IMG/VR virus record: IMGVR_UViG_3300032287_001413
Span: 1-38,881 of that record
Reading direction: 5' to 3' (one strand)
Length of the DNA stretch: 38,881 nt
From: a virus
Lineage: Duplodnaviria; Caudoviricetes
The notes beneath the pieces are model-generated. The model searched no databases. It was not told the DNA's origin and saw only the letters and a list, made by a program, of their open reading frames with translations. Below are positions 1 through 38,881 of the stretch, one piece after another (within the stretch, counting starts at the first letter, position 1; every line of letters begins with the position of its first letter). The translations under genes were made by a program, and so were the position numbers.

Positions 1-1
1 A

Positions 2-298
2 ACCTGACGAACCAGAGTTTACTACAGTAGCGGAAGAACCCGCCGCTCCTGTTGTGACCGTTCCAACTGCGATAGTCGCCGCTGAACCAGTAGGTCCAGT
101 GTTACCACGGGGAAGTGTAAAGTCAAAAATTGCGGCGCTGGCGGTACCAACATTTGTAACAACTGCCGAGCCACCAGCGGCGCTGGCGGTAACAGTTCCA
201 ACTGCAACCGTGGCAGGAGTACCAGCGGGTCCTATTGAACCAGCAGTACCAAAGTTAACCCACTGAGTACCGTCCCAGACGTAAGATGCTTTAGCCAT
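2..298 (-). CDS. Tail fibre/collagen-like repeat protein, 5' part (runs off window)
   Basis: Not in the ORF track. ATG at 298 overlaps the upstream stop (TAATG). Translates [83 protein letters not shown]..., with a repeated AT(I/V)AVGTVT unit typical of phage fibre proteins. Confidence 0.8.
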   Translation of the reverse strand, partial: MAKASYVWDGTQWVNFGTAGSIGPAGTPATVAVGTVTASAAGGSAVVTNVGTASAAIFDFTLPRGNTGPTGSAATIAVGTVTTGAAGSSATVVNSGSSG

Positions 299-1884
299 TA
301 TGCCATCTCCGCACTTGCTGTCCAGTGTGCATTAAAAGGAGTTCCCACTGCGCCAAGCCCGCCGCTTTTATTTAATCTAGGCAAAGATTTTTCATTTCCG
401 CCAAGCAAAGTAATACCAGTAACATCCGCTCCAGAAACATTATTTCTTGCAGAACCAGCGGCAACTGAACCATTTGTACTATAAATGGCAAACGTAGGAG
501 CGGCTCTCATTGATGTTGGAAGCGGACCCCCATTTCCAGAATCAGATGTATTAATACAAATAAAAGTAGCACCATCAGTTACGTTTGTTAGTGCTTGTAA
601 AGCGGTTCCAATTGGATAAGAAGTTTGATAATACCTTTGACATAAATTTAATTGTGTTCCAAAAGGTAAATACTCAAACGGAGTAGCAATTGTTCCTTGT
701 TCTAATTGAACTCCAGTAATGTCAAAATAATCATTTGCTCCAGCCGTACCTGTAGCAAAATAAAGAAATTGAACATTTAATTCTGTTGCAGTAGAAGGAA
801 CTGAATAAGTATAAGAAAATTTTTGCCATGAAGTAGTTAAAGTTGAAGTTCCAACAGTTGTATTGGTTTGACCCGTCCAAGTTTGATTAATGACTCCTAA
901 TGTACCTTGGTCAATTCCAGTTCCTTGATTAACAACTACAGTTAAAGCGCTAGAAGCACTAGAAAAGTTAGCACCTGCTCTAGCCCAAAAAGATAAAGTT
1001 AATGTTTTTCCTTGAACTCCATAAACATTTGCTGATTCAATAGTTTGACCAACAGCAATAGCCGCAGTTCCAGTATTAGATGCTTGTCTTCCCACCCTTA
1101 AAATATTAAAAAATCCTGTTAAAGTTGCTGTTGTTGAATAAATAGGAGCACCAACGGTAGAAAGTCCACTAAATACCCACCATCTGTCAGCAGTAAATTG
1201 ATAGACGTTAGTAGTAGTTGTAAGTGTAGCCCTTTGTTTAACTCTCATGTCGCCATTAATTAAAAGATTACGAAAACCAGCAAGTTGACCGCTATTTAAA
1301 GAACTTACAATGGGGTCGGTTAAAGTTTTGTTTGTAAGAGTTTCAGTTCCGTCAATAGTAGCAAAATCAGCATCAGACATTGCAGTATTGAACTGGGCTT
1401 TTGTACCTGTCAAAGTATTGCTAGTTAAGTTAATTGTCTTGTTGGTAAACGTCATTGCGTATGTAGCAACATCGTAAATGTCTACATCGGACTCAATCCA
1501 GACATCTCCAATAGCAGGGGAAGTTGGAGCATTAGCCTGATAAGCCACATTGCCAGAACCACCACCACCGCCAGCAGAACCGTATGGAGCCAACTGACCA
1601 ATAGCAAAAATGTCAGTGTTATCTGTTACAAGCCAAACAGCCTGATTAACGTCAGGGGTAAAGTTACCAAAAAGTTTAATGCCAGCAGTTACAACGGCAT
1701 TTCCAGAGTCATCAGTTGCTCCAGCAATTTGAACGTCAACTGTATTGCTAATGGAACTGTAGGCAATTACTTTACCTTGCCTAAAACGAACTGGGTTTGT
1801 TTCAGATGCAAGAGACTTTTTGAGTAAATCAAAATTTCCGCCAATAGCAGGACGGCGATTAGGCTGTGGACTTGTCCTAGCCAT
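298..1884 (-). CDS. Minor tail / receptor-binding fibre protein with carbohydrate-binding-like domain
   Basis: 528 aa. TLTNKTL repeats and the RNLLINGDM...ADRW...[13 protein letters not shown]...LCQRYY signature common in phage fibre proteins. Located at the distal end of the tail module. Confidence 0.8.
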
Positions 1885-1887
1885 GAG

Positions 1888-3081
1888 TTAAATCTTAACT
1901 ATGTAATTGACATCAATGTATGGCGGAATGTTAGAAATTGTATCGCTTGTGCCTTGACCGTGAGTATGTGCGCCTTCTCCGCCACTTGTGTTAAACGCCG
2001 CAATGTCAATTGTGTGAGAGTGAGTTGTAGAAGTGGTTGTTGAATCATTGCCACCATTGTAAGAAGCACCAGCAGAAGTATTTCCATCACTAGCACCATC
2101 TGAGGTATTTGAATAAGCATTGGTTCGGTAAGGATTACCTGTGCTATTTCCAGCACTTGCACCATCTGTAGAATTACTATAAACACCACCTCTAATTGAA
2201 CCATTTGTTCCTTCTTCACCAATATTAATGGTAACGCTGTGAGTGTGGTTTTGGTTTGCGTGGTTATAGCCAGTTCCAGTTCCTTGAAAAACTGTGTTAT
2301 TGGAACTTGAAGCATTAGAAGTATCTGAAACAGATGGCGGATTATAGTTGTGTGTATGCGCCATGTCGTGAGAGTGGTCAGTGGTATTGTGCGTGTGAGC
2401 AAAACCATGAGAGTGGTCGGGCGTTGTATGGTAGTGGTCGTCAACAACGTGGGAGTGACCACCATCACCGCTTTGTGTAAATGCTGGAACATTTACTTCG
2501 TGATTGTGTCCACCAGCGGAACCCGTACTTAAACCAGTATTTGTGTGTTGGTGAGTAGCGGAACCACCAGCAGTTCCAGAAAGAGTTCCAGTAAGAGCAG
2601 AACCACGAGCAAAACGCTCACGCATATCTGGCAAATTAAAAGTAGTAGAACCGTTACCAGCACCGTATCGTGTTCCAAATAAATCAAAAAGACTGCTGTA
2701 AGTAGAACGAGAAACTGCACTACCAGTACAAAATAACCAACCATTTGGAGCGGTAGTTCCTAAATACTGAACCATTGCTCCAGTAGGAACTGTACCCGCC
2801 AATGGGTCAACTGATGCTGAGATAGAAATGTTTGCAGAACCGTCAAAAGATGCTGAACCTGACAAACTTCCAGTAAGAGAAATTGTTCTACCAGTTGCTA
2901 ACCTTGTGGCAGTAGTTGAATTACCATTAATGTCAATAACAGGCAGTACGCCATTAAAGGCACCACCGCCAGTAGCGTTTAAATAGTTATCAATGTCTTC
3001 CGCTAACTGACGTATATCGCGTGGAATGTCTGGGTCATCAGCAGAAACGGGGTATCTAAACCCGCTTGTAGTTGTTGCCAT
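1888..3081 (-). CDS. Tail fibre protein with tail-collar domain and HxH repeats
   Basis: VPTGAMVQYLGTTAPNGWLFCTGSAVSRSTYSSLF...FNLPDMR is a tail-collar domain. Many HxH motifs follow, and the C-terminus is NIPPYIDVNYIVKI. Confidence 0.88.
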   Translation of the reverse strand: MATTTSGFRYPVSADDPDIPRDIRQLAEDIDNYLNATGGGAFNGVLPVIDINGNSTTATRLATGRTISLTGSLSGSASFDGSANISISASVDPLAGTVPTGAMVQYLGTTAPNGWLFCTGSAVSRSTYSSLFDLFGTRYGAGNGSTTFNLPDMRERFARGSALTGTLSGTAGGSATHQHTNTGLSTGSAGGHNHEVNVPAFTQSGDGGHSHVVDDHYHTTPDHSHGFAHTHNTTDHSHDMAHTHNYNPPSVSDTSNASSSNNTVFQGTGTGYNHANQNHTHSVTINIGEEGTNGSIRGGVYSNSTDGASAGNSTGNPYRTNAYSNTSDGASDGNTSAGASYNGGNDSTTTSTTHSHTIDIAAFNTSGGEGAHTHGQGTSDTISNIPPYIDVNYIVKI

Positions 3082-3116
3082 TTACAAATCTCCTTTTGCG
3101 AATCTCATAATTTTAC

Positions 3117-4388
3117 CTAACTAAGCCCTACGTTTGCCGCTAGGAAACGAACTGAGCGAGCCTTTGCAGACATTGACTCAGTGGGTGATAAAGGAATTGA
3201 CATTGAGTCAATAATCAAAACTACGTTAATTCTGGTTCCAGAATTCTGAACTTGAACAATGTCATAAACATCATGGGCTGGATTCACAATCTGCGACCAT
3301 GAGATTTCTTCAGCCGCACCTGTGTAACGACCTAAGAGTTTTTGAGCGGAAGATTGAGCAACTTCAGGGCTTGTTAAAAGGGTGGAAGTTAAGAAAATTG
3401 GAACTTCACCGAATGGACCGTACCGATAGGTAGGGGAGTTAACGTCATCATCCCATGCTTCTGCTCTGTATGGTTCTAGCATTGCAGTTCCCTCAGCGGT
3501 TAAAACAACGCCATTGTATGTGTACTCAGTTGTCAACCTACGGTTAACTCCAAGCAACATTGCTTCTTCATTTTCAATGTAATAAGTAGATGGTGTTGCG
3601 GTACTTGGGTCTGGAAAGGCTTGCATTGAACAAACACCTTCAGGGTTAAAATACAAGTCGTATCCAGATTTCTCTGCTACTGACACTGCTCCAGCCCAAG
3701 GGTCAGTTCCAGTTTGAAATACAAGTTGATTAATTTGCAAGTCAACAGCAGGTAAATCTAATTCAATGTCGGTAAATCTATCTTCTAAAATTTCAGTTAA
3801 AACATCAACTAAGTTACCAGCAGTAGCAACATACGGAGCAGTCCAACGATTTCTTGAAATTTTTAAAGAGCGGTCAACTCCATTTACATTAATGACTACA
3901 CCTTGGTCATTGTCAGAAATTTCAACATTGGTAATAATAAAAACTCCAAGAGGAACTTCTTCAACTGACCCATCATCGTAGGTAACACCGCGCCAAACGT
4001 GAATTTCATTACCAAATGGGCTTAATGGAGAAAATCCTGTTTCTGGAACGAATTCTGCTGGTGGCAAATCAACGTCATAGCGAGAAATAAATTTCAGTAC
4101 AGGATAGGCAGAAACAAAACTATCAATAGTGGCATAATCTACATATTCATCAGCAACGTCCGAATAGGTATTGTAAATAGGAACTCTAACTACGGTATTT
4201 CTTGTTGAAGAATCTGCCAACGAAAGATTTAATGTTCTACGGGCTAAATTTCTAGAATCAACTGTTACATTTCCAGAATTAGGATACAGGATAAGTACAG
4301 TTCTATTTCCTGACCGAACTTCAACTCGTATAGAACTATTGTGGGTATAGCGAATTGTTTCTAAAAATGCAGGGGTTACGGCATACAT
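3117..4388 (-). CDS. Minor tail protein (baseplate hub-like)
   Basis: 423 aa, second gene after the tape measure. PFGNEIHVWRGV...EVPLGVF and SPTYRYGPFGEVP motifs resemble actinophage minor tail proteins. Confidence 0.75.
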   Translation of the reverse strand: MYAVTPAFLETIRYTHNSSIRVEVRSGNRTVLILYPNSGNVTVDSRNLARRTLNLSLADSSTRNTVVRVPIYNTYSDVADEYVDYATIDSFVSAYPVLKFISRYDVDLPPAEFVPETGFSPLSPFGNEIHVWRGVTYDDGSVEEVPLGVFIITNVEISDNDQGVVINVNGVDRSLKISRNRWTAPYVATAGNLVDVLTEILEDRFTDIELDLPAVDLQINQLVFQTGTDPWAGAVSVAEKSGYDLYFNPEGVCSMQAFPDPSTATPSTYYIENEEAMLLGVNRRLTTEYTYNGVVLTAEGTAMLEPYRAEAWDDDVNSPTYRYGPFGEVPIFLTSTLLTSPEVAQSSAQKLLGRYTGAAEEISWSQIVNPAHDVYDIVQVQNSGTRINVVLIIDSMSIPLSPTESMSAKARSVRFLAANVGLS

Positions 4389-6187
4389 TAATACGCCTCA
4401 ATTTCTACATAATCAACACTCACGCGCCGAATTCGTCTACCAGAAGTTCCCCCCATTTGCCAAGAACGAGAAATCAAACGAACGTATTTTTGTGTTCCGT
4501 ATGGGTCTTGAACAAGAAGTTTTCCTTGGTAGCGCAAAATGGTTTCTAGCAAATTAAATTCGCTATCGTTAATGGTTGTAATTGTGTACTGACCATCGTT
4601 TCCATAAACATAACCGCCAACTACAACTGGAGTGGTTCTGCCAAGTGGTCTAAATACTGCAACAGATTCAGTAAAACCTTCTGAAATTCCATTTGCAACT
4701 CTAATTCCACCTAAATTTAAAGTAGAATCCGAAACTGCTTTAAACCACCATGTAGCATCATTTGAAATTGCAACAGTTAAATTAGAAGAATAGTTTGAAG
4801 TAGATAAATTTTCTCCCAGTACACCAATAGCAGAAACGCGATACACGACATTTTGCCCTCTTGGTGCTTCATGGTCAATAATAGAAACAGTAAATGTGCC
4901 ATCTGGTACTAAAGCATCTGCTCCTCTTACGTCAACCCAAGTATTTGCTCCATCATCTGAGCGCTCAATGTGAAAGTATTGTGAGTCAAAACCTAACGCA
5001 ACAACACTTGCTCCAACAGCACTAAGGCTTACATAATTTAAACTCGAATTGTAAGTAGCAGATAAAGTTGGAATTGTGGGTGTAACAACATCTTGAGTGT
5101 ATTGATTAAAGTCCCATTGAGAATAAAGAATGTTGCCAGCAATAACTTTTCCACTGCGTAAATAAACACGATACACACCATCTACAAGAAGCGTTCCACC
5201 AGTTATACCAGTGCTAAAGTCACCCGAAGCAATTTCTCCAGAATCATAAATTGGAATAGAAGTTGTTGGATTAAATCCAACTGCTCCATACTGCGCCGCA
5301 GTAAAAAACTTAATCTGGTAGTAATCCTGCTGGTCTCCATCCGAATCAGTGTAAGTCCACTCAATTGTTGGAGATGAGGTAGTTGACACAACGGTTGTTG
5401 AAAATACTGTATGAACACCAGATTGGGTTCCACTGGTATTAATTTTTGTTCCAGCGGTTGCAAGAGCAGAAGTAGTTGAAAGATTAAAAGTATTTGTAAG
5501 TGGATTTGTTACATAATAAACGGTATTTGCTGTTAAACCAGTTGGTAAGGCTCCTGTGGTTGTAAAATAAACAGGCGCTCCAACTGCTAACCCATGAGCG
5601 TTATTGGTAACAACTGCTGGAGAAGCGATTGTGATTGTTGCAGTAGTTCCAGCGCTTGTTCCTGCTGGGGCAGTAATGTTTACGGTTGGTTCATTAGCGA
5701 CATCTATGTCTACATAAACTTCATTTAAAGTTGCTTGAAAAGTATTTTCTCGATACTCGCTAAATTGAGCGCGTATGCCATTTAATCTAGATTGTGTCCA
5801 TTCTTGACCATCTGGAGAAGTTGAGTACCAAGGACCTGTAAATAAAGTTTCAGTTAAATACTCACCACGGACAGCAATTGGAGTTGTGTAACTAGCAGTA
5901 CCGCCAAGAAGAATACCCAACTGAGCGTCAAATTTTCCAGTATTATCTGCGGTCTTTGCTTTAATACGCAATCTAACTTGGCGAACTCTTTGGGTAGCGG
6001 AAAGAGTAACTGTGTCAGGAAATGTAAAAGAACAGCGCTGGGTTCCAGTTAAAGAACCGTCTTTTTTAATACCAGTTGTGTTTACATCATCTGCAAGACC
6101 AGCAACTTTAGTAGCCGCCGCTCCTACCTTAAGAAAGTTAGCAACTCCAGTGCCATCAGCATTTGGACGAATAGTTGTAACAGCCAT
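4388..6187 (-). CDS. Minor tail protein (distal tail-like) with inserted beta-rich domains
   Basis: 599 aa directly after the tape measure (TAATG overlap). Thr/Ser/Gly-rich, with an internal HGLAVGAPVYFTTTGALPTGL..NTVYYV module and a Dit-like C-terminal region. Confidence 0.72.
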   Translation of the reverse strand: MAVTTIRPNADGTGVANFLKVGAAATKVAGLADDVNTTGIKKDGSLTGTQRCSFTFPDTVTLSATQRVRQVRLRIKAKTADNTGKFDAQLGILLGGTASYTTPIAVRGEYLTETLFTGPWYSTSPDGQEWTQSRLNGIRAQFSEYRENTFQATLNEVYVDIDVANEPTVNITAPAGTSAGTTATITIASPAVVTNNAHGLAVGAPVYFTTTGALPTGLTANTVYYVTNPLTNTFNLSTTSALATAGTKINTSGTQSGVHTVFSTTVVSTTSSPTIEWTYTDSDGDQQDYYQIKFFTAAQYGAVGFNPTTSIPIYDSGEIASGDFSTGITGGTLLVDGVYRVYLRSGKVIAGNILYSQWDFNQYTQDVVTPTIPTLSATYNSSLNYVSLSAVGASVVALGFDSQYFHIERSDDGANTWVDVRGADALVPDGTFTVSIIDHEAPRGQNVVYRVSAIGVLGENLSTSNYSSNLTVAISNDATWWFKAVSDSTLNLGGIRVANGISEGFTESVAVFRPLGRTTPVVVGGYVYGNDGQYTITTINDSEFNLLETILRYQGKLLVQDPYGTQKYVRLISRSWQMGGTSGRRIRRVSVDYVEIEAY

Positions 6188-9100
6188 TATGAAGCCCTCG
6201 AATTCGCTAGTTCGCGTGCCAACTCAGCCATTGCTTCTGCAATTGCCGAATTAACTGTTTCTCTAATGTCAGTTCTTGTTTCGTTATCCAAGTTATCGCC
6301 AAAGATAATTTGAACTGCACCCTCTTTAATCTCAATTTTTGTGTTGACTACACCCTTGGCTTCTTCAGTTCCCATACCGAACTGAGAACGCGCCGCAATG
6401 TCACCAATTGCCGAACCTGCAAGGTCAATACCGCTTTGGAAACTATTAACTTGGCTTACAGCAGACTGACCTTCCTTAACAAGAGCGGCCGCCATGGCGC
6501 CACCAGCAACAGGACCCGCTGAGATAAGTTCTTGAAGCGATGCGTTGTTAAGACCAAGACCAGCGAGAGTGCGTAAGTCGGTACCAAACTTAGTAATCTT
6601 GGCAAGACGCTGGCGCATATTGTCAATAATCATGTTTGCGGTAACTGGGACACCTTGGTCGGGAGAAAGACTTGCAATACCGCCAAAGTCGTTAATTCCC
6701 TTTTTAACTTGGTCTGAGAAAGCCAAAACTTCTTGCGCTTGTTTTTGAATCTCGGATAGTGCAGATTTAGCGGCTTCTGTAATTCTTTTAAGTCTTTCAG
6801 CCGCTCTTTGAGCCGCTCCATCAGCACCATCAGCAATGTCGTCCATTGCATCTGTAACTGGGTCAAATAAAGTTTCGGATTCTTTTCCGATTGCTTTGTC
6901 TGCGGTATCAAACATACCTTGAACAAGGTCAAGGAATCCAGAAATACCTTCTGTAAGATTTTGTGTAAATGAAGTTGAAGTAAAATTAAGTACGTTAGTT
7001 GCGGCGCTTCTTAACCAAGTTGCCGCAACATTAGCGGCCGCAACTAGAGTATTTGCAATTCCAGTACCCCAGTCCTTACTGGTAAAGTCTGTAATTTTTT
7101 TAGCAATACCTTGCAAGAAAGTACCAGCAGTTTTAGCGCCATTAGAAAGACCTGCAACGTAACTTTCAACAAAAGTGCCTACGTCTATCTTTTCAATTTT
7201 CTTTGCAGTGTTGTTTAGTCCTCTTTCAATTCCTCTTAATGCTTTAGCCCCAGCATTAGTAAAAGCAAATACTTTGTCCGTCCAACTGCCCATGTTTTTA
7301 GCCGCTTCTTCAGCAGAATTATTTCCGCCTTTAAAAACTCCTGTAATAGCGTCTACAATTCCTTTAACAAGGTTTTTAGCGGCGCTAAATACTCCACTAA
7401 GAAGTTTTCCAAGTATTGTTAAAACACCTTTAGCAAAATCAGCAACAACCTTGCCAATTTTATTAAATCCTTGAGTAAAGCCGTCCCCAAATTCTGCAAC
7501 TGCTTCCAATAAACCAGCGTACAAACCAATTATGTTTGCAAAACTTTTAATAAAAAATACAACAACATTTTTAATTACATCGCCCACAAAAGTCCATACA
7601 GCAGTAATAGCCTTAGCAAAACCAGAACCAGATGACATTAATTTAGAATAAGCAAGAAGCAAATCGGCAAAATAGTTAATTACTCCAGCAATAACAAATC
7701 CAACTGCTTTTATGATTCCGTTAAATACCAAAATAAATAGGTCTCTTAGCGCTCCGCCTTGACCCATTACTTTTGCAAAACCTTCAAGCAAACTGGCAAA
7801 AGTATTAAGCACAAAAGCAATTCCAGCGCCGACTACCTTGGCAACTTGGTCAATTACTTGAGTCATTACATTTCTAAATGTTTCTGATGTACGCCATAAG
7901 TAAACAAATGCTGTAACTAATGCCAGAATTGAAAGAATAGGTAACAAAAGCGAAGACGCTAAAATTTTGTTATAAAAATCAAGTATTTTTACTTTAGCCG
8001 CAGTTATTACTGCCCAGTTTGAATATAATTGGAACGCAATTGTGGCTACCCCAATGCCAGCCGCTAAAGCGTAAACCATGTCTTTATGGCTTGCCATCCA
8101 TGTAGTTGTTTTTAAAATTACACTAGCCAAACCATTAACTACGGCAACTAAACTAGCAACAGCAAAAGCAAAAACTCCACCTAAAGCGCCAGAAACTTCC
8201 ATAGCCATGTCTTTTAACGGAGCAAATGCTTTAAACAAATTTACAAATGCTTCTTGTAGTTGAGGAACTGTTAAAATAAGGGCAACAAAACCAGCAATAA
8301 GTGGACCCCCAGCACCAATTGAGCCAAGTAGATTTCCTATTATTGGTACGCCCTGAAGCAAACTTCTACCAAAGAAAACACTTAACGCACTGCCAACTGC
8401 GGCAATAATAGGAAGAAATTTAGCAAAACTTTCTGATAATGCTCTGGTTCTAGTTTCAATTTCAGCAGACGCTCCAGCAACTCCAACAATACGCTCTCTA
8501 TACATTTGAACCGTGTCTGAAGTTTTCTGAATTTGAGTTAAAAACTTTTTAAGGGCGTCCATTCCAGCAGTAATTGGGGCAACCATGTAAGTAAATGCCC
8601 TACCGATAGCGTCAACTATTGGAGTAAGCGCTCCACCGTCACGAACTAATGCAGTAAAGGCTTTAGTTGCGTTGTAGGTGCTAAGAATTAAGGGTCCAAA
8701 TGCTGAGGTCAATCCTTGACCAACTGCTACTTGAATTTCGTTAAACAAACGGGGGAACGAACGCAAAACTTTTGCTGGTTCCTTCATTGCCGCTTCATAG
8801 ACGCCAGCAACTTTAGCACCTTCGGCAATAACCATGTTTGTAATGGCTTGCTTTTTTTGATACTCAGTTAGGGATTTGGTAGTTGTATCATTTGCACGAG
8901 CGTATTCCTCAAAGGCTTGTGACGCGGTTTTGGTAATACCAAGGTGACGCAACATCAAGGTGTCTTGGTTCATAATTGCGTAAGTTAAACGCATTGCGGT
9001 ATCTGTAGAGTTTGCACCAGACAAAACCGCTAAGTCCTGAGCAACACGGGCAACCTTAGATGAATCTGATAATTGCAAATTAGCCTTGGCATACAACAAA

Positions 9101-9507
9101 ACCATTTGTTGAGCGGCCGCCATCTCAATACCGTTGTCACGAACTGCAAGTGTCGCTTCACGCATTGCTTTGTAACCAAGACCAGTTGATTTACCAACTG
9201 CCCGCATTGCAACGTCCATTTCGTTGACTTGCGCGGCGGCGTGAAATGATTTAACGCCAAAAGCAATAATGGCACCGCCAGCAATAGCACTAACAGCACC
9301 TAATCCCATTAATGTTTTATGAGCAATGCCAGCGCTACCAGCAAAACTTTGAATTTGCTGATTTGCGCCATTCATGGAAGCGCCAGCGTTTTTTAATGAA
9401 CCTCCAAAAGCATCTGCGGATTGCGCCGCTTGGTTCATGTTACGAACAAAGTTAGAAGCGTCAGCGGATATACGGGCTAGTACATCCGTTACGATTGCGT
9501 CTGCCAC
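6187..9507 (-). CDS. Tape measure protein
   Basis: 1106 aa, Ala/Gly-rich and helical with hydrophobic stretches. N-terminal VLARISADASNF. Follows the tail chaperone genes. Confidence 0.95.
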   Translation of the reverse strand: MADAIVTDVLARISADASNFVRNMNQAAQSADAFGGSLKNAGASMNGANQQIQSFAGSAGIAHKTLMGLGAVSAIAGGAIIAFGVKSFHAAAQVNEMDVAMRAVGKSTGLGYKAMREATLAVRDNGIEMAAAQQMVLLYAKANLQLSDSSKVARVAQDLAVLSGANSTDTAMRLTYAIMNQDTLMLRHLGITKTASQAFEEYARANDTTTKSLTEYQKKQAITNMVIAEGAKVAGVYEAAMKEPAKVLRSFPRLFNEIQVAVGQGLTSAFGPLILSTYNATKAFTALVRDGGALTPIVDAIGRAFTYMVAPITAGMDALKKFLTQIQKTSDTVQMYRERIVGVAGASAEIETRTRALSESFAKFLPIIAAVGSALSVFFGRSLLQGVPIIGNLLGSIGAGGPLIAGFVALILTVPQLQEAFVNLFKAFAPLKDMAMEVSGALGGVFAFAVASLVAVVNGLASVILKTTTWMASHKDMVYALAAGIGVATIAFQLYSNWAVITAAKVKILDFYNKILASSLLLPILSILALVTAFVYLWRTSETFRNVMTQVIDQVAKVVGAGIAFVLNTFASLLEGFAKVMGQGGALRDLFILVFNGIIKAVGFVIAGVINYFADLLLAYSKLMSSGSGFAKAITAVWTFVGDVIKNVVVFFIKSFANIIGLYAGLLEAVAEFGDGFTQGFNKIGKVVADFAKGVLTILGKLLSGVFSAAKNLVKGIVDAITGVFKGGNNSAEEAAKNMGSWTDKVFAFTNAGAKALRGIERGLNNTAKKIEKIDVGTFVESYVAGLSNGAKTAGTFLQGIAKKITDFTSKDWGTGIANTLVAAANVAATWLRSAATNVLNFTSTSFTQNLTEGISGFLDLVQGMFDTADKAIGKESETLFDPVTDAMDDIADGADGAAQRAAERLKRITEAAKSALSEIQKQAQEVLAFSDQVKKGINDFGGIASLSPDQGVPVTANMIIDNMRQRLAKITKFGTDLRTLAGLGLNNASLQELISAGPVAGGAMAAALVKEGQSAVSQVNSFQSGIDLAGSAIGDIAARSQFGMGTEEAKGVVNTKIEIKEGAVQIIFGDNLDNETRTDIRETVNSAIAEAMAELARELANSRAS

Positions 9508-9510
9508 TTT

Positions 9511-9714
9511 CTAACCTTTCCGTTTATTGGCTCTACGTTCCTCTTCAGCCCTTAAATTGTGTAAAGATTCCCACTCCATCAACTCATAGGCTGTAATGGG
9601 ACGATGGTTGGGGGAACCGTATAACAGTTCCCCCACCGTCCTACCCAATTTCTCGGCTAAGTCAAAAACAAATCTACGAGTCGGATGAGTCAGGAAATCG
9701 CTTTCCTGCATCAT
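9511..9714 (-). CDS. Tail assembly chaperone, second (T-like) ORF
   Basis: FVFDLAEKLGRTVGEL...ITAYELMEW is typical of the pre-tape-measure ORF. Overlaps the upstream chaperone by 41 nt. Confidence 0.75.
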   Translation of the reverse strand: MMQESDFLTHPTRRFVFDLAEKLGRTVGELLYGSPNHRPITAYELMEWESLHNLRAEEERRANKRKG

Positions 9715-10045
9715 CGCTCTCTTGCTTTGACAAACCTCCGACCTGCATACCTGCTTCAGCCAAACGGTCTAAAGCGGTGGCAGATTTAGCCATTAGTACA
9801 TCTCGGTCTGAAGGAGAGAAAATTTTCTCACCCGTTTCTGGGTCATGTGCAGAAGCAATTACGATATCTGGATACATGACTTTTAAGTCAACTGCTCCAG
9901 TAGTCGGATTAACTGCACTTTCCAGAATTGCTGTACGGTCAGCACCAGTCATTCCGCGAACTTCGATAGACATTCCCCATTCAGGGACTTCTACGATTTT
10001 CTTTGGAATATCGTCTGTTGCTAAGATTTGGTCACGGATGGACAC
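9674..10045 (-). CDS. Tail assembly chaperone (G-like)
   Basis: SIRDQILATDD....VEVPEWG..IEVRGMTG.DR motif. Lies between tail tube and tape measure. Confidence 0.85.
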   Translation of the reverse strand: MSIRDQILATDDIPKKIVEVPEWGMSIEVRGMTGADRTAILESAVNPTTGAVDLKVMYPDIVIASAHDPETGEKIFSPSDRDVLMAKSATALDRLAEAGMQVGGLSKQESDDAGKRFPDSSDS

Positions 10046-10098
10046 TTTTTCTCCTTGAGGTTAGGGGCACTAAAGCCACGTTTTTATTCAGTTATGTA

Positions 10099-10536
10099 TT
10101 ACGGAGTGATGTCGCGTGTAATGGTGCCAGTAACCTGCAACTCAAGTGAGAAGGTTACAACGTCACCAACAGAAGCGGATACTTCGTAAGATGTGATGAG
10201 TGCTTCACCCTGATACTCAGGGTTAGTTGATGCAATTGTTCCGCTGTTAGCACGGTATGTCCAAGAAGAACTTGTTACAGTTCCAGCAGACAGAGCGGCT
10301 TGAACAGCGTTAATCTGAGCATCAATAGTTGCATCAAATTTGCCAGAGACAGAAATTGTTGCATCGGATAGACCTACAATGTAGGACTTTGCGCTGGAAC
10401 CCATTGCTGTGGTTTCAGCAGTTTCGAGTGATTGTGAAAACGAGATGTCTTCAATCACGCTTGATAGGTCTACAAGTGAGCCAGCCGCGTTGTCTAATTC
10501 AAAGCGGGCGGATTTACCGTGACGAAATGTTGGCAT
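10099..10536 (-). CDS. Major tail (tube) protein
   Basis: Start reassigned to ATG 10536 (MPTFRHGK), with a GGAGG RBS upstream. ETAETTAMG...YIVGLSDATISVSG and YEVSASVGDVVTFSLELQVTG are tube-protein signatures. Confidence 0.85.
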   Translation of the reverse strand: MPTFRHGKSARFELDNAAGSLVDLSSVIEDISFSQSLETAETTAMGSSAKSYIVGLSDATISVSGKFDATIDAQINAVQAALSAGTVTSSSWTYRANSGTIASTNPEYQGEALITSYEVSASVGDVVTFSLELQVTGTITRDITP

Positions 10537-10543
10537 AGTGGTG

Positions 10544-11266
10544 TTACCTCCGTGAGATTGCCAGTGAGTAGGTGATTGCTCCAGAAGTACCAGTGTCAAC
10601 TGCGTTTACACGCAAATAACGATTGATTGTTCCTGTCGCAGATTTTTGTTCTGATGTTTCAACGCCAGCAGATACAACTGCAAAAGTAATTAAATCTGCA
10701 AAGGTGCTGTTGTCTGAAGAATGTTGCAACTTAAAAGTTGTTGAACCATTTCCAGTGTTATCAGTAACGTGCAGATTTGCCACTATTCCATTGGCGCTAC
10801 TAGCGGTATTGTCATTTACGGTTGAATTAGCGGTTGCACCTGCGGCTACCGATACGCCACCAGAAATGATTTTTCCTGCATTTATTCCTCCATCTAATTG
10901 CAAATCTGAGGTAACTGTTACCACGTCTGCAACTGGTGAAGAAATTTCATATGAGTTTGAGCGACTTACTCCAAAGAAGCAAGGCTCTCCAGCAACTAAT
11001 CCAGTGGTGCAGATAGTTACAAGTGTTGAACTTGCATTTGTCAAAGCACTGTTTAGAGTTGTGTCATTTATTTCGCCTTCAAACATTCCACTTAGGGAAA
11101 CCGTGGCATCTTGTAGGGATGTAATGTAGGTCTTTGCGTTATCGCCAAATGCTGTGGTTTCGGAGGTTTCCGATGAACTGGACATTGACGCTTCATTTAA
11201 GTATGAAGAAAGATTGTAATTACCAAAAAGAACTGCTGTCTTTTTACCGTGACGGAATGTAGGCAT
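10544..11266 (-). CDS. Tail tube paralog with C-terminal extension
   Basis: Same N-terminus (MPTFRHGK) and ETSETTAFG...DATVSLSG motif as 10099-10536, plus a ~100 aa C-terminal beta domain (KLQHSSDNSTFADL...RYLRV). Confidence 0.75.
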   Translation of the reverse strand: MPTFRHGKKTAVLFGNYNLSSYLNEASMSSSSETSETTAFGDNAKTYITSLQDATVSLSGMFEGEINDTTLNSALTNASSTLVTICTTGLVAGEPCFFGVSRSNSYEISSPVADVVTVTSDLQLDGGINAGKIISGGVSVAAGATANSTVNDNTASSANGIVANLHVTDNTGNGSTTFKLQHSSDNSTFADLITFAVVSAGVETSEQKSATGTINRYLRVNAVDTGTSGAITYSLAISRR

Positions 11267-11505
11267 TATTCAGCATCCTCTTCAACGGTTTCTTCAACAG
11301 CAACAGTTTCTTCAACTGCTACTTCTGGTTCTGGTTCTGGAACAACGACAGTTTTCTTGGAAGTCTTTCCATCAACTGCTTCAATTAGACCTTCAGCCAA
11401 AAGCCATGTGATTGAAGAACTGGGCAGGTCGGATACTTCGTCCCCTGCTTCAGCACGCTTGTTTGGTGGATAATCCAAGCCAACAAGTACACGATACTTA
11501 GCCAC
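11266..11505 (-). CDS. Small virion-associated/hypothetical protein
   Basis: Likely GTG start at 11505 after AGAGGA. KYRVLVGLDYPPNKRAEAGD...WLLAEGLIE followed by an acidic tail. Confidence 0.65.
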   Translation of the reverse strand: MAKYRVLVGLDYPPNKRAEAGDEVSDLPSSSITWLLAEGLIEAVDGKTSKKTVVVPEPEPEVAVEETVAVEETVEEDAE

Positions 11506-11601
11506 TTCTTGTCCTCTCTTACGGCAAGGCGAAACCCCTGCCATAAGACCACATTGGGCACGAGAAATGGCTGGGGACACTAGGTCACGTTCGCTGTTTA
11601 A

Positions 11602-11627
11602 AGCATACGATTAGTACGCGACACGCC
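11602..11627 (-). promoter_or_regulatory. Putative tail-operon promoter (GGCGTGTCGC element plus TATGCT -10)
   Basis: Minus strand reads GGCGTGTCGC-N10-TATGCT in the intergenic gap upstream of the tail genes. The same 10-mer occurs inverted at 19501-19510. Confidence 0.45.
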
Positions 11628-11667
11628 AAAAGGAAACGCCGAGCCAAATTAATGACTCGGCGTTTTT
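11628..11667. terminator. Intrinsic terminator, potentially bidirectional
   Basis: Inverted repeat AAACGCCGAG (11634-11643) / CTCGGCGTTT (11656-11665) with A/T runs on both sides, downstream of 11746-12939. Confidence 0.75.
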
Positions 11668-11745
11668 ATCTGCTCAGAAGGGAGGAGATAAGTAATTCCC
11701 CTAGGAATTACCTTTACCCTAGATGATTATTTATTTTTTAGCAAC

Positions 11746-12939
11746 TTAGACCTTAGCCAATTTTTTGTTAGCGTCTGAACATCTGGTTAGCAAGGTTGAA
11801 TTAATTCCGTTGTAAGTATCAAGTCCTTTTACGGTTCCCTTTAAGTCAATTACGTCACCAACATTGGCGCTGAACGAGCCACTGGCAAACCACTTGAATC
11901 TGGCACCCTCAGCAACAAAGGTGTAGATGTTAACCCATCCGTAAGCACCGTCAAATCCTGCATAATCAACAACCTTGGCTCCAGTCAATAAAATCTTGGC
12001 TCCAGTTTCAGCAAACTGTTCTTCAATGGTGATTTCACCCTCAAGCACAGCCTTTTCTTCGGCTTCTAACTTGGCTTTAAGCGATTCCAACTCAGCCTTT
12101 TTAATAACTGGGATGATTGAGATAAGAAGACCAATTGTTGAAGGAAAAGCGTATTTGCTGGAAAGAGCAACTTTTAAGTTATCAAAGTAGTTTCCGTTTT
12201 TGTCAGCCACAAATTCAAGACCTTTTGCAATCAACTCCTCAGCCTGAGCAGTGTATTTTCCTGAATTTAAGGAATCAAGACCAGCAGTAAACGGTTTATC
12301 TCCGTATTTAGCAATGGCTTCTTGCTTAACTTCAAAACTGTAGTTAAGCACATTGTCCTTGGTGGAATTTATGCAACTGGCGCTTACATATCCACCCACA
12401 ATTTCGTTGACTACCACAAGAGCCTTTTCCAAGGTGTAGACACTGGTTTCGTAACCCTGACTACCGCCACCAAATTGTGATGCTATTTCGTTTTCAAAAT
12501 CCTCAAAAAGAACTGGACTGTAAGACCATCCAAGAAAATCCTTAGTACAAGTAGAACCGACTACCTTGCGAACTCCTTCAGCGTTTTCTACTACAATCTG
12601 GTAGTTACGCTTCCGATTAATTCCACAGTGGTCACAAGCATTTTGCTTGATTATTGAACGGTCAATTTCAGCACCCTTGTAAGTTGGAGCAACTTTAGTG
12701 ATGAAAACTTTTTCTTCAGGAATCCATTCAATTACTCCGACAAAGTTCCAGCCACCGATTGAGTAAGGACTTCCGCTTACTACAAGGTAAGTTACACCTT
12801 CAGTTTTTTCAATCGAAACTTGATAGCCACCTTGCAAACCCTTTTTGTTGGCGCGACTTGCAAGTTTTTGAGCCTTAGCAAGCGATAATGACGCCTGAAT
12901 TGGGTCAACTGCGAATTTTGCAATCTCCATAATTACCAC
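11746..12939 (-). CDS. Hypothetical protein with Zn-binding CxxC...C motif and probable C-terminal OB-fold
   Basis: CDHCGINRKR...VGSTC.KDF motif and C-terminal FKWFAS...LKGTVK...NSTLLTRC. Has its own promoter and RBS. Confidence 0.7.
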   Translation of the reverse strand: MVIMEIAKFAVDPIQASLSLAKAQKLASRANKKGLQGGYQVSIEKTEGVTYLVVSGSPYSIGGWNFVGVIEWIPEEKVFITKVAPTYKGAEIDRSIIKQNACDHCGINRKRNYQIVVENAEGVRKVVGSTCTKDFLGWSYSPVLFEDFENEIASQFGGGSQGYETSVYTLEKALVVVNEIVGGYVSASCINSTKDNVLNYSFEVKQEAIAKYGDKPFTAGLDSLNSGKYTAQAEELIAKGLEFVADKNGNYFDNLKVALSSKYAFPSTIGLLISIIPVIKKAELESLKAKLEAEEKAVLEGEITIEEQFAETGAKILLTGAKVVDYAGFDGAYGWVNIYTFVAEGARFKWFASGSFSANVGDVIDLKGTVKGLDTYNGINSTLLTRCSDANKKLAKV

Positions 12940-12956
12940 CCTTCCCTTCTATAAAT

Positions 12957-12980
12957 ATCATAGCACAACCGTAGTTGAGA
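12957..12980 (-). promoter_or_regulatory. Promoter/operator copy 1 (CAAC-N4-GTTG plus extended -10)
   Basis: Minus strand TCTCAACTACGGTTGTGCTATGAT, upstream of RBS GAAGGG and gene 11746-12939. Confidence 0.7.
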
Positions 12981-13169
12981 TTAGCGATAACCAGCCCCAT
13001 GAATTGCCTTGTAAATGTTGGAGATTTGGTCTTCTAAACGAGCCTTACGCGCTTCTGAGCCTTCTTCGTTGTAAAGAAAGGCTTCAGCAGATTGAAGAAT
13101 GTTATCTAGTTGGGCTATTTGTTGAGCATCGAACTCAACGCTAATTTTAGAACCTATTTGAATACCCAT
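12981..13169 (-). CDS. Small hypothetical protein
   Basis: ATG 13169 follows a GAAGGGG RBS and a promoter copy. About 62 aa, helical. Confidence 0.6.
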   Translation of the reverse strand: MGIQIGSKISVEFDAQQIAQLDNILQSAEAFLYNEEGSEARKARLEDQISNIYKAIHGAGYR

Positions 13170-13191
13170 GGTGTCCCCTTCCGACACTTTA

Positions 13192-13212
13192 ATGGTACCA
13201 CAACTACGGTTT
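13192..13212 (-). promoter_or_regulatory. Promoter/operator copy 2
   Basis: Minus strand AAACCGTAGTTGTGGTACCAT, with the same spacing to the -10 hexamer (TACCAT) as copies 1 and 3. Confidence 0.6.
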
Positions 13213-13512
13213 AGTTAAACCCTCATTCTTGAGTATTTCGCGCTCTATTCTTTCTTGCCTAATCATGGCTAAAGTAAGCCAATATCCAATGCCGTCAACT
13301 GGATTGTCCATCTTGGGCTTGTGGATTTCACGGGCTATTTTCATGCCTTCCATACATAGGCAAACCTGCTCTGCTGTGACCTCTATTCCGAGGATTACAG
13401 ACCAGATACGCGCCGCTCTGTCTAGGTTGTCTAATGGGTGCCCATAGTCATCGTTACGGTCTCCAAAGACCAGTTCTACGGCTGTATCGGCTATGTCTCG
13501 TGGGTCAATCAT
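13204..13512 (-). CDS. DUF6378-like protein
   Basis: A.ELVFGDR..DYGHP.DN..R.A.IWS...VCLCM...KIAR...DN.VD.IGY pattern. Confidence 0.75.
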   Translation of the reverse strand: MIDPRDIADTAVELVFGDRNDDYGHPLDNLDRAARIWSVILGIEVTAEQVCLCMEGMKIAREIHKPKMDNPVDGIGYWLTLAMIRQERIEREILKNEGLTKP

Positions 13513-14708
13513 TTTAGAACTTCCAAATCTGCTACTCGGCGGTCAGGATAGACGGCAAAGGTTAAAACTCCCGCTTCGCTGGACTCACCGCTTACCATAA
13601 GCCACCATTCGGAACCAGAATCCAAGGATGGGGCTTGCAACCACATACAACCGCCCCAGTCAGCCTGACGCAGATGATGGTAATGACCAGTAACCAAAAT
13701 GTCGGAGTTGCCTACGCTTTGTTTTCCGCCAGCCATTTTGTTGTACCAAGCGTGCAACTTGGCTTCGGCGTTGGAGCCTGAACGGGCAACGTGACCATGG
13801 GTCAATCCAAGAATCCAACCAGCAATTTCAACTGTGACGGTTAAATGGTCTTTTGGAATTATGAACTTGACGTGCCCATAAGTCTCAGGATTGGTAGCCA
13901 AGATTTCAGCAACCTGTTCAACAACGGCTAGGTCATCGTTGTCCCCAAATGAGGTGTAAGCCTTGCCCCCCGAATTTCGGTTCTCGCCATGATTACCGCC
14001 AACTGCTACAACTACAACTTCAGGGAACATCTTTGACCAGCGAATAAGAGCATCTCGGAGCAATCGCCTTGTAACTTTTACTTGTTCGCGCCTATCCAAC
14101 TCAGTGGAAAATACCTGCATTTCGTAATGACCAATACATCCTTCAACGGCGTCTCCCGTCCACAAGACATACAGGGAACCTAACGGGCGTCCTAGTTTGC
14201 GTAATTCCTTAACTCTAGATTCAACGTCATCAATAGCCTTAAGGATTCGGTGAACTGTTGCAGTGGTTCCTTCTTTACCAATCTGCCAATCGGCTAGAAC
14301 TACGCAAAAAGAACCTTCGGCTGTGGCTATTTCTTTCTTTGCTGGTTTGTGCTTCTTAATTTCATCAATAAGTTCTGATACATCAACGGTATCTTGCCGA
14401 ACTTTGCGGATTACTTTGGCTTTCCATTGGCGATACAAAACTGGACCCTCTGGGGAGCCACCATGCCAAGCATTGAAAAGCACTGGTTCAACAATTTCGA
14501 ACTCATCAGGGTTTAATTCAAAGATAGATAGGACAGCGTTCCATTGTGGTGGGTCTGTTCCTGCAATTGGGTCGGTGGTTACGGTTCCAGCGTCACCGTT
14601 CCATTGGAATCCAGATGACCAATCGGCGCTTTTCTTACGATTGGGTTCTAGGGTTTTGCCCGCTTCTACGGGTTCAAGAAGTTGATTTACTTCTTCGTCA
14701 AATGTCAT
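13509..14708 (-). CDS. Calcineurin-like metallophosphoesterase
   Basis: Five metallophosphoesterase motifs: ADWQIG, GDAVEG, GNHGE, THGH, GHYHH. Confidence 0.88.
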   Translation of the reverse strand: MTFDEEVNQLLEPVEAGKTLEPNRKKSADWSSGFQWNGDAGTVTTDPIAGTDPPQWNAVLSIFELNPDEFEIVEPVLFNAWHGGSPEGPVLYRQWKAKVIRKVRQDTVDVSELIDEIKKHKPAKKEIATAEGSFCVVLADWQIGKEGTTATVHRILKAIDDVESRVKELRKLGRPLGSLYVLWTGDAVEGCIGHYEMQVFSTELDRREQVKVTRRLLRDALIRWSKMFPEVVVVAVGGNHGENRNSGGKAYTSFGDNDDLAVVEQVAEILATNPETYGHVKFIIPKDHLTVTVEIAGWILGLTHGHVARSGSNAEAKLHAWYNKMAGGKQSVGNSDILVTGHYHHLRQADWGGCMWLQAPSLDSGSEWWLMVSGESSEAGVLTFAVYPDRRVADLEVLK

Positions 14709-15073
14709 TTAGGACACCTGCAACCGCCACCTTTAAATCTTCGCCTATGGCGTTGAATGGCGTAATGGCTAACTGACAAATCGTATTTTGTAAGCAATGC
14801 GGAAATTTTACTTGCTGAAACCTGAGTTTCGTCTATAAGAGTTGTTAGTTTTTTGTAGATTTCGGAATCTACTTCATCTAGAACAAAATAAACGGGACAT
14901 TGAACTCGTCCACTGGTTCCCCGTTGAATAAGGAATTCAAGTTCGCTATTTAGCGCCGTTTTCTGCTTTGCACCTTGAGCATCTGATACTCCAAGGTCTT
15001 GTAACTGAGAGGGCGATAATTCTGTTGCATCTCCAGCATCTAGGGAGGTCATCAGTTCTTTCACTCTTGCCAT
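14705..15073 (-). CDS. Hypothetical protein, possibly Zn-binding HTH
   Basis: C-terminal SHYAIQRHRRR...CRCP and an internal CPV. ATGA overlap with the phosphoesterase gene; GAAGGG RBS. Confidence 0.65.
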   Translation of the reverse strand: MARVKELMTSLDAGDATELSPSQLQDLGVSDAQGAKQKTALNSELEFLIQRGTSGRVQCPVYFVLDEVDSEIYKKLTTLIDETQVSASKISALLTKYDLSVSHYAIQRHRRRFKGGGCRCPK

Positions 15074-15091
15074 AAACGTCTTTCCCTTCGG

Positions 15092-15319
15092 TCACTGTGT
15101 CACCTCAAATTGCACTTCGCAATCTAGGCAAAATGACACCTTTCCTCCACCCATTGTTGCAACTGTTTGTAGTTTTGGGTGAGTACAGACCTCTGGCGTG
15201 TCGTTATTTTCTTCAGTTTTTGGTTCTGCAAGAGTCGTTGCTAATGCAAGCCGAATAGCGTGCAACTGTGAGATACAGGCATCTATGGCTTGGATACAGG
15301 CTAACTCTCGTGGGGTCAT
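15092..15319 (-). CDS. Small hypothetical protein with Zn-ribbon-like C-terminus
   Basis: CTHP...FCLDC motif; ATGA overlap with the tail terminator gene. Confidence 0.6.
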   Translation of the reverse strand: MTPRELACIQAIDACISQLHAIRLALATTLAEPKTEENNDTPEVCTHPKLQTVATMGGGKVSFCLDCEVQFEVTQ

Positions 15320-15714
15320 GTCGAAACAATTGCCCTGTAGTTTGTGCTAATCATTGGACGGTCATTTTTGTCAAGACCCATAGGCAACACCGAGCCAATA
15401 GGAGCAATTCTAAGAACCGAAACTCCAGATAAGGTTTGATTAGCCACGGACGCCAGCAAAAGGCGTATGCTTTCAGCCTTGTCTCTTGCGGTGACGTAAT
15501 CTTCCCGTGTTCCCCGAACAATAATTTGAATTGCTGGATTATCTAGGATTGTGCTTCCCATGGTGAACTCAGGCATACCGCCTTCGCCTTCGTAGACACA
15601 AACGCACGCATCTGGGGTTTCTGGCATACGGCTAAGGAACAAATTTGTTCCAAGAGTGCCTTGACCCTGAGCAACTAAGTAATTGCCAACTGCTTCTAAA
15701 ATTGTATTAGCCAC
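15316..15714 (-). CDS. Tail terminator-like protein
   Basis: LGTNLFLSRMPETPD...PAIQIIVRG...MGLDKNDRPMISTNY; position in the connector module. Confidence 0.8.
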   Translation of the reverse strand: MANTILEAVGNYLVAQGQGTLGTNLFLSRMPETPDACVCVYEGEGGMPEFTMGSTILDNPAIQIIVRGTREDYVTARDKAESIRLLLASVANQTLSGVSVLRIAPIGSVLPMGLDKNDRPMISTNYRAIVST

Positions 15715-16150
15715 GAGGAATCCTTAATAAAATGTCTTTCATTCTCATACCGATGTTTCTGCTAAATGTTGGTGCACGTTCGTAAAGAGGTTGTTCTAGA
15801 TACTTACGTTGGGTTGGTTCGGCGTGACGCGCAAAGCCTTCATGGACAATCATTGCATAAGCCGAAGCAGGTCCACCGTAGGAAATCTCAACATAGGAAG
15901 TTTTTCCATCGGCTTGAACTGGGGAAACGTATCCAGAACTTCTCAAAACACCAGTATCAACTGGAACAAGCATTTGAGAGCGAGCAAAAACAACTGACGC
16001 TTCTTCGGCTAGAGCCATGGAAAATGAGTTGCGTACATCTGTTTCTCTGCCAGCCTGAACCAAGCCATTTACAAGTTCGGCTAAACCTTCAACCTGAATG
16101 TGGGGGGAAAGTTTGGAATTTTTTTTAGTGTTAATGTTTGCTTTAGCCAT
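15707..16150 (-). CDS. HK97 gp10-like neck/tail-completion protein
   Basis: VPVDTGVLRSSG...YAMIVHE...KYLEQPL signature. Confidence 0.85.
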   Translation of the reverse strand: MAKANINTKKNSKLSPHIQVEGLAELVNGLVQAGRETDVRNSFSMALAEEASVVFARSQMLVPVDTGVLRSSGYVSPVQADGKTSYVEISYGGPASAYAMIVHEGFARHAEPTQRKYLEQPLYERAPTFSRNIGMRMKDILLRIPRG

Positions 16151-16483
16151 TTAAGCACCAAAGTAAATAATGACGTGATGCTCTAGGTCAGTTTCGTCAG
16201 TAATGCTATCAACAGCAATAATTGGAACAGTTATTCCATCTACAACCATTTTGTGCTTGACGGTTACTGAAGGAGAAACAGCGCCGTAACTGGAAAACTT
16301 TCCAACTGAAACAACGTCCCGACCATTTATGTCTTTCATCATTTGAGTTTTGTACGATAGACGTCCAGTTACACTCTGGGATGTGCCTGAAAAAGTGGTC
16401 TTTCCATAAGCATCACGGGAACTTTCAGCAAAAAATGTTGCACTATCCTGCATCATTTCAGCCAACTCAGGGTCAATAGCCAT
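16151..16483 (-). CDS. Head-to-tail stopper-like protein
   Basis: 110 aa with RDAYGK motif, between the adaptor and gp10-like genes. Confidence 0.7.
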   Translation of the reverse strand: MAIDPELAEMMQDSATFFAESSRDAYGKTTFSGTSQSVTGRLSYKTQMMKDINGRDVVSVGKFSSYGAVSPSVTVKHKMVVDGITVPIIAVDSITDETDLEHHVIIYFGA

Positions 16484-16485
16484 GG

Positions 16486-16905
16486 TTAACTACCCCTGTT
16501 GTCGTCTATACCAACGTAGAAATCGCTCTTACGGGAATCAAACGTGCGTTCCCTAGTTCCCTTAAGTGAATTTGCATTTACAACTGGGGCTGATGGATAC
16601 AAGCGAGCACGCTGGTTAGCAATCTGAATTGCCAACTCACGGTACTGACCAGCCTTGTTTGAGTAAGACTTGGAAATAGATAAATCTGCTACCGACTTAG
16701 AGGTTGAATCTGCAAGGCGAGTGAACTGACCAGAAATGGTCTCTGCTCCAACTCGTGCAACTTCGTAAGGGTTAGTCCAAGTAGCAATTAGGTAATTGAT
16801 TTCTTCATTGCTTAAAAGTACATCAGTAGAATCCGTGTCCTGTAAAAGGAAACGAACTAAATCCAGACTCGAACTGGATGGATTGCCTGAGTAACTAAAT
16901 GTCAT
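16486..16905 (-). CDS. Head-to-tail adaptor
   Basis: Start reassigned to ATG 16905 (MTFSYSGNP) after AGAAAGG. VRFLLQDTD...LLSNEEI.Y signature. Confidence 0.8.
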   Translation of the reverse strand: MTFSYSGNPSSSSLDLVRFLLQDTDSTDVLLSNEEINYLIATWTNPYEVARVGAETISGQFTRLADSTSKSVADLSISKSYSNKAGQYRELAIQIANQRARLYPSAPVVNANSLKGTRERTFDSRKSDFYVGIDDNRGS

Positions 16906-16920
16906 TTTAAGCCTTTCTAG

Positions 16921-16954
16921 AAACAGAAAGGGCGACCTCCGTGAAGGTCGCCCC
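16921..16954 (-). terminator. Intrinsic terminator after the capsid genes
   Basis: Minus strand GGGCGACCT-TCACGG-AGGTCGCCC-TTTCTGTTT: a 9-bp GC-rich stem followed by a U-rich tract. Confidence 0.8.
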
Positions 16955-16959
16955 ACTGC

Positions 16960-17190
16960 TTATGCTTCGGAATCTTCCTCGGCAACTGCCTTCTTTTTAG
17001 CAGGAGCCTTTGGTGTGCTTTTCTCTTCTGTGGGTTCAACGCCCTTCAAAAGAGTGGGACTCAGATACCGCATAGTTACTAACTTATCGGCGTGCTTCCA
17101 GCCTGATACCTCAACGGCATCTCCGACCTTTAGCAGAGTCCCACTCTGTTCGAATGGGCGCAGTACCTCACGATACTGCTTCGTAGTCAT
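16960..17190 (-). CDS. Small capsid-associated hypothetical protein
   Basis: 76 aa, TAATG-coupled to the major capsid gene, with a Lys/Glu-rich tail. Confidence 0.7.
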   Translation of the reverse strand: MTTKQYREVLRPFEQSGTLLKVGDAVEVSGWKHADKLVTMRYLSPTLLKGVEPTEEKSTPKAPAKKKAVAEEDSEA

Positions 17191-18167
17191 TAGGCTACGA
17201 TGGTTGTCCAGAAGTATCCTAGGTCAGCGGCAACAACCTTGTTGTCAAACGCGACTTCAGATTCAACACGACTTGCCTTGATGGTTTCCATACGGAACTG
17301 TGAAGTACCAATGGTCTGTCCAAGACCGCCAGATACACCATTCCAAGAGAAGATGTAACCTGCGGATGGAGTCATAAGGCCAGGAGTTGGAGCAACGTGG
17401 CAAAGAAGAGCAGACTTGCCGACATTAAATGCCATTGCGTCTGCGGCGCCTTCCTTGTTGGTTGCCTTTACTGACTTAGCGACAAGCACGCGGTCAACAC
17501 CAAACATACGAGCAATCATGTCTTCAGTGATTACGTTGGATGATGTGTACTTGATGCGGTCAACTAGGTCTGGGTGATTCTTCAACTTGCGGAATACCTG
17601 ATATCCAAGAACAAGAGTGTTTGGCTCGTATCCTGTGGCTCCAAGAATTGTTTCCTTACCTGCTTCTACGTCTTCTAGTGGGTCAGAGTTAGCAAAGTCA
17701 GACCATTGCTTAACTTCTCCAGTTGAAGGAGAACCTGAAACACCAGTTACGTCAGTTCCCCATACGCCAGTTGTGACGAAATCAGAAACAAACTGAATTT
17801 CACGGCGAAGAAGTAGGCGGTTAGTAACGAACTCAGCGGCTTCGCGTAGTGGTGACAACGGAGCATCTGCGTTAGCAAGTGTCTGGTCGCCCACATCCTT
17901 GTGGAAAGCCCATACGTCAGCATTGTATGAATCAGTGGTTAGACTGTAGCCCGAACCAGCGGATTCAGTTGCATCTGCACGGCGCTGTGCTTCGTCACGG
18001 AACCAATCGTTCTTGGTGTACTTGAAGAACTTGTTGCTCTTCTTGTCAACTGGTACTACTGGGAATACCTTGTCTGCAATGTAGTTCTCGGCTCTTTGCA
18101 TATATGCTACCGAGATGTTTGTCAGAATTGCGTCAACGTGGACGCTATTCAAATGTGGCTGTGCCAT
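17190..18167 (-). CDS. Major capsid protein
   Basis: 325 aa. HVDAILTNISVAY...IADKVFPVVPV and PNTLVLG..VF..LKNHP motifs. Strongly biased codons; follows the scaffold and decoration genes. Confidence 0.92.
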   Translation of the reverse strand: MAQPHLNSVHVDAILTNISVAYMQRAENYIADKVFPVVPVDKKSNKFFKYTKNDWFRDEAQRRADATESAGSGYSLTTDSYNADVWAFHKDVGDQTLANADAPLSPLREAAEFVTNRLLLRREIQFVSDFVTTGVWGTDVTGVSGSPSTGEVKQWSDFANSDPLEDVEAGKETILGATGYEPNTLVLGYQVFRKLKNHPDLVDRIKYTSSNVITEDMIARMFGVDRVLVAKSVKATNKEGAADAMAFNVGKSALLCHVAPTPGLMTPSAGYIFSWNGVSGGLGQTIGTSQFRMETIKASRVESEVAFDNKVVAADLGYFWTTIVA

Positions 18168-18192
18168 GTGTGATTATCCTTTTCTCGGTTAC

Positions 18193-18585
18193 TTAAGCCG
18201 CGCGACCTGCGTTAGCGCAAGCAACTACAACAGTTACGATTTCGCCTGAAGCCCCGCCAGTGATGGCTTGACCTAGAGCGTACTTGGTTGTGTCAGTTCC
18301 ATGAACAATTGCTACACCAGCGCCAGTTGACGATGGGCTAACAATTGCGGCGGCGGCAACGGTGCCACCAAGAACCAACTTGGAACCACCAGCAATAAGA
18401 ACTTCTGCTTCTTGTCCTGATGTTGGTGCGTTCTGAAGAATTCCGATAGGTAGGTCAGTAGCGGCGGCTACTGCGATTACCTGACCAGATGAATTCAACT
18501 TAACGAAGTTGTATTGCTTTGCGGAAAGGTCTGCACCCGCAACGAGTGTTGCCTTTACGCTGTAATTACTGAATTCGTATGCCAT
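18193..18585 (-). CDS. Capsid decoration/cement protein (DUF2190-like)
   Basis: 130 aa, Ala/Gly/Val-rich (AGADLSAKQYNFVKL...IGILQNAP..GQEAEV), directly upstream of the capsid gene. Confidence 0.8.
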   Translation of the reverse strand: MAYEFSNYSVKATLVAGADLSAKQYNFVKLNSSGQVIAVAAATDLPIGILQNAPTSGQEAEVLIAGGSKLVLGGTVAAAAIVSPSSTGAGVAIVHGTDTTKYALGQAITGGASGEIVTVVVACANAGRAA

Positions 18586-18588
18586 GAG

Positions 18589-19389
18589 TTAGGCACCCTT
18601 CTCGTTGAGGTACTGTGCGTACAGTGATGGTTGGGCAACTGCAAGGTCAGACAATGCCTGTTCTACAGTTGACGCTTTGCCTTCGGAAACAGCAGACTTA
18701 GCCATTGATTCCAACTGGGTAAATGCGTTGCCAGAAGTACCAGTCGTGCGACCAATTTCGGCAAAGATGTCAGCAGATTCAGCCTGAGCGTTTACACTCT
18801 CAAGAACTTCTGTTACTGACTTTGCTAGTGATTCGTCAATCTGTGCTAGACGGCGAAGGGCTGGGCCTACTTCTTGTGCGTCTAGTGATAGGTGTGACCA
18901 ACCACGAGCCTTTTCGATTGCTTCGGCATCTGCGTGTGCCTCGCGCTCTTTGTGAAGAACAGTTGTGGCTTCGTCAGCCTTTGCCTGTGCTTCTTCTGCT
19001 TGCTTACGCAATGATTCAAATGCCTTTTGAACTGGTTCAGGTAGGGACTTCATTACGTCCTCTTCCTCAACGGGGGCTTCCTCTGCTGGCGCTTCGGTTG
19101 TTTCCTCAGCGACTTCTTCGGTTGCCTCTTCCAGTTCGGCAATACGTTCTTCAGCCTTTGTAAGAAGTTCTAATGCTTCTTCTAGCCGATTTTCGATGCT
19201 CTCCGACACGGAGTCCTCCTTGGAAACGGATGATTCAAGAACTGTCTGCACGTCTGAAGGGTTTGCCGCTTTCATAACTAACCAACCATCGTGAAGATGG
19301 GCTGGGTAATCTACTCCACTGGTTTCCTCAATGTTGAGATTAACCATTTTGCGAGTGCGAGAAAACGCCACACTAACTCCTATGTGCAA
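18589..19389 (-). CDS. Capsid scaffolding protein (start uncertain)
   Basis: Glu/Ala-rich coiled coil ending P.LYAQYLNEKG, between the protease and capsid genes. Confidence 0.8.
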   Translation of the reverse strand: MHIGVSVAFSRTRKMVNLNIEETSGVDYPAHLHDGWLVMKAANPSDVQTVLESSVSKEDSVSESIENRLEEALELLTKAEERIAELEEATEEVAEETTEAPAEEAPVEEEDVMKSLPEPVQKAFESLRKQAEEAQAKADEATTVLHKEREAHADAEAIEKARGWSHLSLDAQEVGPALRRLAQIDESLAKSVTEVLESVNAQAESADIFAEIGRTTGTSGNAFTQLESMAKSAVSEGKASTVEQALSDLAVAQPSLYAQYLNEKGA

Positions 19390-19510
19390 ACAGAGCGGGC
19401 GCCGTTCCTGTTATTGAACAGGGCAACATTCCGCTAGTCTTGATTGATTCAAAATAACACAATGGGATTACACCACTATTGTGCTAATCGCAATGGATTC
19501 GGCGTGTCGC

Positions 19511-20272
19511 CTAATCGGATTTTTCCGACTCGTCTTTCTTTTTCTTTTGGCGCTTAGGTGGCATCAAAGTATCTTCGTGAACTGATTCTGAGGTTGGGCC
19601 GTCAACGGGCATTGCTTCTTTATTGACTGGCAAATCAACTTCCAGTCTTTGAGCGCGACCACCAACTGAGTAACCGCGAAGTTTGCCAGCCTTGACCATT
19701 TCCCAAGCCCATGGTTCCCAGATAACTCCAAGAAAAACCGTATCTTGCGGGAATGTAATTTCTGCCGAAGTTCCATCTGCTTTTTGCATTGGAACCGCAA
19801 CTTCATACGGCCACGCCATGACTTCAACCCATTCACCAGCAACAACTTCCTTGTCGTGCTGTAGGCGAATTCGGCGGTCTCCACTACGAACATAATCCCA
19901 AACGGATTTCTGCAACTCAAGAGAATCCGTCCATTCGTTATGGGCGTCAATTCGGTCTGGAACGTACATTGGACCTAGTGTGTAACGGCGCTCTTCAGCC
20001 GATTTGGACACATAAGAAACTTGTTCCTCAGCGTCTAACTCAGCATTTAAACGGTCTACATAACCATCACTTAAAAAATCTAGGCTGTAATCGGCGTCAG
20101 CCCATTCGGAAGGAACTTCAAGCATCATGCCGTCAGCCTTGTACTTTTGAGCACTTCTAGACATTGATTCCCAAGCCACACGGCTTTGCTCATCAGTAAT
20201 AAGTTTTGTTTCGGACTGCGTGACGCCAGCGTTAATTTCAACAATCATTTTGTAAGCAATTGACATTTCCAT
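19511..20272 (-). CDS. XkdF-like prohead serine protease
   Basis: EERRYTLGPMYVPDRIDAHNEW...LQH...WEMVKAGKLRGYSVGG matches the XkdF protease pattern. Confidence 0.85.
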   Translation of the reverse strand: MEMSIAYKMIVEINAGVTQSETKLITDEQSRVAWESMSRSAQKYKADGMMLEVPSEWADADYSLDFLSDGYVDRLNAELDAEEQVSYVSKSAEERRYTLGPMYVPDRIDAHNEWTDSLELQKSVWDYVRSGDRRIRLQHDKEVVAGEWVEVMAWPYEVAVPMQKADGTSAEITFPQDTVFLGVIWEPWAWEMVKAGKLRGYSVGGRAQRLEVDLPVNKEAMPVDGPTSESVHEDTLMPPKRQKKKKDESEKSD

Positions 20273-21858
20273 TAAATTTTGCCTACCTTAAACTCGTCCC
20301 ACATTGCATCTAATTCATCTGGAGTAAATTTTGTAAAAGCCTTATCAATGAATTCTCTATAGGCAGTACGGTCAATTACTTGAACAGCAACTCCACGATG
20401 ACCTACTGCAATAATAGGCGGGATTGAGCCTTTAGCGCCATTTGTATCAAATAGAACCCAATTATCAAATTTTGGTGCCATGTAAGGAATAATGTCCGAA
20501 ACAGATTTATGCGCTTCTAAGAAAGCCCATGCTGGTACTAATCCTCGTGTTTCACTTTCTACTGCTCGATTCATGTTACGTTGCCAAGCATTTTCAATTG
20601 AAGCATGAACATAAGCACCATTTACTGTGTACCCAGCGTCACGGGCTTGGTCAATTTTAGATTGAAGTTTTATCGCTTTTGAATTTCCAGTGCCATCTAG
20701 CAATACATCAAGACCTCTACTAAAGGCTTGGCGTTGAATAATCTTTGCAATTGCTGAAGATTCTTCGTGAGTATATCCAGCGGCGTCTTCTTTAAGACCA
20801 ATAGAAACCATGTATTTAAACTCAGGAAGCATTGACTTAATTTCATCTGGGTCAACCATGACAAAATTATCTGCTGGGATTTTTACGCCGTATTGGTCAG
20901 CCTGATTCATGGCAATAGGGTTTTTTTGAACCGTTCCCTTACCAGAACCGCCACCGCCACCCATTAACGTAAATGTTGGATTACCCGTTGGAGTAATACC
21001 TTTAAGGTGCTCTTTAACAATTTTGTCATAGAGTTTTTCGCGTTCGGCAGTAAGTTTGTAACCGCCCTTGCCATCTGGAACAAGGTGTTCCCACATTGAA
21101 TCTCGACCCTTTTTAATGGCGTCACCATTAAAAGAAATGCTCTCTGGTTTATCCATCTGAGAAGTACCAGCCCAGTTACCATGAGATTCTTGGTCATGCT
21201 TACCTGCTTGGTGCTTACGAACCGAAGGGTCAAGCAAATCTTCTGGAATAATCCAAAACTTGCATAATCCCATATGGTCAATTAGTCCAGTGACTATCTC
21301 GCAACCTTGACCGCCTTCATAAAAAACGCAATTAGCGCAAATCATTCCTTCTTTGGCAAATGGGCTTTTTTCCATGTAGTGAGCGCCGTTAGCACCAGTG
21401 CCTTGGTCAAAAGAGCCAACTCGGTCAACAACGGCTTCAAGGGTTTCGTAAAGCAATTTCTGGGTTTCGTTGAGACGCATTTCTACTTCGTGAGACTTTT
21501 CAAAAGCGTCAAACTTTAAGGTGTATCCGTCAACGGTAAGCAACGTAGTTTTTTTAACGAACTCAGGATTGCCTAGGGATTCAATTACTTGGTGAGCAAT
21601 GTCCAGTGGCATTTGGGCAATAGCCTTGGCAACTGGGATTTGTGCCTCTATTTCTAACTCAATAACTGCCCGATTCCACTTGTCGTCTTCGTGACCGTGC
21701 TCAAGACCGCGTGCGAGAATTTCAGTAGTTACAGAGTGGTGGGCTTCAAGAACTGCTGGGTTTGCCACGTCAGTATGCAATGATTTATGCAGTGTTTCCA
21801 ACTCAGCATCATTAAGATGCGAGAAACCTACAGACATTAGAACTCCTAGTGGTGGCAA
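20272..21858 (-). CDS. Multidomain tagged protein: N-terminal domain, 4-Cys HiPIP-like domain, His tag, zeta-toxin-like P-loop kinase
   Basis: CANC...C...CKFW cluster; tag KHQAGKHDQESHGNW (21172-21216); then MGGGGGSGKGT, VDPDEIK, HEESS, LLDGT and R...RGLVP zeta-family motifs. Confidence 0.82.
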   Translation of the reverse strand: MPPLGVLMSVGFSHLNDAELETLHKSLHTDVANPAVLEAHHSVTTEILARGLEHGHEDDKWNRAVIELEIEAQIPVAKAIAQMPLDIAHQVIESLGNPEFVKKTTLLTVDGYTLKFDAFEKSHEVEMRLNETQKLLYETLEAVVDRVGSFDQGTGANGAHYMEKSPFAKEGMICANCVFYEGGQGCEIVTGLIDHMGLCKFWIIPEDLLDPSVRKHQAGKHDQESHGNWAGTSQMDKPESISFNGDAIKKGRDSMWEHLVPDGKGGYKLTAEREKLYDKIVKEHLKGITPTGNPTFTLMGGGGGSGKGTVQKNPIAMNQADQYGVKIPADNFVMVDPDEIKSMLPEFKYMVSIGLKEDAAGYTHEESSAIAKIIQRQAFSRGLDVLLDGTGNSKAIKLQSKIDQARDAGYTVNGAYVHASIENAWQRNMNRAVESETRGLVPAWAFLEAHKSVSDIIPYMAPKFDNWVLFDTNGAKGSIPPIIAVGHRGVAVQVIDRTAYREFIDKAFTKFTPDELDAMWDEFKVGKI

Positions 21859-21903
21859 ACCTTATGCCACTTTAATGCACACTAGGTACTATGACCCTAT
21901 TTC

Positions 21904-23658
21904 TTAGTCGTGTTTCTTTATTGGCGGTTTAACAAATACAGTTAGTTTTTCTTCGCCTGAAGACCGCTCCAGATTTGCAGTGCGTATTCGTCTATCTCGG
22001 CGTCTGTCATCTCGGAGATGTTCTTCAACTCCACCATCTTGACTTCTTTTTTCGACAATTCCAGTTCCTCCTGTATCTATCTCACTTAGGTTAGCAACGT
22101 CCCAGATTGCTTTCTGGTTACGTTCCCGACCTATCCTTGTTGCTTTGCTTTTGCTCTGAATGTTTTCAGATACGTCAAGATATACCTTACCCTCATTTAA
22201 CCATGTCCCAAGATAGTTTTTTCCGTTACCTAGGTCGTTCTTGTGTCTTTTCATGTAAGCAGAAAGGATTTTTGGACCTTTAACTGGGTCATTAAAGTCA
22301 ACTTCGTCAACAATTTTGCCGAAACTTGGTGGTTTTGCCACCATGTAACCAGTTGTAGGCATAGAACCGTCAACCATGTTGATTGATAATCCGCCCCATT
22401 CTTGAGTAAATCTAACAATGTCGGAAGCCACACTTGGGCTTAATCCAGTGCCCCGAACTCCATGAGATTTCTGGTCATGCTGACCTGCAAGGTGCTTTGT
22501 AACAATTTCTTTTTTGCCAATTATTTTTACTGGTTTATTAATTCTAAAACTGCCAACATCAGCAAAACCATAATCAACTTCTGGGTCTATTTCTAAATAA
22601 TCATCATCAATACTCTCAACTTCATAAACATAATTTTTTCCCTCATTAAAATCTTGTGCGTAACCAGATGCCTGACTTTCACTTGAAGTTAAATAAACAT
22701 AGTCGGCATTATTGAACTCTTGAGGGTCAATGTCTGGGTGCGAGCGGGGACTTTTTCCTGTTTGTGAGGGTGGGCGAAGATAATCTCCAATTTGTAAATC
22801 TACGTTAGAACCATGAAAATACCTTGCTCCGTGGCTTAATTGGTCATGTTGACCAGCCTGATGTTTTTTCATTTCGGTTGTGAGGATTCCCTTGATAACC
22901 GCTAATTCGAACTCAACCCAAGCCTTTTTAAGTGGCTTGTTGCTTTCCCCAAGACCAATTGATTCAATTCCGCTTGCTTTGTTCCATGCTAGAACCACGT
23001 CAATAAGTTCCATGTGTGTCATGTCAACGCGCAAGACAGGAATGGACTCACCTTTATCTTTGAAAGAAAGAAAGGCTGACGCCGCCCAACGGTGATGCCC
23101 GTCAATTACATAATTGTCAGACGAAATAACAATGCGAGCACCGTCACCTTTTCCATGACCGTTTTCTTTTATGTCCCGTGCAATTTTTCCAGACTTAGAC
23201 GCTGAAATTTCTGCTTGAATCGGGTGCAATTTTTGAGGAGAAAGGTCTTCTCTGGTAACTGCAATACCGCGATTAGTCATTTCTACAAGGAACTCATCTT
23301 TTTGGTCTTTAGGAACTTGTGGCATTTTGTCGCGCATAATTCCCAAGTTGTCGCGGGTAAATAACTGAGTGCCAACAATTTCAAGGTTAGTTAAGTCAGG
23401 ATTATCTTTACGGTCAGCCATCTGGTCTAACCAAAATTCAGCGTCAGTAGGGACTATTTTGCCAACTTCACCTTTAATAACTTTGTCTAAGGCGTCTTGA
23501 ACACCATACTTAAAATCAGATTTGTTGTTATTGCTTTTGTCGGTATCCCATGAGCCGTGAGTGGCTTGGTCGTGCTTACCCTGTTGGTGCTTGAGCAAAA
23601 TGAACTCAGTACCCTGTTGGATAGCAACAAGGCGAGCAAAACGGTTAGAACGTGACAT
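21904..23658 (-). CDS. Three-module tagged polyprotein: ParB/Srx-like, Arr-like ADP-ribosyltransferase, unknown domain
   Basis: Three tags. Module 1 LHPIQAEI...VIDGHHRWAA; module 2 YFHGS...YVYLTS...YA...YVYEVE...DPE; module 3 GYMVA...YLGTW...VYLDVS...NQKAIWD. Confidence 0.78.
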   Translation of the reverse strand: MSRSNRFARLVAIQQGTEFILLKHQQGKHDQATHGSWDTDKSNNNKSDFKYGVQDALDKVIKGEVGKIVPTDAEFWLDQMADRKDNPDLTNLEIVGTQLFTRDNLGIMRDKMPQVPKDQKDEFLVEMTNRGIAVTREDLSPQKLHPIQAEISASKSGKIARDIKENGHGKGDGARIVISSDNYVIDGHHRWAASAFLSFKDKGESIPVLRVDMTHMELIDVVLAWNKASGIESIGLGESNKPLKKAWVEFELAVIKGILTTEMKKHQAGQHDQLSHGARYFHGSNVDLQIGDYLRPPSQTGKSPRSHPDIDPQEFNNADYVYLTSSESQASGYAQDFNEGKNYVYEVESIDDDYLEIDPEVDYGFADVGSFRINKPVKIIGKKEIVTKHLAGQHDQKSHGVRGTGLSPSVASDIVRFTQEWGGLSINMVDGSMPTTGYMVAKPPSFGKIVDEVDFNDPVKGPKILSAYMKRHKNDLGNGKNYLGTWLNEGKVYLDVSENIQSKSKATRIGRERNQKAIWDVANLSEIDTGGTGIVEKRSQDGGVEEHLRDDRRRDRRIRTANLERSSGEEKLTVFVKPPIKKHD

Positions 23659-23688
23659 GAGGATAGATTACCCCATGACGATTGCTAA

Positions 23689-23865
23689 CTACTGGTCAAC
23701 TCGCTTCCAGTCTCCGACCTTGGTGAACATATCCATGAGACCAATTTCGGTGCGTCTGCCATTTGTCAAAATAAGAAAACCTTTTATGGCACCATCGTTA
23801 TCAATAGAATCAAAAACAAATTGGGTGCCGTCAGCCCTTACAGAAATTACTTGTCCTTTTATCAT
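23689..23865 (-). CDS. 58-aa untagged hypothetical protein inside the array
   Basis: Not in the ORF track. AGAAGGG RBS then MIKGQVISVRADGTQFVFDSIDNDGAIKGFLILTNGRRTEIGLMDMFTKVGDWKRVDQ*, filling the gap between two tagged genes. Confidence 0.7.
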   Translation of the reverse strand: MIKGQVISVRADGTQFVFDSIDNDGAIKGFLILTNGRRTEIGLMDMFTKVGDWKRVDQ

Positions 23866-23880
23866 TTATCTACCCTTCTA

Positions 23881-24867
23881 TTATGAATCGTAGCCGACAA
23901 ATTCAATATCTGGAAATACTTTTGAAAAAGCATCTGCATCAAAATCCATGTTTCCGTAAGGAACGTAGATTTTTTCAACATCTTTTAGGGATATTCCACC
24001 AAAAGTTTGAGTTTCAAAATAACTTTTATCTGTAAAATCTTCTGCTCCGCTCCACTGCCAAGGATAACCTCTGACTGTAACTTCAGACGCTTTCATAATG
24101 TCACTGGTGCTTGGGGTTTTATTTAATTTCATTGGAATAGTTCCAGTATTTAAAGAATCTCCAACAGTCATTGTTGACCTATCTTTTAGATAATCTTTTA
24201 ATACAAACCTAACTTCTCCGTATTGTGCAACTCCGTATGTAGTTATGCTTTCGTCAAAATCATCAATTGAAAGATACCCGTAAATTGGTCTTTCTGTATC
24301 ATTAACACTTATGGGAACTGATTGGCTTCTTGCTTCTCCGCCCCTTCTTACCGTGGGGTTATAGTGTCCGTTTGATTTTGCAATTTCAAACTGTGTTTTA
24401 AATTTTGGGTCTTCAGAGTCAATCATAATTCCAAAAGAATCAACGTCCATTGCAATGCAAATTTTTCCATTTTCCATAGCGCTTACCACTTCTGGCGCAA
24501 CGTCATCTTCAAAACTTTTGTATGTATCTTCCTTTTTTATTTCAGAATACGCATCTATTTCATCTTTTAGTCGTTCTGTCATTGCCCTGTATTGTAAATC
24601 TTTAGGTTTAATTGTGTCCCAGCCTGACAAGGTAAGAGAGTCGGGAATTGTTTCATCAACATACTCTGTAAAAAATTTGCCAACTTCGGTTTCTTTAAAA
24701 TTAATGTCATCAACATCTCGTGTGGATAATTTTTCTACAGCGTTTTGAAATCGTAAATCCAAAGTAAAATCACTTACGTCTCCATGTGCCCAACTGCCGT
24801 GAGTGCTTTGGTCATGCTGTCCAGCAAAGTGTTTGGTCAACTGTTTTTTGTTTATCATGTTGAGCAA
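23881..24867 (-). CDS. Tagged protein with DUF3626-like domain
   Basis: Tag KHFAGQHDQSTHGSW, then FKTQFE..SNG, RPIYGYL, QYGEVRFVLK, RSTMTVGDS and YFETQTFGGISLKDVEKI. Confidence 0.7.
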   Translation of the reverse strand: MLNMINKKQLTKHFAGQHDQSTHGSWAHGDVSDFTLDLRFQNAVEKLSTRDVDDINFKETEVGKFFTEYVDETIPDSLTLSGWDTIKPKDLQYRAMTERLKDEIDAYSEIKKEDTYKSFEDDVAPEVVSAMENGKICIAMDVDSFGIMIDSEDPKFKTQFEIAKSNGHYNPTVRRGGEARSQSVPISVNDTERPIYGYLSIDDFDESITTYGVAQYGEVRFVLKDYLKDRSTMTVGDSLNTGTIPMKLNKTPSTSDIMKASEVTVRGYPWQWSGAEDFTDKSYFETQTFGGISLKDVEKIYVPYGNMDFDADAFSKVFPDIEFVGYDS

Positions 24868-24898
24868 AAACGGTTAATCAGTAAAACTTGCTATTCCT

Positions 24899-25633
24899 TT
24901 AGGCATTAGGCATCGCACTTTCTACTGTAGTTAGTTCTTTCCATAGTAATTCAATTTTATCGGCGGGTATTTGCAAATAATTAGAATCAGAAGTGTCACG
25001 CTCAAAACCCATGCTTATCCAAAAAGGAACTGCTTTGTCTAATGGATACAACTGCAAGCCCATTTTATTTTTGTAGGCATAGTTAATTGCTTGCCCATAA
25101 AGCATACTTCCAGCACCGTCTACTATTCCAGTTGTACCTAGGTAGTGCATTTCAATAATGGGTTCACCGTTAGAATTGCTTTCAAATGATACTGCCATTG
25201 CTCCAGCAACATTTCCTTTATCGGTTAATAAAACAGATTTAAAAGCAAGTTCTGGATTATTATTTTCCCAATCCATTGCTCTAGAGGTCATTAAAAATCC
25301 TTCAGTGTACAAAATTTCATCAATGTCTAAATCTTCAGTTTTACTAGCAATTTCAGTAGCAATGTTTTCTACATTTTCAAATAGTTCTAGTTTTCTTTTT
25401 GAGTCTTTTATGAACTCTTGCGTTACACCTTGTTTTTTAAGACCAGCGGTTTTTTCTGAAATCTTTCCAGCAATACCAGTAGCCCAACTGCCATGCGTGC
25501 TTTGGTCGTGTTGCCCCGCTAGGTGTTTCATTAATGGGGGAACTACATAAACAGATGTTGGCTCAATTTTTGCCGAACGCTTAACGCCTAAGTCTGGATA
25601 GACAGCACCAAAAGTTACATTTTCAAGAATCAT
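24899..25633 (-). CDS. Tagged GNAT-family acetyltransferase
   Basis: Tag KHLAGQHDQSTHGSW. C-terminal IEMHYLGT...GAGSML...LQLYPLDKAVPFWISMGF fits GNAT motifs A/B. Confidence 0.75.
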   Translation of the reverse strand: MILENVTFGAVYPDLGVKRSAKIEPTSVYVVPPLMKHLAGQHDQSTHGSWATGIAGKISEKTAGLKKQGVTQEFIKDSKRKLELFENVENIATEIASKTEDLDIDEILYTEGFLMTSRAMDWENNNPELAFKSVLLTDKGNVAGAMAVSFESNSNGEPIIEMHYLGTTGIVDGAGSMLYGQAINYAYKNKMGLQLYPLDKAVPFWISMGFERDTSDSNYLQIPADKIELLWKELTTVESAMPNA

Positions 25634-26328
25634 TCAAACACGCCCTTGCCGTCTGTCCTGTAAGTAAAAACATCTAAGAGGTTAGCCTGTTTGTCCAAAC
25701 CTTCATTGCGTAAAAGGTGCTTCCAAGTTTCAAGGAATGGCAGATTATGACCACCGTTCTGAGTTGCAACTTTCCAGTTTCCTTCAAGAATGTGCGACAT
25801 TTCGTGTAGCAAAACAAATTGGCTAACTCCAGATGGTTTGTAAATCATAACTGGAATTGCTCCGCCGTAAAGTGGGTGAGTATCTGGACTCACATCTCCA
25901 CGGGTAACTCCTGCTTCAATTCCGTCAACTAAGTATTGTCCAGTGGTATCGGGGTGAAGGCTAAAAACCCTATCCCCGTATCCGTACTTAGTAAATACGC
26001 TTTCCATGTACTCGTTAATTTCTTGCTTGTCGGTAAATACTTTTCCTTGACCGATGCTTTTAAGCGCTCCTGAATCAAGTGCCAGCCCTGAACCCATTTC
26101 AATGTTTTGGTCATCTGGGGCATCTGTTGGTTGCAAGTCGCTCCAATCAGAACTGCCCTTAAAAGTTTTTGGTGTACCGCTTAGATTATTTGGTTTGAAC
26201 TGAGCACCGTTACCAGTAGCCCATGAACCGTGGGAACTCTGGTCGTGCTTGCCCGCTAGGTGCTTTTCCAAAACAAGACTTAAACCCTTGTCGGAGTCAT
26301 AACCAAATCGTTCAACTCTAGGGGTCAT
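25630..26328 (-). CDS. Tagged zincin metallopeptidase (HExxH plus downstream His)
   Basis: Tag KHLAGKHDQSSHGSW; VLLHEMSHIL...GGHNLPF. Confidence 0.75.
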   Translation of the reverse strand: MTPRVERFGYDSDKGLSLVLEKHLAGKHDQSSHGSWATGNGAQFKPNNLSGTPKTFKGSSDWSDLQPTDAPDDQNIEMGSGLALDSGALKSIGQGKVFTDKQEINEYMESVFTKYGYGDRVFSLHPDTTGQYLVDGIEAGVTRGDVSPDTHPLYGGAIPVMIYKPSGVSQFVLLHEMSHILEGNWKVATQNGGHNLPFLETWKHLLRNEGLDKQANLLDVFTYRTDGKGVFE

Positions 26329-27086
26329 TGAACTATCTCCACGTCTATAATCTTGCCACGGATTTGCGTTACTTTAAACTTGCTACTTCTTGGCAATATA
26401 AATTCGTACTCAGCCCAAGGGTCTCCTTTAATAAATGGATTTGGAAACAATCCTTTTGTTCCTTTTGGTAAGTGAAATTGCAAAATCATTCCCTGTTTTT
26501 CAACTGGAGTTTTTCCATAAACTATTTCTTTTTGACCAGCAAATGTAGCCGCAATTTTTGGATTTAAAGTAGTGGAAACAAACCCTAAATCTTGAAAAGT
26601 ATCTCCAACTTTTAATTTATTAAAAAAGAAAGAACCCATAACACCTTGGTTTGCTATACCCCGATAAGCAATTACTGGGTCTTTTAAAGGTGGGGCATCA
26701 TTTATTGCCTTATCAATTTTATCAATTTTGTCTGTCACAAAACTTTTTTCTGGAACTGATGAATCGCGTAATTGGTCATTTATGTCTGTGTGTCCACTGC
26801 CCCTATAAAAAGCAACCGCGTTTCCCCTATTTGTATTTCTGTCTTCGCCGTAACCTGCTTCTCTTTGTTGATTTTCTATGGTTGATAAGAAATCTTTAAT
26901 TTCTGTATCGTCTTCAAAATCACCCATCATCATCATGGATTCATCAGCCCAGTCAAACACATTTTCAAAAATGTCATCCGACCATGACCCGTGAGTTGAC
27001 TGGTCGTGTTGACCTGCAAGGTGCTTTTCTAGAGTATTAGTAATACCAAAATTGCATGACACAGAAGCAAGAATTATTTTTTCCAT
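26325..27086 (-). CDS. Tagged R-S-E type ADP-ribosyltransferase (VIP2/C3/Alt-like)
   Basis: Probable start ATG 27086 after AGGAGG. Tag, then IN.QLR, AYRG, GFVSTT and EYEFILPRSSKFKV catalytic motifs. Confidence 0.9.
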   Translation of the reverse strand: MEKIILASVSCNFGITNTLEKHLAGQHDQSTHGSWSDDIFENVFDWADESMMMMGDFEDDTEIKDFLSTIENQQREAGYGEDRNTNRGNAVAFYRGSGHTDINDQLRDSSVPEKSFVTDKIDKIDKAINDAPPLKDPVIAYRGIANQGVMGSFFFNKLKVGDTFQDLGFVSTTLNPKIAATFAGQKEIVYGKTPVEKQGMILQFHLPKGTKGLFPNPFIKGDPWAEYEFILPRSSKFKVTQIRGKIIDVEIVQ

Positions 27087-27934
27087 TTTTCCTCCTGAGC
27101 CATTTTTTCCATCCAAGAGTAAGAATCTTTACCATCATTAATAAACCAATCGGCATACGCTTCAGCATAGAATTCCGCTAAACTGGTTTTTCCGTACCAA
27201 CTTAAATCGTTTTGTGCGGATTCAAAAAAGGTTTTTTTCCTAGCATCTCCTTCAAATAGCGCTTCAAGGCGAGATTCTTTGTCAGTAACAGATTTACTAA
27301 AAACTCTTGCAAAATCAACAACGTGACCCCATTCGTGGGCAAGAATGTATTCTCCGACAGAAGTAACTTTTGCTTCCATGGAGCGTTTCATCCATGAAGT
27401 TCTATCTAGAAAATCAGGTTCTTTTTTTTCAAAAACTTCAGGCTTTATGTAGATGTCTGCGACAAGTTTACTGTCTTCAACGTAAGTGCCATTTTCACGG
27501 TAAGAAGTGTCTTCAACATAAGTAGTTGTTTCTCCTAATGTGCTAAAACCTGAATACAGTCTTTTATCATCGCTTAAAACAATATTTACTTCGTCCCATC
27601 CACTTAAATCGGTGGTTTTTTTTAAATCTCTAACAATAGACAGAAAATCTTTTTGTTCTTCTTCTGTCAAAAATTTTTGAAATTTAACTGAGGTTTTTAC
27701 GCCATCGTCATCTGTAAATTCATACTTTTCTTGACTGGTTTTAGCATCTTTGCCAGTTGCCCAACTACCGTGCGAACTCTGGTCATGTTGACCAGCAAGA
27801 TGTTTTTCCATCTTGGCAAAAAAGTCTTCTGCCTTTTTACCTGCAAGAAGGTGGTCGTTGTAAGCCTTGGCTTGCTCATTGGTGAAGTCTCTAACCATAA
27901 GACCGTAACGGCGTGATTGAACTGGAGTCATCAT
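27074..27934 (-). CDS. Tagged zincin metallopeptidase (HExxH plus E)
   Basis: Tag KHLAGQHDQSSHGSW; ILAHEWGHVVD...SWYGKTSLAEFYAEAYA. Confidence 0.82.
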   Translation of the reverse strand: MMTPVQSRRYGLMVRDFTNEQAKAYNDHLLAGKKAEDFFAKMEKHLAGQHDQSSHGSWATGKDAKTSQEKYEFTDDDGVKTSVKFQKFLTEEEQKDFLSIVRDLKKTTDLSGWDEVNIVLSDDKRLYSGFSTLGETTTYVEDTSYRENGTYVEDSKLVADIYIKPEVFEKKEPDFLDRTSWMKRSMEAKVTSVGEYILAHEWGHVVDFARVFSKSVTDKESRLEALFEGDARKKTFFESAQNDLSWYGKTSLAEFYAEAYADWFINDGKDSYSWMEKMAQEEKWKK

Positions 27935-27939
27935 AATTA

Positions 27940-28821
27940 TTATTTGTAATCCTGTTCTGCAACCGTAAGCATAGACCTGTCTAAAATAACCAAATATTCT
28001 GTTTTATCATCTTGAACAAAATTAACATTGTAGGCTTGAAAACCTTGCGCCGCTAAATTATTTGCCACGCTATTTTTGTGAGTACGGGGAATACTCATAC
28101 CTTCGTAATTCATAGCCTTTTTAACTTGTTCTTTTGTTGGCATCCTAACGCTTTTTGGTATGTGAATAGCCATAACTTGCCCGTTGCCAAAAGTGTTTGT
28201 ATCTTCATCTACGGTATCTGCATAAAAACGTGCGCCATCTGGATATATGGTCGCGTAGGTACCATTCCCAAATGCTCCCCAGCCAGCGTAGTATTCGCCT
28301 CTTTTAAATTGTTCTACAGCCTGTTCTGCTGTGTAGGATTTGCCATCTTTTTTAAAGTCTGCAATTCCTCTGTAAACAACAAACCCGCCTTCTGTTTCTT
28401 GCAGTTTTAATATGTCTGAAACTGTCGCAACTGTTTTAGGTTTACCCGTAAATCCTTGGCGCTCCGCAATAATCTTTAAAGAGTTATCACCGTATGAACT
28501 TCCTGTTTTTCTTTCAGTGTCTTCCATTTGCTCTATTAAGTCTTGAGTTTCTTGATTTGGAGTTCCGTCAGGATTAAAAAATACTTTGTCCAACTCAGCA
28601 GTGATGTCAACTCCAGCGCCACCGCCAGCCCAACTTCCGTGAGTGCGCTGGTCGTGCTTACCCTGTTGGTGCTTATTAAAATTAAGCGAATCAAGGAACT
28701 CATAAGGGTCTTGATTTTCAATTAAAGTAAAGTAATAAAAATCTGCTTTTTGCATCGGAGAAAGTTCCGCAACGATTTTTGCTAACTCACGAGATTGAGT
28801 TGGAGTCAATGCCATCATCAT
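27940..28821 (-). CDS. Tagged ADP-ribosyltransferase-fold protein
   Basis: Tag KHQQGKHDQRTHGSW; VYRG...G.GAFGNGTYAT...ARFYA...EYLVILDRS. Paralogous to the last module of 28818-30461. Confidence 0.68.
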   Translation of the reverse strand: MMMALTPTQSRELAKIVAELSPMQKADFYYFTLIENQDPYEFLDSLNFNKHQQGKHDQRTHGSWAGGGAGVDITAELDKVFFNPDGTPNQETQDLIEQMEDTERKTGSSYGDNSLKIIAERQGFTGKPKTVATVSDILKLQETEGGFVVYRGIADFKKDGKSYTAEQAVEQFKRGEYYAGWGAFGNGTYATIYPDGARFYADTVDEDTNTFGNGQVMAIHIPKSVRMPTKEQVKKAMNYEGMSIPRTHKNSVANNLAAQGFQAYNVNFVQDDKTEYLVILDRSMLTVAEQDYK

Positions 28822-30461
28822 TTTATCTCCTCAACCGCAAGCATAGACCTGTCCCAGATTACATAAACAAGACTTTCTTTAGGTTGATTACGAAGTCCCA
28901 TGGCTCTCATACCTTGTGCACCTCTATAACCTTTTGCGGCTAAGGAAACTCCGAGGTCATCGTCAAGCCAAAAATTTGTTATCTTATCTTTGATGCGCCA
29001 CCTGTGGTCGCTAACTGCAACGCTAAAATCAAAATTACTCATCAAAGAATTTGGTGGAATTGCTACTTTTATTACTTTTCCATTTGGAGTTCCAGTAGTT
29101 CCACGAGCGTAAAAATCCGCAACTTCTTTGTCTGCCGCAAAATAATAGCCGTCTCCTGAAGTTCCTCTTCCACCGTGATAATCGCCATTCATAAATTGGT
29201 CAACTATTTTTTCGGCTGAAATTGGGTCTCCCGCAATACTTTCTCCGTCAATTACTCCGCGATAAGCGATTGTCCAACCTTGTTTTTCTAAAGAATTCAT
29301 TTCTTCGGATGTAACAATTTTTGGTTTTCCATCAAAACCTTGTTTTTTAGCAATTATTTCTAGCGCTAAATTGCCAACATTGGTTCCATTGACATGGGCT
29401 TGAACCACCATGCTAGATGCTACTTTTTTTCCTTCTGATTTTAAATACTCTGTAACATTTTTACCAAAGTATGTTCCCAACTCTTTTGTTATGTCTTTAG
29501 CCTTGCCAGTTGCCCAAGAGCCGTGGGTCTCTTGGTCATGTTGACCTGCTTGATGTTTTTGAACTCGTGGGTGGTAAGACCACTCATACAAAGAGTTACC
29601 GTCAGTGTAGATTTCATCGGCATTAACTGTGTTGCTCAGAATGTCGTAGTCATTGTTTAGGTTGCTTTGACCATGTTGTTCCGCATACTGGCGGTCAATA
29701 GTTACCCAGTCACCCACGTTAACTTGTATTGTGCCCTTGGGAACTGCTCGATAAATCTGCACCTTGGCATTTGGGTTTCCGCGCATTGAAGTAATAATCG
29801 AATGAACTCGTCTAGCCATTTCAGGCTCTCCGCCACCATAAATACGAGCGCCATCTTTGTCGTAAACATTTTCTGGATAAATAGCACCGCCACCTGTTAA
29901 ATCATACGCTGGAGCATTTTCTTCTGGGTCTGGTGCGCGGTGAGACATTCGGTAATTGGTATTTACGCCATCACTACCAGTAGCCCATGAGCCATGAGTT
30001 TCTTGGTCGTGCTGACCTGCTTGGTGTTTTTGCATCGGCTCGCTTTGACCGTATAACACTCCCCATTCTTTATCTCCAGTAGCCCCGTCACCCCAAGGTA
30101 TGTATAGAGTTCTTCCATAATTGCTGTTAAATTTTTCGGCTAAGTGGGTTGACGCTGGAGAAATTGTTTTTCCCCAAAAAATAATTTTGTTTGGAAATGA
30201 ATCATAAATTTTAGTTAATAATTTAGTGGCGTAACCTTTTCCCTCGTCATAAGAATCTATTTGTTGAATTTCTATGTCATTTGATTTTACATAAAGTGCT
30301 GTGGCTAGAGTTTTTCCATTATTGTCTTTCATGGATAATGTAGTTCCACTAACGCCATTTTGTTCTTCAAACGTAAATCCAGCCCATGAACCGTGTGAAC
30401 TTTGGTCGTGACCGCCTGAAAGGTGCTTACGGAGCGGCGGAAATACAAATACAGTTTTCAT
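28818..30461 (-). CDS. Three-module tagged polyprotein: GNAT-like, ART-like, ART-like
   Basis: Three tags. Module 1 IEIQQIDS..EGKGYATKLL; module 2 IYRAVP...GDWVT..RQYA..HG...EW; module 3 AYRG...GDGYYFA...FYA...VIWDRS. ATGA-coupled to MuF. Confidence 0.75.
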   Translation of the reverse strand: MKTVFVFPPLRKHLSGGHDQSSHGSWAGFTFEEQNGVSGTTLSMKDNNGKTLATALYVKSNDIEIQQIDSYDEGKGYATKLLTKIYDSFPNKIIFWGKTISPASTHLAEKFNSNYGRTLYIPWGDGATGDKEWGVLYGQSEPMQKHQAGQHDQETHGSWATGSDGVNTNYRMSHRAPDPEENAPAYDLTGGGAIYPENVYDKDGARIYGGGEPEMARRVHSIITSMRGNPNAKVQIYRAVPKGTIQVNVGDWVTIDRQYAEQHGQSNLNNDYDILSNTVNADEIYTDGNSLYEWSYHPRVQKHQAGQHDQETHGSWATGKAKDITKELGTYFGKNVTEYLKSEGKKVASSMVVQAHVNGTNVGNLALEIIAKKQGFDGKPKIVTSEEMNSLEKQGWTIAYRGVIDGESIAGDPISAEKIVDQFMNGDYHGGRGTSGDGYYFAADKEVADFYARGTTGTPNGKVIKVAIPPNSLMSNFDFSVAVSDHRWRIKDKITNFWLDDDLGVSLAAKGYRGAQGMRAMGLRNQPKESLVYVIWDRSMLAVEEIK

Positions 30462-31447
30462 CGAACAATGCCCGTTCTAATGTACTCAGCATCATTTAAA
30501 CCTCTGTCAGGTGGCATTAGGAACGCCGTACAGCGACAATGTGGGTGAGCAGGTGGCATTAGTAGACCATTGGAAAAAGACTGGTTCCAACGCACGCTCT
30601 CGCCCTCCATTGGGGCACATCGGTCACACGGGGGAACTCCGCCCATAGTTGCGGAAGCAGTTTTCCAAACTTTCTGAGCATTTGGGTCAACCCAGCCACC
30701 ATCTGAAGCCTGTTGCCAAGCCAACTGACGACCCCAGTTTTGAGCAATCTGAATCTCGGTGCGAGCAATCATTGACGAGCGTGCCTGTATCAAGCGCCTA
30801 CGATAGGTCTCAGTGACCACCTCAGCCCTTTTGAGCGCCTTTTCGTGGGCTATGCCTTTATTCCTTAGACCCTCGTATTGGCGCGTGTAGTAGCGGTCTA
30901 CAGCGAGCGCCCAACGTGGGTGCAAACCAATAAATTGCCGAAGCCGTGATGCTGTCAGGTCAACTGGAAGTTGATTCTTAAATGATTCGCTGATTACGGT
31001 TCGAATAGCCGAGCGCATTGATTCGTCAATTGCTGTGACTAGGCGTCCCGCTTGTTTGTCTGCAAAGTCATCGGCAAGAGGATTGTTAACATCAAATCGA
31101 AGTTTGGTATTTGGCTTACCTGTGATTGTGAACTCATTGCCCCAAGATGGCGTGGCAGAGATTGTTGGTTGAATTTCGTCAACCGTTGCTCTACCAGAAT
31201 TATTTATGACCGCAAGAATTCCTTGGCGCAAAACTGTTTGTAAATCACCAATGCTGATACTGGTTAAAACTTTTGTTAAGACATCTGGTTGCAAGTTAAT
31301 AATTGCGCGAGCCATTGCATCGGCGTCAACTGTTCTACCCAAGCGATAAAGCGAAGTCTTAATGATGTCGTAAAGTTGCTGTTCAGCCCCAGTAAACATC
31401 GGTTCCGTAGAAACACGGGGTCGGGCTTTGCGAACTATGTGTCCCAC
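30458..31447 (-). CDS. MuF (Mu gpF / SPP1 gp7-like) minor head protein
   Basis: RSSMIARTE...KVWKT...CDRC...PPAHPHCRC signature, directly after the portal gene. Confidence 0.92.
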   Translation of the reverse strand: MGHIVRKARPRVSTEPMFTGAEQQLYDIIKTSLYRLGRTVDADAMARAIINLQPDVLTKVLTSISIGDLQTVLRQGILAVINNSGRATVDEIQPTISATPSWGNEFTITGKPNTKLRFDVNNPLADDFADKQAGRLVTAIDESMRSAIRTVISESFKNQLPVDLTASRLRQFIGLHPRWALAVDRYYTRQYEGLRNKGIAHEKALKRAEVVTETYRRRLIQARSSMIARTEIQIAQNWGRQLAWQQASDGGWVDPNAQKVWKTASATMGGVPPCDRCAPMEGESVRWNQSFSNGLLMPPAHPHCRCTAFLMPPDRGLNDAEYIRTGIVR

Positions 31448-31455
31448 AATTGCCC

Positions 31456-32862
31456 CTAGAAAGCGTTATCCGAAGTTGCGTCTTCCTCGGTCATGTCATC
31501 TTCGGTGGTGTCTTCCATGTCATCTTCTGGCATTTCTGCTGGCATACCGTCAACTGCACCCGTTGATTCAGCATCGTGTTCTGCTGGAGGTAATCCACCC
31601 AACTGACGCAAGTAATCTTCAAGGTTAGGGTCAGTAACAATAATTCCAGCGTTAGCCAAGTTAGTTACATAGTTGCTGATTTCAGTTAGGTCAATGTGTG
31701 CGACCTCGCCATAAGTCAAAACAGGAAGACGTGAAGCGTCCATTCCGTTTAAGCGCATTAGGCGCGGAATTGCGTGCTGGTTAATAGTTTCAGCAATGTT
31801 CTTGGCAATTGCGTCAACTGCCATTGACCACAAATCCATCTTGGCGGTACCAAGTGAGAATGAGCCAACTTGTTCGTGACCAAGCAAAATGAAGTCAGAT
31901 AGAACCGACATTGAAATGCGCTGGTCGTAACGAGAGATAATTTTGTCTGTGTCGAACTGACGATTGCCACCAGTAGAAAGCAGTGTTAGGTCAAATAGTT
32001 TTTTGCCCGACTCGTCATACTGAGCAGGGAAAACTACGCCCTCCTGCTCGTTGCGCTTGATGTTTTGAACAATGTCAACAATGCTGTTAAGAACTGCTTT
32101 TTGTGCATCTGTAGCGGTTGACGATAAATACTCAGGTGGAACGTAGGCAACTGGAAGTCCAGCAAGGTCTCGCTCAATACCGATTGCTTCAATTTCTTCA
32201 ACGCGCTTCTTGAAGTAATAAGGGCGGTAAGCATTACGAAGTAGGGAACGACCTTCAGGGTTATTTTTTGTCGCTGTAGTGCGGAACAACAAAGCCTTTT
32301 CAATTGGAATTGTGTGAGTGCCACCACCTGAAGGGTCATTCTGGGTCATGCCCTCGATGCCACCATCTTCAGCAATGTGCCAGCGGGTTAAAGATTCTTG
32401 GCTACGGATAGCAAATTTACGCCAGCCAATTTTGCCATCGGTGTAGTTCGACTTTCGGGTACTGTCTTTTTCTTCAGGTCCAACTCGGCGCTTGTAAACA
32501 AGTTCGTGAAATGAAAAACCAAATGGAAGCATTGAAAGAATTGCAGAAAGCGTGCTATCCCATGAATCCGACATATCGTGTAGGCAAGATTCAATAAAAT
32601 CTGCTATTTCTGCATCTTCATCTTTTGGTGTACCTTCAGAATTGGGTTCTAGGTAGGGGTCAACTCGCCAATCAAGACGAATAATAACTTTTTCAATGGC
32701 GTAAAGGATGGAACCAATTACAGGGTCATTGTCAGCCATCTCACGGTAAACACGTTGACCATTTTGGGCGCGAAGGGCTACAAGGAACTCTTCATAAACC
32801 GTGCCACCTGCGTGGCGCAGACCAGTAGAACCTAATTCAGATAGGTCTAGTTTTTCTGCCAT
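31456..32862 (-). CDS. Portal protein (Mu gp29/DUF935-like)
   Basis: 468 aa with GFSFHELVY, NPEGRSLLRNAY, GIERDLAGLP and GSFSLG motifs and an acidic tail. Confidence 0.92.
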   Translation of the reverse strand: MAEKLDLSELGSTGLRHAGGTVYEEFLVALRAQNGQRVYREMADNDPVIGSILYAIEKVIIRLDWRVDPYLEPNSEGTPKDEDAEIADFIESCLHDMSDSWDSTLSAILSMLPFGFSFHELVYKRRVGPEEKDSTRKSNYTDGKIGWRKFAIRSQESLTRWHIAEDGGIEGMTQNDPSGGGTHTIPIEKALLFRTTATKNNPEGRSLLRNAYRPYYFKKRVEEIEAIGIERDLAGLPVAYVPPEYLSSTATDAQKAVLNSIVDIVQNIKRNEQEGVVFPAQYDESGKKLFDLTLLSTGGNRQFDTDKIISRYDQRISMSVLSDFILLGHEQVGSFSLGTAKMDLWSMAVDAIAKNIAETINQHAIPRLMRLNGMDASRLPVLTYGEVAHIDLTEISNYVTNLANAGIIVTDPNLEDYLRQLGGLPPAEHDAESTGAVDGMPAEMPEDDMEDTTEDDMTEEDATSDNAF

Positions 32863-32933
32863 TTTTCCATCCTGCCAGCGAATACCACTGCATAATACTC
32901 TGGTATTCTTGCAATACTATCTGACAACTCGCG

Positions 32934-33566
32934 CTATTTGATGTAGAGCGTGGCTTCGAAATTAAAGAATTTCCAGAATTTTATTCCCTTGCCAAATCCT
33001 GCTTCACGAGCCAAGCGCTCATTTTCATCTGATGTGTTTAAACGCATAATAGAACGCAAGTCCTCTTCTTTGCTCAGAATCTCTTCGGCAGTAAAGTTTT
33101 TTCGCTTGAAGTCGTAATGCGCGAAGTTCATTAAGTCTTGTTCAATACCGCCATTTGCGTAAACCTTTTCAGCCCAAATAAAGGCTCCCTTGTTAATCAG
33201 GCTGTCATGGATTTTGCACAAAACATCTAAACGAGATTCTCTAGGCATAAATTGAAGAGTAAAGATAGAAAGAACCAAACTGCTAATTCCATAATCCGTA
33301 AAATGCTCAATCGGACATTCAAGGAAACGGGTTTTCTTTTCATCCCTTGGTAAAAGGTTCTCTGCTTTGTCAATGCCAATCTTTTGACCTAAGTGCTCAA
33401 TTTCTTTTAGCAACTTTCCTGTGGAGCAACCTAAATCAATGACATTAGTTTCGGGAACAACAAAAAACTTTGAAAGGCTTAGTACCGAGTCATAAAGCAA
33501 ATCGTAATTTGGAATTGAACTTGCAATGTGGTCATCAAAATCATTTATGGTCTCAAAAGAAAACAT
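32934..33566 (-). CDS. cmoA: CmoA-like carboxy-S-adenosylmethionine synthase / class I methyltransferase
   Basis: FDDHIASSIPNY, DLGCSTG, FTLQF, AEK, FKR..F..EEI..K...L..IM and AGF...FNF are colinear with CmoA motifs. Confidence 0.8.
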   Translation of the reverse strand: MFSFETINDFDDHIASSIPNYDLLYDSVLSLSKFFVVPETNVIDLGCSTGKLLKEIEHLGQKIGIDKAENLLPRDEKKTRFLECPIEHFTDYGISSLVLSIFTLQFMPRESRLDVLCKIHDSLINKGAFIWAEKVYANGGIEQDLMNFAHYDFKRKNFTAEEILSKEEDLRSIMRLNTSDENERLAREAGFGKGIKFWKFFNFEATLYIK

Positions 33567-34554
33567 GAAGCCCTTTACCTATCTCTTCAACTACTGGGAT
33601 TGTTATTGTGCGTCCAAGACGCTCGTACCTTACGTTGTCTGAAACCAGCGAGCCGTCTTCGTAATACTTAGTGAACTCATCTGGAAACCCTTGCAGTCTT
33701 TCACACTCAAGCGGGGTTAGTTTGCGAATTACAGTTTTATCTCCGTCATTAAGAGCAACTCCATGGCGGTCTTGAGCCGTCAAGGTAAACGCAGAATCCC
33801 CATCGTCTTTTATTCGGCGTCCGTTTTGGCGCTTCTCATCTCGGTTAACTGTGAGAACTGGTTTGACGGTTACATAGGGGACGTTTCCGCCACCCGTTCC
33901 CATCTGGGCTAAAAGAGTAGGTGCGATTGTTCCAAACTCTCTAAAGGCTCCGTCTCTTCGACTCCATTGAGAGATTTGCGCTCTTTCTTCAAATTCGCTG
34001 TCTCTATCATTTTTTGAACCCGTTCTTCCGATAGGAAATACTTTGGGTCTGGGGTGTCCTCTAAGATTTGCCACAACAAAGATTCGTTCTCTGTGTTGTG
34101 GGACTCCGAAGTTTTCGCTGTTAAGCAATTCCCATTGACAGTCATACCCCATCTCATCCAAGACTCCGAGAATGACTGCGAAGGTTTGTCCGTTGTCGTG
34201 GTTGAGTAATCCTTTGACGTTCTCAAAGAGAATGTAAGGTATTCGCTTATCCCGTGCGAGCCTAAACATTTCAAAAGCGAGAGTTCCTCTCGTGTCTTCC
34301 AATGAGAACCCTGTACGTTTTCCTGCAACGCTAAAAGTGGCGCAAGGAAATCCTCCACAAAGCAAATCTGCGTCTGGTAAGTCTCCAGCGGAAACATCTC
34401 TAATATCTCGTGGGTCTGGTGCGTGTCCGAACTGTCGTTCATAGATTCTCCTAGGGGCTGGCAAGATTTCATTTGCCCATACACATTCGTGACCAGTGTT
34501 TTCCAAGCCTAAACGGAAAGCACCAATGCCAGCAAACAACTCAATAAATTTCAA
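33553..34554 (-). CDS. DNA cytosine-C5 methyltransferase family protein (putative carboxymethyltransferase)
   Basis: Motifs I FAGIG, IV GFPC, VI ENVKG, VIII QHRERIF and IX RKLTPLECERLQGFP. Motif X reads LGRT instead of the usual GN(S/A). Confidence 0.92.
   Translation of the reverse strand: MKFIELFAGIGAFRLGLENTGHECVWANEILPAPRRIYERQFGHAPDPRDIRDVSAGDLPDADLLCGGFPCATFSVAGKRTGFSLEDTRGTLAFEMFRLARDKRIPYILFENVKGLLNHDNGQTFAVILGVLDEMGYDCQWELLNSENFGVPQHRERIFVVANLRGHPRPKVFPIGRTGSKNDRDSEFEERAQISQWSRRDGAFREFGTIAPTLLAQMGTGGGNVPYVTVKPVLTVNRDEKRQNGRRIKDDGDSAFTLTAQDRHGVALNDGDKTVIRKLTPLECERLQGFPDEFTKYYEDGSLVSDNVRYERLGRTITIPVVEEIGKGLHVFF
33909..34484 (-). CDS. Alternate-frame ORF nested in the methyltransferase (possible second polypeptide)
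   Basis: 191 open codons in a shifted frame, containing SESWMRWGMTVNG...SLLWQILEDTPDPKYFLSE. Confidence 0.55.
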   Translation of the reverse strand: MYGQMKSCQPLGESMNDSSDTHQTHEILEMFPLETYQTQICFVEDFLAPLLALQENVQGSHWKTREELSLLKCLGSHGISEYLTFSLRTSKDYSTTTTDKPSQSFSESWMRWGMTVNGNCLTAKTSESHNTENESLLWQILEDTPDPKYFLSEERVQKMIETANLKKERKSLNGVEETEPLESLEQSHLLF

Positions 34555-34728
34555 TTAAATCTTTTCAACCTTGGTCGGGAATAGCGGAGCAGACCAACTG
34601 CTAAAATTGTCAGGGCGTAGAGCAATGCGAGCATCGGTTTCGCCCCACACGGTTACAAGAACTTGGCTACCGTCTTCATTGTCAAAAATAAATTGAACTC
34701 CGACAGGAGCAGTGTCTAATTCATTCAC
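34555..34728 (-). CDS. 57-aa hypothetical protein
   Basis: Not in the track. GTG start overlapping the upstream stop (GTGA); MNELDTAPVGVQFIFDNEDG...KVEKI*; abuts the methyltransferase start. Confidence 0.55.
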   Translation of the reverse strand: MNELDTAPVGVQFIFDNEDGSQVLVTVWGETDARIALRPDNFSSWSAPLFPTKVEKI

Positions 34729-34844
34729 TGCTCAGGCTCATCACAACTATTGCAAGCAGGTACGTTTCTATCACCTGAAGCCTGTGCATCGTGTGTGGCG
34801 TTTTCATTACACCAGTAACAAACTATCTGTTCTATAACATTCAT
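34725..34844 (-). CDS. 39-aa CxxC...CxxC microprotein
   Basis: Not in the track. ATGA overlap after GGGAGGG; MNVIEQIVCYWCNENATHDAQASGDRNVPACNSCDEPEQ*. Confidence 0.55.
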   Translation of the reverse strand: MNVIEQIVCYWCNENATHDAQASGDRNVPACNSCDEPEQ

Positions 34845-35032
34845 TTTTTCCCTCCCTTATCGCAGTTGATACAAAATCCTCCACAATTACCCCGACATCT
34901 CATCAGTTTTGCTGGGGCTTCGTCACAAGAAATACACGGAGCAATTGCACCGTATTCCGACCACATAACTTGCTGGACAGAATTACATTCCATGCAAACT
35001 GCTGTTTCCTCTACTGGCATTTTAATTTTCAT
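34841..35032 (-). CDS. 63-aa Cys-rich (Zn-finger-like) protein
   Basis: CMEC, CISC, CRGNC and CINC; TAATG-coupled. Confidence 0.6.
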   Translation of the reverse strand: MKIKMPVEETAVCMECNSVQQVMWSEYGAIAPCISCDEAPAKLMRCRGNCGGFCINCDKGGKK

Positions 35033-35205
35033 TATGCGCTTACCTCTATTATTCCTAACTCAATTAAGCCTTGAGCGACACGACCATACGAACCTTGTAA
35101 CTTCCAAGCCATACCGCTATCTACAAGTTCTTGAAACAACTCATAGATTTCATCGTTTGATAATTCCCCAGATTCATAAGCAATAATTTGATTTACTATT
35201 TCCAT
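35032..35205 (-). CDS. 57-aa phage hypothetical protein
   Basis: Not in the track. GGGAG RBS; MEIVNQIIAYESGELSNDEIYELFQELVDSGMAWKLQGSYGRVAQGLIELGIIEVSA*. Confidence 0.7.
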   Translation of the reverse strand: MEIVNQIIAYESGELSNDEIYELFQELVDSGMAWKLQGSYGRVAQGLIELGIIEVSA

Positions 35206-35208
35206 TTT

Positions 35209-35412
35209 TTATTCTCCCTTTTCGCAATCGTTAATGCAGAACTCGTAGCAGTTACCTCTACAGCAATCGCAGAACTCTTCGGTGTCAATTCCTACTGCGT
35301 ATTTTTTTAATGGCACATTTAGGATTGTTGCGTGCTTCTCGCAGATAGCAACCCATTTACCACCGTCATCATCTAAGCCCTCTTTAAGCGCTTTTCCGAC
35401 ATATGCTTTCAT
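35209..35412 (-). CDS. 67-aa Cys-rich protein
   Basis: CEKH...FCDCCRGNCYEFCINDC; preceded by a GAAGGGAG RBS and promoter copy 3. Confidence 0.65.
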   Translation of the reverse strand: MKAYVGKALKEGLDDDGGKWVAICEKHATILNVPLKKYAVGIDTEEFCDCCRGNCYEFCINDCEKGE

Positions 35413-35432
35413 GGCAACTCCCTTCTATAAAA

Positions 35433-35456
35433 AGGATACCACAACCACGGTTGAGA
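35433..35456 (-). promoter_or_regulatory. Promoter/operator copy 3
   Basis: Minus strand TCTCAACCGTGGTTGTGGTATCCT followed by TTTTATAGAAGGG, nearly identical in layout to copy 1. Confidence 0.7.
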
Positions 35457-35461
35457 TAAAC

Positions 35462-35716
35462 CTATTTCAAGAAAGGATTTTCAACTTCCCAATCTTCGGG
35501 ATAAACGCTGTCGTATAAGAGTTTTTGGTGTGGGCGTGGTCTTAAAGCAACTGTCAGCCAAGTAACTGCCGACATAAAAAATGAAATCCACCCAATCACG
35601 GGGATGGTGTATTGGCGCCAGTAAACGACACCAATAATCACCGCCACCGTGAGAGCGATTCTAGGTACAAAGACCATTAGAACGGAGGAATGTCGTCTTT
35701 GGTTTCGGCAATCCAC
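35462..35716 (-). CDS. Small membrane protein (two TM segments; start probably 35677)
   Basis: Two hydrophobic stretches. An ATG overlaps the SSB stop codon. Confidence 0.55.
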   Translation of the reverse strand: MDCRNQRRHSSVLMVFVPRIALTVAVIIGVVYWRQYTIPVIGWISFFMSAVTWLTVALRPRPHQKLLYDSVYPEDWEVENPFLK

Positions 35717-36105
35717 GGGTCTCCTGCTGGGGCTGGAGACGAAGGCTTACCTTGACCTTTGAGAATTTTTACTGGGTCGCGCTTCAAATCAACACCAACA
35801 CTGTAAGCAGTAATTTTCATCATGCTTCCTTTGGTGCCGTCTTCTTTTTCCCAAGATTCCAATACCGCTTTTCCGTACACGATTACTGGAGAACCCTTGG
35901 TTAAAGATTCTGATGCGTGCTCGCCAACTTTTTCCCATGCTGTTACGCGCCATGGTGTTGAATCTGTTGATTCCCATTCGCCAGCGAGATTCTTTTTTGA
36001 TGTTGATGTAATAACCGTGAATGTAGAAACTGCTTTACCATCTTTAGTAAAACGAAGTTCTGGGTCGCTTGCTAGATTTCCTATTACTGTTACGTTTGCG
36101 CTCAT
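35677..36105 (-). CDS. ssb: Single-stranded DNA-binding protein
   Basis: TVIGNLASDPELRFT N-terminus and DPW...DDIPPF C-terminus, actinobacterial type. Confidence 0.95.
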   Translation of the reverse strand: MSANVTVIGNLASDPELRFTKDGKAVSTFTVITSTSKKNLAGEWESTDSTPWRVTAWEKVGEHASESLTKGSPVIVYGKAVLESWEKEDGTKGSMMKITAYSVGVDLKRDPVKILKGQGKPSSPAPAGDPWIAETKDDIPPF

Positions 36106-36119
36106 TTGTATTTTCCTTT

Positions 36120-36449
36120 TTAGTGGGATTCTTCTTCTTTTCTTTTTTTTGCACGTCTCTCTCGTGCTTTTATGGCTTCTGGTGTAGTTGAAAAAATTGC
36201 AACTACTGGAAGCGGGATAATTCCACGTTCTTTTCTAAGAACTTTTCTTTGTGGAACTGTCGTACCTCCCCAGATACCATCAACTCTATACGCTAGTGCA
36301 TAGTCCAGACATTTTTCTTGATAATGGCAAGATTCACAAATCTTAATTGCAACACGGTTGGCGTATCGCAATGAGCCTTCTGGGAACCATGCTTCGGAAT
36401 CTACTTGTGTGCAGGGCTGTGTACCGTCAAAATCTGGATAAGGATGCAA
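36120..36449 (-). CDS. whiB: WhiB-family Fe-S transcription regulator
   Basis: C...D.EAWFP...ICESC....CLDYAL...GIWGG: four Cys plus the G[IV]WGG turn. Confidence 0.95.
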   Translation of the reverse strand: MHPYPDFDGTQPCTQVDSEAWFPEGSLRYANRVAIKICESCHYQEKCLDYALAYRVDGIWGGTTVPQRKVLRKERGIIPLPVVAIFSTTPEAIKARERRAKKRKEEESH

Positions 36450-36452
36450 AAC

Positions 36453-36782
36453 TTAGTCGTCATCCTCATCAGCCAAGTAATCATCCAACTCAACTTGGGA
36501 TTTTGCCAACAATCCAACATGGTGCCAAGGCGGAGCCTTATCATCAGTAAGAGTTAGCGCGTAGTATTCACCGTTAAGGTCAATCCATTCGCTAACTAAT
36601 ACCCATGCCGTTGGGATTGCTCCCTCTGGAAACATATTGGTCTGTATGTGACCGAGCATTGCGTCAACTGGCGTTTTTTCGTTTTGCGCCCTGATGGTTT
36701 TTCTATCTTCAGATTCCTGCTCGCTCATGGCGAACAGTTTATCTTTTAACAGACACCTTCTTGAGTTTGAGGCATACAACAC
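36453..36782 (-). CDS. Hypothetical protein (start probably 36728)
   Basis: AWVLVSEW...PPWHHVGLL with an acidic tail; in the operon with whiB. Confidence 0.65.
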   Translation of the reverse strand: MLYASNSRRCLLKDKLFAMSEQESEDRKTIRAQNEKTPVDAMLGHIQTNMFPEGAIPTAWVLVSEWIDLNGEYYALTLTDDKAPPWHHVGLLAKSQVELDDYLADEDDD

Positions 36783-36863
36783 ACCCAGAAATTAAAAGAA
36801 TTTTTAGGTCTGATAAGTTTCCGCATAATGGGCATCGAGTAATCCAGCGCTCATCGGATGTCA

Positions 36864-37277
36864 TTAATACCAGCCTTTTTTGTTGGAATGAGCAAGCGCT
36901 CCACAAGGGGTTTGGTAACGCTTACTTATGTACTTTAGCCCCCATCTCACCTGAGTCATGGGATTTGTCTTCCAATCAGCCCCAGCAGATTTCATTTTGG
37001 ACGCTGGTAAGGCTTGAGGAATCCCATAAGCCCCAGAAGACTTATTTTTGGCTTTGTGATTCCAGCCCGATTCTCTATTCCATAGAGTAACTAGACATTT
37101 ATGTTGTTTTTCGCCCCAGCCGTATTTCGATACTTCTTCGCGGGCGTTTGCAATAATTTGTGATTTTGTAATTGGTTTTACCAATACAACTTGTGTCGGC
37201 ATTGGCATTGCTTGTGTAGGAATGGATGTAGTAAATAAAACGATTGTAGTAATCGCTAAGGTTTTTCTGATTGACAT
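36864..37277 (-). CDS. Secreted lytic transglycosylase-like protein
   Basis: Signal-peptide-like N-terminus; CL..LWNRESGWN..A.N.SSGAYGIPQALP...WGLKYI..RY..PC.A...GWY. Confidence 0.88.
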   Translation of the reverse strand: MSIRKTLAITTIVLFTTSIPTQAMPMPTQVVLVKPITKSQIIANAREEVSKYGWGEKQHKCLVTLWNRESGWNHKAKNKSSGAYGIPQALPASKMKSAGADWKTNPMTQVRWGLKYISKRYQTPCGALAHSNKKGWY

Positions 37278-37370
37278 TGGAACCTCGCTTTCACCTTAAT
37301 TTTCTCACGATAAAAAACTTTGTCGGATAATAATTTTTTTAACTGTGAATAACAAACTCAACCTGTTGCG

Positions 37371-37562
37371 TTATTCCTTTATGGGGCAGACGTTATTCGC
37401 TATCCACAGTTTTTTGCGACACGCACAGGTTAAGGAAATGGAATTGTTCCAACTTCGATGCCACCAAGGATTCCCATTGCTAAGAAAAACAGAATTATCT
37501 GCACGACCATTAATAGATTTTCGCCACGCTTTGTAAGTCTCATTGCTACTCCTTATGTCCAC
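37371..37562 (-). CDS. Small hypothetical protein
   Basis: 63 aa, overlapping the upstream gene end in the same orientation. Confidence 0.4.
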   Translation of the reverse strand: MDIRSSNETYKAWRKSINGRADNSVFLSNGNPWWHRSWNNSISLTCACRKKLWIANNVCPIKE

Positions 37563-37932
37563 AGTTGCTACACGCTTTTATTGCCTTTTTATGACCATGT
37601 GCTTGAGTCTCGCGCCCGTAAACGAACTCTGGCAACACATACACCGAGCAACGGTTACGGCGCTCAGAAAGGCGCTCAATGGCTCCCATTTTATGAAGCA
37701 CTGAAAGCAATGCTGTCGAAACTCCATGATGTGAAAAATACTGGTCTAACTCACGCCAAGTCATTCCGTATTTACCGCTACACAACAATTCTGAAAGTAC
37801 AAACTGCTGGCGCTTGATTGTGATTCCAGATTTGTCTAAATCCTCAGCCCGCTCGCGCGAAGTTGCCGAACCTGACCATCCAGATGTTCCCGCATAGGGT
37901 AATACTGGCAAGTCATCAATGCTGGTCTGCAT
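37546..37932 (-). CDS. Hypothetical winged-helix-like protein
   Basis: PYAGTSGWSGS.TS.ERA...GMTWREL...LSVLHK.G.I.RL...R.RCSVYV, C-terminal CSNC; GGGAGG RBS. Confidence 0.7.
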   Translation of the reverse strand: MQTSIDDLPVLPYAGTSGWSGSATSRERAEDLDKSGITIKRQQFVLSELLCSGKYGMTWRELDQYFSHHGVSTALLSVLHKMGAIERLSERRNRCSVYVLPEFVYGRETQAHGHKKAIKACSNCGHKE

Positions 37933-38065
37933 TTTCTTCCTCCCTAATTTGGTCTTGAGCCATTAACAAAAGCCCAAGTGCTTCCTCGGCTGTAATGCCG
38001 TCATCTGCCCAGTTATTAACAACAAATTGAACGTAACTAAATGGCAATGGAATGTGGTCATTCAT
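37916..38065 (-). CDS. 49-aa hypothetical protein
   Basis: Not in the track. GAGGAG RBS; MNDHIPLPFSYVQFVVNNWADDGITAEEALGLLLMAQDQIREEENADQH*; overlaps both neighbours. Confidence 0.55.
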   Translation of the reverse strand: MNDHIPLPFSYVQFVVNNWADDGITAEEALGLLLMAQDQIREEENADQH

Positions 38066-38273
38066 TTATGTTCTCCTCAACGTATTGAACGGCACTTTGC
38101 TTATCTCGAAAGATTCGCGTCTTAGATAGTGGGTGGTCAAACGAAAGTGTTTCATCAATCTTTTCCGCTATCCAAAAGTTTGTCCCGCTTGGATGTCCGT
38201 GGGATTCCACTCTCCATCCATTTTTGTACAGGTAAACCTGCGGTGAAATTATGCTTTTAGTTAGCATTTGCAA
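38058..38273 (-). CDS. Small hypothetical protein
   Basis: Coupled to its neighbours; AAGGAG RBS before ATG 38267. Confidence 0.55.
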   Translation of the reverse strand: MQMLTKSIISPQVYLYKNGWRVESHGHPSGTNFWIAEKIDETLSFDHPLSKTRIFRDKQSAVQYVEENINE

Positions 38274-38568
38274 ACTCCTTACTTTCTATGTTTTCCAATT
38301 CATTAATCCAATCCGTAACATCTTGCGGATTATTTGCGTATTCCTTAAGTGCGTCTCCAATAAGGTCTAGTTCCTTAAACCCAAGTGGTACATCGCTAAT
38401 GTGTTGAACCAGCGCCCCACCTAAGTTTTCTTCACTGTGACCAATCAAGTCCAAGAAGACTTGGTAAGGCGTGCCCTTACGGATGTTGAAATTCAGCGAC
38501 CAATTAACCAGCGCTCGAACTTCTTCGGCTTTATCAGTTTCTTTTTCTAGAAATTCCCAAACATTCAT
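38257..38568 (-). CDS. Hypothetical protein (~103 aa)
   Basis: Start reassigned to MNVWEFLEK at 38568, just after the upstream stop at 38573. Confidence 0.65.
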   Translation of the reverse strand: MNVWEFLEKETDKAEEVRALVNWSLNFNIRKGTPYQVFLDLIGHSEENLGGALVQHISDVPLGFKELDLIGDALKEYANNPQDVTDWINELENIESKEFANAN

Positions 38569-38572
38569 TTGA

Positions 38573-38881
38573 TTAATCCAATCTGCTTGATGCGTAGGCT
38601 TCGATTCCGTTGTTGCGAAGGACTCCAGCAATGGTTCCTGCAAAGACTTCTTTGCGCTGTACCGATTGACCGAACTCACGAACCCAGAAATGCAATCCGC
38701 CACCGTAGGCTTTACTAGCAATTCCCTCGGCTTTAGCCCAGCGACCAAACGCGGTGTTGCCAGCAAATCCGACCCACGCGAATCCGCATACCCCGTCAGC
38801 GACAAAGTAGGTTTTCTTGCTGAAGTCAATGTCGCTACCAAGCGGAGTAGTAGGCGTACCCACAATCATTGGAATGACCTC
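38573..38881 (-). CDS. Phage hypothetical protein, 3' part (starts outside the window)
   Basis: Frame is open to the window edge; CGFAWV...QS..RKE...GI.AY..SRLD pattern recognisable from phage hypothetical proteins. Confidence 0.7.
   Translation of the reverse strand, partial: EVIPMIVGTPTTPLGSDIDFSKKTYFVADGVCGFAWVGFAGNTAFGRWAKAEGIASKAYGGGLHFWVREFGQSVQRKEVFAGTIAGVLRNNGIEAYASSRLD

Follow-up and report, generated by a model that had tools for sequence, protein, structure and literature searches.

Two overlapping genes in the window, the whole 38,881-nt stretch of viral DNA that was analysed, probably encode a system of the CmoA-CmoX type that would write 5-carboxymethylcytosine (5cxmC) in phage DNA, likely as anti-restriction. 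The initial annotation had predicted 5cxmC from a CmoA-like protein beside a transferase with Arg in motif X. This prediction was supported by the placement of the Arg at a validated position and by the coupling to cmoA in 95 of 96 genes. The annotation also mentioned recent natural phage examples, and the CmoA-CmoX system of Synechococcus phage S-B43 has indeed been published (Yang et al. 2025; PMC12783734, excerpted text). The chemistry is already known; a probable separate origin, a predicted two-chain layout and a proposed modular specificity set the window system apart.

The window represents about 64% of the virus genome and contained portal, major capsid, SSB and WhiB genes, the last of which suggests an actinobacterial host. 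Both genes of interest lay upstream of the portal gene on the minus strand, with the transferase gene first (33553..34554; 333 aa, TTG start) and the cmoA-like gene second (32934..33566; 210 aa), and the previously noticed overlap of 14 nt was confirmed. At positions 20272-30461 (minus strand), about nine head-region ORFs had a common repeat (K-H-x-x-G-x-H-D-Q-x-x-H-G-x-W; 11 copies) and varied in their C-terminal domains (ADP-ribosyltransferase, PF03496; Arr-like ADP-ribosyltransferase; zeta-toxin-like kinase; ParB-like). Situated beside a MuF gene, these ORFs have the look of a cassette encoding cargo proteins for packaging in the capsid.

Transferase and CmoA-like protein

The transferase matched PF00145 (E 4e-71) and TIGR00675, and had a C5-methyltransferase (C5-MTase) fold with a FAGIG motif I, GFPC with the catalytic Cys71, ENV, RxR, motif IX, and a motif X with Arg315. 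Its sequence matched HhaI with E 2e-48, versus E 3e-11 for SpCmoX (8YF3). The model aligned with HhaI at Z 31.4 (rmsd 3.2; 260 aligned) and with SpCmoX 8YF3 at Z 23.3 (rmsd 2.4; 232 aligned). The variable region of the model was of low confidence (89 residues with pLDDT < 50), and target prediction was made without the model.

Arg315 (codon CGC, 33610..33612, minus strand) is the predicted carboxylate-binding residue for carboxy-SAM (Cx-SAM). In phmmer alignments, 'LGRTI' of the transferase aligned with 'FGNSV' of HhaI and Dcm, 'IGNAV' of HaeIII and 'VGRMV' of SpCmoX, which placed Arg315 at the position of HhaI Asn304 and SpCmoX Arg350. The replacement of the motif X Asn by Arg read in the initial annotation therefore held against the Asn of HhaI, HaeIII and Dcm, and the alignment with M.HhaI and CmoA that it had proposed also confirmed the mismatch in CmoA that it had pointed out, treated below. 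According to the excerpted text of PMC12783734, Arg350 of SpCmoX replaces HhaI Asn304 and contacts the carboxymethyl group of Cx-SAM (PDB 8YF3), and the enzyme uses Cx-SAM exclusively, placing 5cxmC at GC. A cationic substitution at the cofactor-proximal site converts M.MpeI (N374K) and M.CviPI to Cx-SAM use (PMC13288465, excerpted text), in agreement with the M.MpeI precedent invoked by the annotation.

Arg was present at the motif X column in 116 of the closest 120 proteins (the other 4 were not parsed), versus Asn in 126 and Arg in 7 of 150 wider representatives, so the Arg is not a chance occurrence. The column was not strictly Asn, as Met, Leu, Gly and Asp also occurred. In two Staphylococcus phage loci (L094 5485-6492; L095 4660-5667), cmoA adjoined a C5-MTase with Gly at this column, and one of the two also had an AsnB-like gene; because the column holds Gly and not Arg, these enzymes may bind the carboxylate another way. 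An intein-like sequence was inserted at the catalytic Pro-Cys in the CmoX-like gene of Erwinia phage Yoloswag (L105 950-3058).

The CmoA-like protein scored 87.7 bits with TIGR00740 (E 9e-25), under the equivalog cut-off of 193.3, as did the validated SpCmoA (115.6), to which it was 39% identical; CmoA of S-B43 makes Cx-SAM (Yang et al. 2025, PMC12783734, excerpted text). Its model (pLDDT 92.9) had the CmoA fold with lid and SAM-binding residues, at TM 0.88-0.89 to the CmoA/YecO structures 4GEK, 4IWN and 1IM8. The SAM-site residues Y21, D44, G46, S48, D66 and E133 were invariant, and Pro85 and Ile101 departed. All 65 aligned proteins kept the equivalents of CmoA Y39, D62, G64, S66, D89, E164, K165 and K198. 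Pro85 stood where 52 of the 65 relatives had Asp, probably the position of the adenine-binding Asp117.

The initial annotation had cautioned that Glu occupies the column of a conserved Arg of E. coli CmoA. The caution was correct, as Glu167 and Arg171 of the window protein fell on the columns of E. coli CmoA Arg199 and Glu203, and the E. coli-type salt-bridge residue Arg199, which binds carboxylate (PMC3663124, excerpted text), was absent. As an argument against CmoA activity it lost most of its weight, since SpCmoA, an enzyme of biochemically proven activity, has the identical charge swap; what remains of it is that Arg171, kept in 65 of 65 aligned proteins, would have to take over the role of E. 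coli Arg199. The pattern K-E-x-x-x-R was common to the window protein and SpCmoA, and E...R was also found in S-CRM01; Erwinia and Alcaligenes phage CmoA proteins kept R...E. Among 71 parsed window-type partners, 67 had E/R and 4 had D/R at the 199 and +4 columns. In Alcaligenes phage Afa-NA1 (L096 1453-8461), an E. coli-type CmoA (R...E) followed the portal gene; an annotated adenine methylase lay nearby, and a C5-MTase was absent within 4 kb.

Gene coupling, descent and the nested gene

Of 96 distinct genes with Arg and GFPC (Arg/GFPC) in viral contigs, 95 were followed by a cmoA-like gene no more than 900 nt downstream, and the remaining gene was at the end of its contig. No such gene was found in 40 control loci around other C5-MTases, many of which had short flanks. 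The cmoA-like partners were of the window type in 77 loci and of a second type in 18 (e.g., L085 3785-6262; L034 7115-7759); the second type was 22-23% identical to the window protein and lacked Arg at both the 199 and the +4 columns. The cultured phages that best matched the transferase (Lacticaseibacillus, Enterococcus, Streptococcus, Clostridium, Bacillus) were absent among the organism names listed for 69 CmoA-match records (ten names, one not displayed). In prokaryote genomes, only 2 loci were found, too few to assign a host. A third Arg lineage (SFPC; L014 6209-8627, L015 1352-2954) stood beside a cmoA-like gene and had no nested gene of the kind described below.

The transferase was much nearer to HhaI and to Asn-type phage enzymes (40-45%) than to SpCmoX. 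A first quick tree (71 rows, no distant outgroups) nested the Arg/GFPC clade among Asn enzymes, with an unstable placement of CmoX; with this set, the AU test did not reject a joint clade with the SPPC enzymes (p = 0.76), and the constrained tree was 19 lnL better. A careful tree (78 rows; 212 columns, leaving out the variable region and the motif X site) was built after the removal of 25 rows of this set (near-duplicates and the intein-bearing L105) and the addition of 32 outgroup rows. The SPPC clade then grouped with GPPC enzymes (100/93), at least three changes were needed for Arg, a single origin occurred in 0 of 200 bootstrap trees, and the AU test rejected a joint clade with SpCmoX (p = 0.00012). 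These trees make it quite probable that the Arg arose separately from that of SpCmoX, within an ordinary family of Asn-type phage methylases. Both the Arg/GFPC and the SPPC clades read E-R-x-G-R around the motif X Arg, so that a transfer of a short motif X segment between the two is conceivable.

A nested gene in the +1 frame of the transferase gene (33909..34442, minus strand; phrog_16143 E 2e-29) encodes 177 aa from an ATG after a Shine-Dalgarno-like site (AGGAG, 34448..34452, minus strand) lying in main-frame Arg codons, and its product is a predicted beta-type partner chain. The +1 frame was free of stops for 171-213 codons in 89 of 89 Arg/GFPC genes, and the +2 frame for a median of 40. 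Of 96 genes, 94 had the nested ATG and 91 the Shine-Dalgarno-like site, where 116 of 124 Arg codons were AGG or AGA, compared with 1469 of 3026 elsewhere. A conserved alternate-frame gene with its own start signals is thus located inside the methyltransferase gene. Its product was 51% identical over 118 aa to ORF14 of phage MM1, which is annotated inside the MM1 methylase gene at the identical frame offset. The nested gene was present in the Asn-type L100, L111, L112 and MM1, and absent in SpCmoX; its occurrence in L100, L111 and L112 gives independent support for descent from the Asn-type family.

The nested product carried a segment that is in frame in M.rho11s (16 of 33 residues identical). 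A search of 454 candidates at E ≤ 0.001 returned no longer (fused) forms of the nested protein, which counts as weak evidence. The predicted complex of nested chain and transferase scored 0.47, versus 0.01 for the best control, with a partner pLDDT of 41-44 and prediction runs agreeing in at least 39% of contacts. Of 157 solved pairs, 116 attained the score mark, as did 2 of 215 mismatched ones; those that did so with a score of 0.60 or lower were only 18 solved pairs and both mismatches. The model weakly suggests that the nested chain partners the transferase. Codon-optimised synthesis of the transferase gene would erase the nested gene, and a false negative could result.

Recognition modules and palindrome content

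Relatives had one to three short exchangeable modules between motifs VIII and IX, in varied combinations. The window transferase had two in tandem that resembled target-recognition modules, as in multispecific C5-MTases: module B (residues ~193-228; 33871..33978, minus strand), which is swapped among relatives, and module C (residues ~230-266; 33757..33867, minus strand), with GGCC as its predicted target. Module C resembled the last variable module of M.rho11s (48% over 122 aa, rho11s 374-493), which we take to be the GGCC module of that enzyme, itself presumably a multispecific Bacillus phage C5-MTase of the SPR/phi3T family. The literature searched had nothing usable on module order in rho11s or SPR, and the excerpted text of PMC8936443 had no TRD data.

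Observed versus expected counts of palindromes in the window were 0/156 for AGCT, 0/99 for GATC, 0/71 for CCGG, 0/68 for GCWGC and 7/96 for GGCC; CGWCG was also absent. The depletion even of GGCC, the predicted target of module C, speaks against the proposed 5cxmC system. In the window and in six other genomes (G001, G003-G007), several 4- or 5-base and many 6-base palindromes were wholly absent, and the purged set differed between genomes. Because so many palindromes were purged, a target read from window depletion alone was uninformative without a contrast between modules.

For the contrast, 68 sequence units with a minimum length of 7 kb were pooled into 27 clusters and 32 cluster-by-module groups; in another 5 units no enzyme could be parsed. 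Each of four modules went with partial retention of one motif: module C with GGCC (observed/expected > 0.05 in 14 of 14 groups, versus 3 of 18 without the module), module D with CCGG (13 of 15 versus 3 of 17), module A with CCWGG (10 of 12 versus 2 of 20), and module B(WRRGYF) with GCWGC (6 of 9 versus 4 of 23). In groups that had the window B module and an identical purged set, the counts for GGCC were 18/252 and 46/280 with module C and 3/526 without it. Lineage and host are confounders of these links, which had initially been noticed by eye in data that overlap with those of the contrast, and more than 1000 motifs were scanned.

No target was assigned to the window B module, for which the link with GGWCC was not significant (3 of 3 versus 17 of 29 groups; Fisher p = 0.27) and CGWCG was absent in 3 of 3 groups, as well as in several groups without the module. 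The use of GCSGC as a retained target mark failed, with near-identical enzymes occurring in loci nearly lacking GCSGC.

Module-linked retention fits protection relaxing the avoidance of palindromes, and the retention links make it somewhat probable that the transferase family is multispecific. The proposal of an anti-restriction role in the initial annotation gained indirect support from the genome-wide purging and the module-linked retention, the latter confounded by lineage and host.

Proposed mechanism, alternatives and relation to known systems

By homology and fold, the CmoA-like protein would convert SAM and prephenate to Cx-SAM. As modelled on SpCmoX, Cys71 of the transferase would attack C6 of cytosine and Arg315 would hold the carboxylate while the carboxymethyl group moves to C5. 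The +1-frame gene would supply, as a second chain, the segment that the single-chain M.rho11s has in frame, and the tandem modules would give several palindromic targets, probably including GGCC, as in multispecific Bacillus phage methylases. With AsnB-type ligases nearly absent, the base would not be extended.

That the transferase is an ordinary 5mC enzyme tolerating Arg in motif X, beside a plain SAM-dependent methyltransferase or a SAM drain, is quite improbable. It would agree with the occurrence of Met, Leu, Gly and Asp at the motif X column elsewhere and with a CmoA-like protein that falls below the equivalog cut-off, lacks Arg199 and has Pro85, but Arg and cmoA occurred together in 95 of 96 genes, SpCmoA is active below the same cut-off and with the same swap, and wild-type SpCmoX accepts only Cx-SAM (PMC12783734, excerpted text). 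Extension of 5cxmC, by an enzyme other than AsnB or by a ligase encoded in the third of the genome that the record lacks, is improbable too. The window record is 64% complete, the clade member G075/L085 had an AsnB-like gene directly upstream, and DNA of S-B43 holds only the glycine amide (PMC12783734, excerpted text). Against extension, PF00733 (AsnB-type ligase) was detected in 1 of 21 clade records, in 0 of the 8 that were at least 90% complete, and not in the window record, and G075 carries the second, divergent CmoA-like type. As a positive control, the same search found PF00733 in 4 of 5 CmoA phages and missed S-CRM01, whose locus shows no ligase gene. Because the PF00733 search found AsnB-type ligases nearly absent from the clade, unextended 5cxmC is the likely end product.

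It is very improbable that the enzyme mainly marks host DNA, blocking transcription or reading by restriction-modification, while the phage purges its own sites. The absence of AGCT, GATC, CCGG, GCWGC and CGWCG from the window, and of CGWCG from all three groups with the window B module, would be expected from such marking. But four other modules went with motif retention and not loss, CGWCG was also absent in several groups without the window B module, and the purged sets included adenine and other host-system motifs and varied between genomes, as restriction pressure from hosts predicts.

Carboxymethylation of phage DNA is the preferred reading, and the window system, which lies outside the published SPPC CmoX set, probably works like CmoA-CmoX. 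A broader proposal, plausible but falling just short of an even call, is a separately evolved family of two-chain multispecific carboxymethyltransferases, in which actinobacterial phages converted a modular methylase to Cx-SAM and swap modules (GGCC, CCGG, CCWGG, GCWGC and others), placing unextended 5cxmC at unpurged restriction sites. If so, natural DNA carboxymethylation arose at least two to three times by Asn-to-Arg change, a route also used by engineers, and the published SPPC filter, by which 5,615 CmoX candidates were defined (PMC12783734, excerpted text), misses a large clade. The clade would also be a natural toolkit of carboxymethyltransferases specific for 4-5 bp, with module targets readable from phage genomes. 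Carboxymethyltransferases with extended recognition sequences are a stated engineering goal (PMC12783734, excerpted text), and the clade may be a source of such enzymes whose modules can be exchanged.

The literature searched, which excludes subscription journals, yielded no paper about carboxymethyltransferases that are modular or of the GFPC type. In the supplement of PMC12783734 (4 files, possibly without sequences), GFPC, three contig numbers and Arg199 were all absent.

The window system shares with S-B43 a cmoA gene adjoining that of a C5-MTase homologue, Arg where HhaI has Asn304, and the Glu/Arg swap in CmoA. It differs in that the transferase has GFPC and not the SPPC of SpCmoX, falls in a separate clade in the careful tree (29% identity, confined to the N-terminal 160 aa), and has a modular recognition region, whereas SpCmoX is a GC-dinucleotide enzyme (excerpted text of the same paper). 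The window also has the nested +1-frame gene and a transferase-then-cmoA order, which S-B43 does not. S-B43 is a Synechococcus phage with CmoY, which adds glycine (PMC12783734, excerpted text), whereas no CmoY was found in the window record (about 64% complete), whose host is probably actinobacterial.

M.rho11s (X05242) resembles the window transferase in its core and last variable module (45-48% identity) and in tandem variable modules that end in a T-L/V loop. It differs in having Asn, no cmoA and the 'ILE..KYYLS' segment in frame, and was not the sister of the Arg/GFPC clade in the careful tree. MM1 ORF13/ORF14 (AJ302074) likewise have a second gene inside the methyltransferase gene in the +1 frame, with Asn at motif X of ORF13 and Arg in the window transferase. 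The alpha and beta chains of M.EcoHK31I have the same arrangement, and that enzyme needs the alternate-frame chain encoded inside its methyltransferase gene (PMC2836561, excerpted text); compared by description only, the EcoHK31I beta chain carries motif IX, whereas the window main chain keeps it. The engineered carboxymethyltransferases M.MpeI N374K and M.CviPI have a cationic residue at the homologous site and dinucleotide targets, whereas the window enzyme is natural and has its own synthase gene.
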